Below the pieces are notes generated by a model, which saw only the letters and a list, made by a program, of their open reading frames with translations, made no database searches and was not told where the DNA came from. Position numbers and translations under genes: made by a program. A DNA stretch of 62,352 nt, counting the filler. It is 10 parts of 10 records of this genome, joined end to end, with 100 filler letters (N's around TTAATTAATTAA, not from the genome) between each part and the next. Parts side by side here need not be neighbours in the genome. Positions count along the whole stretch, not along the records: positions 45,893 to 51,165 come from SRR7504441_4348; 9 more parts are not named here. One strand, given 5' to 3'. Positions 1-62,352 of the stretch are shown here, one piece after another; within the stretch, counting starts at the first letter, position 1, and each line of letters starts with the position of its first letter.

Positions 1-1046
1 TGAAGTGGCGGCTGCGGTAGGCTTATGATTTTAGAACTTAACGTCTAATCGTCAATAAAGTGATTTTGAGTCTCTTGATTTATATTACAGGAGGCTGGAT
101 CCATCAGACTTATTCAAATTGATTCGCCCTGTCTCTTTTAAGGTTTGGCTGGCAAAGCTTCCATATATGGCACACCTACCACTCGCACCTCACATTACTA
201 GTTTAAACAGTTATAGTTGAGGGAACATGTCGGCACCTTGAACTGATGCACACTGCAACATCGGACTGCCCAGGGCTCAGTGCCGCAGGCTTCCTGCTCG
301 GACCTGACAAGTCGGACCGGCACCGGGGCCATTGACAGTGCGAGCCCTGGTGAGTGGCAGCCCGCTCCACACCGCGTATGCCACGCCTGGCCCTCGATCG
401 AGCTCGCCGGGCTCACACTTCACCCCGCCTATGTAGACTCGTCTCGCGAAGTGCTCGCCACGAGATAGGCTCCTCAGCACGCGCGGGCTAGAGCAGAACG
501 CCGGCTGACCCCAGCATCAGGATGGTCCAGTCGCCAGGCACCAGCGGGGCGTAGCGCTCTAGCAATCGCACGTGCCCCGGCTTGGCCGGAGTCCTTGCCT
601 GCGGGACCACCTCACGGGCTCCGATGCTGCTGCGCGGTCGGCAGGACATGGAAATGCGGCTGGAATCGACTTGTTGGACCTAATCCGATTCGGCCAGCAC
701 CAGGTCGGTATCTAGCGCCTCGTGCAGCACTTCAGGGCAGGAGTGCCACTGGAATACCGGCCGGGCCGCCCACTGCAGCGGATCGGCCTACCCACCGGCC
801 AATCGCCCACTTCAGGCCAGAGCCAGCGCCTGAGCCGCAGTACGCGTGCGAGATTTCGCTTCGGCCCGGCGCTCGGCGGTCCGTGGGCGCCGCCAGACTG
901 GCCGGGGCGGGAGCGACGTGGTTTCCGACGTGGTTTCACCCTGCAAGGGGTCCCCACCCCCCGACGACTGACGTTATAGTGTTGATGATAACGGCCCGGG
1001 TCGCACCAGTGGTCGCCCAGCGGGTCGCACCAGCGGGCCGGTCGAC

Positions 1047-3797
1047 ATGGGAGGCTGTGAGTCGGCTGAGCGGGTCGAGGGGGCGCCGATGGCTGAAGGC
1101 CCGCCCGCGCAGGCCGGGCTTGTCGACGTGCTCGCGGCAGCCGCCGGCTCCCGGCACGAGCAGCTCCAGCTGGTCGCCGCCGACGCGCCGGAGCGGATCC
1201 AAGCCTACGATGGGTGCGAGTACCAGCACAGGTACTACAGCCCCGGGGAGCCGAGGAAGGTGCCCTGGCCGATATGGCCGGGACCGCTCGAGCTGGCAAT
1301 ATCCAACGGGGACGCGACGGCCGCCCGGATCCTGCGCGCGGCTGGGGCCGAACCGAGCGAGGCGCTGGTCCGCGCAGCGGGTAACGGCGCCCTGCCGGCG
1401 GTGCTCGCGATCTTGGAGGCGGGCGGTGGGGTTGAGGCGACCAGTGTGGCGCTGGGACACACGCCGCTTACCGCGGCCTGCTGGGGGGGTCGTGGGGAGG
1501 TGGTGGAGGCGTTGCTGGCGGCCAAGGCGGCAGTGGACAGACCAAGCGGGGCCGACACCGTTGGCGGTTCAGTGACCGCTCTAGTGGCGGCGGCGGGGAT
1601 GGGGCACACGAGAGTGGTGGGGCTGCTGCTGGCTGCTTCCGCCGAGGTGGATCTGGCTGTTGGCGCCAGAACGGCACTCAGTGAGGCAAGCCGTACGGGA
1701 GTGATCACAGTGATCACCCAACTGCTGGGCGCCGGTGCGAGCGTTAATGGCTCGAGCGGCGCTGGTACCTCACCGCTCGTTGCAGCCTCAGGGCACTCCG
1801 GCGCGTGTAGCCAGGCGAGGCTGCAGGTGGTGCAGGAGCTGATACGGCTGGAGGCAGACGTGAACAGGGCCGATGGCGCCAACCTGACGCCTCTCGGGGC
1901 GGCTGTCTTGCACAGCCACCAGCCCATTGTAAACGAATTGCTCGCCAGCCGCGCCGACCCGAATCCGGCGGGCGTCGAGTACCCGCCACTGCATGTGGCT
2001 GTTGAGGCCGGGCAGCTTGCCCTCGTCCGGGCATTGCTGGCCGCGAGAGCACGAGTTGACCTGCCCGGGGTCTGTGGCGTGACGGCACTGGAGCTGGCAA
2101 TGCTGTCGGGCAGGGCAGACAGCACCCAGGCTCGTAGTCATTACTTGAAGATTCGTGGCCAGGGCGACCTGAAGGACAGCGCGATCGTGGATGAGTTGCT
2201 TTCAGCAGACGCGGACGTGGGTCAACCATGGGTCAACGCAATAAGCCGTGAAGGCTGCTCGCCGCTTGTGGCAACCGTAGCCCAGGGCCAGCTGTTCCGG
2301 GTGCGTGCGCTGCTTTCGGTGCACGCCGACCCAAATTTAGCGGCAGTAGATCCTTCTTGCACTATGCATCGGGGCATTGTGAGGTCGCCGCTCTGTGTAG
2401 CGCTTAGCGGTCAGCTCTATCAGAATATCGAGCAGGCGTCAGGGATACTCGATGGGTTGATCGAAGCCAAGGCAGACTGCAACTGCGTCGACGGGAGCTC
2501 GGGGCTGCCACTGCTTCATCTCCTCGTAGCCGACGCAGAGCTCTGCTCCAGATTCCCTCGCCAGGCCGCTTCTTTCGTTAAGCGGCTGTTGGATGCAGCT
2601 GCCCAGGTGGATAGTGTCAACGGCCAGGGCTGGACACCCCTGCTTGTGGCCTGCGGCGCGGGCTGGGCGGGCGGGGGCGACGGATATGTAGGTATTGTGC
2701 AGATGCTGTTGGCTGCAACCGCAGATGCCAATCGTGATGACAATTCAGCACAACACATCACCCCACTACTGTATGCTGTTAGACAGTCACAGAGTGATCG
2801 CATGGTCCAGTCACTTCTAGCAGCCAAGGCCAGTGCGGACGTGCCCAGCGCATTCACCCCCAAAAACGGTGAGCTGCCTCTTATGGCTGTGGCCGTCGGG
2901 CTGTGGCCGGGGCAGCTCTCGAGCTCGACCCTCACAGCTCTAGTTTCGGCAAATGCGAGTGTGAATGCGGCGTCTCGCGAGGATGGCAGGACAGCGCTGC
3001 ATCACAATGTCTCTGCAGACCAGGTGCGGTGGCTGCTACAGGCCAAAGCAGATGCAAACCTCACCAGCCTTGATGGCGCAACCCCTCTGATTTCGGCTGC
3101 ATTTAGCCGAGAGGCCACATCTGCGTCGCTGGAGATGCTTCTAAGTGCCGGTGCCAGTGTTGAGGTGGCGGACGATCGCGGGGATACGGCACTCGGACTG
3201 GCTGCGCTGAATGGTGATGGCGATAAGGCTCTTGTGTTGCTGGATGCCGGAGCAGATGCAAACAAAGCTAATCTGACAGGCGAGACGCCGCTTTGGTTGG
3301 CTTCAACTCGAAGCAGCCGGTGGAATCATCATCGCGAGCAGCGGTACGCCTCCACGATACAAGTGCTGCTGGCCTTTGATGCGCAGGTGAATCAGCCAGA
3401 CGGTAGGGGAACGACGCCGCTGTGGCAAGCGGCTGCTCGCGGGGGCTCAATCACAACCCAAGTTCTGCTCAACTCGGGTGCCGAACTAGAGGCGCCTGAC
3501 TTGCATGGGCACACTGCACTAGTTGCAGCGGGGATACATGAGAGAGCACCTACGGTCCGGGTGCTCTTGGCAGCTAAAGCAAATCTGAATCGTGTCGACA
3601 AAAACGGGAATACGCCGCTTCTGTGGGCGGTTGCGGCTGATCCAAAGCGCGTGGAAGTTGTGAGCACTTTAATCGGCGCTAAAGCCGACGTTGATGCGAC
3701 CAATGTCGATGGGGACACAGCACTGGTGATTGCTTTAAATTTGGGGCATACGGAACTGATAGATGTGCTTCAAGATCCGACAATTCAGCTTAATTAA
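1047..3797 (+). CDS. Ankyrin repeat protein (~916 aa, intronless)
   Basis: Long ORF with ~20 ankyrin-type units (G.TPL..A...G...VV..LL.A.A.VD/N); the start could be 1047 or 1089. Confidence 0.9.
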   Translation: MGGCESAERVEGAPMAEGPPAQAGLVDVLAAAAGSRHEQLQLVAADAPERIQAYDGCEYQHRYYSPGEPRKVPWPIWPGPLELAISNGDATAARILRAAGAEPSEALVRAAGNGALPAVLAILEAGGGVEATSVALGHTPLTAACWGGRGEVVEALLAAKAAVDRPSGADTVGGSVTALVAAAGMGHTRVVGLLLAASAEVDLAVGARTALSEASRTGVITVITQLLGAGASVNGSSGAGTSPLVAASGHSGACSQARLQVVQELIRLEADVNRADGANLTPLGAAVLHSHQPIVNELLASRADPNPAGVEYPPLHVAVEAGQLALVRALLAARARVDLPGVCGVTALELAMLSGRADSTQARSHYLKIRGQGDLKDSAIVDELLSADADVGQPWVNAISREGCSPLVATVAQGQLFRVRALLSVHADPNLAAVDPSCTMHRGIVRSPLCVALSGQLYQNIEQASGILDGLIEAKADCNCVDGSSGLPLLHLLVADAELCSRFPRQAASFVKRLLDAAAQVDSVNGQGWTPLLVACGAGWAGGGDGYVGIVQMLLAATADANRDDNSAQHITPLLYAVRQSQSDRMVQSLLAAKASADVPSAFTPKNGELPLMAVAVGLWPGQLSSSTLTALVSANASVNAASREDGRTALHHNVSADQVRWLLQAKADANLTSLDGATPLISAAFSREATSASLEMLLSAGASVEVADDRGDTALGLAALNGDGDKALVLLDAGADANKANLTGETPLWLASTRSSRWNHHREQRYASTIQVLLAFDAQVNQPDGRGTTPLWQAAARGGSITTQVLLNSGAELEAPDLHGHTALVAAGIHERAPTVRVLLAAKANLNRVDKNGNTPLLWAVAADPKRVEVVSTLIGAKADVDATNVDGDTALVIALNLGHTELIDVLQDPTIQLN

Positions 3798-4005
3798 TCT
3801 CAGCTCGGTGCACCGTAGAAAACCTAAATTAATGTACAAGTAAGAATTCGGACAAGTTCGTTAAATACATGCAAATGTAATTAATGCACATACACGTCCG
3901 ATTCTAATCGTCGCTGCGGCGGAACCAGCTCGTGGCCCGCGAGTAAAGCGAAACCATCGACCAGTCTGCGGACATTTCCTGCGCACATCTCAGCCCTCTA
4001 ATCAT

Positions 4006-5636
4006 CTAACAAGATAAGTTCACCGGCTGCAGAGCATGATGGTCCATCTCCCGGCAAAAGCAGCTCATCACAATCGGCATCCCAATCACGCCATGCACAA
4101 ACTCGTCCAGGTCGATCATCCCGTTCCGATCCACGTCGAGTTGCTCAAACACCTTTGCAACAATCAATCGAATGCCTCCGTATAGATCAATCACTCGCCT
4201 TTTTAGACATCTGGTCCACCTTCTCAGGGCTGGGCGGCTGCTGGTAGTGCAGCCGGAGCAGCAACCGGACCATCGTACTCACCTGTGCCCCGATCAGCCA
4301 GCCGCCGGCTTGCTGCCCGCGCCTCCTGCACGTCTAGCTGGCCATCGTTGTTCATATCATAGCACCGGAACCCGAGACAGAGTCGCTGGTGCACCGTCCC
4401 TTTACACAGCGTGGACAATCCTAACACGAGCTCCTCCATATCCAGCCAGCCGTCTGCATCAGTGTCGAACGCACTGTGCAATAGAGCAGCCATCCCCTTG
4501 TGCCTGGGCGAGGTGTCGCTAAGCATCATCTGCAGTCCATGTGCATCCAGCTGCGTGGTGCCTGCCTGCTCCGCAGCGCTCCTGTACAACCGCCTGAGAT
4601 GCTCCACCTCGGACACGCTGAACTCGCTCCGAGAGGCTAGCCGGATGTCCAGCCGCTTGGCCTGCAAGGCCTGCTGCTCCGCGAGGTGGGTTCGCTCTGC
4701 ATCCAGCCACAGCGCGCTGATCTCCTCTGCAGGCACTACATGGCTCGCGGCCTCGGCAAGCAGCAGATCCGGCTGGTCGGCAGAGTCTGTGGTCCACTTA
4801 AATACAGCGTCGAGCTGCATTAAAGCCTCCTGGTGGTCAATTGGCCCTGGCTTGTACTGGTTCAGAATTGAGAGCACCTTGGCCTCAGCTCTAGCCAAGA
4901 GCGCTAGAACCAGCCCAATCAGCAGCGGTCTGCCCTGCACGAGCAACGAGTCCCATAGCCGGAGCACGCACCGGGTGGGCAGCACCAGCACCAGCACTGT
5001 GCAGAGCCAGCGCGGGAGTAGCAGCAGCAAGTCGTAGTCGAGCTCCGCCAGTGCCGCGTGCAGCGCCGGCAGCCGACGCTCGGCCAGGGCCTTGATCACC
5101 GCCACGTCCAGCAGCACCCCACTCAGCCCAGCCGCCCAGTAGCTCGGGAGGAGCCAATCAACCATGAACCAAAACACCGCCAGGGCAGCGGCTGGTGGGC
5201 CAAAGCACCGCAGCTCGTCTTTAGACTGCCCGCCGGCCGGATCGTCGCAGGTCAGCAGGAGCTGGGCCGCCACGAAGTTCATCCCTTGGCAGTACCCCAC
5301 CTCCGGCCGCCGGGTGGCGTACGCCCCCAGCACCGCCCCCAGCTCAGCCGGGGAGAGAGCCGGCTCGGCCGGGAAGGTACGCTGGATGTCCTTGGCGATG
5401 TCGTTCTCAGCCGGCGAGTCGCTCGGCTGGTGCGCCCGGAGCATCTCGCCGCACTCCGCCCCCGAAGGCAGCGGCGGGCGCGGCCGGTCGATCGGGTGAC
5501 TCCAGCTGGCCGCAGACGGCTGGACCGCCAGCCGGAGCCAGACTGGGCCGCGCGGCTGGCCGTCCGGCACCCCGGCCTGGCTCAGCTCGCGCAAACGGCC
5601 GATGTCGACGGCGGCCACGTCGTCCGGCCACTCCAT
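4006..5636 (-). CDS. Rab-GAP TBC domain protein with C-terminal EF-hands (2 introns)
   Basis: TBC motifs IAKDIQRTF, YCQGMNF and LRLWD; EF-hands DTDADGWLDMEE, DMNNDGQLDVQE and DVDRNGMIDLDE; GC-AG introns at 4283-4322 and 4153-4198 restore the frame. Confidence 0.85.
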
Positions 5637-5725
5637 CCCGATCCCTGGGCGTCGCCCGACTGGGCCTCGGATGTGCCGTTGAGAGGCCCGACGGCGAGCA
5701 CTCCGGGCACTGCACTCAGGCTGTC

Positions 5726-8551
5726 ATGAGCACTGGGGACGCGCTGGCGGAGCGAGGGGTGGTGTGGGAGGACGGGCGGGCCTGCTCGCGGTGTCCGGTG
5801 GACGCGGTGGATCTGGCGATGCTGCTCACCCAATTCAGCCAGGAGGCGGCGGCGGTGGACCGGAAACCGCACGGGGAGCGAATCAGCTGCGACCTGGCCG
5901 GGCGTCAACACGACCCGGGGCCCAAGAGCCGGCTGGGCGGGCGGCACACCCAGGCCATGCTCACCGGGCAGGGCCCCGGGGCCACTGGGCTCCGGGGCTG
6001 GTGGTCGGTGCTGGAGCGTTCAGCGGAGGCGGCTGGGGCGAGGCTGGTGCAGATGTTCTGCATGGTGGCCTCGGGCCAGGGCCCCGGCGCCACCACTGGC
6101 GAGCCGCACGCCGACGCGGTGCGCTGCCGGGCGAGCGGGCAGCTGATCGGGTCTCGTGGGACTGTCCATCTGACAGCGGACGACCGAGCGCGCCGCGAGT
6201 TCCGGGTGGGTCTCGTGCAGATGGAGGACTCCGGCGACAAGACCCAGCGAGTGGCCCGGCAGTCGCTTCAGCCCGAGCCTGGGGCCGACGGCCGGCGGCA
6301 CCTGCCCGACGGATCGGCCTGTCGGTTTTACGGGAACGGGGAAGTTTCGATTCTGAACGACGTAGGCCTGGGGGTAGTCAAAGCTGCCGATGGGTCGCAG
6401 ACTGCGCATGAGGGCGGGATCGCCCCAATCGGGCAGCCGGCGCCGGACGGGCAGTGCACCATGCACGGGGCGGTGGTTTTTTCTCTAGACAGGGCGCTGC
6501 CCAGCCAGGCGCTGAGGCGAATCGCTGAGCGGCTCGTGGAGCTGGTCATTGCGATGGCGCCCGGGCTGCGGCAGACCAACCGGTCCGCCTGGGAGCAGAT
6601 GCGGATGGGTCATGGTGCTCCGATGTTTGGCGCGCTGGTGCCGCGCCGACGGAGGCCAGTCCGGCAGCCTGCAGCCGACCCGAATGAAGTGCTGGTTTCG
6701 CTTTCCGTAGGCTATGACGGAGAGCGCTTCTGCGGGCCGGGCAGTCGGTTCGACCCCGGCTGGCGCCCAGACCCGCAGGCGCGTGAGCTGTACGGTCCGG
6801 GGACAGTGGACGGGCAACTGCTGCTGGCGTTGGACCGAGTGAGGCTTGAGATCGACCCTGAGGCGAGCAGGCTGGCTCCGAGGCCAGATGTGTTCTCTCG
6901 AGCAGCCAGGACCGACCGGGGGGCGGGTGCGGTGTGCAACGTGCTGGCCCTGCCGTTGGAGACTAGCCTGCTCGGCCAGCTGCCGCCAGAGGAGCTCGTC
7001 GAGCGAGTGAATCGGCAACTGCCAGATGCAGTCCGGCTGCTGCGAGTGGCACGGGCGTGCACCAGGTTCAACGCCCGCGCAGACTGCGACACCAAGAGCT
7101 ACCAGCTGGCCGTCCCAGTCCCGCAGCCAGCTGGCGGCTTCGCGGGGGGCTCACAGCGCCAGCTTTGGCACAGCCTGCCCTCCTGTGCATGGAAGCGTCA
7201 GGGCTCCGGGCCGAGGTGTCTGCTGGCAGCCCCGATGGAAGCAACTGCGCTGGGCAGACAGCACGTCGAATGGACTGTCCGCCGCACCCAGCCCGGCTCG
7301 GCCAGCCCGATGCTGCGATTGGCGGTGCGGTTTGAGCGCGGCGTGTGGTATTGCTCTGCACAAGGAGAGTCTCGTTGCCACTCGAGAGGTAACTGCCTCG
7401 AGTACTTCGGGTGCGGAGCCCTGGCCGACCTTAGCCAATGGGAGCTGCGCACGCTCGGGTTGGCGGGCAGTCTCTGGCGGCGGATGGATCCAGACTCTCT
7501 CCGGCTTTCTTCGGCCGTGCCGGCTGAGTTGCCAGCCGGGGTTGTTGTGGCGGTCGGGGTTTGGTGCGACAGTAGCCCTCTCACTGGGATGGAGAAGAGC
7601 ACCTACGGGAGCTCAGAGATGGACCCCGCCCCGGAGCAACGCGAGCGGGTGCTGACCAGTATGCTCACTGCCGAGCAGCGTTCGCTGATCGAGCATCTCC
7701 AGCCTGCCATGCGATTGACAGTCCAACCAGAGCGCGCGCTGACCAAGCAAGAGCGCACCGCCCTGTGCGCAGCTGTGCGCGCGCTGGGTGGTCAGCGCAG
7801 TGCCGAGTTCGCTAGGGTGGACGGCGAGCGCGTGCTGAGCGTGCAGCGGGCCGGGCAGCAAGCCTCATGCGAGGTGCGCCCGCCGGTGGAGGTCGGCATG
7901 GTGCGGATGGTTGAACTAAGCCAGAACTCGCCGGGGCCGAGCGCTGTGCCTGGCCTGTCGGTGTGCTGCGAAGCCTCGGCGATCCTAGCCCGGCTAGACC
8001 CAGTGCTGCGCAGTCTTGAGGGCGAGCACCGCTTTTACAGCTTTAGCCCTCATCTGAAAGCTTCCCAGCGCAAGAGCCAAAGACAGCTGGCTCAGGCAGC
8101 TTGCACAGGCTTCCTGTTGCAGCACTGCGGGCCTGCCGAATGGCGTGCGTGCGTGCTGCTCGGATTTGCGGCCAGAGGCTTTCTGTTCGGCCAGGTCGAA
8201 CACATGGCCGGCGCCGCACTGATGATAGCCGACCAACAGCTGCCGCCCGATGAGATCGACCAGGCGTTCGCCTCTGAGCAGCCAATCAGCCTCCCTCGGG
8301 TCCAGGCTGGCGGCCTATCGCTGCAGAGCTGTTGCTACCGTCGCAAGCTGCCCGGGCCGGATGCCTCTCCGGTGTGGGTCGGGCCCAGGGCTTGGGGCGG
8401 GACGGGAGTGCACGAGCAGTTCTCTGGTGAGGTGGGCATGGTGCTTGACTGGAGAGCCGAGCTGCTATCGGCCCAGGTGCGTCGGATGCGCGCGGCAAAG
8501 GGATGGCACGATTGTCTTGTCCCCAAGTCTAGTTCTGACATGTGCATGTAG
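5726..8551 (+). CDS. TruA/Pus1-family tRNA pseudouridine synthase with long N-terminal extension and internal insertion
   Basis: Motifs GYDGERFCG, AARTD (catalytic Asp), LPDAVRLL, FNARADC, LEGEHRFYSF and GFLFGQVEHMAG. Confidence 0.8.
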   Translation: MSTGDALAERGVVWEDGRACSRCPVDAVDLAMLLTQFSQEAAAVDRKPHGERISCDLAGRQHDPGPKSRLGGRHTQAMLTGQGPGATGLRGWWSVLERSAEAAGARLVQMFCMVASGQGPGATTGEPHADAVRCRASGQLIGSRGTVHLTADDRARREFRVGLVQMEDSGDKTQRVARQSLQPEPGADGRRHLPDGSACRFYGNGEVSILNDVGLGVVKAADGSQTAHEGGIAPIGQPAPDGQCTMHGAVVFSLDRALPSQALRRIAERLVELVIAMAPGLRQTNRSAWEQMRMGHGAPMFGALVPRRRRPVRQPAADPNEVLVSLSVGYDGERFCGPGSRFDPGWRPDPQARELYGPGTVDGQLLLALDRVRLEIDPEASRLAPRPDVFSRAARTDRGAGAVCNVLALPLETSLLGQLPPEELVERVNRQLPDAVRLLRVARACTRFNARADCDTKSYQLAVPVPQPAGGFAGGSQRQLWHSLPSCAWKRQGSGPRCLLAAPMEATALGRQHVEWTVRRTQPGSASPMLRLAVRFERGVWYCSAQGESRCHSRGNCLEYFGCGALADLSQWELRTLGLAGSLWRRMDPDSLRLSSAVPAELPAGVVVAVGVWCDSSPLTGMEKSTYGSSEMDPAPEQRERVLTSMLTAEQRSLIEHLQPAMRLTVQPERALTKQERTALCAAVRALGGQRSAEFARVDGERVLSVQRAGQQASCEVRPPVEVGMVRMVELSQNSPGPSAVPGLSVCCEASAILARLDPVLRSLEGEHRFYSFSPHLKASQRKSQRQLAQAACTGFLLQHCGPAEWRACVLLGFAARGFLFGQVEHMAGAALMIADQQLPPDEIDQAFASEQPISLPRVQAGGLSLQSCCYRRKLPGPDASPVWVGPRAWGGTGVHEQFSGEVGMVLDWRAELLSAQVRRMRAAKGWHDCLVPKSSSDMCM

Positions 8552-8773
8552 TCCAAATAAAAAGTTGATATCTAATTCATCTAAAGGGGAACTAAATACG
8601 AATACTAGCTGTGTCACTTGAGTGTGAATGAGAATACATGTAACCGGTTCCAACAATCATGTACACGACCGGGCACATGGTACCGGTGCTGCGCCGGCGC
8701 TCGTCCTGCGGCCGGTCCAAAGATCAAAAGAATGCACGAGATTATCTACTGCTGCATCTTCGTGTGCTCAGCA

Positions 8774-8873
8774 NNNNNNNNNNNNNNNNNNNNNNNNNNN
8801 NNNNNNNNNNNNNNNNNTTAATTAATTAANNNNNNNNNNNNNNNNNNNNNNNNNNNNNNNNNNNNNNNNNNNN
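8774..8873. other. Artificial contig linker (N-run + TTAATTAATTAA + N-run)
   Basis: 100-nt N block carrying a six-frame stop cassette. Confidence 0.97.
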
Positions 8874-9216
8874 GCTCCACCTGGGAGCACTCAGCCGGGC
8901 TCGCCCCGTCGCACCTGCTGCTGCAGCACCGGCTCACCGCGCTCGAGGAACTGCGGCTGGTCCGGAAGAACAAGCTGGCTGGCCCAGCGGCCTGGCACAA
9001 CACGAGCGCCGGCGCACCTGGCGCCAGGCAGTGGGCCCGGGGCTGGCAGGCAGCGCACCTAGCCCCGGGAGCCAGCCGAGCGCACAGCGCCTCCGGCAGC
9101 TGCTGCTCCGAGGCCAGGCACACCCGGTGCCGGGCCAGCCCCGGCCCAGAGGCCCGCAGACACACCCTGCCCGACAGGCCGGGCACCCAGAGCAGCAGCC
9201 ACAGCCACCGACCCAT
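8874..9216 (-). CDS. Putative secreted Cys-rich protein, 3' truncated at gap
   Basis: ATG at 9216 gives the signal-peptide-like MGRWLWLLLWVPGLSG followed by many Cys; divergent from MPP6 across 88 nt. Confidence 0.5.
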
Positions 9217-9304
9217 TCTGGATTCGCCAACGGCTTGACGGGGCGCGGTGCACGCCTGACGGAGGGTGCTCCAGCCGGGCCGTGCGGACGAGTGGCGGGC
9301 GAAG

Positions 9305-9900
9305 ATGTCGGACAAGGCGCGGGCAGGGCGCGGGGCGGGCGATCCTGGGGGCAGCTCAAGGCGATGAAGTTCATGCGCCGAAAGGAGGAGAAGCAGCTCC
9401 GGGAGGCGCTGCTGCACGAGCAGGCACCCCGGCCCGCACCGGGCTCTCACCGGCCGCAGGAGGCCACCAAGTGGGCGCTGCACTCGGCCAGCACCGGCGG
9501 CCGGTACTGCCACCCAGCACCGGCCCTCAGCCAGGGGACAGGTTGAGCCAGGCCGACCAGGAGGGCGACCCGGGCAGCGGCTTCCGGACGGGCAGGCGAT
9601 CGTTCGGAGGGTTTAACAAGGCGGTCGGTCGGGCGGAGGGGGCGTGCACTGAACCAGCGCCAGGTGCAGCGAGTAGAGGCCGAGCTCAAGGCGGCTCGGG
9701 ACCAGTTGCGGGCGAGCGTCACAGCACCAGCCGCTGAGCAGCGGCCCAAGCGTGAGCGCGAGCAAGAGGCGGACGTGTCAGAGGAGGAAATGGCATCACG
9801 GATGGCAGGGTTCAAAGCGGGTAAAGACAAATTCCGACCTAGCTCGAAGTGGCGATCACAGAAGAAGGCAAAGAGCAGTGACGAGGTGCCGGATCCGTAG
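9305..9900 (+). CDS. MPP6: M-phase phosphoprotein 6 (nuclear exosome cofactor), 3-4 introns
   Basis: Spliced product MSDK|LKAMKFMRRKEE...GRRSFGGFNKAV has both MPP6 signature blocks; the first intron, 9317-9354, is GC-AG. Confidence 0.8.
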
Positions 9901-10252
9901 GGGCGCTGCGGTGGCTATCGGCTACATGTACGTAAGTAACCGGTAAGTAACCGGACTTACATGATTGTATTTAAAATTGCTAGCACCTCAGATTCACGTA
10001 GTACTAATCATGTATAGTCAGTTTATACTGTGTTGGCTCATCGACAGTGACCGTGTTTACGATCATACGAGTACATAAAGACATTGATTGTACATCAATT
10101 GATTGACATAGGTCATCAGTGCACCTCATAGATTACGTACTAGTACTGTACCCGCCCAGTCAAACTAAAACTAAATGAAGAAGGGGACAATATCAGATGA
10201 GCGAAGCCTGAAAACCCCAAACCATCAGCCCAAACTGTTTACATCTAGCGGA

Positions 10253-12162
10253 TCAGTTCACCTCAGATTCACCGTATATATCATCAGCATCAAACCCTGG
10301 CTCGTTTTGGGTGGCGGCTAGCTCAGCTGCACAGCTGATGAGGGCCTGAATGGCCGAATTCAACTGCTCACAAGCCTCAGTCTGAGCATGACCCTCGATA
10401 ACGCACCATCGAGGTCTCCTCAGTGCTATCTAGATCCTCTAGATCACAGAACTGTTGGATTCTTGTGCACAGCCGCACAGCAAAGTCAGGATGGTTGGCT
10501 TCGCTGAGCAACTCCTTGAACCAGAACTTGAGCGCATCTCCAACCAGAGCCCTGCTCTCGGCTGCGCGCACTGCATCCTCGATTGTGGCGGTGCATCGGT
10601 CGAGCAGCTCAACGAACCGAGCTACTGAGAGCAGCGGACTGCGAGCGCTTGTGTTGCCACTTGCGGTGTGCACAAAATCAAGCAGTGCATCAGACTCATC
10701 AGACACAAGCGTGTCAGCAACACGGATCTGGTCATCACGGCCGATCTGACGTGCCGCGCGCTTCCACACGCTGTGTCGCCACTTCATCAGCGCGAGCTCT
10801 CCCAGCGAGAGTTCAACCTGTCGCACAGCTCGCAAGCCATCAGCACCCACCAGCCACCTGATAACCACTGCTCAGCCGCATGGCTTCGACCTGCTGCGAC
10901 ATCTTGATGATGCACCCACCCCAGCTCCCAATCTCCACAGCTGCAGCCGATGCCTGCACCCGGCACCTCAAAACGGGCGGCTCCGGCCGCTTGTCGCCTG
11001 CCAGCACAGCTGCACAAAGAAGCCCGGCCGAACTTCGAGCCCGTCAAGCTGGGCCATCGCGCTGGCCACTGTCGAGTCGTGCCCAAATGTAGCCGGGATC
11101 TGGGCCAGCTCTGACGCGTCCAGAACCTCGTTGCCATCCAGGTCCAGCACAGAGAAAAACAGCTACCCCGCCACAGTCAGGCCAGGGCAGGCTGGCGGCA
11201 ACAACCATGAAGATCCCATCCAGGAAAGCGCGGAACGTGTGGATCGAGTATCCCGAGCCGCCGGGCACCAGATTCCCGAGCATTCGACTGAAGCTCTCCT
11301 CTGCAGTGTTGGCCCCGGCGCTGCACGCGACAGTGAACTCTGCAGTGTCTATCAGCCCATTTCGGTCTGAATCGATCAAATTGAATATTGTTTCGCTGCT
11401 CGTGATCCTGTCCAGCTTGGTCTGCGGGAGCAGCAGTGCTGCTTGTGGCTGCTGCTCTGGCGCTGGCTCTGCCGCTGGTGGCTCTCTCACGACCGGCTGC
11501 TGCAGCACGACCGGCTCCCTCACACTCTCTGCCCCGACCAGCCCCAGCAGCTTCTCGATCCGCGCTGCAGTGGCCTGGCTGTCCATACCGGTCGCCTGCC
11601 AGTCCTGCAGCTCGGCTGCGACCGCTGCCCGCAGCCCGGCCAGCTGCTGCTCCAGCTCGGCGGCCAGCTTGCTGTCGCCTGGTGGTGGCCTCTGCGGGCT
11701 CGGACTCGGCTTGGCCGCCGGCTGCCTCGCGAGCACCTGGAACGGGCCGTGACCTGGACAGACCGCCGGCGGCGCACCTCTGCGAGCACCTGCTCCTGGA
11801 CAGCGGTCGGCGCCTCCACCCCAAACTTACTCCACAGATCTGCCACCACAGATCGGCACACCCCAGCGGCTGACTGCACCGGCGTAGAATGTCATCTCGA
11901 CGAACTCGGGAAACCCGAGAGTACCTGGCAGCCGGTTCAGAGAGCGGGCTAGCCCAGGCGGGGCGCCTGCGTCGCTGATGTCGTAGGCCTGGACGAGCGA
12001 CTCGGTGACTCTGGTGATGTTCCGGCGGGACGACGAAGTGAAGTAGTGCTCGAACAGCTGGGCCAGCTGAGCCGAGGAGATGGTCTCCCGAGTCGGGTCC
12101 CCATCCTCAAAGATCTCCCGCAGCTGCTGGGCCACAGCTGCCCGATCAGCAGCCTCAGCCAT
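10253..12162 (-). CDS. Multi-EF-hand calcium-binding protein, multi-exon (3' end uncertain)
   Basis: EF loops DISDAGTLGFPEF (after removing intron 11925-11966), DSDRNGLIDTAEF and DLDGNEVLDASEL; several ~40-nt introns. Confidence 0.65.
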
Positions 12163-12746
12163 TTTGTCTCGAAGAGCCGTTGTTCTTGCAGCTGGCAGTT
12201 CGCGAGTTTCGGAGCCGGCATTCATCCGAGCCCGCGGCCGCGAGCCCGCGACCCTCCAGTGGGAATCACGAGTGGGAATCTTGATAGAATCTTGAGTTCA
12301 CTGACTCGAGTTTATACTCTGTACATACAAGTACCGGTACTCTGCTCTGTACACGCCACGGACGACACGGAGTCTCATACTCGTACGTACATGATTGTAT
12401 CATACACGGGCGATCGCGAGCTGATCGCGAGGCATGATGTTGTAGAGACAACGTACTCGCACATGTATACATAAAAACAGTAGATCTACATGAAGATTAA
12501 TTTTAAAAATTCCATGACGGATGGGGGCAATGCTTGGCAGGCGCCTAGCACGGCGCCTAGGTGCCGGCTTCCGTAATACAACCAACCACCCGTGCCTTGC
12601 GGGCCGTATCCAGCATTCATCATGGCGCAGCTGTCTTTGAGCGGCCTCCAGTGTCACGGAGACCGCTCACGACAGGCAGAGCTCTCCTTACTCTATCCTC
12701 ACTCAGCGGAATGACAGATCTCAGCGAGTGTTGCATCACTGGTCGA

Positions 12747-13034
12747 TCAGCGATTGTGGTTGAAGTACATCGAAGGAGGCAGGAGTGGGGGCAATATGCT
12801 GGACACTTTCTTGCCCTTTTTAGTCGTTCGCTTTTTCTTGCCATAGAGGGCAATAGCGGGATCCAGCTTGTTGCCGTTCCGTCGGATTGGCAGTTTGGCG
12901 GAGACCAGCTGCTCGTAGATCAGATCGATCAGTCCGAACCCGGCGCACTGGTTGAGCATCTGCACCGGTAGCTCCTCCTCGGCCGCCCGACCCCCCTGGT
13001 CATTGCCCCCCGCCGACCTCGAGACCCTGCTCAT
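12747..13034 (-). CDS. Small Lys-rich hypothetical protein (exon structure unresolved)
   Basis: ATG ORF divergent from TLK across a 159-nt spacer containing CCGTTG; no recognisable domain. Confidence 0.3.
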   Translation of the reverse strand: MSRVSRSAGGNDQGGRAAEEELPVQMLNQCAGFGLIDLIYEQLVSAKLPIRRNGNKLDPAIALYGKKKRTTKKGKKVSSILPPLLPPSMYFNHNR

Positions 13035-13193
13035 TGGTGCTGAGCTCTCACAGCAGCCTAGTATAATCCATCACGTGATTTGGGGTTGCCATTGATATTT
13101 TCAGCTCTGTCCGTTGTTGCTCGATTTAAGCACCTCGGGGTGACTCGCGCTCCCGCCCTCTCTCGGAGACGCAAACCGCGGAATCCAGCTGGG

Positions 13194-15888
13194 ATGTCGG
13201 TGGAGCCCGAGGACTCCAACAGCCGCTGGTCCTTCCAGGAGGTCACGCCGGCCAAGCTCGAGCGGCTCGAGGGCCGGATGACCGCGCCGGTGAACCCGCA
13301 CGACTGTCTGCGCGCTGAGCGCTGTGCGGCAGGACAAGTCGGGCAACAGGGGCCTGACCAGCCAGGGATTCGAGCAACTTCCTTCCTTCTCCCGTGAAAA
13401 CTCGCGCATGTCTGCCCCCGAGCTCGCCGAGCCGCAGGAGGGCGCGCGGAAGCACGACAGCCGCTGGTTCTCGGAGCCCGGAGAGACCCCCGGCCAGGGC
13501 TCGCCGAGCAAGCGGGCCAAGCACGGCGAGAGCGACCTGCTGTCGACCAACTCGAAGATGTCGGCCAACCCGAACAGCTCGTCGCCCAACAAGCTGGTAC
13601 GCGGCTCGGCTGGGGCCCCGGCTGAGGGCGGCCCACAGGGCCCGCTGGACAACTACTTTCAGCCTCGGACAGCAAAGGACAAGTCAGCCTCGGACAAGCC
13701 GTCGGGCCAGGACAAGCAGCTTAAGGCCGAACTAGCCGAGCTGAGGGACAAGCTGAAAGCCAGCACGGAGGAGGTCGAGCGCCAGAAGGTCGGCAGCTGC
13801 AGACCAGCCGCTGACCAGCTGACAGGAGCGTCTCGAGGCGATGGAGCAGGAGCAGAAGCAGGCGGACGAGGCGCACAACTCAATGATGCAGGAGATGCGG
13901 TCCGAGCTAGGGGCTGAGGTGCTGGGCGTGCTGTGGCCCGACTCCCACACGCTGCCAGGTGGCAAAGAGGGAGAAGCGAGATAAACTGTGTCGAGGAGTC
14001 CTCGAGGACGTGATGGTGCAGAACGCGCTGCAGCAGCGGACCGAGGTGCAGGCTGGGGTACTGGCTCGGTCTGTTTACGGCTTGGCCAGGCGCGTGAGAG
14101 GTGTCGGCGGGAGGGGGTTCGGCTCGGTCAAATCACAATGAGGCAGAACGGACCAAAGCTCGCCAGCGTATGGGAGAATGGGCAGGCGTTCCTCGAGTTG
14201 GCCAATAAGTGAGCCATGGGGCTGGCTATTGCCAACCAGGCCGGGTGTCAGGCTGAATGAAGTGCAAGACAGCCGGGATAGGGCAAAGGAGCACCTAGCT
14301 CGTCTGCGAAAGGCAGGCCAAGCCACTGGCCAGGCTGACCTGTTTACAGGAAAAGCAGAAGCGACTCCGGAATAGCTCTGATGCGGCACCCAACCCAGAG
14401 AGCACTGTTTTTGAGGAAATCACCAAGCTCAAGCTCAAGAGTCTGGACAAGGAGGAGGTGCCCGCACCCACTGTGTGGGTTAAAGTGATCTGCTCGTGCT
14501 TCCAGGCAGCGCTTGTCGAGCAAAAGGAACGACTAGAAGAGGAGAAGAAGCTGCACGTCCGTGAACTGACTCGAATCCGCGCCGAGGTATCGACAACCAT
14601 GAGGCTCAACTATAATAACACGGATTTCAGGACGAGTCACGCTTCAGCGATTATGATGTGCTCCCCAAAAGTCCAAAGGGGTCAAGCCGTTACCTGCTGA
14701 CCAACTTGCTTGGTCGGGGCGGCTTCTCTGAGGTTTATAGGGTAACCGGCACTAATGAGGACTCAGACTGATTGGGGTGTGATGATAGGCATACGATCTC
14801 AAAGATCTGAGAGAGGTTGTGATCAAGTTGCACCAGCTGCACTCACACTGGTCCGAGGACCGGAAGCTCTCATACCAGAAACACGGTGCGCCAACACCGC
14901 ACAGCCCTGGTGCTGACTGTTTGGCGACAGCAACGCGAGAGTATCACATCCATCGGTCGCTGGCACACGAAAACATTGTCAAGCTGCATGATGTGTTCAC
15001 CATCGACTCGAATTGCTTTGCCACTGTGATGGAATTCTGTGCGGGCAAGGACTTGGACCACTTGCTGCAGGTCAACCGGACCGTTTCAGAGAAAGAGGCC
15101 AAGCTGATCATCTTGCAAGTGCTTGAAGGCCTCCGGTGAGCCGGTGCTGGCGGCATCCATGTGATTCTGTGGTGCGCTGCAGATACCTGAACACGCAGAA
15201 GCAGCGAGTGATCCACTACGACCTGAAGCCAGCGAACATCCTCTTCTCTCAGGTGCAGTGCAGCGTGTGTGAGTCTCACCATTGACACAGGACGGAGTGG
15301 TCAAGATCACCGACTTTGGGCTGTCCAAGATCATGGACGATGACAACCCGCACGACATGGAACTCACTTCGCAGGTGAATGCATTTGGGGTCTGTTTTAG
15401 TGATAGATTGCCGACAGGGTGCTGGCACTTACTGGTACTTGCCACCTGAATGCTTTGAGAAGGGCAGCCTACCACCTAGGATTTCAACCAAGGTGACTGG
15501 GCTATCAGCGTGTGTCGGCTAAGCAAGTGCGGCATCTCAGGTGGATGTTTGGTCAACTGGAATCATATTCTACCAGATGTTGTTTGGTACGCGACCATTT
15601 GGCGAGGGGATTCCACAGGAGCAGGTGTCGGGCGCCCTTTTGGGCATCTATGTGACTGGGCGACAGATGTATCATGAGGGCACCATCACGAATGCTAAAC
15701 ACGTGGAGTTCCCAACTAACCCTAAGGTCGTCACCGCAGCATTAATGCAGTTCCAGCTGGTTGGACAGGTGACCAATGAATGCAAGGAAGTGATTCGGAA
15801 ATGCTTAGCTCACAGCCAGGATACGAGGCCCGACATTACTGTTCTTCTCCAGGACCCCTACTTTAAACCCGCAGCAAAGCGGACATAA
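13194..15888 (+). CDS. TLK: Tousled-like Ser/Thr kinase (17 exons)
   Basis: Spliced product has N-terminal [11 protein letters not shown], a coiled coil, and [68 protein letters not shown]; 16 short introns. Confidence 0.93.
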
Positions 15889-16128
15889 CCGACTGCGCCA
15901 CGCATCAGCCAGATATCCACTAATTCAATGATTTTGCTGATCAACAATTTAGTCTAAGGTACAACAGTAATACAACGGTTAGACGTCCACTAAGCGCCAC
16001 GGGTACGGTACATGTACTTGAGCAATTGATGAATTGATTATTTAGAGATCACGGAAGGTCTCCATAGGAGATTTCTGCACGGAAGATCTGACCGCTAGCC
16101 GTTGTTCATGGTTGGCACAAAATTTATA

Positions 16129-16974
16129 TCATAAATCTTGTTCAAGCGCATCTAGATCGAGTTCCCATAGGCCCGTCATCGACAAGTCGCTAGCAATAGG
16201 AGATGCCAATAGTGTGCGAGTCGAGGCTGTCCTTCTCAAGAGGCAGCTTGGACTCGAGCTCAGCCGGTGCGCACAATCCTGATCGCAATCTGCACCCTCA
16301 CCTTCCTCTGTATCAAATGGATCCAAGTACGGAGTGGCACTAGTACTCGCCAAGTACGGTGAATCGACCGACACTCGGCAGCTGGCCTCACCCAGGCTCT
16401 TGCGCGGCGACAGCGACATGGCCAGCTCCTTCACCACCCTGTCAGCCGTACACGGCGGCTGTTGTGCGTGCAGGGCCTGCAGCAGCGCTTTCCTGTCCGT
16501 GAGCTGGACCTGGAGCGACCAGCTGCTCGAGCTCACCGTTAGCGTCCGGCCGTCCGGAGCCAGCAGCTCCAGCTCGATCGGCCTTGAGTGGTCCGGGGCC
16601 TGGAGCGCCTCGGTCACCCGCTCAAACGCCTTGTTCCGACAGCTGCGTCGGTCGAGGGCGGTCACCACCATCAGCGGGCTCACCTCCCCGTCCAGCTTAC
16701 TGTCCCACACCTCGGTCACTACCGCGTTGTACGGCCGCTCGGTCAGGATTCGGCAGAGCGCGTCCCGGTCGTACAAGGCGAGCGCCTGGTCGACCAGCGA
16801 GCTACGCAGCAGCGGCGAGCCCGGAGGGGTGAGCGCGAAGCGGCTGTGAGCTCCGGCGGCCGGGTGGCGCGGCGATCGGCGGGGGCGGTCCACCGGCGCG
16901 AGCAGGCAGCAGCTGGTTCTCTGGCACAGGGGCCCGCGCAAGTCGGCCGGCGTGCCAGCACACGCGTTGCCCAT
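16129..16974 (-). CDS. Hypothetical protein with putative N-myristoylation/palmitoylation (MGNAC)
   Basis: 281-aa ATG ORF ending in an AT-rich spacer. Confidence 0.55.
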   Translation of the reverse strand: MGNACAGTPADLRGPLCQRTSCCLLAPVDRPRRSPRHPAAGAHSRFALTPPGSPLLRSSLVDQALALYDRDALCRILTERPYNAVVTEVWDSKLDGEVSPLMVVTALDRRSCRNKAFERVTEALQAPDHSRPIELELLAPDGRTLTVSSSSWSLQVQLTDRKALLQALHAQQPPCTADRVVKELAMSLSPRKSLGEASCRVSVDSPYLASTSATPYLDPFDTEEGEGADCDQDCAHRLSSSPSCLLRRTASTRTLLASPIASDLSMTGLWELDLDALEQDL

Positions 16975-17072
16975 AGCCGGGCACTTTCAAATCATCTCGA
17001 GGCCCAGCAAATGGGGGTTTCCCCCTACACGGTGTGTTCAACTGTGATCTGGGAGTCAGACATGAGGTGATG

Positions 17073-17172
17073 NNNNNNNNNNNNNNNNNNNNNNNNNNNN
17101 NNNNNNNNNNNNNNNNTTAATTAATTAANNNNNNNNNNNNNNNNNNNNNNNNNNNNNNNNNNNNNNNNNNNN
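17073..17172. other. Artificial contig linker
   Basis: N-run/TTAATTAATTAA/N-run. Confidence 0.97.
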
Positions 17173-18943
17173 TGCTCTGGCTGCTGGCCGGGTGTGGGGA
17201 GTCGGCCGGCAAGCGGTTCGGGTTCGAGATCGACCGGGAGGTGGTCTGGGCGAGCGAGGCCGAGCACCGGGCCGCCTTCCCGCAGAGCAGCTTCATGAGT
17301 CTCCACGGCCGGCGGTATGCCTGCGCCCAGCACGGCGCCCAACAGCCGCCGGCCCCCGCGGTGTCCAACCAGACGATCGAGGAGCTGCTGGCCCCGCTCA
17401 AGCCCGTCCCCATCCCAGCTGGGGCCGCGGCCAGCAGCCCGAGCCAGACTAAGTGTTTGCTCCAAGACCAAGGCTGGTGGAAATTCGAGCTCTGCTACGA
17501 TCAGTCCCCCCGACCCCCGGGCCTCGCCCCAACCGGGGGCAGGTTCCTCAGGCAGTTCCACGCCAGCCCGACCGACACCGGCGCCGCCAAGATCGAGCAG
17601 GTGCTCTTCGACCGGCCGGCGGCTGACCGGGGCCAGATGCACTACCTGGGCAAGTTTGACCCGAACGGCTCGGCCAAGCAGCCGTCGGACCAGCCGATGC
17701 TGCTTGGGGGGACCACCCGCTCCTACTTATTACAGAACATGCCCAACGGCAGTGTGTGTGACCTTACTGGCCAGCAGCGCCAGGTGCGTGGTCGGCGGTT
17801 TCGCACCCACCCGGCGCAGGCCTCTGTTTACTTCGTCTGTTCGCCCAAGCTGGCTCCCGACAAGAGCACGCTCAAGGTGGAGGAGCGGGCGTCCTGCGTG
17901 TACGATGCCGTGGTGCCCCGCCCCGCCGGCTGCCCTGACTGGCCCTTAGGTCGAGACTTCCCTCGTCTGTCCGCACCCGCACTTTGCATCGGACCGGGCC
18001 GCGGCGGTCGTCGAATGGGAGGCCACCCACCCTGGCCAGCTCCGCTGCTCGCTGATGGCCGCCGGCCCCCCGCCAGCGGTGCACGCAAGCTGGGAGCTGC
18101 AGGGGGCTAGCCAGGCCACCCGGCTCAAGGCACGCTCGCTCGCACCAGCCCTGATCCGGGCGCAGGTGGCCGACTGCCACCCCGAGGGCGCCTGCGGGCT
18201 CTCGCTGATCAAGCTGGACGAGGCTGGTGGCTCGGCTGGCCGGGTTGGCTTGAGCGGCCGAGCAGGCCGGCTGTCGGGGCTTGAACCTGGACTAGGGTTT
18301 GTGGCTGCAGGAGGGGCTGGGCTGTTTGCCGGCTGGGGCTCGGACGACTTGTTCGGGCTCTCCCTGTTCCGGTGCCCGGCTGGTGCTGCGCGAGCTGACA
18401 GGCGGCAGCCAATTGCCCGACGGCAGGATACAAGGCAACTACTCGTTCGCAGGCGCAGGCGGCCGGACAGGGCGGGAGGTGCAGCCGACGGCTGGCGAGA
18501 GGCGAGCGGCGGGGCAGGAGGGGCTGCGTGTGTCAGAGGAGCGGTCGGGCGGCTGGGCCGGACTGTACCACTTGCGAGGCTCGCAGCCGGCGGACCCGTC
18601 GCACCCGAGGGCGGCAGACTGGCACTACGAGGGGCTGCTCACAGTGGAACCGGCCGGGCCGGAGGGCGTGCTGGCCAGCTGGGTGGCTGGGAGCACCGCC
18701 TATCGGGGGATGGGGATCCGGACCGAGCAGGGCGAGCTGCTGGTGGGCTGGGCCGGGGATGCGGCCAGACTGCAGCTGGCCGAGCTATGGTGCGTGCCGG
18801 GCAGTGTGTGTGCCCTGTTTCTAAAGGCGGGACAGGCCGGCAGGGGAGGGCGAGCTGCGCGGACGGATGGCCGAGTACAACAGCTCGCAGCCAAAATGGA
18901 ACGGTGCGAGCCAGAAAGTTGTGTGGCGCCGATTGCTGGATGA
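17173..18943 (+). CDS. OS9: OS-9/ERLEC1-type MRH-domain ER lectin with extra C-terminal beta-rich region, 5' partial, ~10 introns
   Basis: MRH motifs C....GWWKFELCY..FLRQFH, YLGKF, NGSVCDLTGQQR, VYFVC, E..SCVY...V.T..VC after removing 36-42-nt introns. Confidence 0.75.
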
Positions 18944-19191
18944 CCAAGCATAATCCATGATGAGAGTCACTACCAGTACTGTAGCGCTTCATTTAGTTTC
19001 TGCAGAACTTCCAAGGACACCATGTGCAGACCAAACCCGCTTAGCGGTGATACAATTATAGCGGTAGATAGCATGCTTGAAAAGTAAAGCGCTACAAGTT
19101 CTATCATTGTAATTGTCAACTGCCTATTCATGATTCTGTGTACGATTGAGCTTATCCCTAAAGGTTGCCCTTAATTAATTATCCACGTGCC

Positions 19192-20229
19192 CTAATGCGA
19201 CTGGCCATGGTGCAATGCCGTTTCTACTAAGTTCGGCAGGTAATTTGCCAGCGACGGCAATTGACCGCCGGCCGGCTCGGGGCTCGCTGCCAGCTGCGGT
19301 GCCTGCACCGGCTCCTCGGGCTGTAGCGACTGCTGGATGGCGCCCAGCCCTCCTTTCACAGGTGGCACAAGCGGCTCCGTGGCCAACGCTGGCACCGGCT
19401 GCGGTATCATCACGCTCGAGTCCACCACCGGCGCCAGCATCTGCTGCTGCGGTATGGTCACCTGCATGCCGGCTGCGATCAGCTGTGCGTTCTTTGGCAT
19501 CATTGAGTTCGCCATCATGCTCTTCGATGGGCAAAGCCGGACATGCCGCGACAGACCCGAAAGCCCCGTCGGGAACGACTCGGCTGCCCGGCCGCAGTAT
19601 GGGCACTGGGTGGCGTCGGCCGGCAGGATGGCGGCAGATCGGGCAGTTTTAGAGCGTGGGACGCGAACCTCGACCCAGGCGCGCAGGTTGACTCCATCAA
19701 CCACAGCGCTCACTATGAGCAGCCCGCCCGGTATGCTGTCCTCCGTGTACTCCCGCACCTCGAACGGACCCGTCGGCCCGCTCCGCCTAAAGTGGGCGCG
19801 GACCGCCTCGCTGGCCTCCTCCAGCGTGTGGTACGGGCCGGTTACATTGCTCTGGACGTCGTAGGCCCCGTTCCCACGCGGATTGCGATAGTCCACGTCC
19901 TCGCTCTTGACCAGGTACTCTTGGGTCTGTCCGCTGTTCGCCTTGCGCTTGCGGGCCGAGGAGGTGGCGCGCTCGACCCAGGCTCGCATGATGAGCCCCT
20001 CGGGCGTGAGCGCGTCAATGTCGATCATCCCGTCTGTGAACTCCTCGGCGTACACCTGTCCTAGATTGACCGTCTCGACGTACTCGCTGAACTCGTCCAC
20101 CCATCCCCCAAAGTGGTCTCGGGCCACGTTGTTGGCGATCTTCTTGGTCACGAAGCAGCCGAGCACCCCAGTCCGCACCGCGCCCCCGTTCCCGTAGTCC
20201 ACGTCGTGGTAGCGCACTGTGTACGGCAT
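19192..20229 (-). CDS. Hypothetical nuclear protein: tandem duplicated ~85-aa domain plus C2HC zinc finger
   Basis: Two repeats ending in RAWVE, an RKRK NLS-like linker, and CPYCGR...LSRHVRLC; intronless. Confidence 0.75.
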   Translation of the reverse strand: MPYTVRYHDVDYGNGGAVRTGVLGCFVTKKIANNVARDHFGGWVDEFSEYVETVNLGQVYAEEFTDGMIDIDALTPEGLIMRAWVERATSSARKRKANSGQTQEYLVKSEDVDYRNPRGNGAYDVQSNVTGPYHTLEEASEAVRAHFRRSGPTGPFEVREYTEDSIPGGLLIVSAVVDGVNLRAWVEVRVPRSKTARSAAILPADATQCPYCGRAAESFPTGLSGLSRHVRLCPSKSMMANSMMPKNAQLIAAGMQVTIPQQQMLAPVVDSSVMIPQPVPALATEPLVPPVKGGLGAIQQSLQPEEPVQAPQLAASPEPAGGQLPSLANYLPNLVETALHHGQSH

Positions 20230-20787
20230 ACCCAATCGGCCCGTCCTCGCCCTCGGGCTCACCCCCCTGCGCGCATAAACCCAGATCCCGGGCTGCACTC
20301 GGGTCCCAACCTGCCTGTCCCGCTCAGCTGCCGCAGCTGGTGCCCGTCTTCTGTGGTCGTTCAACGACTTCATGCGACTGCTTCATGCATAGTCTATCCA
20401 TGATGCGGCAGACACTCAGGCTGCAGTGCAGCTCGTGCATAGCTCGTGCATAGCTCGTGCAGCTCCGAGAGTCCGAGTCAAAAAACGTCTATGCTTTTAG
20501 CTGTTTGGGGATATCACGGCCTTGTCTTGTCTCATGCTCCCAAGAAACCATCAATTAATCATCAATGAGCACTAAGGTCATGACTATTATAATAGGGTAA
20601 ATATTCGTGGTTGGGTTATTGGGTCGTTCCCATTGTCTAGCCCTTATCGTGGATACGGTAGTAAGTACCAAGGTAAGTACGGTGACCGTGGGTTGCCCCC
20701 GTGCCCCTAGGTTACCCAGAGTACTTAGGCGGAGGCTTCGGGGAAGCAGAGTCGACTCTCAGGCGACACCTACGGCTCAGGCGACAT

Positions 20788-20887
20788 NNNNNNNNNNNNN
20801 NNNNNNNNNNNNNNNNNNNNNNNNNNNNNNNTTAATTAATTAANNNNNNNNNNNNNNNNNNNNNNNNNNNNNNNNNNNNNNNNNNNN
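20788..20887. other. Artificial contig linker
   Basis: N-run/TTAATTAATTAA/N-run. Confidence 0.97.
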
Positions 20888-21741
20888 GGCGCCTGACGGG
20901 TTGATGAACGTGCACTCTGGGCAGCTCCACTCGTGCTGCTCAATCCCGAGGGCATTCGCGAGCTGCTGATGGCCTTTCAGGCTCACCAGCCGCAGGCAGA
21001 GCTCGGGCGAGTGGAGCAGTACCTTCAGGCTGGGCGAGCTCAGCGCGGCGTCGATCACAGCCCGCTTCACCACAACTTGGTCGTATCGCTCGGATCCGGC
21101 CGGACACTCGGGGTTGATTCTGTCGATCTCAAATTGTTCAAACGCGCACCGAGCCGGCCGCGAGTGCGCCCCAGCGTCCATATGCCCGCAGATATGGTAG
21201 GGCCGGCCGCGTTGCTCACCCTCCTGCTTGTGATACCGGCGGGCGGTTGGCATCCGGCAGTGGCACTTCCATAACACGTCCCCCGTGAGTGACTGGACAA
21301 AGAACGGCAGCTCGGCCTCCAGCCTGCCCGAGGGCTTACTCCAGCAGGCCAGGGGCGCTGACCTGAGCAGGTCCGGGTGGTAGACCAGCAGGTGGTGCGG
21401 CATGCCGGCCTCAAAGAAGTTGCCATGCACGATCTGCTCGTATGCCATCCCCTTCCGGTACTGCAGCCACCAGGAGGCGCTGCCCGACGTGAGCCGACCT
21501 CACCCGGCCGCAGCCCACACCCGGTGAGACTCATCCAGGGCCAGCGCTCGAGCGTGCGCGGCCGCCAAAGGTCGTCCAGCGCGCACAGCCGCTCCAGCGC
21601 CCGGCAGACCAGCCGCTGCCCCGCGGGGTGGGGCGCGGCCGAGGCGGGGTGCACCTGGCGGAGGAGCAGGCCCAGGTCGAGCGCCGCGCAGCAACGGACC
21701 ACCGCGTCCAGCGACAGCTCCAGCAGCGGCGAGGGAGGCAT
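20888..21741 (-). CDS. F-box-like protein with RanBP2/NZF zinc finger, 3' partial
   Basis: N-terminal LLELSLDAVVRCC..LD...LVCR......DDLWR is F-box-like; WSCPECTFINP at the gap; one 38-nt intron joins the two ORFs. Confidence 0.65.
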
Positions 21742-21839
21742 GGAGGTCTATCGCCGGTCTCTCATCATTGAGAGCTGACCGCCCAGCTGCAGGTTTCGCG
21801 GTTGGCGAAGCGGGCCTCGTCGCCGGCCCGCCGCAGAGG

Positions 21840-23250
21840 ATGGGCAACAAAGTGCCGCGGGGGGCGGGCCGGGGTCCGAATGGCGGCGGCAGGTGTGCTC
21901 GCAGCTGGACAGCGACTTGTCCCGGGTGCAGACCAAGCTCAACACGGCCGCCACCGGCGAGCCCAAATACTTCTCAGCCAGCATCTCGACCGAGGCCAAG
22001 AGCGCTCCCAACGGTGCCAGCCGGCCCGGGGGCGGGCCGACCGGGGGGCAGACCTGCTCGGCGGGCGGAGCAAGGTGTCGGTCTCTGTGAACGAGCTGGA
22101 CAACGTGGCGCATCTGAAGGCCCAGCTGCAGGCTCAGGGGGTGGTCGGCAGCGAGTGGTCGGTGACCGCGGTGCACTCGATGGACCGGACGCTCTACGGG
22201 CACAGCAGCCTGGCCGACCAGGGGGTGGGCCCCGAGAACCCGACCCTCCGGATCGAGGGAGTCCGACGGCTGCAGTGCGCCCAGCTCCTGCGCGGACACA
22301 CCAACGAGGTTTTCCACCTTGCCCATCAGACCGACGACAAAATGATGAGCGCCTCGGCCGACGGGACTGTGCGGTACTGGAGCACCAACGGGGTTTCGAA
22401 GCAAGTGATACGCGGGTTACTCAACGGGGTCGACCGCATCACGCTGCTCAAGCCAGACGGGCGAATGCTTGCCACTGGATGCCTCGACGACAAGACAGTC
22501 CGGGTTTGGGACGCCAAGCGCTCATGGAAGTGCGCGCACCAACTCAAGGGCCACAGCGCCACCATATGCGCCCTGATTGGGCTCCGTGGCGGCCTGGTGG
22601 CGTCTGGATCGAGAGACCGGACTGTCCGTGTATGGAGTACTGAGACGGGCGCTCTGGCACACTCGCTCGAGGGGCACACGGACGCGGTGCTTTGCATGGC
22701 TCAGCTGGCCAGCGGGGCGCTGGCCACCGGGTCTCAGGACTGCACAGTCCGGCTTTGGGACCTTGAGAGTGAGGGATGTATCCAAGTTCTGGAGGGCCAC
22801 TCTGAGGCGGTGAGCTGCTTGCTGCAAGTCAAGTGCCAGGACGACATGACGCACATCGCCTCGGGCTCAGCGGACCATCAGATCCGGGTGTGGACCGACG
22901 TGGACGGGCAGGGGGCTGTGATTGAGGGAGGGTACAGCTGCATCCATCGGCTGCAGGGCCACTGTGGGGAGGTCACGTGCATGGCTCAGCTAGTCGACAA
23001 AAGGCTGGTGAGCGGCTCGTTGGACTACACGCTGTGCGTATGGGGGGTGGACGGCGAGCGGCTGCAGGTGCTCGAGGGGCACTCGGGCGCAATCACGAGC
23101 CTGACAGCGCTGCCAGGGGGACGGCTTGCTTCTGGATCGAGTGATTACACGATCAGGATTTGGGAGCTGGACGAGGGGCAGGCCTCAAAAAAGCTGCTCG
23201 TGAACAGCACCTGGTTTACCCAGAACCCTGATGAGGAGGAGATCATCTGA
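21840..23250 (+). CDS. WD40-repeat protein with N-terminal acylation motif and ubiquitin-like segment (2 introns)
   Basis: Spliced start MGNK|VCSQ; seven GH...SGS.D..VRVW repeats. Confidence 0.85.
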
Positions 23251-23479
23251 TTTAAATGAGACTGTCATGTACATGTACTCGTACTCTGCCCCACGCATAC
23301 CCCACGGCACGCAATCGAAATAAAGCTAGCATTCATGGTTGTCATAGATGAAACGGCCAATAGTAGGCCAATAGAATGAGATCCCGTGTGTATTGATTTC
23401 AGTCGTTTCATTGAAATCATCTATCATGGTACATCTAGCTGTCTAATCATAGAGCTACATGATTGTAGCTATTGAGAGT

Positions 23480-26083
23480 CTAAGAGGGGTCAAAAAACAA
23501 GTCTTTGGATATCGATTTCACCCTCGGTACGAAGCCACCATCTTCTGGGCGTGCCCATAGCAACACGGGTGTTGTGCCCGGTTTGTCGTCCCGGGCTCTT
23601 TGTACAAAGCGTGTAGAACCGATCATTTGGTCGCAAGGTACATGGGAATGACCAAACAGGTGAACCACTGGCTGAAGCGTGGTGACTAAATTCTGCAGCT
23701 CCTTCGACCACATGAAAGCTTTCAGGTTGCTCGGACCGGGGTATATATCTTCGCGCGGAGCAAAATGTGAGTAGGTGATGAGAGGCATGCCGCTCCCACA
23801 CATCAGAGCGTGCGCAGCCTCGTGGTTAAGGCTATTGAATATCCGGCCCGGGGTCTGGTCAGCACTACGGGCATCGGGTTGCAAAGGCCATGCTATTGGC
23901 TCGAGTGTTTCCTTGTCGCAATGCCAACCGAAGAGTGGACAGACCAAGATGTTCCCTAGGGCAGCAAGACTCACTGTCACACCAATCTCTCGACACATAT
24001 CCAGGATTTCAGAATGTTTCTGCATCGCGTCCATGCCCTCATCGCTTGTGTGCTGCCACAATTCGTGGTTCCCTGGGCAGAAGAACACGTGCTTAAACTT
24101 CTGCTTCAGGCAGGTGAGAACAGACCGCAGCCCAGGCAACGACATGTGCACGTCCCCGGCTGCGATTAACGCATCATTGGGGCGAGGCTCTAAGCTCTCG
24201 ATCCAGCCCACGTTCTTACGTTTCTCACAATGCAGGTCCGACACTCCCCACAGCCTGTCCACGTGGCCTAAATCTGGGCAGTTATATTCCTCCACCCAGC
24301 CCACTGCTTCTTGTCTTTCTTGTGGATGTACCGGGGAGGCCACAAGTCGCTGGGGCATCCGGCTGATTACAGTAGCGAGTATCCCGAATGTCCTGCCAGC
24401 ATACTGTGAGTAGGCTAAGACGAGCAGTGGGCTCACCGCTCACAGTTCAAGACAAGCTGCACTTGGAGGGCCGCTTCAGAATCCATCGGTTTGAGGTTGT
24501 CCTGCACGCCAACAGCTCAGAGCCCGCCTGCACTGGCAGCCAACCTGGGACGCCCACTCGTTCAGCATGAGGAGAGCTTCTTCCCTTGTTGGCGTGCGCC
24601 GGAGCTTTGTCTTAGTGAAAGCCAGGTGAAGCCCTTCGACAATCCGCTTCAAGACCATAGGGTCTGCTGCGCGTGATCCGCTGCGAGGGCGTGTAGCTTC
24701 CTCAATCGGACCGTCTTCGCTACAGAGCGAGTGATTGATCAACAGGTCGGCTCGCCGGGCCGGACGCCCACCGCCGCGAGGGGTTGTAGCTTCCTCAATC
24801 GGTGATGGCACCCGGAACTCAATCGGTGATGGCGCCCGGCACTCGTAAAGTTCCGCGATCGCCCTGATGTCCTGCGCCGCCTCGCGCTGCTGTCGGATTC
24901 GTTTGCTCATCTGTCCGGTCTTTTTGAGCACCAGGGCCTCCAACTTCTCGTGCACTGCAGTGGACATCTCGCCCAGCTGAGCCTTCAGCGAATGAGGGTC
25001 AATGAACCGGGTCCGGCCCTCTGCGTCTGGGTTAACACTCGGGACGAACTCGGCCGCCTCGAGCAGCAGACTTTTGTCTTGGATGAACCCACTCCGACAC
25101 AGACTGAAAAAGTCTTTGAGTGTCGAGAACATGCCTCCAAAACTTGCCTCCCAAGGCTCTCGGAGCATCCCGCCATAGTAATCCTCTTGCTCCTCATCAT
25201 CCGTTAGCTCACTCATCGTTGCCTCGGAATTCGTGTTGAGCGACACGCAGCTCTCGTAGGCCATGTCCTGACTGTTGTGCCGCCATCCGTACAGCACCGG
25301 CATGATCGAGCCTCGGTTGAGACTCAGCCACTCATTGTGCAGCAGCTGGATCAGCGCTTCGGCCGCCTCGCTCTTGGCCCGCTTGAGCAGCTCGTCAAAG
25401 GTCTGCATCGTCAGCGTGGTAGGGCCTTTAGCCATCTGCTGCTGCCACTGCTCCAGGGTTTCCGAAATACTCGTCATCGCCCCCGGGGCTGCCCCCGAAT
25501 GAAACAGCAGCGCCGCCGGCGGCCCGACATCATCGTGATCGCCCCCGCCCCCGTCCCCGAGCAGGCTCAGGATCTGCTGGCAGGCCTGTTTAGACTTTTG
25601 GACGTATTCGCTCCCGAGCTCGGAGAGGGTCTTCTGGTCGTCCACCTCCAGACTGGAAGAACTGAACAGACACATCGGGGACTCGACCGGGCGGAGCTGC
25701 TTCAGATGCCGGATGGTCTCGAGCCCGCTCATCCCGGGCATCAGGTTGTCCATCACCACCATGTCCCAATGCCGGTCGCTCCCAAGCTGGACAAACTCCT
25801 GCCCCGAGGCAAACGTGGTCACGCGCACCCCCAGCCGGGTGAACTGCTTGGTAAACAGCCGGCGCGAGAGCGGGTCGTCATCCACCAGGGCTATCGCCAG
25901 CCGGCCGGCCGGCGCGTGTGTTGGCGCAGGGGGTGGGGCTGCGATGATTGACTCCGAGACCACCACGAGCGACTGCTGGAGACGGGTGATTTCGGCCTGG
26001 CCGAAGCCCGGCAGGTCAGCCAGCTCCAGGATCTGGTCGATGAGCGCCTCCACCCGCTCGGCGGCTGCGGAGGCCTGCGGCAT
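23480..26083 (-). CDS. Response-regulator receiver domain fused to a calcineurin-like metallophosphoesterase (2 introns)
   Basis: REC motifs LVDDD, MDNLMPGMSG, LFSS, YVQK; phosphoesterase motifs SDLH, AGDV, PGNHE, SHF, GHSH; GT-AG introns at 24502-24544 and 24393-24436 join them in frame. Confidence 0.8.
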
Positions 26084-26249
26084 CGTGTCCCTTGCCGTGG
26101 TCAAGCGTTCGTCAATCCGCGGATTCAGCTGGTCAAGCTCCTCAACGATGTGCGGTTGTTGTGCGAGGCGCGATTTATTGGGCAGCTGTTCGAGTCGTTG
26201 AGTGGACTGAGGACCAGCAGAGCACCACACACGGCCAGTAGCAGGGGAG

Positions 26250-26714
26250 ATGCTCCGCCTGACCACACGGGGACTCGCCCGAGTCCATTTCGAGCAGTAC
26301 GCGTGCCGCCGACATGTCGCCGCCCCAATCCGCCGGCTTGCCGCCAAGGCGGACGAGTTCGCCTCGATGATGGAGGAAGAGATCGGGCTGGACGACACCA
26401 GCCGGACCCGGGCCCCGGAGCGGTCGCGCCAACTGAGATTCTTGGAACTGGCGTTCCACGATTTCGACCTCAACAAGAACAACGAGCTGGACGCCGGGGA
26501 GCTCCGCGTGGCGTTGGAGTCTCTGAACGTGCCGGCGGCCGACTCGGACAAGGTGTTTTCGCTGCTCGATTGGAACCAGGACGGGGTGGTGGACTTGGAC
26601 GAGTGGTTGAACCACATGCCGGATGCGGTGCTCAAGATGCTGGGCGATCACGCCAAGGCCGAGAGCTGGCGCAGGATGATCGATGACAGTTCGTCCGAAT
26701 TCCGCGAGGATTGA
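26250..26714 (+). CDS. Two-EF-hand protein with putative mitochondrial presequence
   Basis: DLNKNNELDAGE and DWNQDGVVDLDE; Arg-rich, acid-poor N-terminus. Confidence 0.8.
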   Translation: MLRLTTRGLARVHFEQYACRRHVAAPIRRLAAKADEFASMMEEEIGLDDTSRTRAPERSRQLRFLELAFHDFDLNKNNELDAGELRVALESLNVPAADSDKVFSLLDWNQDGVVDLDEWLNHMPDAVLKMLGDHAKAESWRRMIDDSSSEFRED

Positions 26715-26785
26715 AGCCCATCCGCACTTTGTATAATGTTCAGGCACACTCGATATGCAGATTGTGTAATAGATCTATAGTTAAA

Positions 26786-27295
26786 CTACATAGTTAGCGC
26801 CCCTTGGCTCTTCTTGTGCGCTCGTGTGCCACCCGGTTGTTGCCAATAACTTGCCCCGGTAAGCTGGCCTGCTAACGCGACCCCGTTGGTGGCCATCGCG
26901 TAACGAGCCTCCGGGACAGCACTCCCATCCAGCAGCTTCTGGCACTGCAGCGCCCGGTCCTGTAGCCTGCCCCCTCCCTCCGGCCGACCGGCTGCCCTCG
27001 GCCCGCACCGCTGCCACAGCTCGGCCATTGATATCTGCCCTTGGCTGGCCCGCCCTGCTCAGCCGGGCCCGAGGCCAGGCCGGGTGCCTGTGCAGCCGGC
27101 CGGAGTGCTCCATGGCCTGCAGGCACCGCTCCTCGGTCGCTCGGGAGCTCAGCTTCCGCCTCTTCCAGTCAAACCTTTGGCGGACCTGCCCGCCCAATCA
27201 GACCTGCAGCAGCCTCGCCGCACCACGCGGTTCCTGATAAACACGGGCTCCGGCTCCGCAGCCGCCTGCTGCCCGCGTGGCTGCCCTCCCCGCGT
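26786..27295 (-). CDS. Hypothetical protein, 5' partial, probably 2 or more short introns
   Basis: GC-rich coding-like segment with plausible 42-43-nt introns, ending at TAG 26786 in an AT-rich spacer. Confidence 0.35.
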
Positions 27296-27395
27296 NNNNN
27301 NNNNNNNNNNNNNNNNNNNNNNNNNNNNNNNNNNNNNNNTTAATTAATTAANNNNNNNNNNNNNNNNNNNNNNNNNNNNNNNNNNNNNNNNNNNN
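27296..27395. other. Artificial contig linker
   Basis: N-run/TTAATTAATTAA/N-run. Confidence 0.97.
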
Positions 27396-27443
27396 CCGCC
27401 CGCCGACGACCCGCTGACGTTGTACTGCCCCACGCCCGTCTCG

Positions 27444-27815
27444 TCAATGGCGATGGGGAGAATCGTCCCGTTCGCAAAGTAGTGGGCGTACGCGATGATC
27501 GAGTTCCTGAAGCCGCTGCCAGCACTCCTGCTCCGTGTCCGCGGTCTCGTACGAGATCTGCGTGGAGGACCACATCCACCAGTCGTCCATCCTGAAGCCC
27601 AGGTTCCCGCGCGCGAGGGTGCAGTTGCCCCGCCCCGTGTGGGAGCAGTCGTGCGTGGCGTACAGATACGCGGTGTCCGGGTCGCTCGCCCAGACGTGGA
27701 CGTGGGGGTCGGCGAGGCCGACGCTGGGCATCACAATTGGGTTTGACCCGCGGGCGCCGCTGATCAGGGCGGTGAGCCCCAGCACGGCCGCGGCGCGACT
27801 GAGGTGGCGGCCCAT
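27444..27815 (-). pseudogene. Secreted GH43-like glycoside hydrolase N-terminal fragment (truncated or frameshifted)
   Basis: Signal peptide followed by NPIV...GLADPHVHV...YLYATHD...FRMDDWWMWSS; the expected DLV follows only in a shifted frame and similarity then ends. Confidence 0.55.
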
Positions 27816-27984
27816 CGCGCCGTCAGTCATCAGGCACTGCACCGTCGCACAGAACCGTCTTTCTTCTGTTGTTTACGACCTGTAGATCTACCTGGTACTT
27901 AGCGTGGCCTGTGATAGATCCACGGCACAAAAATTCATAGCGGGTGCGCATACATATATGTACTCGTATAACGTGAATAAATTG

Positions 27985-29552
27985 TTATATAAAGTGTGCT
28001 CTGAGAATCTCGCGTAGGGCTTGACGCTCACTCTCGAATCCTGCAGCAAGATTCACCTCCTGTATATCAAATACGCCGTGCATTGAAGCGGTCCTGCCCG
28101 TACAATTGTAAAGCTCCGTCTCGACAAGTCCAGTCGGGCTCCAATCAGCAACAACTTGGTTCACATCTGTGGTGTTAAAAGGGTTCCACTTGCGCCACTC
28201 AATGTACCGCCAATCATCCGTCCGTACGGCAAACCCCATGTAGCTGAATGACGTGGCCGGCTTCTCAAAGCAGGCGCCGCGCTGCACCACATCCAGCCGG
28301 CCTGCGGGCGGACAGCGAGGATATTGACTAAACGCTGCCTGCTTGAGCCTCGCTCCACTGGACCTCAGCACAGTGCTCAGGTCCACCCCGTCCAGCCCAT
28401 CTGGCGGTGGTAGGCCAGCCAGCGCAGCTGCAGTCGGATAGATGTCCACCAGTTCCGCCAATTCAGTGCTCCGGCTTGGTATCGGATGAGCTGGATCGTG
28501 GATCAGCAGTGGCACTCTTGCAGTGTTCTCAAAGAGCATCTTCTTCTCCCATTCGCCACTCTCCCCCTGTCCCAATCCCCAATCAATGGCACCGCAGCCA
28601 GCTGACATACCATGAAGTATCCGTGGTCTGCGTGGAACATGATCACTGTGGTCTTGTCCAGCCCCAGCCGCGCCAACTGTGACAAGAGCAGCCCGACAAG
28701 ATGATCCACAAAGCTTATCGCAGCATAGTAATGCTTTCGGACCTCGATTTGCACCTCTTCCGGTACTGGCTGTGTCCGCGGATCCCACGGGTATTTGGAG
28801 CCGTTAGCCAACCCAACCCCAAAATTGACTATCATTGCAAGGTCAGGGACTGAACTATCCATTGTCCTGTGGCGTGCTGCTGGTATAGTCGCATTAGCAT
28901 ATTGCTGCCACGCGAATTCTGGGGCTATGTATGGCGCATGGGGTCGGTGGAAGCCACAGCCAATATAGAAATTCCTACTATCATTCTTAGCTCGCTCCAA
29001 GTGCTCAACTGTTTTAAGGTACGTCTGGTAGTCTTCTTGCCACGGCAGCGCGTCATTGACGCAGAACGTGGAGGCCGGTGGCGGGCATCGCTGCCACGTG
29101 GGCTCAAAGTAGCCGGATCTGTCGGGCTCGGGGCTCCACGATAACGGCTCGTCGTGATTCGGCGGGTTAGTACTGTGGTACAGCTTACCAGCGCCGTAGG
29201 CGACATACCCTGGCTGGCTTTTGAAGTATTGGGGCATCGAGACAGCGTGTGGCCGAGCCTGTCGGAAGTAGTTGATGAAATTGAATGCCTTGGTGTGATT
29301 CGGCACCAGCCCAGTCATAAACGAGTTGCGCGAGGGCGAGCAGATTGGCTGTTGGCAGTATGCGTTCTCGAACACGGTGCTCCGGGCCGCCAGCGCGTCG
29401 AGGTTGGGCGTCTTGACCTCTGGGTGGCCATAAAACCCGAGCGACGTGCGCAGGTCATCAGCGACGATGTGGAGCACATTACGGCGGGTCACTGCACTGG
29501 CAGCACCATCACAGGCCATCAGCGCGATCAGGCAGGCTGCCCACAGTGCCAT
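27985..29552 (-). CDS. Secreted iduronate-2-sulfatase-like (S1 family) sulfatase, 1 intron
   Basis: NVLHIVADDLR, TPNLD, CSPSR (FGly motif), GKLYH, GFHRPH, DHG, ELVDIYPT; intron at 28567-28610. Confidence 0.9.
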
Positions 29553-29640
29553 AGAGTCGCAAACTTCCGTTATTTTACCGTGTCAACTGCCAGTGATTGC
29601 CGGAGGTGCACCTTCGCGATCCTTGTGTCGGAGCTTGATC

Positions 29641-30264
29641 ATGGGGAATACACCGCCTGCAGCCGAGTCCGAGGATCCCAAGGTCCGTGGCACCACGATG
29701 GTTGCCAGGGTCGGCCCTGGCGGCAGGGTGATTGCCACACACGAGGTGGTTGCCACAGAGGCCATGGACCAGGACCTTGAGAGGATCGCTTCCTCCGACA
29801 GCTCCGGCTCAGGCTGGGTGGGCTCGTTCACTGACGAGTACGAGGGCATGGGGATGCACCCACAGACCCAGGGGTTCGCCCCCGTGTGGAACCTGGAGAT
29901 TGCAGACAGCGACGAGTTCACTCTCACCTCTAGCGAGGGCTACGACTTCACTGGGTTTAACATGTCCTCCTCTGGGCAGTATGATGGGGACCTGTTCAAG
30001 CGAAAGCGGTTGGTGTGCGGTTCAGTGGTGCCTGGTGCGGATGAGTGCATCATGCGTGTACGCAGCGTCGAGATCACAACAACGAGCAATCTCGACACCC
30101 CGAAACAGGGCCGGTGCCGGCCTGACGATGCCCCAGTGGTCACGAAAACAGAGAGATCGGACGAGCCTTTCGAGGTTGTGATGCGGAGAAGCGGTGAACG
30201 TTCAATCTGGATCTGCCAATCTGACCGGCTCTATCACAAAGAGATCGAGCTTCGAGAAATCTGA
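29641..30264 (+). CDS. Hypothetical protein (possible N-myristoylation, MGNT)
   Basis: 207-aa ATG ORF divergent from the sulfatase. Confidence 0.6.
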   Translation: MGNTPPAAESEDPKVRGTTMVARVGPGGRVIATHEVVATEAMDQDLERIASSDSSGSGWVGSFTDEYEGMGMHPQTQGFAPVWNLEIADSDEFTLTSSEGYDFTGFNMSSSGQYDGDLFKRKRLVCGSVVPGADECIMRVRSVEITTTSNLDTPKQGRCRPDDAPVVTKTERSDEPFEVVMRRSGERSIWICQSDRLYHKEIELREI

Positions 30265-30610
30265 GCTACACAGAGGCATCGGTTTATATATACTGCAATG
30301 GAGGGAGGGACTGAGGGAGGGAGCGAGATTGCAGCTGCTGCACCCGGGGCGGGGCGGCGCTAGCCTGATAAGATTGTGGGCGCTGAATACAGTACGGTAC
30401 ACCTAGAATACATTGCGGCCGAGTAGGAAATGCGAAGTCCTCTCGGAGCCATACGAGTACGTAATAGGTATCACGATGGGTTTCAAGCGACGGTAGATAG
30501 ACGGTAGTGGGCTTTAATTCTCGACTAAACTTTTGCGTCACTGTAAAAACAAAGACAACTCTAACGTCTGCTAACGTCTGGCTAACGTTGGAATCATGTG
30601 CCACCGATGC

Positions 30611-32233
30611 TCAAAGTTGTGCTGATGCTGCATACGTACGATTAGTATTCACGGCGCGGGTACTCGCGACACTGCTCGCAGTCGCGGTTGATTCCATGGC
30701 CACGCCAACAGAGGCGTCTTCCCCGGGCTCTGTGTGCAGCTCCTGGGCCGCCGTGGTATCGGGCTCTTGTGGCAGGTCGTGATGCAGTTCAAACTGAGTG
30801 TGTTTGGAGTATTTGCGGTGTAGCCGCAGGTAGTCGATTGTAGAAGACAGCATGAACAACACAGAGCCCAAAATAAAGCAAACGACGCCAATGTACGGTA
30901 CGGTCTTTTGCCAGCTAGTCTGATATCCCGGGAAGAAGAATATTGAGCCCACTACGAACAAGAACGTGCCGGCGAATAGGATGTCCCCTGCGATGATGAC
31001 CAAGTCCTCGTCTGTCCACCAGTAGAGATGATGAAGCCAAGGGTCCGAATGGTCGTACTTGAGGGGCGAAGCGAGCAGCGCCAGCTCCTGGACACATCCG
31101 CGGCCTGCGGCCAGCATCAGGCGGGCGGCGGCATGGAGAGATTTCACCGAGAATGACCGCCAGCAAGTAAATAAGGCTTCCAGATATGAAGAGCCAGCAC
31201 GCGTGAGTGAGCTGCTGGTCCTCTCCGTCGGGCCAGACGTGATACAAAGAAGGCAAGAAGAAGACACTCCCAACGATGTAGATCAGACCACCCGAAATGT
31301 ACGACCAAGCTTGAAGCCGCTGGCACTTGATCACAAACCTGCACAGAATCAGCCAGTGGTTCCAATAGCCGCACCGCTGGTAGAGCATAGCCCTCTGGTA
31401 TACTTCTGAACTCTGGTCTGAGTCAGAGGACGGGGCCTCAAGCACCACTGCATCCTCGTTCTCAGCCCCGAGCTCTCTCAGCAAGGCTTCCCGTTTATCG
31501 GCACGCGAGACTGGGGAGCCCACTTCTCCTCTCGCTTTCTTAACGTGAAGGAGCAGACTCAACCGACTTGGCAGGTTGCTGTCCGTGCTCCGCCTCATCT
31601 CCGGCGGCTCGTGGCCCACTGTCCCTGCGTGGGTCTGTCTCAGTTCGGGGACAGATTCGTCCGTTTCCCTTGCCTCCCGCGCCCGGGCTTGATCGTACGA
31701 GTAGGCGAGCTCGCGTGGCGGGTTCCGTGAGAGCGAGGAGTTGGTGCCAACGCTGTCAATCGATTCGCCCTCGCGTGACGGGTTCCGTGAGAGGGTCCCG
31801 TCGCCGGATCTATTCCGCGTCAGGGCTGCGTGGTTCCGCTTGTACCGCCGGATGTATTCCGAGTCGCTGGCCAGCTCGAGGAAGTATTCCTGGCCCCGCT
31901 TGCCGGCGATTTTAAGGGCGGGCCGACCTTGTTGGAGAGTTGCTTATTTAGAAGGCTGTCGATCTTCCGAGTGGCCCCGAGCTCGGCGGTCAGGCGCCAG
32001 AGCTGCATGATGGCCGCCAGGGTGTAGATGATGGATCCTGCGACGTACAACCAGGCGCCCCAGGTGTTGTAGGCCCGGGTGGCGTTCGCATCCGCCGTGT
32101 GCGGGTGGCCAAGGTTCGGCCAATAGAGTACAGACCCGACTACGAACGTCGCGCCCGCTACGATCAGGCTAGCACTGATCAGCAGCTCAGACCAGGCCAC
32201 CTCGACCTTGCGCCGGTACACAACGAATCCCAT
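30611..32233 (-). CDS. Membrane protein with three YrhK-like helix-pair repeats (2 introns)
   Basis: Three copies of F/Y.VGS..[FY].P...[WC].[FY]..GS...; two short GT-AG introns link the three ORF pieces. Confidence 0.75.
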
Positions 32234-32268
32234 CCGCTGCCTCGCTTGATATCCTCGGCCGGCGAGTC

Positions 32269-32287
32269 ACAACGGCTTTACAACGGC
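32269..32287. promoter_or_regulatory. Tandem ACAACGGC (Myb-like) motifs in a 98-nt bidirectional spacer
   Basis: Two identical 8-mers 11 bp apart between divergent ATGs at 32233 and 32332. Confidence 0.5.
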
Positions 32288-32331
32288 CGGAGATCGTGGT
32301 CAACCTTGGGTGGCGTGTTGACCTCACCACG

Positions 32332-33121
32332 ATGAGCGGCACGGCGGTGGTGACTGGAGCCTCTCGCGGGATCGGCCTGGCGGTGACCGCACGCCTGCTG
32401 GCCGACTACCCTAAGCTGTCCGTGCTCGCCGCCGCACGGACCGCCCAGGAGTCGCCGGGGCTGGCCGAGCTGGCCGCTGCTCACCCCGGCCGGCTGCATC
32501 GGCAGCCGCTTGACCTGACCGACCAGGGCTCGATCGGCCAAGTGGCGGCGGCGCTGGGGGACGCGCCGTGTCCGTTGCTTTTCCACGGGGCGGCGCTGAT
32601 GCATCCGAGCGGCAAGGGCGAGAACACGGTGGGCAGACTGGCGCTGGGAGAGATGTCCGACGTGTTCCAGACCAACGTGCTCGGGCCGGCCGTCCTAACC
32701 GGGGCGGTGTGGTCTGGTCTGCGTCGAGCGGCCAAGAGCATGCCGAGCAAGGTGGTGGCTGTGGGGGCGGGGGTCGGGTCGGTGGGCACTAACGCGGCCG
32801 GGTGAGGGCCGGCTGTGGTGCGGGGCGCTCACCGGCGGGGGCAGTGGCTGGTACTCATACCGGCTGTCCAAGACTGCACTGAACGCGCTGGTGAAGAATC
32901 TGAGCATCGAGGGCGCACGGTACGGGGTGCTGAGCTGCTGCTTGTATCCAGAAATGGTGGACACAGAGTTTGCCAAGCCGTATGTAAAGAACAATCCTTA
33001 CCCTCAGCTCAGGACCCCGGAGGAGACGGCCGACCGGATGCTCGAGCTGATTGTGGGCCTGGACAAGGCGGGGAGCGGCGGGTTCGTTAATATCTGGTCA
33101 AGGCAAGATATCCCGTGGTGA
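32332..33121 (+). CDS. Short-chain dehydrogenase/reductase, C-factor/CsgA-like, 1 intron
   Basis: VTGASRGIG, GGWYSYRLSK (YxxxK) and P.MVDT; intron at 32802-32844. Confidence 0.9.
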
Positions 33122-33262
33122 TTAATTTTGTGCCGCCTGTAGATTTACTAGATTACGTGCGACTGACGGCTCTACGATCCGTGGACTTTTACGTAGTACT
33201 TAAACCTCATGAGGTTGTAGCAACAGATTTGATCCCAGACCCGATTCCAGATAAGTGTAACA

Positions 33263-33362
33263 NNNNNNNNNNNNNNNNNNNNNNNNNNNNNNNNNNNNNN
33301 NNNNNNTTAATTAATTAANNNNNNNNNNNNNNNNNNNNNNNNNNNNNNNNNNNNNNNNNNNN
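33263..33362. other. Artificial contig linker
   Basis: N-run/TTAATTAATTAA/N-run. Confidence 0.97.
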
Positions 33363-33443
33363 TTAGATGGTTATACTTTATAGGCGGGTTTTATTGAAAG
33401 CTTTAGTCAGAAAGCTTTATCCTTAGTTACATCTGATTAAATT

Positions 33444-34592
33444 TTACTCGACCGGGCTGCGGCCATTGTTCAGCGCCTTGTAGATGTAGTCCGCGTCGGC
33501 CAGAGTTGCCTGCAGGTCCAGCCCGCCCGACAGCGAGTTAGCGTATTTTAATATCTCGTCGAACTCGAGTCGCTGCTCGATCAAGGCCGATCGGTGCCTG
33601 GCCAGCACCGCCATGCACACGTAGAGCTCAAACTCGGCCTCGGGTGGGCAGCTCCAGAGCCGCTCCCAAAGCTGGATCACTTGGCCAAACTCAAACTCGC
33701 GCTTGAACAGGATGAGCACCCAGCGGAAGCAAAAGTAAAAGTCCAGCGCGTTCTGGCCCTCCAAGTACTCCCAGAGCCTTTGATCGTATCGTTGAACCAG
33801 CTCAGCCAGCCGCCGGAGCTTGGCCTGGGCCCGGGGCTGTCCATTCACAAAGTTCCCGGCCATCTGCCTCATCAGCCCCCCGAAGCACACAGCGCACTCT
33901 GTCCGTTGGTCGGGGCCCACCACTGCGACGATCGGTCCGAGCAGGTCCGACATCCCTTGGCAGTAGCCAGGCTCGGGCCTCAGCCAGGCCTCCACCCTCA
34001 GGATAGTGCCCAGCAACCGGCTGGCCGGGGCGTCCGCCGGTCCGAACAGCTCCTGGTTCCGGTCGGTCCGCACAACGTCCTTCTGGATCGCCTGGGCGCA
34101 CTCCTCAACAGAGGCCCCAGCAGACATCTCAGCCAGCGCAGCTTCGATCTCAGCCGCCGTCTGTTGGCGCACCGTCTCCCGCTCCGTGCTGGTGGACTCC
34201 CACCCAAATCCGCCGGTCAGAAACGGCCACACTTGCCGCCGGGCCTCCGGGGCTACACCGGCTCGGTAGATCCGCCGCCTGAGCTCGGCCGGGTCGCAGA
34301 TCCGGTCGTCCGGCCCGAGCATGCGGCGCCAGGCGTCCAGCGACACCGGGACCGGCGTGTGCGGCCCCCGGAGCTCGAGCGAGCGCTTGCGCAGCTGCCG
34401 CATGGCCGGGCGGCCGGCCTCGAGCTGCTCCCGGATCCCGGCCAGCTCGCCCCGGAGGCTCGCGGCCTCCCCGAGCATGCGCTCGACCCGGGAGCGGAGG
34501 GCAGCCGTCTCGGCCCGCCCCGCCCGCAGCCGCTCGATGTCCGCCTCCAGCACCCCGGCCGGCTCCCCCAAGCCCTCCCCAGCACTCGCCAT
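33444..34592 (-). CDS. Rab-GAP TBC protein, TBC1D15/17/Gyp7-like
   Basis: RRQVWPFL, IQKDVVRTDR, GYCQGMSDLL, FCFRWVLILFKREF and LWERLW. Confidence 0.9.
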   Translation of the reverse strand: MASAGEGLGEPAGVLEADIERLRAGRAETAALRSRVERMLGEAASLRGELAGIREQLEAGRPAMRQLRKRSLELRGPHTPVPVSLDAWRRMLGPDDRICDPAELRRRIYRAGVAPEARRQVWPFLTGGFGWESTSTERETVRQQTAAEIEAALAEMSAGASVEECAQAIQKDVVRTDRNQELFGPADAPASRLLGTILRVEAWLRPEPGYCQGMSDLLGPIVAVVGPDQRTECAVCFGGLMRQMAGNFVNGQPRAQAKLRRLAELVQRYDQRLWEYLEGQNALDFYFCFRWVLILFKREFEFGQVIQLWERLWSCPPEAEFELYVCMAVLARHRSALIEQRLEFDEILKYANSLSGGLDLQATLADADYIYKALNNGRSPVE

Positions 34593-34663
34593 GCAGCTTT
34601 CGGTTGACCGGCACCGGCCGGGCGCTTTGCAGCTGGTGAGCGCGCCTTGGTGGGGAGCGCGTG

Positions 34664-35806
34664 ATGTATCGGCGCTACCGCACCTCCGACCCGAACCGGT
34701 ATCAGCGGAGCAGCACGATCTTCGATGGGGGGACACTAGCCGCAATCGACCCTCAGGGCCCCACTATCGTGGTCTGTGGCGGTAGCCGGACAGACGGCAC
34801 CCGTGTGGAACCTGTGGGCGTTCTCAGCGTCTACGATCCAACCACCAAGCTGGGCTTCGTCGACCACGGCGCGCTGTCCCCCAGCACACGCTCACCGGCC
34901 GGCAGGCGGCACCGCGCGCTCGGGGGAGCACCCCGACTGGCTGGCTGAGACGGCCGAGTGCGCTGACCAGGTGCGGTAGCATCGGACTGGCTGATCGGGT
35001 GGCAGGAGGATCTGATGCTCTTGGAGGCCAAGGTGCTCGAGCTAGAGGCCCAACTGGAGGCCAATCAGCTCGAACTGGCCGCCCAGCGGCGACCAACTGA
35101 ACAAGTCGACCAGCGGGCCTTGCAGTTGGCGCCGCCCCTGGCCGAGCAGCGCGAGCTGCGTCAGGCCACCACCCGGCTAGCCCAGCAGACTAGCGAGCTG
35201 GCCCGAGAGAGAAAGAGGTCCGCTGAGCTTGAGCTCGAGCTCCGGAAAGCCCAGGCCAAGATCACTCAGGCAGCCCAGAGCCCTGACACTGACCAGTCTG
35301 CCGCGGCCAAGGCTAGGCTGTCGCAGTTGGAGCAGGAGCATTCGCAGATGGCCGAGCGATTAGACCGGGCCAATCTGGTGCGGAGCCGGCAGCTGGCGGT
35401 GCTCGCTCGGTCGGAGATTGGTCGGCGGTTTGAGCAGGTGGAGGCAATGATGGACGAGCTGGGCTGGGCCGAGCCGGTTGAGCGGCTGGTGTTCTATGGG
35501 CAGCAAGTGCACCGGCAAGGTGAGCTGATGCTCATGATCGGTGCAGAGGCCGTTCGGCACAAGTGCTGGTTGTTGAATGAGACGCTTGTGCTAGCCGGGC
35601 CGGAGGATACGGCCGGGCAGCGAGCTGTGAGCATAGTGGAGCTAAACACAGCTGAGCTGGAGCCGAGTGGAAGAGGGTTTTGCTTGACGGGGCCAGAAAT
35701 AGAGAGGAAAGAGTTTGTAGTTGCTGAATTCAGTGGAGATGGGGCGGCACAATGGGTTGAAGCAATACAGCGACGGCAGGATTGCTATAGAGCGGTCGAT
35801 ATCTGA
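34664..35806 (+). CDS. Coiled-coil plus C-terminal PH-like domain protein (2 introns)
   Basis: Heptad-rich segment followed by RQGEL...CWLLNETLVL...QWVEAIQ; introns at 34869-34905 (GC-AG) and about 34971-35005. Confidence 0.65.
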
Positions 35807-35858
35807 CGGTATGGGTCCCAGACGATACGCACGGTGCTGGCCGCTGCAGCTGCTCTAG

Positions 35859-36091
35859 TTCGCCGGCCGGCCACACACCTGTCACCAGCGCCTGCAGTTC
35901 CCCAGCGCCTCGGGCTACAGCAAGTTCACAGACCCCAGGCTGTACGAGCGGTGCCATCCGGGCTGCCTGTTTGACATCACGAAGGATCCAACGAGCAGCG
36001 CAGCCACTGGTCCGATGCACCGCTCGAGTCCGACCTTAGCGAGCAAGCGCAGTGCTTTGAGCAAGCGGACCAGAACGGCGGCTTCATTGGA
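35859..36091 (+). pseudogene. Degenerate arylsulfatase C-terminal remnant
   Basis: C..GCLFDITKDPT, then after a frameshift E...CFEQADQNGGFIG; no start codon, preceded by a stop. Confidence 0.4.
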
Positions 36092-36375
36092 GGGGCTAGC
36101 ATTGAGATAGGGATTCGACTGATCTACTCGTACAGTACTCGTACTCGTACCGTGTCAGGACTAATGTGGCATTTAAATTCTTCAAATAATTACCATATCT
36201 CTCTCAATCAGTTAGTCTAAACGAGTACTCAATATTCATGATCTTAACATTATGTTATGGGTTGGGTGTGGTACAGTATGCGGTGGGGCTGAGACATTCG
36301 ACTTCAATGCAATCTCAGTCTAAACGAGTACTGTACGAGTACGATCTCAGGCTTGTCGACGTGACCAGCTAATGC

Positions 36376-36978
36376 TTACGAGTTCTTGGTGTAGATGTAT
36401 AGCGTGTAGTGGGACGTCCCAGTCTCCTGCACGCCCATGGCCTTGGGCTTCTCCACCGGCACGTTCGCCCCCACCCAGCCGCATCCGTTCTCCTCCCGCT
36501 CGTACCACGAGGCCCGATCCGGCGAGTACGAGAGCGAGAGCAGCTTGCCCCCCGGCTTGAGCACTCGGCAGCACTCGGCCATGACCGCGTCAATCCCCTT
36601 GGTCGAGTCCGGCCCGGCCAGCACGCAGTCGAAGCAGGCCTTATCAATGACGAAATCGAATTGCCCTGCCTCCGCAAAGTCCAGCGCCCGGGCGTCGGCC
36701 ACCAGCCAGCTCATCCGGCGGCTGTCATTCTTGTCCCGCATCTTGGCGATCACCTCGCCCGAAAAGTCGGCGTTGGTGATCTGGTGGTAGCCGCTATCGT
36801 ACATGGCCGCGCTCAGGTCGCTGTTCCCGCAGCCGATCACGAGGATCAGGGCCTCTTTGTGCAGCCCGGCCGCCTCCAGCTGCTGCTGCATCACCGGGCG
36901 CCATGGGTGGTACCACTCGAAGTGGTCCTCCTCGCTGAACCGCTGATTCCAGTACGACCGCTCACCCCACTCCAGCAT
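36376..36978 (-). CDS. Class I SAM-dependent methyltransferase, EEF1AKMT4/METTL13-N-like
   Basis: YWNQRF...FEWY, ILVIGCGNS, ITNADFS, FDFVIDKACFD and RVLKPGG. Confidence 0.9.
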   Translation of the reverse strand: MLEWGERSYWNQRFSEEDHFEWYHPWRPVMQQQLEAAGLHKEALILVIGCGNSDLSAAMYDSGYHQITNADFSGEVIAKMRDKNDSRRMSWLVADARALDFAEAGQFDFVIDKACFDCVLAGPDSTKGIDAVMAECCRVLKPGGKLLSLSYSPDRASWYEREENGCGWVGANVPVEKPKAMGVQETGTSHYTLYIYTKNS

Positions 36979-37099
36979 ATCGGGCTCGAGAAGCACCGGC
37001 CGAATACGCAGCGCGGGTTGATCAGCCGCAGCTCCTGCAGCGCCTCGCTTCAGTAACGGCAATCGTGCCCTCTTCCAGCCTGCTCCGGCAGCAGCCGTG

Positions 37100-37972
37100 A
37101 TGGTGTGGCCGGCGCTGCAGTCGAGCGGGGGGGTCAAGTGGTCGCACGCCACCAACTCGCAGGCCGAGCTACGCGCAGCGCTGGCCGACGCTCAGCTCAG
37201 GATGATCGAGGCCGACGTGCGGGCGGCGCCCGACGGCCCGATCATGGCCCACCCGCCGGCCACCCACTCCGACCTGAGCTTCGACCTGTTCCTCCGGACA
37301 GTGGCCGCGCACAACGCCGGGCAGCCGCTGCTCGAGCAGGTGGGCGTCAAGCTCGATTTCAAGGACCCAGCGGCCCTGCCCAGCTGCCTGGCCGCCCTTA
37401 GCCAGATCCCGGCCGATCGGTTCCCCGCGGTCTGGCTAAACGCGGACATCTGGCAGGGCCCCGGTGGAAGCCCGGCCCTGTTTGACCCAGCCGAGTTCCT
37501 GGGGACGGCCGGGGGCGCCTGTGCCGATTTTGGGTGGACGCTGTCGGTGGGGTGGACCACCGGCTGGCAGGAGGAGTTCTGGCGGGGGGGCGGGGGGTAC
37601 ACTGCTGCCCATGTGGCCGAGGCCGTGGCTGGGCTGCGGGCGGCAAGGGTGGAATGCCCAGTCAGCTTCCCAGTGAGTGCTTTCCACGCGTTCCTCGGCC
37701 AGGCAAACATCGATAGCCTGCTGAAAGGGACAGAGCACTCTCTGACCATCTGGGGGGAGGTCCCCAACAGCTCGACTGCAGAGTGGGTGGAGCAGATGCG
37801 ACGGAGTGGCCGAGCGTTCTTGGACACTAAGCCGGCCGGGCCGTATGCCAGCCTTCTAGCTGATGGGGTATCACTAAGTGGTCGTCAGCCTTTCACGGCC
37901 ATCATAATAGCGGCAGTCGCAGTATCGGTGCTCGTTGGGCTAACATTGTGGAAGGGCTACAAGCGGAGATAG
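37100..37972 (+). CDS. FAM151: FAM151/menorin-family (DUF2181) protein with C-terminal TM helix
   Basis: WSHATNS, MIEADV, PIMAHPP, GVKLDFK, VWLNADI..GP and LSVGWTT. Confidence 0.88.
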   Translation: MVWPALQSSGGVKWSHATNSQAELRAALADAQLRMIEADVRAAPDGPIMAHPPATHSDLSFDLFLRTVAAHNAGQPLLEQVGVKLDFKDPAALPSCLAALSQIPADRFPAVWLNADIWQGPGGSPALFDPAEFLGTAGGACADFGWTLSVGWTTGWQEEFWRGGGGYTAAHVAEAVAGLRAARVECPVSFPVSAFHAFLGQANIDSLLKGTEHSLTIWGEVPNSSTAEWVEQMRRSGRAFLDTKPAGPYASLLADGVSLSGRQPFTAIIIAAVAVSVLVGLTLWKGYKRR

Positions 37973-38100
37973 CAAAATGTCCTTTCATAATTATAATAGT
38001 GAGTAATATTATGTATCATAAGTCTAGTTATATGTATTACGTAAGAGTTGCCGATTGGGCGTTGGTCACGTCGCTTGGGGGTAGCTAGCGCAACTCGACC

Positions 38101-39482
38101 TCATATGTACATGCCTTCGTCAACTTCCATATCACCCAGAGCTGTTTGCAAATCTAATTCCGGGCTCTCCCCCACAGCTCTTGCCAAATGCGACTTTTCT
38201 GCGTCTTGTTCGCGATCAGGTCGTCGCCAAGGCCGGATCTTCCGGTTGAACCACTCATTGAACTGGGACAGCTCCCAATTCAGCCCGAGATCCTCCTCCA
38301 GAATCACTTGGCGGATCTGGGCCATCGACGGGAAGTCTATATAGTCTCTGAACGAGAACACCAGGTTGGTCACTAAATTGTCCAACTCATCCCGTCGGCT
38401 CAGCAGGCCTTTCTCGAGCAGCGCTGCCGGCCGTCAGACCGCCGCCCAGCCAGCCGGGCACCGTATCGACTAAAATAGACCGGGATGGCCGCATCGAGCT
38501 CTATCTCGGCCCGGTCCCCGGCCCTCTCCTCCGTCTTGTCCAGCACGGCCTGCAGCAGGTCCTCGTACCGCTCGACCACTTTATTAAACTCGCACGCAAC
38601 CAAGTCGCAGGCCCGGCCGACCAGCAGCTCGCACTCCTTGACAAGCACATCCTTTAGGAACGGATCTCTGTGCCTGCGCCAGCCAGTTGGGCCAACAGGC
38701 GCGAGGGGCGAGCTCACTCGCAGTGCTTGGCCACTTGCACGGGCAGGTACTGGTGCATGATCAGGTGGTGCAGCGCGTCGTCAAATCGACTGTGCCCGGC
38801 CGCCTTGAAGGTGCGCTCCCATGAGTCGCTGATCAATTGCAGGCTCGGCGATAGCTCCATTATTGTGCTCGGGGGCCACTCCATCTTATTCGAGGCTATA
38901 AAGCTTTTCATCGCTCCCTCAAAGTGGTTCAGCAAACACAGCACCGCTGCCCCGCCCTATCACCCCCCCTGCGCCCGGGGCTCGCACCACGCTCCCCGAG
39001 GTCCGTCAATGGACCCAGGATCCTCTCCGCCTGCGCATGTGGGAATTTAACCGCGGTCGTTGCCATCGCCCACAGCGCCGGCGGCACGGTCTTCCGGGTT
39101 TCTTCGAACAGCGATGACACGTCGCGTTTTTTCAGGGACGACTGGTCCTCCAGCCGCTCCATCGCCTCGGACTGCTCTTGTTCGCCCATCCGCATCGCCT
39201 CCAGTAAAATGCTCTCCCCTCCCTCCTCGCTCGCCTCCGCCTGCCCAATCGCCTCCGCGTCCTCCAAGGAGCCGACCGTGGCTCCGTCCTCCTCTGGCAG
39301 CTCCTCCTCCGGCAGCTCCTCCTCCGGCTCGGGCGGGTCCTCCTGCTTTTTGGTCGGGACCTTGAGCTCGGGATTCAGCTCGAGCTCCACCTGGTCATCC
39401 GCCTTGAGCTCCTCCGGCCCGCCGAGCTTCTCCGGCTCCTGCATTTTGACCACGATCCAGATCGCCAGCATGATCAACCCCC
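38101..39482 (-). CDS. Hypothetical membrane-anchored protein, 5' partial, 3 introns
   Basis: Hydrophobic segment at the gap and an acidic linker; three 38-44-nt GT-AG introns link four ORF pieces in frame. Confidence 0.6.
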
Positions 39483-39582
39483 NNNNNNNNNNNNNNNNNN
39501 NNNNNNNNNNNNNNNNNNNNNNNNNNTTAATTAATTAANNNNNNNNNNNNNNNNNNNNNNNNNNNNNNNNNNNNNNNNNNNN
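39483..39582. other. Artificial contig linker
   Basis: N-run/TTAATTAATTAA/N-run. Confidence 0.97.
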
Positions 39583-39698
39583 GCTGAGCAGAAAAAAAAA
39601 GAAAAGCGTGAAGATCCTCCAGATCAGATGGCTTGCTGAGACAAGGGGTCAGGTGCTGGGCGCGCCCTGTCGGCCGTCTGAGCGCAGTGGCAGGCGGG

Positions 39699-40954
39699 AT
39701 GATCTGGTTAGCGATGCTCGCGCTGGCTGCCGGCCAGCAGTCGGGCCCGGGGATAGCCGGGTACCACTTCAACCAGCAGACCCCCCAGGGGCTGAAGGGC
39801 TACAAGTTCCTGTACAAGGGCGGGTACAAGGCCTGCAAGGACGCATGCGACCGAGGTGGCCCGTCACGCCGCCGTGGGCTGAGCCCAGGGGCACAGATAC
39901 GCTGTGCGCGGGCTTCAAACTCTTGACGGACAAGTGCACCCTGCTGACAAAGGGGACCCATCCGTCTCAGGATCCGGCGATGCTCCGTAAAAGGATCCGG
40001 CAGCTCACTGCGGGCGAAACTAAGGAGGACCCGCACCATCCGCCCAAGGTGCGCTGTGCCCCTGTATGACTAGTGCTCATGGGCCGCTTTCAGCGGGACC
40101 AGGACGGCATCCCAAACCACTATGTGCCGGTCAATATATCGGAGGCGACCGGCAACTCGACCGACATTTTGCTAGGATCCTCCTCCCCCAAAGTGTATAC
40201 AAAAGCAACCTCGCAAATCGCGCCAGGGGATTCTGCCAGCAAAGCCCAGGACGATCTAGCAGACACCCTGGCAGCTGCCAAGCGAATTGTCCAAAGCATC
40301 CTGGGCAAAAAGAAGGAGGCCGATGCTGCCTTTGCTAAAGCGGCTCACACGTATGCCCACACGGGCGCGCATCCAACCAACCACAAGCTAGACCAGAAAA
40401 TGCCGCTGGCGCTGCAGGTTGCAGCAGCACATAAAAACGTAATTGATCTCCGCTACGACAGAGCGCTGACGCAGGTGGAGCTCATGAAGCGCAAGGCGGC
40501 CAGGATGGCAAATCCTGAGCAGAAGGCCTCGGTTGGCAACAAAGCCAGTGCCGCGAAGCCGGCAAATGCCACCAAGCAAGTGATAAAAATGGCTGCAGAT
40601 GCAGCAAAGGCGAGCAAACGAGAGGAAAGCGCTCTAGCTAGCTACGCCAAATTCAAAAAGGAGACACAGCGGGTGAAGGTGGCAGAACGTAAGCTACGGG
40701 CAAAGACGTCAAAGCTGAAAGCAATGCAAGCAAATAATGCCCGTGCAACTGGTCTACAGGCAAAAGTGACAAGTATCAAAGACAAAACTGGCGAGGTGAA
40801 GATTAAGACCGCGCAGGCTGCAGCCGATTTGATCAAGCAGCATAACATTGCACTTGCTCTTCAAAAGGCGACGCTTGAAGCCAAGAACGACCGCACCATA
40901 AGCAAGCTCAAGGACCAACTAAAGAAAGCTCAAGCTAAGCACAAAGCGAATTAA
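39699..40954 (+). CDS. Secreted protein: PAN/Apple-like module plus Lys/Ala-rich coiled coil (2 coding introns)
   Basis: Signal MIWLAMLALAAG; CKDACD.D.LCAGF.....CTL after splicing; K/A-rich helical tail. Confidence 0.65.
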
Positions 40955-41086
40955 ATGCACCAATATAGTTTCATTGAATGCGTATAGGCTATTCCATTCT
41001 ACTAAGGAGCCCTACTATTGTTACATTCGAGTGATGCTGATTGTGTTTAGAGTTCAAACGTGCAAACAGGTCCCTTCACACTGCCT

Positions 41087-42385
41087 TCACTTGGACAACC
41101 ACGATATCGGCCGCGAGGTGAGTCGCGACAGGTACCACTGGCTCGGGTCCTTGTCCACAACCCGCACTACCTCGTAACGCCGCCTCGCAGCCAAGCTCAC
41201 CTGACGCCCCCGGCTTTAGTCTAGTAGCTCACAATCCACCACACCGGTCGATCTTCTGAAACTCGCTCAGCATCGATGCTCCGGGGTCCGTTGGAGTTTG
41301 ATGCAGCGACCCGGGACAGATCCTTGCCCGTGGCCTCGACGTAGGCTGGGTTGAGGAGCCCTGCGGTGGCGGCCGCTCTGAACTCGAATCTATCTATTGC
41401 GCCCGACCCATCCAAATCTAGCTCATGGAACCCATCAGCCGAGCCGTATTTGGCCACCCATTCGTCCATGGTGACCACCTGCCCCGGCTAGCCCGCGCCC
41501 ACCGGCACAGCGCACTCCATTGCCGTCCAGATCGAGTCTGGTGAAGTCGACATCGGCCGAACGGACCAATCGAAACTCTTCTGGATCAATCGTGCCGTTG
41601 CTGTTGGCCCGCTCAGCCCGGGCTTGGGCTGGCTGGCCACCCGTCAAGGTCGTACTGGTTGAATCCAACGTCCGAGCCGTACCGGGCGACCCACTCATCC
41701 TTGGAGATCTTGAAATCATTATTAGTGTCGATCTTTTCGAAATCGATCTTGGCCGCATGGCACTTGCGCCACTCGTCCGCGTCTACGAACCCGTCTTTGT
41801 TTAAATCGTAATCGTCAAACCCCGAGCTGTTGCCGTACCGGGTCGCCCACTCCTCTCGAGAGATCTTCCCGTCCTTGTTGGTGTCGGTCTTCACAAACTG
41901 CGCCTCCACCTAGTTCCAACCGTCCGGCCTGTCGGTGGAGTCTAGGCACCTGCTTGGCCACTCCGTACTCCTCCTGGTCCACCTTGCGGTTCTGGTCCAG
42001 GTCCCACACAGCAAACGCTTCGGGCGCCATCCCACTCTCGGTCCACTCCTGCTGGCTCAGCGTGCCGTCCTCGTTCGTGTCCGCACTCTGGAACTCCCCA
42101 ATGAACTGCCCCCGGCTCGCCCACCCCCCGCTGGCCCGGGGCGCCTCGTCGTACGAGGCCAGCCAGGCCTCCCGGGTTAGCACATGCCCCGACTCGAACG
42201 CCTCCTTCAGGGTTTCTGCCGGCCCCACTGGCCCAGCAGCGCTGACCGGGCGCACCGCGCAGCTCCGCCCTGATGTTGAGCCCACCTGGGACACCGGCCA
42301 CTGGGTCGTGCTCGCCTGCCCCGCCCGGTGAGCCGCGAAGCGCCCGCAGACAGCAGCGAAGCGCCACACCTGCTGGTTCTGCCAT
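41087..42385 (-). CDS. Poly-EF-hand protein, multi-exon
   Basis: Many loops, e.g. DTNEDGTLSQQE, DTNKDGKISREE, DLNKDGFVDADE, DTNNDFKISKDE and DLDGSGAIDRFE; 5' exon structure uncertain. Confidence 0.75.
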
Positions 42386-42414
42386 TGCAAATAACGGCAG
42401 TGTGACGCCTCGAG
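42386..42414. promoter_or_regulatory. 29-nt divergent spacer containing TAACGGC
   Basis: CAT at 42383-42385, ATG at 42415, TAACGG at 42392-42397. Confidence 0.45.
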
Positions 42415-43207
42415 ATGGCAGCCTTTCATCAGGCAGGTCCCTTGGCGGCCGCGGGCCGAGCCGGGGGGGCAGTGGGTCAACACCACGCTGGTGGGCCCGG
42501 TGGGGCCGCCCCTTCGCCCGGCGGCTCAGCCGGCTGGTTAGGCCGGACCGGTGGCGGAGGACGTGCTGGCGGATAAGCAGATCGTGCTGCTCTTCTTCGG
42601 CGGTCAGGGCCCCAACTTGCAGGCGGGCCGGGCGGGGAGTGGGGGGGAGCGGGGGCAGGGGGCGGTGACCGAGCTGAGTAAGCTGTACACCGCCATCAAG
42701 GCTTCGGGCCAAGCCAACGAGCTCGAAGTTGTCTTTGTGTCCAACGATCCGAACCAGGCCGCTTTCGACCAGGTGCCTCGCCGTCCGCGCCGGGGCCGAC
42801 CGGCGCCCAGGCGTACGACGGACAGCCCTGGCTAGCCATCCCATTCACGGAGACCCGCACCAGGGAGAAGCTGTACAAGGCGCACCAAGTCGAAGGCGTC
42901 AGGCACCCGTCGCCGGGCTGAGTCGGCGGGCAGGGATAGACCTGCAAGTGTTGGCCAAAGACTGCACCGTGATCCCGCAGCAGGAGGCCACCGCCTTCGA
43001 CCCCAACGGTGCCGCCCTGCCGGTCGGGCACGACGATCAGCTGCAGGCGGAGTCGCGCTGCTGAATAGCTGGAAGATTGCTGGAAAGCCTGGCAGCTGGA
43101 TGGATCGCGCTTTCCCCGACGGCGCGCTCGGCGGGGGCGGCTGAGGCTAAGCAACCCGCCGAGGCCAGTGGCCTTGGCGGGGGGCGGTGCGGTGGTGGTT
43201 GGATTGA
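42415..43207 (+). CDS. Nucleoredoxin/tryparedoxin-like thioredoxin-fold protein lacking CxxC (~7 introns; 3' end uncertain)
   Basis: L.DK.IVLLFF, LY..IK, LEVVFVS.D, FD......PWLAIPF, V.GI and WPW. Confidence 0.75.
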
Positions 43208-43583
43208 TGCTAAAACGAGACCCTGAGTGCATGGATGAAGCAGCTGCGTCAAACCCCGATTGGGGTGAGCAGCGGCGGAGAATGCAGCGGGGGTAGCCGC
43301 TACTGTACGGCCGGACTTCCTTCTATATAGAAGTGTTCTTATTAGAGTATGTGTACATGATTGTAATGAGAATACAATCACTGAGAATACTCGAATGTGC
43401 AAAATGACGTGCATGTGATTGTACACCTATATATACACCGGAGTATATATTGAATCTAATCAGCTACTAGCTCCTTCGACTATACTCAGCGTCCATGAGC
43501 GCCCGGCTACAAGCCCGAGGAGGCGCTGATCTCTACTTTGCACGAGACTCTACGTATCCATAACTCTATATACCACGCACCAA

Positions 43584-44663
43584 TCAAACCGGCCGGACCT
43601 GCCGCCCAAATCGGCGCCGCCCGCTGGGCCGGCTGACCTTGCCCATCCGGATCAAATGCTCTGCGTCTACCCGTGGCAAGTACTGCCTAGCTCCAGGCTT
43701 GAAAGTAATCTACAGACCGCTCGCTCAAACTTCAGCCGGCCAGGGAGGCGAACCGCCCCACGCGAGGTCTCGATCGCCCCGAGGTCCTCGTCGGCCTCAA
43801 CTAGTATGTTGCTCTCCTTAGGTGGCAGCAAATCCTATTGCTGACTCAGTAACGCTCAGCGCAGCAGCCAACACCTCTGACAAGTTTACCCCCGAGGAGC
43901 GCTTGTACTCCGTCACAAGCATCTGGTACTCGCCTGTCCCAGCCTCCCGCCCGCCCCCCGGGCTGCCTACCTATGAAATGCGTCTCTGGTGGACTCAAGT
44001 TTGTCTTCATCTGCACCCGACTCCTGCCCGAGCTGCCACCGGGGGCACCTCCGCTGTGAGCACCATCCCCGCCCCCCACAGCAGCTCCCGGATCTGCCGC
44101 AGCCGGCAGTGCCTGCCCCCGGGCTCGAGCCGTCCAGGCCCTGGGCGGGGCACAGATAAACAAGCCCGGCCCTCTTGTTCCTGTGGATCGCCACGTGATT
44201 AGCATACAGCGCCACCTTCAACTCCTCCGGGAAGACTCGCCCCGCGCCCTGGAACTCGGCCATGCACTTCTCGAGCGCCGCCAGCGCCGCCGCGGGCGCC
44301 GGGGCCGCGTCGGCCTCTTCCAGTCCAGCTTTTAGCCGCTCCGCCTCGTCGGCCTTGCCCTCCTGTTCGAGCTTGACCCTCATCTTGGCGCCAGAGGCCT
44401 TCACGCTGTCCACCCGGTCGCTGCCCGCCGGTCGGCCCCCGGGCGCCGGGCGGGGCACTCGAGGATGGAGCCATTCCGGGACCAGAGCCACTGCACCTCC
44501 CGCATCAGCTTCTGGAGGGACTCCTCCTGCCGTCGGCGGTGAGCCCGGGCGGCCGGGCCCGGGGCACGTTGCTCGGGGCGAGCAGCCCGCCTCGCTCCAC
44601 CCGGGTCTGGTTCTTCAGCTCGCGGAGCAGCGCCGCCGCCGTGTCCCCGAGCGAGGTCTCCAT
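43584..44663 (-). CDS. GINS1: DNA replication GINS complex subunit Psf1 (6-7 introns)
   Basis: Spliced product: G..A..LLREL, H.AI.RNKR..L.YL..RL..I..L.W..G, LSP.E..F...Y, PPK...I.V, G.IET..G and R.DAE.LIR.G. Confidence 0.88.
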
Positions 44664-44935
44664 TCAAGCACTGTCCGTTTTTCTGTTGCAGTGTCAGGCA
44701 GGTTGCAGGATCAGGCACGGGCATGCTGAGACGGGTGAGACTGGTCATAAGACCACGGAGAACAACTTTGACCACGGTGGTGAAACTACATTAACTTGTA
44801 CAAGCTTCAAGGAACCTTACATGGCTGTGCCCGAGCTGTGCCCCAGGCTCGACTATGAGTACATGTACTCGGATTCAACATATTTTTCTAGCTATTTTCT
44901 GAGCTTGGGGCCCCTATATTCGTATCATGTCGGTC

Positions 44936-45792
44936 TTACAAATCTGCAGTGTCATATATCCCTCCCTCTACCGCCCCTGCTGTGATCAGCGCCTCCGCTA
45001 TAGCCTCTGCTGTGTATCGCGAGGGGCCTTGGGAGTGAAACTTGTCAGCTGCCCACATCAGCGCAGTCTTACCAGCTTTATCCTGAACCTCCAGCCCCGC
45101 CCCCGCTTCGATCAGCGTCGCCACTATTTCAATGCGGCCCTTGTCTGCAGCTGCCATCAGAGCAGTTTTGCCAGAGCTGTCTTGCACGTCCAGCCCCGCC
45201 CTCGCCCCAATCAACGCTACAGCTATCTCAGTATGCCCCCTTAAGGCTGCCATTATCAACGCGGTGCGGCTGCCATTATCCTGCAGGTCCAGCCCCGCCC
45301 CGGCTGCAGCCAGAGCGCCCACTGTCGCAGTCTCGCCATTGAAAGCTGCCACCATCAGCGCAGTCTGGCCCCACTGATCCTGCAGGTCCAGACCCGCCCC
45401 AGCCTCGATCAGCATGCCCACCATCTCTGCGTTGCCCCATTGTGCCGCCGTGATGAGGGCGCTGCGGCCATTAGAGCGCTCCTTGATATCCAGCAGCGCC
45501 CCCGCCTTAGCCAGCGCCGTGGCGATCTCCGTGCGGCCATAGAAGGCAGCTTTAATCAGTGCCGTCTCGCCGTCCCAGTTCCTCACGTCCAGCGCGGCCC
45601 CCGCCCCAATCAGCCTCAGCGCTATCTCTGTGTACCCTTCAGTAGCCGCCTGCATCAGCGCAGTATATCCATTCTCCTCCTGCACATCTAGCGGCGCACC
45701 CGCCACAATCAGGCGCGTCGGCACCGCCGGGCTCTTGGCCGCCAGGCCGCAGCAAACTTGAATCACGAGCAGCCGGCCGGCCGCCGCCCCCC
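44936..45792 (-). CDS. Ankyrin repeat protein, 5' partial
   Basis: About 7 regular G.TAL..AA..G..EI...LI.AGA.LD.QD repeats. Confidence 0.88.
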
Positions 45793-45892
45793 NNNNNNNN
45801 NNNNNNNNNNNNNNNNNNNNNNNNNNNNNNNNNNNNTTAATTAATTAANNNNNNNNNNNNNNNNNNNNNNNNNNNNNNNNNNNNNNNNNNNN
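45793..45892. other. Artificial contig linker
   Basis: N-run/TTAATTAATTAA/N-run. Confidence 0.97.
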
Positions 45893-46150
45893 AACCTAAC
45901 TACACGTCTCTAACACATCACTGGGCTAGACGTTGCTGCAACTCTTTGGAATTGGCATGTCTCCTGCTCGACAAAAATGGTAGTTTTGGCACGTAGCTCT
46001 CGACCGGCCGAACCGTAGCTCAACCGGCCGCTTACTGGGGTAGCTACCTCATCGCCTCGTAACTTGCAGCTGGCGAAAGCTCATTAATTCCTACAGTTAT
46101 TACTTGTACTTGAATTACAGGTAAAAAATCAGTTGACGTCCCGGGAGACC

Positions 46151-47225
46151 ATGCAGGCCACGCTCGACTGCGACATCCAGCGGCTTGAGCGCGAGGGCTC
46201 GCCGCGCAGCTCGGGCTCTGCGGACGAGACCCGGGTCTTCACGCTCTGGGTCAACAACAGGATCGGACCGCCCGAGCTGGGCTGCAGCCTGCCCGAGAGC
46301 TTCCGACTCTCGAAGGGCGAGCTGGCCGATCGGCTACTGCTGGCCACCACCGGCGAGAAGGTGGGCTTTGTGCCCAACGGACACCCTGCGGTGTGCAGAG
46401 CCAATTTAGACGCAGTGCTCGGCCGGCTGCGAGAGGCAGAGCCCAAGCTACGGACAGCGCTGAGCACCATATCAGCTCAAAACCTGTATGAAGGCCAGGT
46501 CCAGGCCGTGCTGGCGTTCATCTGGAACCTGATTCGAGCGTTCGACCCCACGGCGGCCCACGTCTCCAGGCGGGACTGGATCGCCCAGACCAAGACCCGG
46601 ATAGCTGGCGGCGAAGCCAACGCTGTCGGTGCCCAAGGGCCAGCAGTGGAAGCCGCGCCCGAAGCACCTGCGGAGGCACTGTCTGCCCCACACCCGCTCA
46701 AGTCACAAGGTACTTCCATAGTCTAGCAGCTAGTTGAGCCGACGTCGACAGACATCCCGTTTGGGAAGCCGCTCGCTCAGTGGGAAGAGCAAGATCGGGT
46801 CAATGCAGAGTGACTGCCCGAACTGGGCAAATTGAGGCATGTCAGGGCGTTGTTCAAAATGGTCACGCCACGAGAGCGTCTCGACCCGATCGACTTACAA
46901 AATTGGTGATGCGCTGGTGGCTGTTCAGGGATTGTGAGATGTGAGACCGCAGGAATGCTCATAGTCACAGTGCTTCTGGAAATATGAAGGCGTCGGACAT
47001 TGCAATGGCCGTGGATGAGGCCATTGATGCCGCTTGCGCCCGGTTCCTTACGCTCGAGGTCTTCGAGGCTTCGATTGCCATGGGGCTGGCCAAGTCCAGG
47101 TATGCTGAATAGCCTACACTGGTATAAATCAATTTGTGTGCAGACTCGCTCAAATTCTCACAATGGGGCTTGATCAGTGGGTTCTCAACGGTCGGTACGG
47201 CTCGACGACTTATGTGCCGCTGTAG
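46151..47225 (+). CDS. Single calponin-homology (actinin-type) domain protein (~4 introns)
   Basis: ETRVFTLWVN...ISAQNLYEG...VLAFIWNLI; downstream exons are linked by short GT-AG introns to TAG at 47223-47225. Confidence 0.7.
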
Positions 47226-47329
47226 CTCCGAGCAATTGACCAGCAGTTAGTACTTGTGTGATTGATCTTGCAATGAAATAATTATAAGCAGCTAACTAGC
47301 TAGGTAAGCTTTATCAATTTGAATGAAGG

Positions 47330-49354
47330 CTAGCTAGAAGAGCGCCACATGAGATCAGTGCGAATCACAACCTTCTCTTGACAAGTTGCGTCGCTCAAAT
47401 CGCTCGTTAGCACACAGCCTCCGTGAAGAGGCGAATCCGGATGCTCGCCTGCCCACACTTGAATAAAGACCGCAGTCAGCCATGCAGAGAATCACCGTGC
47501 CAGAAGCACACAGCTGCCCCAGCGGGTGGCTTCACATTCGTAGTCAGCCAATCACCCTCGTGCTGTTCAGTCACAAACTGTGTGGCACCGCCTCCGAATT
47601 GATCGGTCAAGTACAGCAGCACCTGGTTCAAAAGGTGAGTTGGGCCTCTTATCTACTCTATACTCGTATCTACTGCAGCGCACCGACATGTGAGAGACAG
47701 CAAGCCCGGAATCGTCTTCTACTCTGGAGGGCTGATCATAATGCAACCCAAACAGATCGCCATGTGAGTACTTATAAACCCGCCACCGTGGGTTGAGTCC
47801 GATTGCGGCAACTCCAGCAGGCGAGCGCGGCATAAATGGGCCAAGCCTACTGAACACAGCATCGGCGATTGAACCAGAGCAGTTGGAAGGAACTCGGAGC
47901 TCGGCCATGCTGTTGCGCCGGACCCCCTGGCGAGCCTGCGCGTAGCCCGCGCTCTCAGCGGCGGCAAGTAGATCCTTGCACTCGGATTGGCTGAGCACTT
48001 GCTCGACAACTATCAGCCCCTTGCAGCGCTGTGATCCCCAGTACTGGCTCGGCATGCCCACAGCTGGCCCGGCCTGCAGAGCGACAGTGTCCGCTGGAGG
48101 GGGCTCCGGGCCTGCACGGGTCAGGATCTGCCACTCGGCCCCCTCCTGACCGTCCTGCAGCGCCAGTGACAGCTGATCCCCTTGTGCTACTGAGAGCAGC
48201 AGACCTGTCTGGCAGGAGCGCAGCCAGTGCCGCTGGTCTCCTGTCGGCTCCAGCCGCCACCTTGCCGGATCGGTGAACCAGTGCGGGCTTGCTAGGTCGA
48301 GCAGCTCGCCCGTAGCGATTACACGGCCGGCGTGCCCCTCCAGCTGTAGGCTGACGCAGCCGTCGGGCAGAACGAACAAGCTGGCCTCCAGCTGCAGGCG
48401 ACTCGCTCCGTGAACCAGCCCAATCTTGGCCTCAGGAACAACTCCGCTATGTCCCAGGATCCGGGCAGCGGCTTCAAGATCAATGCGATCACCGCAAGCT
48501 CGGCCAGGCTGCCTCACCTGAAGAGCGACTCGGGCCTGCTGCAGACTCCCCCGCATGGTCAGACTCACGCAGTGTCTCACCACCCCGCTCGGGGCGCTAT
48601 ACTGGCGGCGCTCGCCGTGCGAGTCTTCCAGCTCGAGCACCACCATCCCGTCCAGTCTTTCCGTTACCCACGCCGGGCATGTAGATGAAGCCCCGCAGGC
48701 CAGGCCATAGAACAAGCTCTGGAAGAGCGGTACCGTCGGCAGGTCGGCAGAGAGCGCGCTCAGGGACAGGCCGGTTTGGAGCGCTGCGCTGAGCTGGCCT
48801 ACCTTGCTTGCCTCCGCCAGCACTGGGATCGGAACCATGAGATCGAGGAAGCCGGCGAGCACGTAGCGAACACCTTTGCTGACAGGGACGCCGCGGTGCT
48901 GGATTAGCTGGCCGTGGAAGATCAGGCCGTCGCCCTCGGCCAGTGAGTGTACTGGCTGATCCTCGTCCTCGAATTGGGTCCCGCCGCCCTCGTACAGGCG
49001 AGGGTCTCTGAGACTCACGATGAACGAGACCACAGAACCGTCGCGGTGCCAGCCGAGCCCCGCCTGCTGGTCGGCCGCGTAACGGACAACAAAGCTCTCC
49101 CGGTGGACCAGCTGCCCGGCCGGCAGCCCGGTGGCCCTCTCCACCGCCTGAAATAGCTCCGAGGCCAGCCACCGGTCGAACCAGGGCTGCAGCTCCGGCA
49201 CCGACCCCACCTCCATGTCCGTCGTGGCCGCCGCCTTGTGCCGCCGGCCCTGGCGCCAGCCCACCTGCTCTGCACGCCGCTCGCAGCAGTCCACCGCCCA
49301 GCCGCAGTCGGCCGGGGCGATCAGGTGCACGATGCTATGGACGGCCATCGTCAT
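47330..49354 (-). CDS. Tandem 2OG-Fe(II) oxygenase: PLOD-like domain, beta-trefoil-like fragment, P4H-like domain (2 introns)
   Basis: Domain 1 FVVRY...HRD...EGGGT.F...H.G..V..G.RY; domain 2 LSQSEC, LNPRWRVYKY, HYD, LLYL, GGAT.F, H.G, K..IRTD after splicing. Confidence 0.85.
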
Positions 49355-49521
49355 TTCTTTGGCTCGAGCGCCTGGGCCTGCTTGCGAGTCTCTGCCAGCG
49401 CGGTCTGCTTGTCGGTGAGGAAGAAGAGCTGGCCCCGCTGCTGATACACTGCCCGGCCCGGCTTGAGGCAGCTCAGCTCCTGCTCCTGCACGCTCAGCGT
49501 GTGCCGGTCCGGCTCCATCAT
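49351..49521 (-). CDS. ASDURF: ASDURF-like (ASNSD1 uORF) prefoldin-like microprotein, 56 aa
   Basis: ELSCLKPGRAVYQQRGQLFFLTDK resembles the human ASDURF core (recalled as [26 protein letters not shown]); its TGA overlaps the downstream ATG. Confidence 0.7.
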   Translation of the reverse strand: MMEPDRHTLSVQEQELSCLKPGRAVYQQRGQLFFLTDKQTALAETRKQAQALEPKK

Positions 49522-49600
49522 CAGTGATTCTGCGTCGAGCGAACGGAAAGGTCGTTGGGATCTCGAGAGCACTGCGGCGCTTACGCAGAGCGGTAAGTGG

Positions 49601-50944
49601 ATGCCGCCCCCTCCCCCGCCACCCCCGCCTCCTCCGCCTCCTCCTCCTCCTCCGCCCCCGGCCGCGGCGCTGGTCCGGGCCCAGCCTGAGGCCGCGCGGC
49701 CGACTCCACCGGCGGCCGCACTGGTCCCAGGGGGCGGGCTGCGCTTCCGGACGCGGCGGCTGGGCGGGTGGGAGCAGCGCGTGTGCCAGCCAGCCACCAC
49801 CGGGCTGATCGTGTGCGACATGGTGCGCGGCCCTGTATGCGCTGCCTAATCAGGGGTGCAGTGGTCAAAGCACTGGTGCAAGGGGGCCACCAGCCGATTG
49901 GAGGAGATCGCCCCACGGCTGAACTTGACGGCGGCCGCACTGAGGGCGGCGGGGGTGCTCGTGATCCACTGCCCGAGCGACGGGGCGCATCACTACGAGG
50001 GCACCCCGATGCGGGCGCTCGCCCGGCAGGCCCCGACCCGCGGGGTCGAATCGCGTGGCATGGACCGCCGGGCGTGGAACAATACTGAGGCCGGGCGACT
50101 GGCCGGGCCGGAGCCTTGTCTGCCGATCAGCGACCGTGACGGCGGGTGCGACTGCCAGCCGCGGTGTGAGGACCGCCGGATTCGGGAGCAGGACTCCAGG
50201 CAGACAGCACTCGTCTCAATTGAACCAGGCGACGCTGTGGCTGAGAACGAGGAGGCACTCGCCTTGCTGCGGCAGCGCGGCGTGCGCGACGTGCTGATAG
50301 CGGGCGTGCATGTGAACATGTGCATCCTGTGGCGGCCGTTTGGGATCAGGAGGCTGCTTGAGTGCGGGTTTAACGTTGTGCTGATTCGGGACCTGACCGA
50401 CTCAATGTACAGCAGCCGGCAGCCGCCTCAAGTGCCGCATACAATGGGAACCGAGCTTGTGCTGCAGCACATTGAAAAGTATTTGGCGCCCACAACCACC
50501 TCCGGCGAGCTGGTCAGGGACGGGGTCGAGATGGAACTGGCCCAGTCGCATCGGCTGCAGGGGATCCCGGATAAGCAATTAAACGATGTGGCGCTGGTGT
50601 GCCATCACATGAGGTTCGCCATGTATTGCGGGAAGTGTTACCTCGACGGTGTGCATTGTCTGTTGCTGGACAAGGACGAGGCGGTGGTGTGCCATCATTC
50701 CAAGTTCGAGACGCTTTGTGGCTCGTGCGGCCGAGTGGACTACCAGCATGTGCGGAGAGTCAGCCTGCCGCAAGGCCGGCTGGTGTGCTGGCACTGCCGG
50801 TTCTTGGCCCACTGCGGTCAGTGCGCCGACGACGGTTCAGTGCATTGTAGGCGCCTCAACAGGTCAGCGATAGAGCAAGCGCACACAGATTATTGCCTCG
50901 GCCGGTATTGGGAGGATCGACTAGCGCAAGATGAACAACCATGA
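49601..50944 (+). CDS. Isochorismatase-like cysteine hydrolase with N-terminal poly-Pro and three C-terminal CxHx6CxxC repeats (1 intron)
   Basis: LIVCDM|WSKHWC, VIHCPS, GVHVNMC, RPFGIR and RDLTD; 39-nt intron with an in-frame TAA. Confidence 0.85.
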
Positions 50945-51165
50945 TCATAACAGCGCGACTTTAGTGCTCGTGCATGGTTTGGTACAGCCATTAGGACCAG
51001 ATTAGGACGTGCTTTCTACACATTAAATAAGCTAGCGCTTCATTTATCTATTTCCAGTGGTCTATAACCTTGCCGTAAATGTTCCCCAAAGGTATCGTTC
51101 CATTCTCAAACCCCTTAATGTTCGATATCGTATAAACAAACTCGTCCTCTCCCCCGACAAAGATC

Positions 51166-51265
51166 NNNNNNNNNNNNNNNNNNNNNNNNNNNNNNNNNNN
51201 NNNNNNNNNTTAATTAATTAANNNNNNNNNNNNNNNNNNNNNNNNNNNNNNNNNNNNNNNNNNNN
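51166..51265. other. Artificial contig linker
   Basis: N-run/TTAATTAATTAA/N-run. Confidence 0.97.
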
Positions 51266-51361
51266 TAAACCTCTCAACCAGATGTTGCTGGCCGCTAGTA
51301 ACCTGAGCTAGACCCCTGTACATACTAAGTAATTGGTCCAGGTCTAGATTTTTGTAGCTTA

Positions 51362-52841
51362 TCAGAGCTTGCTGTCCGGCTCGGCCGGCTCCTCTCTCTG
51401 ATCGGGCCTTCTCCCTCGCAGCCACTGCGCCAAGTACTTGGCGCTCGAGCGAGCCGCAAACCGGCGAGGGTCCTGCTGTCGCAGCTGCCGCAGCTCCTCC
51501 AGCCCAGCCTCGATTGCTGTCCGAGTTGCGTCCCGGACCGCAGTGACGGCCTCAAGATCCTGGTGGTTGCCGGAGTACTGGTCGGTTCTAATAGGATCAC
51601 CAAACTTGAAGTACACCCGCTGGAGCGCCTCGAGCTTTGGCCTCATCAGCGGGAGCGTGCGATCCGACCCGCTGTGTCCAGAGCGTTACAGCCGGGCCGG
51701 GGCGCGCACTTGCCTAAGGAATGGGATTGGCAGCCAGCCGAGCGGCAGGTCAAACACAATATCCACCTGCATACGCTCGCATCTACTTTATATCGGCCCG
51801 AATTCACCATGTCTTCAGTGCCGATGTTGGTCACCGGTACTACTGTACATCCGTGCTTGACTGCCGCCTTAGCAAACCCGAGGTGGTCCTTCCACATTAA
51901 CTCATACTTCTGGTCCGTTGTCCGCTTGAACGTCTCCCGTGCCCCGCCGGGATACACCTGCCCGAACCGCGCATAAAGCTTGTCAAATACCAGATTTGCT
52001 CACGAAAACACACGCTCCACTCTCCATGAGCAAGTCTACATTCCGGCGGGTCCCGTCCACCGCCCCGAGCACCCGGCGGAGCACCTCGGCGTTCCCCGGT
52101 ATCTCGAAGTGCGCGTGGTCGGCCAGCACCCTTAAGAAGATCCCCTTGGCCTTGTAAAGCCCATGCAGCAGCAGCGGGAAATCAAACCCCATTCTGGCAC
52201 CCCCGGCTCGCCCCAAGCCCGGGCCAGCTCACGCACATGGTGTGGTTGCTCACGAACAACAGCGGCCGGTCGGTCGGTATCTTGTCAATCCCGACGAACA
52301 CCGGCTCGAGCACCGCCCGGTACAGCCGGGTGGCCATCTCCACCGTCGCCCGGCCCGGCGGCCGCCACCTGAGCATGTCCCTCTCGAGGGCCGTGTGCTC
52401 CAGCTGGACCAGCGCCTGCACGTTGTTCCCCGCAAGGTAGTGCGCCCGCCCGGAGAACACAAGCAGCAGCAGTGCCATTGCGGAGCGCTCGAGCCGACGG
52501 ACGTCCACCGACCGCTGGAGCAGCTGGAGCCCGATGGCGAGCGCGAGCAGCCCAAACCCGGGCACAAACAGCGGGGTGAGCAACTTGAACCCCCGACTAG
52601 CGGTGAGCCGCTTGACTAAGGCCACCTTGCTCCGAAAGCTGTATGGCACTGACCACAGCCCCACGGCCCCAGCCTCGACAAGAAGCAGTCCGAGCAACAC
52701 CCTGTCGTACAGCCAGCCGTACTGACCCACTGGCCCGGCTGTCCAGCTCCGGAGCCACTGGACCGACCGGCAGACGTAGCTACAGGCCGTCCCCCGCATG
52801 CTTTGGGGCTCTTCTCGATAGGCATCGAGCCTTCCGGACAT
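51362..52841 (-). CDS. PlsC/LPLAT-type acyltransferase with N-terminal multi-TM region (4 introns)
   Basis: RPLLFVSNH...FD, VYPGGARE, GFAK.A..HG..VVP, G.ED and RVYFKFG.PI; start at 52841 or 52874. Confidence 0.85.
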
Positions 52842-52872
52842 TGCAGGCCGGCCGTTAGTTTTCGTCGTTGCC
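52842..52872. promoter_or_regulatory. 31-nt divergent spacer containing GCCGTTA
   Basis: CAT at 52839-52841, ATG at 52873, CCGTTA at 52852-52857. Confidence 0.45.
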
Positions 52873-53448
52873 ATGCGGGGGTGCCTGGTCGCACTGTTGG
52901 CGGCTGCGGCGTCGGCGGCTGGGCGGGCCACGCGGCTGGACGACACGAACACGATGGTGGAGGTGTGCGTTGTGGGTGCCCGCAGGCTCAGCGCAGGGCA
53001 GGTGGCCTCCTCCAAAGTGTACCCGGCTTGGGCGCTCCGGAAGCCAGCGGCGGGGCAGGTACTTGGTCGGATTCTACAGCGGCGGTGAGGCGCCCCGGGC
53101 CGACAAGCAAGTGGCCGGGGACAGTGCTGGTGGGCTGCTGGTGCCGTGCTGGGCCGGTGCAGCTGGACGGCGCGGGCAGGTAAATGAGTTCGACGCGTTG
53201 GCGGGCCTGGCGGCGGGCAAGTACGGCGTGGGGCTGCTGGACGTGGACCAGTACCCCGTGGTGGCACAGATCTACAAGGCACCGCCTGCACGGTGCAGAG
53301 ATTGACGGGCAGACAGGTGCAAAAGACGCCGCAGGCGCTCATGTTCCGAGATGGCCGTCCGGGGCGTTACGGCGGGGTTCTCGAGGCCGAGACAATGGAT
53401 GACTTCCTCCGCAGCGTGTTCAACCCGGCATTCGACAACTTCTTCTGA
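52873..53448 (+). CDS. Secreted thioredoxin-fold (PDI-like) protein lacking CxxC (3-4 introns)
   Basis: Signal peptide; LDDTN, YLVGFYS, VGLLDVD, Y.V..TP...FRDG...Y.G. Confidence 0.65.
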
Positions 53449-53733
53449 TCGATATGGCAATGTCCTGCATCTAGCTCGCACAACGTGCGGTGCCGGATCG
53501 CCGGATCGGATGAATTACACAGTACAGTACGTGCCGTGTCTAAATATGTGCATGCCGCACGACAATGATATCGATATTGTATGCGTTTCAATGACATGTC
53601 GTACTATATACATAACTATACACGGATTCTTCGGATGACCAATGGCCGCGCAATAGGTTCTTAGGGCACACTTGTATAATACTTGGGGAGATTTGTCGTT
53701 GTCGAGCTGAAGCCACACTGTCGGACAGGCGAC

Positions 53734-54790
53734 ATGTCCTGCTGGCGTGCGGGGCTGCTGCTGGTCTGGATGGTGTCGGAGGGGCTAGGGCTCGCGCACA
53801 GCTGCCGGGAGATCGCGCTGGAGGGTGGCCGGGCCTGGACCCACTGCACTCTGAACGCGACCGCCGGCCGGCCGACCATAGTCTGGCTGAACTGCTTCGG
53901 GTGCGGACCGACTGATATGCTCGGGCCGGCCGAGGACTCACTGCTAGAGCACGCCGCAGCGGCTGGGTTCGATCTGGCCCTGCCACACGGGTACATGCGC
54001 TCTTGGAACGCTGGGCCGTGCTGCGGTCCTGCCAAGGACAAGCGGCTGAATGACACCGGGCTTGTGGCCACAGTGATGAGCACCCTCCGACGGCAGGGGC
54101 ATGCCGGGCTGTTCCTCGGCGGGTACAGCAACGGCGGGTTCCTGGCCGCCCGGCTGGCCGAGCATCGCGGCTGGAGCGGGCTGTTGGATGGGCTGGCGCT
54201 CGTGTCTGGGCACCAATACGGCGGCCGGGTGGCGGCTCGCAGGATCCCGGTCATGCTGCATCACGGGACGGACGACCAGCTGGTCCGGTATGAGGGCTGC
54301 TGTGACGGCCCCGGGCCCCACTGCTGCTGCGGGATCTCGAGTGGGCGCCAGTGCGTCGGTGCAGAGAGAGTGGCAGCCCGATGGTGCCGCCGCCCGTGGG
54401 CCGGATTGAGCCGAGCGTGGCAGGGCCGCAAATAATCTATGCGATCGGTCGGGCGTGGAGTCCCGCAGGGGTTGCAGCGAATTCGGCGGCTGTGCTGCCC
54501 GGACTGTCTTTTGCAAGCACGAGGGCGGCAGCCACTTCCTGCCCAACCAGCCTGGGGTGATGCGCTCGGTGGTCAGCTTTTTCGCGGAGCTGCACAGCGA
54601 GCAGTCTAAAGCCCTGCGTGAGGCAGCACAGGCAGCTGAGGCTGGCCAAGCTGCGATTCTAGCTCGTGTGCCACTCGGTCACGGCGAGCGGGGCGGGTGG
54701 CTGATCACGGGGCTTGCCGGCGGGATTGCGGTGCTGCTGGCACTAGTTTTCTATGTAAGCAAGCAGCGCAGTAGTATGCGCGGCTTATGA
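53734..54790 (+). CDS. Secreted/membrane-anchored alpha/beta-hydrolase, PHB-depolymerase/LpqP-like (1 intron)
   Basis: Signal peptide, RSWNAGPCCG, GYSNGG nucleophile elbow, HGTDD, GGSH and a C-terminal TM. Confidence 0.85.
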
Positions 54791-54925
54791 GCGGGTATAT
54801 AGTGAGCGTATCAAGTAATAGAACATAAGTATAATAATGGTTTCAAATGATATATGCCGTATCGACCGCCCCAACACAGCAACGCGCAATGCCATCATCG
54901 AGAAGCGGACCCGCTCCCCAAGAAG

Positions 54926-55321
54926 TTATAGCTGCTCTTCCACAGTGTGCTCGGCGCTGAACCACGGATCAGTAGCAGGCGCCTGCTCCTTCGCGCCGGC
55001 CTGAGCCGTTGCGGGAGGCGTTGCCGTTGCGGGCGCTCTCTCCCTCCACTGGCACGCAGGCGAGGTGGCCTTGGTGGACAGCTGCCTGATCCAGTCTATG
55101 TCCACCGCCGTTGGGATTGGGGCGCTCTCGTTGGTCTCGTCGTGCAGCCGGCGGGCGGCTGGATCCCACTCGAGCCAGCAGGCGGTCTGGAGCATCATCT
55201 TGCCGTTGATGCTCAGGCTCAGATTGCCGGCCGGGTTGAGTTCGTATTTGAGCAGGTCCCCGTCTCCGTCCCGGAACTCCACCTTCGCCTCCGTGCGCTC
55301 GGCGCTTGACTCACTGCCCAT
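54926..55321 (-). CDS. Small hypothetical protein (possible N-myristoylation, MGSESS)
   Basis: 131-aa ATG ORF divergent from DGAT2. Confidence 0.55.
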   Translation of the reverse strand: MGSESSAERTEAKVEFRDGDGDLLKYELNPAGNLSLSINGKMMLQTACWLEWDPAARRLHDETNESAPIPTAVDIDWIRQLSTKATSPACQWRERAPATATPPATAQAGAKEQAPATDPWFSAEHTVEEQL

Positions 55322-55366
55322 GGACTGAAAGGCGGCACTACCCTTCCGCGGGAGATGGCCGTTCGA

Positions 55367-55378
55367 CCGTTGTAACGG
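55367..55378. promoter_or_regulatory. Back-to-back Myb-like motifs CCGTTG-TAACGG in a bidirectional spacer
   Basis: Near-palindrome CCGTT-GT-AACGG between divergent ATGs at 55321 and 55454. Confidence 0.5.
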
Positions 55379-55453
55379 CACTTCACACACTGACAAGAAG
55401 CCCGCCTACACTGAGCAGCAGCACACTAATCCGCAGCTCTTCGGGTCGTCGCC

Positions 55454-56485
55454 ATGCGAGCCGCTGAGTCGGCCGAGGGCCGGCAGGCCAGCTGGCGTTA
55501 TCTTGTGCTGCTGATGCTGGTGTCGCCCATCCTGCAGATCCTGGCCAGCGGGCTGCTCAGTCTGCTGCTGCTGCTCCACCCGGCCGGCCGGATGCTCATG
55601 CTGACCTACCTGGCCTACATGTTCGTTGACCCATCGCCTGGCCGAGGCGGCTGGCGGCGATCGGTCAGCTGGTGCCGGCGGCTGACCATCTGGCGGGTGG
55701 TGGCCCGCTACTTCCCGGCCGAGCTGGTGCGCACCGCTGTGCTGCCTCCCGGCCGGCCGTACGTGTTTGGATACCACCCGCACGGGGTGATCTCGTGCGG
55801 CGCGCTGCTTAACTTCGGCACCGTGGCCACTGGGTTCGACCAGGCCTTCCCCGGGGTGGAGGTGCACGTGCTCGGCGCCTCCCCGATGTTTCACGTGCCC
55901 TTCTTCCGCGAGTGGATGCTCGCGCACGGCGGTGGCTCGTGCAGCAAGCCCACGTGCGACAGACTGCTGGCCGACGGGCGCTCGATCGTGCTGGTGGTGG
56001 GCGGGGCGCGTGAATCGCTCGAGGCTCACCCGGACACGCTCCGGCTGACCATCCTCAAGCGCAAGGGGTTTGTCCGGCTGGCGCTGCAGCACGCAGCTCC
56101 GCTGGTGCCGGTGCTCTCATTTGGCGAGAACGAGATCTTCGGCCAGCTGAGCAACCCGAGCGGCAGTTGGCTCCGGCGGGCGCAGGAGAGGCTGCTGCGA
56201 TGGCTCGGGTGCACGCTTCCTTCTTTCTTCGGAATCGGCTCGTTTCCTCTGATGGCAAACTTGATCCCGGGGACTGGAAGCATGAAGTACGGCCTGCTGC
56301 CCTTCTCGAGGCCGCTCCGGGTGGTGGTGGGGCCACCGATCGAGCCGCCAAGCTGGGACCGAGGGGAAGGCGCTAGTCCACCGGAGCAGCTTGTGGAGAC
56401 TCTTCACGCCGAGTATCTCGCGGCGCTCCAGAAGCTATACGAGGAGCACAAACCCAACGACGGCCCGCCGCTGATACTTCAATGA
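55454..56485 (+). CDS. DGAT2: Diacylglycerol O-acyltransferase type 2
   Basis: YFP, HPHG, VVGGARE, RKGFVRLAL, LVPVLSFGE and VVGPPI; intronless. Confidence 0.92.
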   Translation: MRAAESAEGRQASWRYLVLLMLVSPILQILASGLLSLLLLLHPAGRMLMLTYLAYMFVDPSPGRGGWRRSVSWCRRLTIWRVVARYFPAELVRTAVLPPGRPYVFGYHPHGVISCGALLNFGTVATGFDQAFPGVEVHVLGASPMFHVPFFREWMLAHGGGSCSKPTCDRLLADGRSIVLVVGGARESLEAHPDTLRLTILKRKGFVRLALQHAAPLVPVLSFGENEIFGQLSNPSGSWLRRAQERLLRWLGCTLPSFFGIGSFPLMANLIPGTGSMKYGLLPFSRPLRVVVGPPIEPPSWDRGEGASPPEQLVETLHAEYLAALQKLYEEHKPNDGPPLILQ

Positions 56486-56604
56486 TAACCAATACGTAGG
56501 ACCACCGCTCGACCTCGTTGCAATTCATTACACAGTGTCGTGTCATTACATGTAAGCGTGCACTAGTCAATTACGTACTCACTTGGTTAATGGGAGCACT
56601 CTCG

Positions 56605-58002
56605 TTATTGTTGGGCACACGAGCTGCCGCCCTTGCTCTTCTTGTCTTTATGCTTTCTTGGCTTACTTGCGACGCCAAAAACTCGCGCCCTGCATTGGCC
56701 TCTCTCGTACATGATCTCGGCTTGCTCTTCCTCCTTCTCCTCGTACTGCTGCTTGGCAGCCTCCCACGCCCGACGCGCCTCCAAGTACACTTTTTCCAAT
56801 TCGGCTATGCTCGCCTGAGTTGCCCGGCACTTGAGTTCGGCCTCTCTGAGTTGCTCTGCTGCCTCATTGGCAGGGTCTAGCCGCACTGCCCCCCCAGTCA
56901 GCACGCTGCGCTGCCGCCAAGCGGGCCTGCGTGCAGTGAGAAGCTAGCCTTGGACAGGAAGTTGTCGCCGTATACTGCTAGAAGGTGTTCACCCGGCCCG
57001 ATCTCCTGCACCGGGCAGCGTGCCACCTGCTCGGGCTCAGCCGCATTGGGCCAGCCGACCACCTTGTCAAAGCTCCGGAATAACGCGATGGATGGATCTT
57101 CAAGCATGAGAGGGTTGGTGGGCTTGTCGAACTCGAGCAAATCAAACGGAGCGCAGATCTAGCCGAACAGAAAACCATCACGAGAGCCCAACCCCGCCTG
57201 AGTCACCATCTCGGCAACTGGCTTCTCAGTTTTGGATTTCTGGTGGTGGCAATTAGGTTGTGCGTCAACCTGCCAGCGCGGCTCCCCATCGCTATCGAAG
57301 AGCAGCAGCTTGAGCCGATCGCTGGCCACAGTGGACCTACCCCTGGCTCTGCCCTGGCACTGCAAGCCAGCCACCAGGCTCGGATCGCTATCCCAGCCCT
57401 GGACTCGGCTTCAGTCACTGCCAGCTTGAAAAACTTGGCCTGGCCTTTACCCACCACCGCCTCCACCGGGCTGTCGAACTCCAGCCGCTTAGCTTTGCCC
57501 CCGCCCTCGATGGCCTGGTCCAGCACCTGCTCCGCCGCTGGCTCCCCAACGCCGCCGGCAGCCCGCACCCGGGGGGAGACTGCAGTCGGCAAACTCAGTC
57601 CCAGCGCCCCAAACATGCCGCCCAGCATGCCCCCCATCATCCCGAAATCATCCACCGAAACACCCTGCCCGCCACTGCCCCCCGGCCAGACCGGCGACGC
57701 CACCGCCATCGCCTCCTCCAGATCCACTGCGCCCACACCGCCCGCATCGTACGCTGCCCGCCGCTGAGGATCGGACAGGATCGCGTCTGCCGCCCAGCTC
57801 GGCCGGCAGGGCAGCCGGCGGGGTCACAGGCGAGCGAGATCTGCTTGAACACCTCCTCGTCGCCGCCCCGGTCTGGGTGCCACTCCATCGCCAGGCGGCG
57901 GTAGGCTTGCTTGATCTCAGCCTCAGTTGCTAGCTTGTCCAGCCCGAGAGTCTCGTACGGGCTCTTCTGCAGCGTGGCGCCCTCGCTCCGGTTCACGCTC
58001 AT
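56605..58002 (-). CDS. J-domain co-chaperone of the ARG1/ARL (plant DnaJ15/16) type, multi-exon, C-terminal CAQQ
   Basis: PYETLG..HPD; then MFGALG..LPTAVS, LKLLLFD and [10 protein letters not shown] blocks typical of ARG1-like proteins; coiled-coil tail. Confidence 0.82.
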
Positions 58003-58433
58003 CCTCGGTTCAGCGTGGCGCCCTGCTACGGTCCGGGTCGGCAACGAAAGTCCACCGTATACGGGTAGTTGTGCTTACCACCAAGTACTTTAGTAGTACT
58101 GACTCTCACGGGGTACTCACAGGGTGTCAGGATAATAACTCAAGTCCATGATTGTAAGCGTATACAAATCAATAATTCATGTAAGGCGGAGGTGGCCAGG
58201 TGGGTTAAGGTGGGTAGCCCATGCGCTTACATGTACATGTGACATTAGCAATGTGCCAATCAAATTTTGAAAAAGATCTCGATGTAGTAGACAATGAGTC
58301 AATGCGTGTAAAAGTCGTGTGTCGTGTCGTCGCAATCGTGGTGTGGTTGAGACAAGCCATGAGTTACGCCAATTCAATTCAGAGAGCTTCAGAGCAAGAG
58401 ACAAGCCATTCCACCTTCTCCGAGAGCGTTTTG

Positions 58434-58556
58434 GTACCAGGTACTACTACGTACAGTACTTGTACAATCATACGTACTTTAGTAGTACCAGGTACGGCTA
58501 TACAACGCGTATAGATCCCAGGCCACAATTCATAACCGGATACCGGTACCAGGTAC
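58434..58556. repeat. Three copies of the interrupted palindrome GTACCAGGTAC in an intergenic region
   Basis: Copies at 58434-58444, 58485-58495 and 58546-58556; TACAACGCGTA also occurs twice. Confidence 0.7.
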
Positions 58557-58572
58557 AACGCGTAGATTTATA

Positions 58573-58740
58573 CTGTCCGAGCTGTGGCTGGCCGGCGCAG
58601 AGATCAAGGCTGTCCAGCTGATCGAGACCAACGGAGTCACCGTCTTTGAGCTCACGACGGGACAGAAGCCCAGGACTATCAAGACAGCGCTGTCCGCCCC
58701 TGCGCTCTCCGAGCAGCAGCTAGGCGCAACACATTCCTGA
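58573..58740 (+). mobile_element. Possible LTR-retrotransposon integrase remnant
   Basis: Startless frame ...NGVTVFELTTGQKPRT resembles the G.[ST]PFEL..G..PR block after the Ty3/gypsy integrase core. Confidence 0.25.
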
Positions 58741-58751
58741 CGAGCAGAGCC

Positions 58752-58851
58752 NNNNNNNNNNNNNNNNNNNNNNNNNNNNNNNNNNNNNNNNNNNNTTAAT
58801 TAATTAANNNNNNNNNNNNNNNNNNNNNNNNNNNNNNNNNNNNNNNNNNNN
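58752..58851. other. Artificial contig linker
   Basis: N-run/TTAATTAATTAA/N-run. Confidence 0.97.
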
Positions 58852-58852
58852 C

Positions 58853-61800
58853 CAGACAGGCTCCACTGCTGCGGATTTGGCTGCTGGCTCGCCAGGCAGC
58901 AGCGAGGGATGGCACGACCCAGGCAGCTGTCCCAACAGCCCTGAGACCGACCAAGTACGCAGTCGCAGCCCGGTGTCGGTTCGTCGGCTGTTCCCAGACA
59001 GAGCTGATCCCACGAAGGCTGCTACGCTGGGTTCTGCTGTTGAGCAGTCAGTGGAGCTGGAGAAAGTGAGGATGGCAAAGAGTGAGCTGGAGGCAAAGGT
59101 GAACGAACTTGAAGCAGAGGTGGCGCAGGCATACGACGCAGTGGCCGAACTTGAGAGCGACCTGGAGGAAGCTGAGTCTGGGTTCGAGGTAGACCGGATC
59201 ACGAACGAGACGATGTTGCAACTGCTCAGGGATCAAATGGCCGAGTTGGAGTTGAGCAGCAGCAAGCAGGCAGACCAGCACAAGGACGAGCTGAGTCAGG
59301 TAGAGAGGGCGCTGGAGGCAGAGAAGGTGCACAGGGAGCAGGCAGAGACTAAGGCCAGCATGCTCCAGCAGCTGCAGGGCAAGGAGCAGACCATGGATGA
59401 GCTTGAGGCCAGGATGCAGAGCTCACAGATGAGTCGAGACGAGCAAGCTTCTGAGCTCGAGAGCCTCAAGGCAGAGCAGACCAAGACGAGCACCACGATA
59501 CAGGAAGTGAGCAGCCAGGTAGAACAATGGCACTCGGAACAAGAGACTCGGCTGACCACTCTCGAGGTGGAATGCAGGGGCCAGGCCGAGCAGATGAGCA
59601 CTAACGCCATAGAGGAGCTCGAGAAGAGCAGTGTCCTATTGTCTGAACTCGAGGCAGCGCTTGCCAAATCAGAGCGCAAGCGCAAAGAGCTGGAGACTGA
59701 GATGGAATCGACGCGAAATGAGCACCAGCAGACCATGGAGGCGGTTCAGCAGGCTTCGAAGCAGGCGCTCGGGGAGATTTCGCTGGAGTTGGAGCGAGCT
59801 CGTGAGCAGGGCTCGGAGTATGCCAGCCAGATGGAGAGCCTGCAGACCGAAGTCTCACAGCTGCGGTCTATGAGAGATGCAGCCGACGCAGAGGTAGGCA
59901 CGTTGCGTAACTCCAAGAGCAGTGCTGAAAAGGAAGCAGTTCGCCAGTCGCGCCTAGCGGCTGACCTGCAGGCCCAGACTGTCCGGCTAGAGGCGGCTGT
60001 GCAGAGTGCAGAGGCAGAAGCTGCCAATGAACTGCTTCAAGAAATTGCACGGCTGGAGGCCGCCAAGGGCAGTGCTGAGGAAGAGGCTGCCTGTCTGAGG
60101 AAGTCGGGCTCGATGGTAACTGCTCTCAAGGAGGAGGTGAAGGAGCTGCAGAAGGAAATCGAGCAGCTGGAGCGGGCCAAGAGCGACGCACAGGCGGAGG
60201 CAGCAAGCCTTCGCGTGTCTGACTTCGTTGTGGCCGAGTTGCGCGAAGAGGTTGCCCAACTACAAACTGCAAAGGAAAGGGCTGAGGCGGAGACGACTAG
60301 TGTACTTTCGAACGAAACTGAGCTGAGGAAGCGATTTGATGAGCTGGAGGCTGCAAATCAGGGTGCAGAGCAGGAGTTAGCAACCCTCAGAGAGAAGAGT
60401 TGCATAGTTACAGAACTGCGAGAGGAGATAGCTGAGCTCAACACAGCCAAGGCAGCAGCCGAGGCTGAGGCAACCAGCCTTGTGGGAAAATTGCAGGGCG
60501 AGATTACCCGACTGGAGGCAGCTGTGCGCGCTGGAGAGACAGAGGCAGCCAGCTTACGCGAGGCAGCCACCACGGCGAAGGAACTCAAGGAGGAAGAGGT
60601 GGCCGACTTGGAAGGAGCTCTTAAGGACGAGGCAGCCAATCGCCAGGGGGATGTGGACCGGCTGCAGCAGATGCACACTTCAATGCTTGAGAAAATTGAC
60701 GAGCGAGACGAGCAGATAGGTAGGCTGGAAGAGCAGGTGGAGCTCCTGACAAATGAGTCAAATCAATTGGAGGCAGCCAGAACAGCGACCGAACAGGCCA
60801 GAACAGCAACTGAGGCAGAGACAATTAGGGCTGATGGGCTTCAGGAACGAGTGGCGAAACTGGAGCTGCGCGGCCAAGAGCTCGAACGTGAGCTGGAGAG
60901 CGAGGTGGAGCGCGCAGTGGCTGATTTACAGAAGCAGGTGCACCAGCTTGAGCAGGCAAAAACGAGCGCAGAAGCTGAGGCAGCCAGTTTGTCCGAACAA
61001 GTGACTGACATGAATGAACTCCAAGAGATGCGTGTGGCCGCGTTGGAAGGCGCATTGCAAAGCACTCAGGAGCTGGAGGCTGTGCAGGAATCGATGCTTC
61101 AGCAGATCGAAGAGCGCGATAACAAGATTAGCAGGCTTGAGGAACGAGTAGCCAGCCTCGAGCATGAGGCGACAGCTTTAAAGAGTCAGGGTTCGGATCA
61201 GATGCACAAGCAAGTGTCGCACCTGGAAGAGACCTGCGCGCGGGCGGTTCAGGAACTACAGCAAGAAGTCGAACGAATGGAGGCTGCAAAGAATACTGCA
61301 GAAGCTGAAGCAGCCAGCTTGAGAGAGGCAGATTGGCTTTTTGACGCCTTAGCCTTGCCCCAGGATGAAGAGGAATGTATGGATCAGGTGCTGATTGCGG
61401 AGGGCGAGTTGGAGGATGCAGAGAGGAGTGGCAATCCAGCAGCGATTACTGCAGCAGAGGCAGTCCTCAAGCAGAAAGTCGCAGCTGTCAAGGAAAGTGT
61501 GGAGAGGCGCAAGCTGCAAGAAGCAGAGTCTCTTGCATCGACCCAGCACGAGCAAGATTTGCAGCCTGAAGAGAGGCCCGATTCGCCTGTGCAATCAGCG
61601 CTCGAAGACTTCCAAGGCCGCGTACATCCTGAGGAGGCGCTTCTTAGTCCTGGATCCGATCATGCAGGAGCCGGTGGTGAGTCACAGAGTGCAGCCAAGA
61701 CAGAGAAAGCCGAGGCGGCCAAGGCGGGTAAAATGAACATGCTCCGTCAGAAACGGGAAAAACAGCGGCAGCTGCAGAAAGAGGAGGCCGCTGCCCTGCG

Positions 61801-62352
61801 CCAGCAGAGAAAGGAGGCCCGTGAGGCAAATTCTGGCCAGGTCGGAAAGCCCAGGTTCTCGTCAGACGATGTATACACGTCGGTGCCCGTGCTAAGCCAA
61901 AATCAGCCGGCTGTCCAGGACACCTCAGCGCTCGAGGTGCATGCTCTCGATGCGGAGATACTTGAGGCTACAGACGACGCCGAGCTGCCTTCTGGCTCCG
62001 AGCCTGACGCAGTGGTGATCCTCGCAGTGAACGATGAGGTTGACGGCGATGAGTCCAAGTGGCTGCGTGACTGCCCGACCGAGGTCGATGTAGACGAGTT
62101 AGCAGTGGTCGAGTACGAGCATGAGCAGCTGTACTTAGCTGCGCTCAAGACTGGCAACATGGCAGAGATCACCGCAGCTGAGGCGAGGCTCAAGGCGGCT
62201 CAGAGGGCGCACGTGGCGGCGCACGTTGCTCTGCTCGAGGCCGAGGATGGCAGGCGCGGCCATCCCGAGTTGGCCCGTAGAGCAAACCAGAGCTGGCAGC
62301 AGGGCCGCCCGATGACTGGGATCCAACCGGCCCACGGTTTTGGTGATCGAAT
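58853..62352 (+). CDS. Large Glu/Ala-rich coiled-coil protein, partial at both ends (>1100 aa)
   Basis: Frame starting at 58853 appears open to the window end, so it is absent from the ORF track; heptad-rich with degenerate ELREE.A.L..AK..AEAEAASL repeats. Confidence 0.8.

Follow-up and report, generated by a model that had tools for sequence, protein, structure and literature searches.

A prefoldin-like microprotein gene overlaps a 2OG-Fe(II) oxygenase gene by four nucleotides at a candidate bicistronic locus of an uncultured marine eukaryote

We analyzed a locus from an uncultured marine microbial eukaryote in which a 56-codon open reading frame, ORF1, stands directly upstream of a three-exon gene, ORF2, on the minus strand (Table 1). 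The window, i.e. the whole stretch of DNA that was analyzed (62,352 nucleotides, filler included), consists of separate contigs chained by nine linkers (N44-TTAATTAATTAA-N44 each), and the sole true genomic context of the locus is the 5273-bp contig at 45893-51165. We note that some of the "AT-rich spacers" seen elsewhere in the window are partly linkers. Between 0.05 and 0.08 of the sampled words were present in each of seven sequencing runs, and reads of four runs, when placed on the contig, left 48667-49673 without RNA or DNA cover. RNA contigs on the locus were confined to 47423-47733, 48013-48162, and 48290-48440, the latter two lying within ORF2 exon 1 and coming from run X1, an oligo-dT marine metatranscriptome. 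No taxon-bearing match for the host was obtained. TGTAA, which is a green-algal poly(A) signal, occurs 12-114 nt past the stop at 6 of the 14 ORF ends examined; over the whole window it occurs 17 and 25 times per strand against 26 expected and is thus not in excess. The 5.3-kb contig carries none of the PAQosome/prefoldin-like partner genes URI, UXT, PDRG1, PFD2, and PFD6.

Table 1. Features of the ORF1-ORF2 locus (positions count along the whole window)
Feature	Position	Strand	Content or basis
ORF1, 56-codon prefoldin beta-type (ASDURF-like) microprotein gene	49351..49521	-	Frame, GC3, relatives, predicted fold; stop included
ATGA stop/start overlap, 4 nt	49351..49354	-	ORF2 ATG 49354-49352 and ORF1 TGA 49353-49351; direct reading
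ORF2 second in-frame ATG (codon 3)	49346..49348	-	A at -3, G at +4; direct reading
ORF2 exon 1, 557 codons	47684..49354	-	N-terminal lysyl/prolyl-hydroxylase-type 2OG-Fe(II) domain, ~250-residue middle, first part of second P4H-like domain
ORF2 intron 1, 61 nt, GT-AG, GC 0.48	47623..47683	-	Joint in RNA contig, run X1 record 1
ORF2 exon 2, 42 codons + 1 nt	47496..47622	-	Core strand motif of second oxygenase domain; translation
ORF2 intron 2, 47 nt, GT-AG, GC 0.51	47449..47495	-	Joint in RNA contig, run X1 record 1
ORF2 exon 3, stop TAG 47332-47330	47330..47448	-	Translation
AT-rich 3' region past ORF2 stop	47205..47329	-	Trough 47205-47384, minimum GC 0.30
79-nt head-to-head spacer, ORF1 ATG to divergent gene ATG (49601)	49522..49600	.	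Sequence reading
47-nt GC-AG intron candidate, a pattern judged to be due to chance	49335..49381	-	GC 0.62 against 0.48/0.51 in RNA-supported introns

Direct reading of the minus strand reproduced the coordinates originally predicted for ORF1 exactly: the frame begins at 49521 as ATGATGGAG... and ends AAG AAA TGA, with the TGA at 49353-49351. Because this frame is stop-free upstream to an ATG at 49821, an ORF listing reports it as 156 aa. We took the start at 49521 (56 aa) and not at 49821, since relatives of 52-66 aa start at the same alignment column, since the frame above 49601 runs antisense to a divergent plus-strand gene, and since that gene explains the high GC3 upstream, where the third codon positions of the two, as worked out from the coordinates, coincide. 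No minus-strand ATG lies between 49821 and 49521 on direct reading. Over 49540-49361, GC3 is 0.87-0.93 in the ORF1 frame and 0.33-0.40 in the ORF2 frame; over 49360-49136, it has switched to the ORF2 frame (0.83-1.00). Both frames are coding, beyond chance, ORF1 because the GC3 frame flips at the junction and because it has small relatives with a conserved hairpin core. Under the general Kozak rule, A at -3 together with G at +4 makes a strong start. The first AUG of ORF1 (49521), with C at -3 and A at +4, has a weak context, and the adjacent second one (49518) has A at -3 and G at +4. From the ORF1 start to ORF2, the only ATGs are those at 49521, 49518, and 49354. We rejected ATG depletion within ORF1 as a sign of leaky scanning because zero inner ATGs are what chance predicts anyway (P(0) of 0.65 when codons are shuffled and 0.86 when synonymous codons are resampled).

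The spliced ORF2 coding sequence comprises 1917 nt (638 aa) with one stop, the terminal one, and the intron joints in the RNA contig of run X1 show transcription and splicing of its 3' part. A 7-nt deletion at 47467 in a contig of run X3 (recorded kind "DNA?") falls inside intron 2. Residues 87-171 of ORF2 align with the catalytic core of LH3/PLOD3 in the PDB (E 1.5e-8), including the HxD motif, located at residue 103, and the distal His region, and residues 89-170 match the Pfam family 2OG-FeII_Oxy_3 (PF13640) at E 3.1e-5 with 25.3 bits, the cut-off being 27. ORF2 differs from LH3/PLOD3 in being without the glycosyltransferase part, and from both LH3/PLOD3 and P4H-type oxygenases in having a second, weaker C-terminal P4H-like domain, which is split by the two introns. 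Exon 2 matches PF13640 weakly (E 0.04), and the N- and C-terminal domains match each other with an E value of 0.27 by BLASTP. Thus, of the tandem oxygenase in the original prediction, the N-terminal domain is clear, whereas the C-terminal domain shows only motifs and weak piecewise matches. When exon 1 (557 aa) was used as the query, no full-length relative was found at E <= 0.001 (proteins of 306-975 aa). The Atlas gave leads below 0.9, namely Pox_C4_C10 (0.87) and assorted 2OG oxygenases (0.77-0.78), and an AF2 model of residues 1-185 made without an alignment was unusable (pLDDT 44.5). We conclude from the catalytic core (HxD...H) and the likeness to characterized members that ORF2 encodes a predicted member of the 2OG-Fe(II) oxygenase superfamily.

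At the junction, the ORF2 ATG overlaps the ORF1 TGA as predicted, the letters TG being common to both codons, and the second in-frame ATG indeed follows 2 nt past the ORF1 stop; the two frames differ, and the inter-ORF distance is -4 nt. The prediction that neither a terminator nor an AT-rich spacer would fit into the junction also held: there is no AT-rich trough (80-nt GC below 0.42) within 47385-50967, and TGTAA, AATAAA, and ATTAAA are all absent from the 700 nt past the ORF1 stop. Further, we found no usable GT donor and no repeat or composition break at the junction. The AT-rich region at 47205-47329 is the only trough of the ORF1-ORF2 unit and presumably its common 3' end. On the other side, the divergent plus-strand gene is isochorismatase-like (Isochorismatase Pfam match in 49850-50944, E 2.2e-7), and the spacer between the two head-to-head start codons, a measure of how compact the contig is, is presumed to be a shared promoter and 5' leader region. 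A screen of the whole window for small-ORF/large-ORF pairs returned four, of which only ORF1/ORF2 looks bicistronic in about 61 kb; the other three were judged by eye to be low-complexity non-coding translations.

A phmmer search of 1.84 billion protein representatives with ORF1 gave 10 matches at E <= 1e-3 (best 1.7e-6), eight of which are small proteins of 55-123 aa that have the conserved hairpin core in common and come from green algae, a haptophyte-labeled record, and an amoebozoan; the remaining two are repeat proteins, which we treated as noise, and apart from them no match was longer than 123 aa. A profile search added three further clear relatives, giving a family of 12 sequences (ORF1 and 11 relatives) with predicted lengths of 52-123 aa and a core of about 55-65. 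The closest relative, P0001 (55 aa), is identical to ORF1 at 25 of 44 positions (BLASTP, E 1e-16), matches its length nearly end to end, and has its stop at the same alignment column. Three members (P0005, P0013, and P0016) diverge from the family directly past the residues ERVQ, which suggests an intron there in those three genes. The family members of 52-85 residues are mostly unnamed or "hypothetical" in the records. A cluster-mate of P0001, P0011 ("dihydroorotase," 431 aa), has by eye no peptide-like stretch and was set aside as a clustering artifact. A word-indexed protein search with the ORF1 peptide gave no candidate, and none of five pattern matches in viral contigs was confirmed. The single metagenome locus found with the family alignment (L001) lies on a bacterial contig, in a frame that is not coding, and matches by chance; of two loci in prokaryote genome contigs, L002 is a bacterial false positive of the same sort.

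The AF2 model of the 12-sequence family (pLDDT 86.2) has two coiled-coil helices (residues 6-17 and 38-51) and between them a single beta-hairpin (strands 24-29 and 32-37), the arrangement by which prefoldin beta is recognized. Foldseek matches of the model to the PDB were prefoldin chains throughout ranks 1-10, with probabilities of 0.16-1.00 and E values of 0.02-0.98, none of them <= 0.001; the best, 2zdi_B, superimposes over 49 columns with a TMq of 0.82 and an rmsd of 0.8 A. The helix, beta-hairpin, helix topology is that of archaeal and eukaryotic prefoldin beta subunits (2zdi, 2zqm, 1fxk, 3aei, and 6nr8), to which the sequence matches are weak. These have 94-114 residues, whereas ORF1, with 56, has about half that length, so its coiled-coil arms would be much shorter. 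As modeled, ORF1 is a genuine prefoldin beta-type microprotein gene.

We next consider the proposed resemblance of this peptide to ASDURF, on which the Pfam family ASNSD1-SEP (PF21975) is built. ORF1 matches PF21975 with 18.7 bits (E 0.0019, profile positions 39-75 of 96) and the general family Prefoldin_2 (PF01920) with 19.3 bits (E 0.0011), both below the gathering cut-offs of 27 and 27.6 bits, respectively. In the family as a whole, 4 of the 12 sequences match PF21975 at E <= 1 and none passes its cut-off, the best being P0006 (26.3 bits), which has a precomputed PF21975 entry; PF01920 is matched at E <= 1 by 10 of the 12, with P0006 (37.8 bits) alone over the cut-off. The resemblance thus stands as far as a prefoldin beta-type peptide with a PF21975 match is concerned, that match being below the cut-off and slightly under the one to Prefoldin_2. 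It is possible, and somewhat less probable than its opposite, that ORF1, although a short prefoldin beta-like protein, is no ASDURF orthologue; it could be a shortened canonical beta subunit or a member of a separate mini-prefoldin lineage. This reading is favored by all three sequences that match both families, in each of which Prefoldin_2 outscores ASNSD1-SEP (19.3 against 18.7 bits in ORF1, 24.5 against 21.5 in P0001, and 37.8 against 26.3 in P0006), and the lack of any family member reaching the ASNSD1-SEP cut-off, the UniRef name of P0007 ("Prefoldin subunit 1"), and the matches of the family profile to PDB sequences, which are to archaeal prefoldin beta only (E 0.21 and 0.53), point the same way. 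Yet the family is uniformly tiny next to the canonical PDB beta chains, and PF21975 is the only specific family matched. The Atlas neighbors of ORF1, which at scores below 0.9 are leads only, are eukaryotic prefoldins of 56-79 aa with mixed PF01920 and PF21975 assignments; among them are a Streptophyta cluster, 18% of whose members have PF21975 (a point that also speaks against the non-ASDURF reading), and, at rank 12, a chordate cluster named "ASNSD1 uORF protein-like." Overall, the comparison suggests that this family of very short prefoldins may belong to the ASDURF lineage, which would make ORF1 a candidate ASDURF orthologue.

The human counterpart is encoded on a bicistronic ASDURF-ASNSD1 mRNA according to accounts of Cloutier et al. 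(2020) in PMC13303939, PMC10893143, and PMC8567396. The likeness lies in a beta-type prefoldin-like microprotein encoded 5' of an unrelated enzyme gene; here the partner is a 2OG oxygenase and not ASNSD1, and the microprotein has 56 aa and the sub-threshold PF21975 match described above. Passages of PMC10893143 and of a preprint (bioRxiv 10.1101/2023.12.13.571423) describe Arabidopsis At1g49245 as an ASDURF orthologue that co-purifies with UXT/URI and is listed under a gene identifier of its own. It resembles ORF1, by this description and through the Streptophyta Atlas clusters of 56-79 aa, in being a short non-animal prefoldin-like protein, annotated as generic prefoldin only; it differs in having its own gene, whereas ORF1 stands upstream of ORF2. 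With At1g49245 under its own identifier and the named relatives of ORF1 all being separate protein records, the originally proposed conservation of the uORF arrangement of ASDURF found no support. We hold it to be improbable that ASDURF-type mini-prefoldins are recurrently or ancestrally 5' cistrons in distant eukaryotes (vertebrates with ASNSD1 and the present marine protist with a 2OG oxygenase), with an exchangeable partner and with the low, scanning-limited co-expression format itself under selection. Our literature search found no paper linking ASDURF or prefoldin to algal or protist polycistronic loci.

A small-ORF-first bicistronic locus of the kind found in green algae is a simpler frame for ORF1 and ORF2 than a conserved ASDURF uORF. 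Green algae have hundreds of bicistronic loci with small, closely spaced ORFs, as reported by Gallaher et al. (2021, PMC7896298). According to passages of the preprint by Duenas et al. (2024, PMC11291117), the ORF1 stop overlaps the ORF2 start in some loci of Auxenochlorella, and leaky scanning was shown in vivo for green-algal bicistronic loci; the main texts of the two papers contain 0 occurrences of "prefoldin." What the present locus has in common with these is a small ORF1 for a conserved protein, with its own stop, that is followed at once by a larger ORF2 of unrelated function; both lie on one strand but in different frames, and few nucleotides or none separate them. It differs in that its host is at most a candidate green alga, in that the single transcript is one that we infer, and in that its second ORF1 AUG is strong, whereas weak ORF1 start contexts are described as the rule in the algae covered by PMC11291117. 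The green-algal precedent may not apply, because the green-algal affinity of the host rests only on the TGTAA motifs after 6 of 14 ORF ends. On balance, we lean toward ORF1 and ORF2 being carried by one bicistronic mRNA of the green-algal type. The 5' end of such an mRNA would be expected no more than about 300 nt ahead of ORF1 (49820 to 49522), in the tiny bidirectional promoter region in common with the isochorismatase-like gene, and its 3' end in the AT-rich stretch beyond 47330; ORF1 would offer the first two AUGs and ORF2 the third and fourth. There would be two possible routes to ORF2: some 40S subunits would pass over the ORF1 AUGs while scanning (leaky scanning), or translation would reinitiate at the AUGA overlap. 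We note that the 56 codons of ORF1 are long for efficient reinitiation. Termination-reinitiation in caliciviruses and influenza B (TURBS) combines an overlapping stop and start with an upstream UGGGA complementary to 18S rRNA; the AUGA overlap is present here, but the motif is absent from ORF1 (no minus-strand TGGGA in 49351-49521, the nearest being at 48452-48456 and 49725-49729).

The single unit is favored by the 4-nt overlap, by the lack of a trough and of a poly(A)-type motif, and by the tiny neighboring spacings; against it stands the fact that this is a single bicistronic-looking pair in about 61 kb. A less probable arrangement, though one that deserves weight, consists of two overlapping but separate transcription units. 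Transcription of ORF2 would begin within ORF1 or a short way upstream of it, and an ORF1 transcript would end in ORF2 or run through it without feeding ORF2 translation; extreme compaction of the genome would have produced the ATGA overlap as a side effect. Compact eukaryotic genomes commonly have overlapping UTRs, and this contig is very compact, with 79 nt between divergent start codons. The strong second AUG of ORF1 would make leaky scanning inefficient and so starve ORF2 on a common mRNA, and in green algae themselves, according to passages of PMC7896298, there are "incompletely polycistronic" loci that give rise to monocistronic as well as polycistronic transcripts. However, with neither trough nor TGTAA/AATAAA-type motif in the 700 nt past its stop, an ORF1-only mRNA would be without a visible 3' end signal, and an ORF2-only start site would be confined to the 170 nt of ORF1 coding sequence.

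The possibility that both ORFs make one fused protein, through removal of the ORF1 stop with a 47-nt GC-AG intron (49381-49335), had been named at the outset as a potential refutation. In the product, the first 46 prefoldin-like residues would be followed by one codon formed at the junction and then by the oxygenase, beginning with its eighth residue. The splice is in frame, its length equals that of the RNA-supported intron 2, and the point past ERVQ at which P0005, P0013, and P0016 diverge falls, in the alignment, no more than about a codon from the candidate donor. As a pattern, however, the candidate is no better than chance, being one among 43 in-frame G[TC]..AG combinations that the junction offers; a loose screen of the whole window, too unspecific to serve as a splice-site model and used only for pattern frequency, gave 8306 frame-joining candidates, of which 6001 have a GC donor. 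The two introns supported by RNA are both GT-AG, all five GT-donor options at the junction begin within the conserved VYQ core, and the splice would cut the predicted second helix at residue 47. Moreover, because P0001 has a similar length and the same stop column and because no relative is joined to a larger protein, ORF1 is, judged from its relatives, a cistron of its own and not an oxygenase exon. We thus consider fusion highly unlikely. More unlikely still is a chimeric join in the metagenome contig, at the junction or close to it, between ORFs that are not true neighbors: the window is a chain of binned contigs and the uncovered interval spans the junction, but the exact ATGA overlap, the intact frames, and the uniform GC-rich coding composition on both sides, with no repeat or composition break between, would be improbable for a chimera.

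At present, the locus amounts to a well-supported annotation together with a proposed expression model. Bicistronic loci with the small ORF first are already known from green algae, and the present gene pair is, in our estimation, slightly more probably than otherwise a further case. If ORF1 and ORF2 share one mRNA, this would be a clean, natural example of a eukaryotic bicistronic gene with an AUGA overlap in an uncultured marine protist. Its first cistron and human ASDURF, to our knowledge one of the functional upstream-ORF proteins that are known best, would then be members of one small prefoldin-like group. Bicistronic expression of the green-algal type would thereby extend to a further gene pair, and perhaps to a further lineage, and the locus would offer a specific case in which to ask why very small chaperone subunits become upstream cistrons. 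Tiny prefoldin-like proteins of this kind are easily overlooked by gene callers that keep the longest ORF per transcript.

We conclude from codon usage and sequence comparison that ORF1, the 56-codon prefoldin-like frame on the minus strand, is a genuine gene. The GC content at third codon positions (GC3) is 0.87-0.93 in the ORF1 frame over 49540-49361, where the frame of ORF2, the downstream oxygenase gene, has 0.33-0.40, and it switches to 0.83-1.00 in the ORF2 frame at the junction. A phmmer search with ORF1 against 1.84 billion representatives returned ten matches at E <= 1e-3; eight are small relatives (55-123 aa; best E 1.7e-6) with a common core around LKPGRAVYQxRGxlFFL, and the other two (P0002 and P0003), which are repeat proteins, were set aside. 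BLASTP of ORF1 against the 55-aa relative P0001 gave 25/44 identities (E 1e-16), and three further relatives (P0016, P0017, and P0018) emerged from a profile search. Relatives carrying a species name include KAI8475494.1 (Monoraphidium minutum), DUNSADRAFT_364 (Dunaliella salina), PRP80135.1 (Planoprotostelium fungivorum), and a record labelled Tisochrysis lutea.

Some matches require comment. The relative P0005 is 86% identical (44/51) to the protein of D. salina, a green alga, up to the residues ERVQ, and shares its first 52 residues with the record labelled T. lutea, a haptophyte; judging by sequence, the latter record is possibly mislabelled or a contaminant. The 90%-identity cluster of P0001 includes P0011, a 431-aa bacterial "dihydroorotase" in which no similar stretch was seen by eye, and this looks like a clustering artefact. 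Two bacterial contig loci from DNA searches (L001, 3884-4156, and L002, 3001-3510) were rejected as false relatives: a conserved bacterial gene of planctomycete type, read in a frame that does not code, spells LKPGRTVYLRQG and so passes the pattern-plus-tblastn filter.

The ORF1 frame has no upstream stop until an ATG at 49821, and the ORF listing gives 156 codons. We placed the start at 49521 because relatives of 52-66 residues share that first alignment column and because, above 49601, the frame is antisense to a divergent plus-strand gene whose ATG lies there. Reading the sequence confirmed the coordinates of the originally described ATGA stop/start overlap and second in-frame ORF2 ATG. The divergent gene, isochorismatase-like, is a predicted model that includes an inferred intron joining a poly-proline N terminus (20 prolines) to the main ORF; its start codon and that of ORF1 are spaced 79 nt apart. 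The window is discontinuous, about ten separate contigs of a binned assembly being chained by nine identical linkers (N44-TTAATTAATTAA-N44); gene neighborhoods across the linker points are not real. Several seeming AT-rich spacers in the GC profile of the window are partly linker.

Coordinates of the features of the locus and its surroundings
Feature	Position	Strand	Detail
ORF1	49521-49351	-	begins ATGATGGAG; 56 codons; TGA at 49353-49351
ORF2 first ATG	49354-49352	-	overlaps ORF1 stop as ATGA
ORF2 second in-frame ATG	49348-49346	-	
ORF2 open frame, exon 1	49354-47684	-	557 codons
ORF2 intron 1	47683-47623	-	61 nt; GT-AG; RNA joint in run X1 record 1
ORF2 intron 2	47495-47449	-	47 nt; GT-AG; RNA joint in run X1 record 1
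ORF2 stop	47332-47330	-	TAG
Isochorismatase-like gene	49601-50944	+	divergent; Pfam E 2.2e-7 in 49850-50944
Its inferred intron	49823-49861	+	39 nt; GT-AG; holds in-frame TAA
ORF without Pfam match	46151-46726	+	same contig
ORF1-ORF2 contig	45893-51165		5273 bp
ORF ends with TGTAA	3797, 8551, 56485	+	
ORF ends with TGTAA	24476, 33444, 44936	-	
Linkers	8774-8873, 17073-17172, 20788-20887, 27296-27395, 33263-33362, 39483-39582, 45793-45892, 51166-51265, 58752-58851		

The AlphaFold2 model of ORF1 (12-sequence alignment; pLDDT 86.2) consists of a helix (residues 6-17), a hairpin (24-29/32-37), and a second helix (38-51). The ten best Foldseek matches in the PDB are all prefoldin chains, namely archaeal beta subunits and chains 1, 6, 4, and 2 of a human TRiC-prefoldin entry; the best, 2zdi_B, has a TMq of 0.82 and an rmsd of 0.8 Å, and E-values for the ten are just 0.02-0.98 with this very small query. 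A prefoldin-beta fold is thus well supported by the model. The prediction that the peptide resembles ASDURF holds as regards this fold and a match to Pfam ASNSD1-SEP, but at 18.7 bits the match lies under the cut-off of 27; ORF1 likewise scores 19.3 bits on Prefoldin_2 (cut-off 27.6). Over ORF1 and 11 relatives, 10/12 match Prefoldin_2 at E <= 1, with one above cut-off, and 4/12 match ASNSD1-SEP, with none above it (best 26.3 bits). The Atlas neighbors of ORF1, all scoring < 0.9 and hence leads only, are eukaryotic prefoldins of 56-79 residues and include a Streptophyta cluster with PF21975 in 18% of its members and, at rank 12, a chordate "ASNSD1 uORF protein-like" cluster. We lean toward ORF1 being an ASDURF orthologue, which is plausible on these profiles though below the formal cut-off of Pfam.

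ORF2 was originally described as a tandem 2OG-Fe(II) oxygenase. Its N-terminal domain stands, since residues 87-171 resemble the core catalytic region of LH3, a lysyl hydroxylase (E 1.5e-8), whereas the C-terminal one amounts to P4H-like motifs in the last third of the protein, spread across three exons, and weak piecewise matches (exon 2 alone to PF13640, E 0.04; N versus C domain by BLASTP, E 0.27). The score on Pfam 2OG-FeII_Oxy_3 is 25.3 bits versus a cut-off of 27, and a search with exon 1 (557 aa) against proteins of 306-975 aa found no full-length relative at E <= 0.001. The joints of both introns are on one 203-nt RNA contig from an oligo-dT marine metatranscriptome (run X1). Within intron 2, a contig from run X3 (recorded kind "DNA?") lacks 7 nt, which is in keeping with a non-coding stretch. 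The spliced coding sequence has 1917 nt and encodes 638 residues, with a single stop at its end. We also note a weak hint of a ricin-type beta-trefoil (RicinB_lectin_2, E 0.04) in the ~250 residues between the oxygenase domains (residues ~180-430; 48071-48820, minus strand). Further, the last ~570 nt (47330-47900, minus strand), where both introns and the second domain lie, are much poorer in GC (0.50-0.57; GC3 about 0.5) than the first 1.4 kb (GC3 mostly 0.7-1.0).

Concerning how the two frames are transcribed, we narrowly favor ORF1-ORF2 as a member of the known small-ORF-first bicistronic class; the RNA and DNA contigs of the four compared runs leave 48667-49673 uncovered, so the single transcript is one that we infer. 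As described originally, the junction has no AT-rich spacer: a trough is absent between 47385 and 50967 and present after the ORF2 stop. Neither TGTAA, AATAAA, nor ATTAAA occurs in the 700 nt past the ORF1 stop. Because trough and poly(A)-type motifs are both missing there, transcripts bearing ORF1 most likely continue through ORF2. Separate transcripts, with a private ORF2 start site inside ORF1, are a less likely alternative.

Alternatively, splicing could remove the ORF1 stop and join both frames into one protein. P0005, P0013, and P0016 diverge completely after ERVQ, which suggests that their genes have an intron there, within about a codon of the donor of the 47-nt GC-AG intron put forward originally (49381-49335, minus strand). 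This intron, however, is just one of 43 G[TC]..AG pairs of 25-200 nt that join the frames at the junction, and a loose screen found 8306 such patterns window-wide. GC donors account for 38 of the 43 pairs, and all five GT-donor options begin inside the conserved VYQ core; both RNA-supported introns are GT-AG. Further, residue 47, where the splice would fall, lies within the predicted second helix. ORF1 also stops at the alignment column where its closest 55-residue relative ends, and none of the ORF1 relatives is joined to a larger protein. We therefore consider a fusion very improbable.

On a bicistronic transcript, ORF2 could be reached by leaky scanning past the ORF1 AUGs. The minus strand has no ATG between 49821 and 49521, and those from the ORF1 start to ORF2 are at 49521, 49518, and 49354 only; in a transcript starting within 49820-49522, the AUG following the ORF1 pair would thus be that of ORF2. 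This order is compatible with leaky scanning, but the fit is weak because the absence of inner ATGs from ORF1 is expected by chance (P 0.65-0.86) and a strong context (A at -3, G at +4) surrounds the second AUG of ORF1. Termination-reinitiation would be in keeping with the AUGA overlap; against this, 56 codons is long for efficient reinitiation, and ORF1 contains no TGGGA motif on the minus strand.

The source is a marine eukaryote, 5-8% of sampled words being found in seven metagenome or metatranscriptome runs. TGTAA, the green-algal poly(A) signal, lies 12-114 nt past the stop at 6 of the 14 ORF ends examined in the window, which hints at a chlorophyte host; its window-wide count is not above expectation, and none occurs within 200 nt in the 3' flank of ORF2.

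The nearest known kind of arrangement is the green-algal bicistronic locus; some of these loci have overlapping stop and start codons (PMC11291117; PMC7896298), and leaky scanning has been demonstrated in vivo (PMC11291117). The nearest individual case is human ASDURF-ASNSD1, a bicistronic pair (PMC13303939; PMC10893143; PMC8567396). We found no support for the idea that ASDURF keeps its upstream-ORF format while its partner is exchanged: the Arabidopsis orthologue At1g49245, which copurifies with UXT/URI, is its own gene (PMC10893143; bioRxiv 10.1101/2023.12.13.571423). Literature searches turned up no paper that ties ASDURF or prefoldin to polycistronic loci of algae or protists, though such a pair might be among the loci listed in the supplements of PMC7896298 and PMC11291117.

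Overall, we conclude that ORF1 is an easily missed prefoldin-like microprotein gene, probably of the ASDURF type, packed stop-to-start against an oxygenase gene. The key claim is that one mRNA would yield two proteins, an arrangement with clear precedent.
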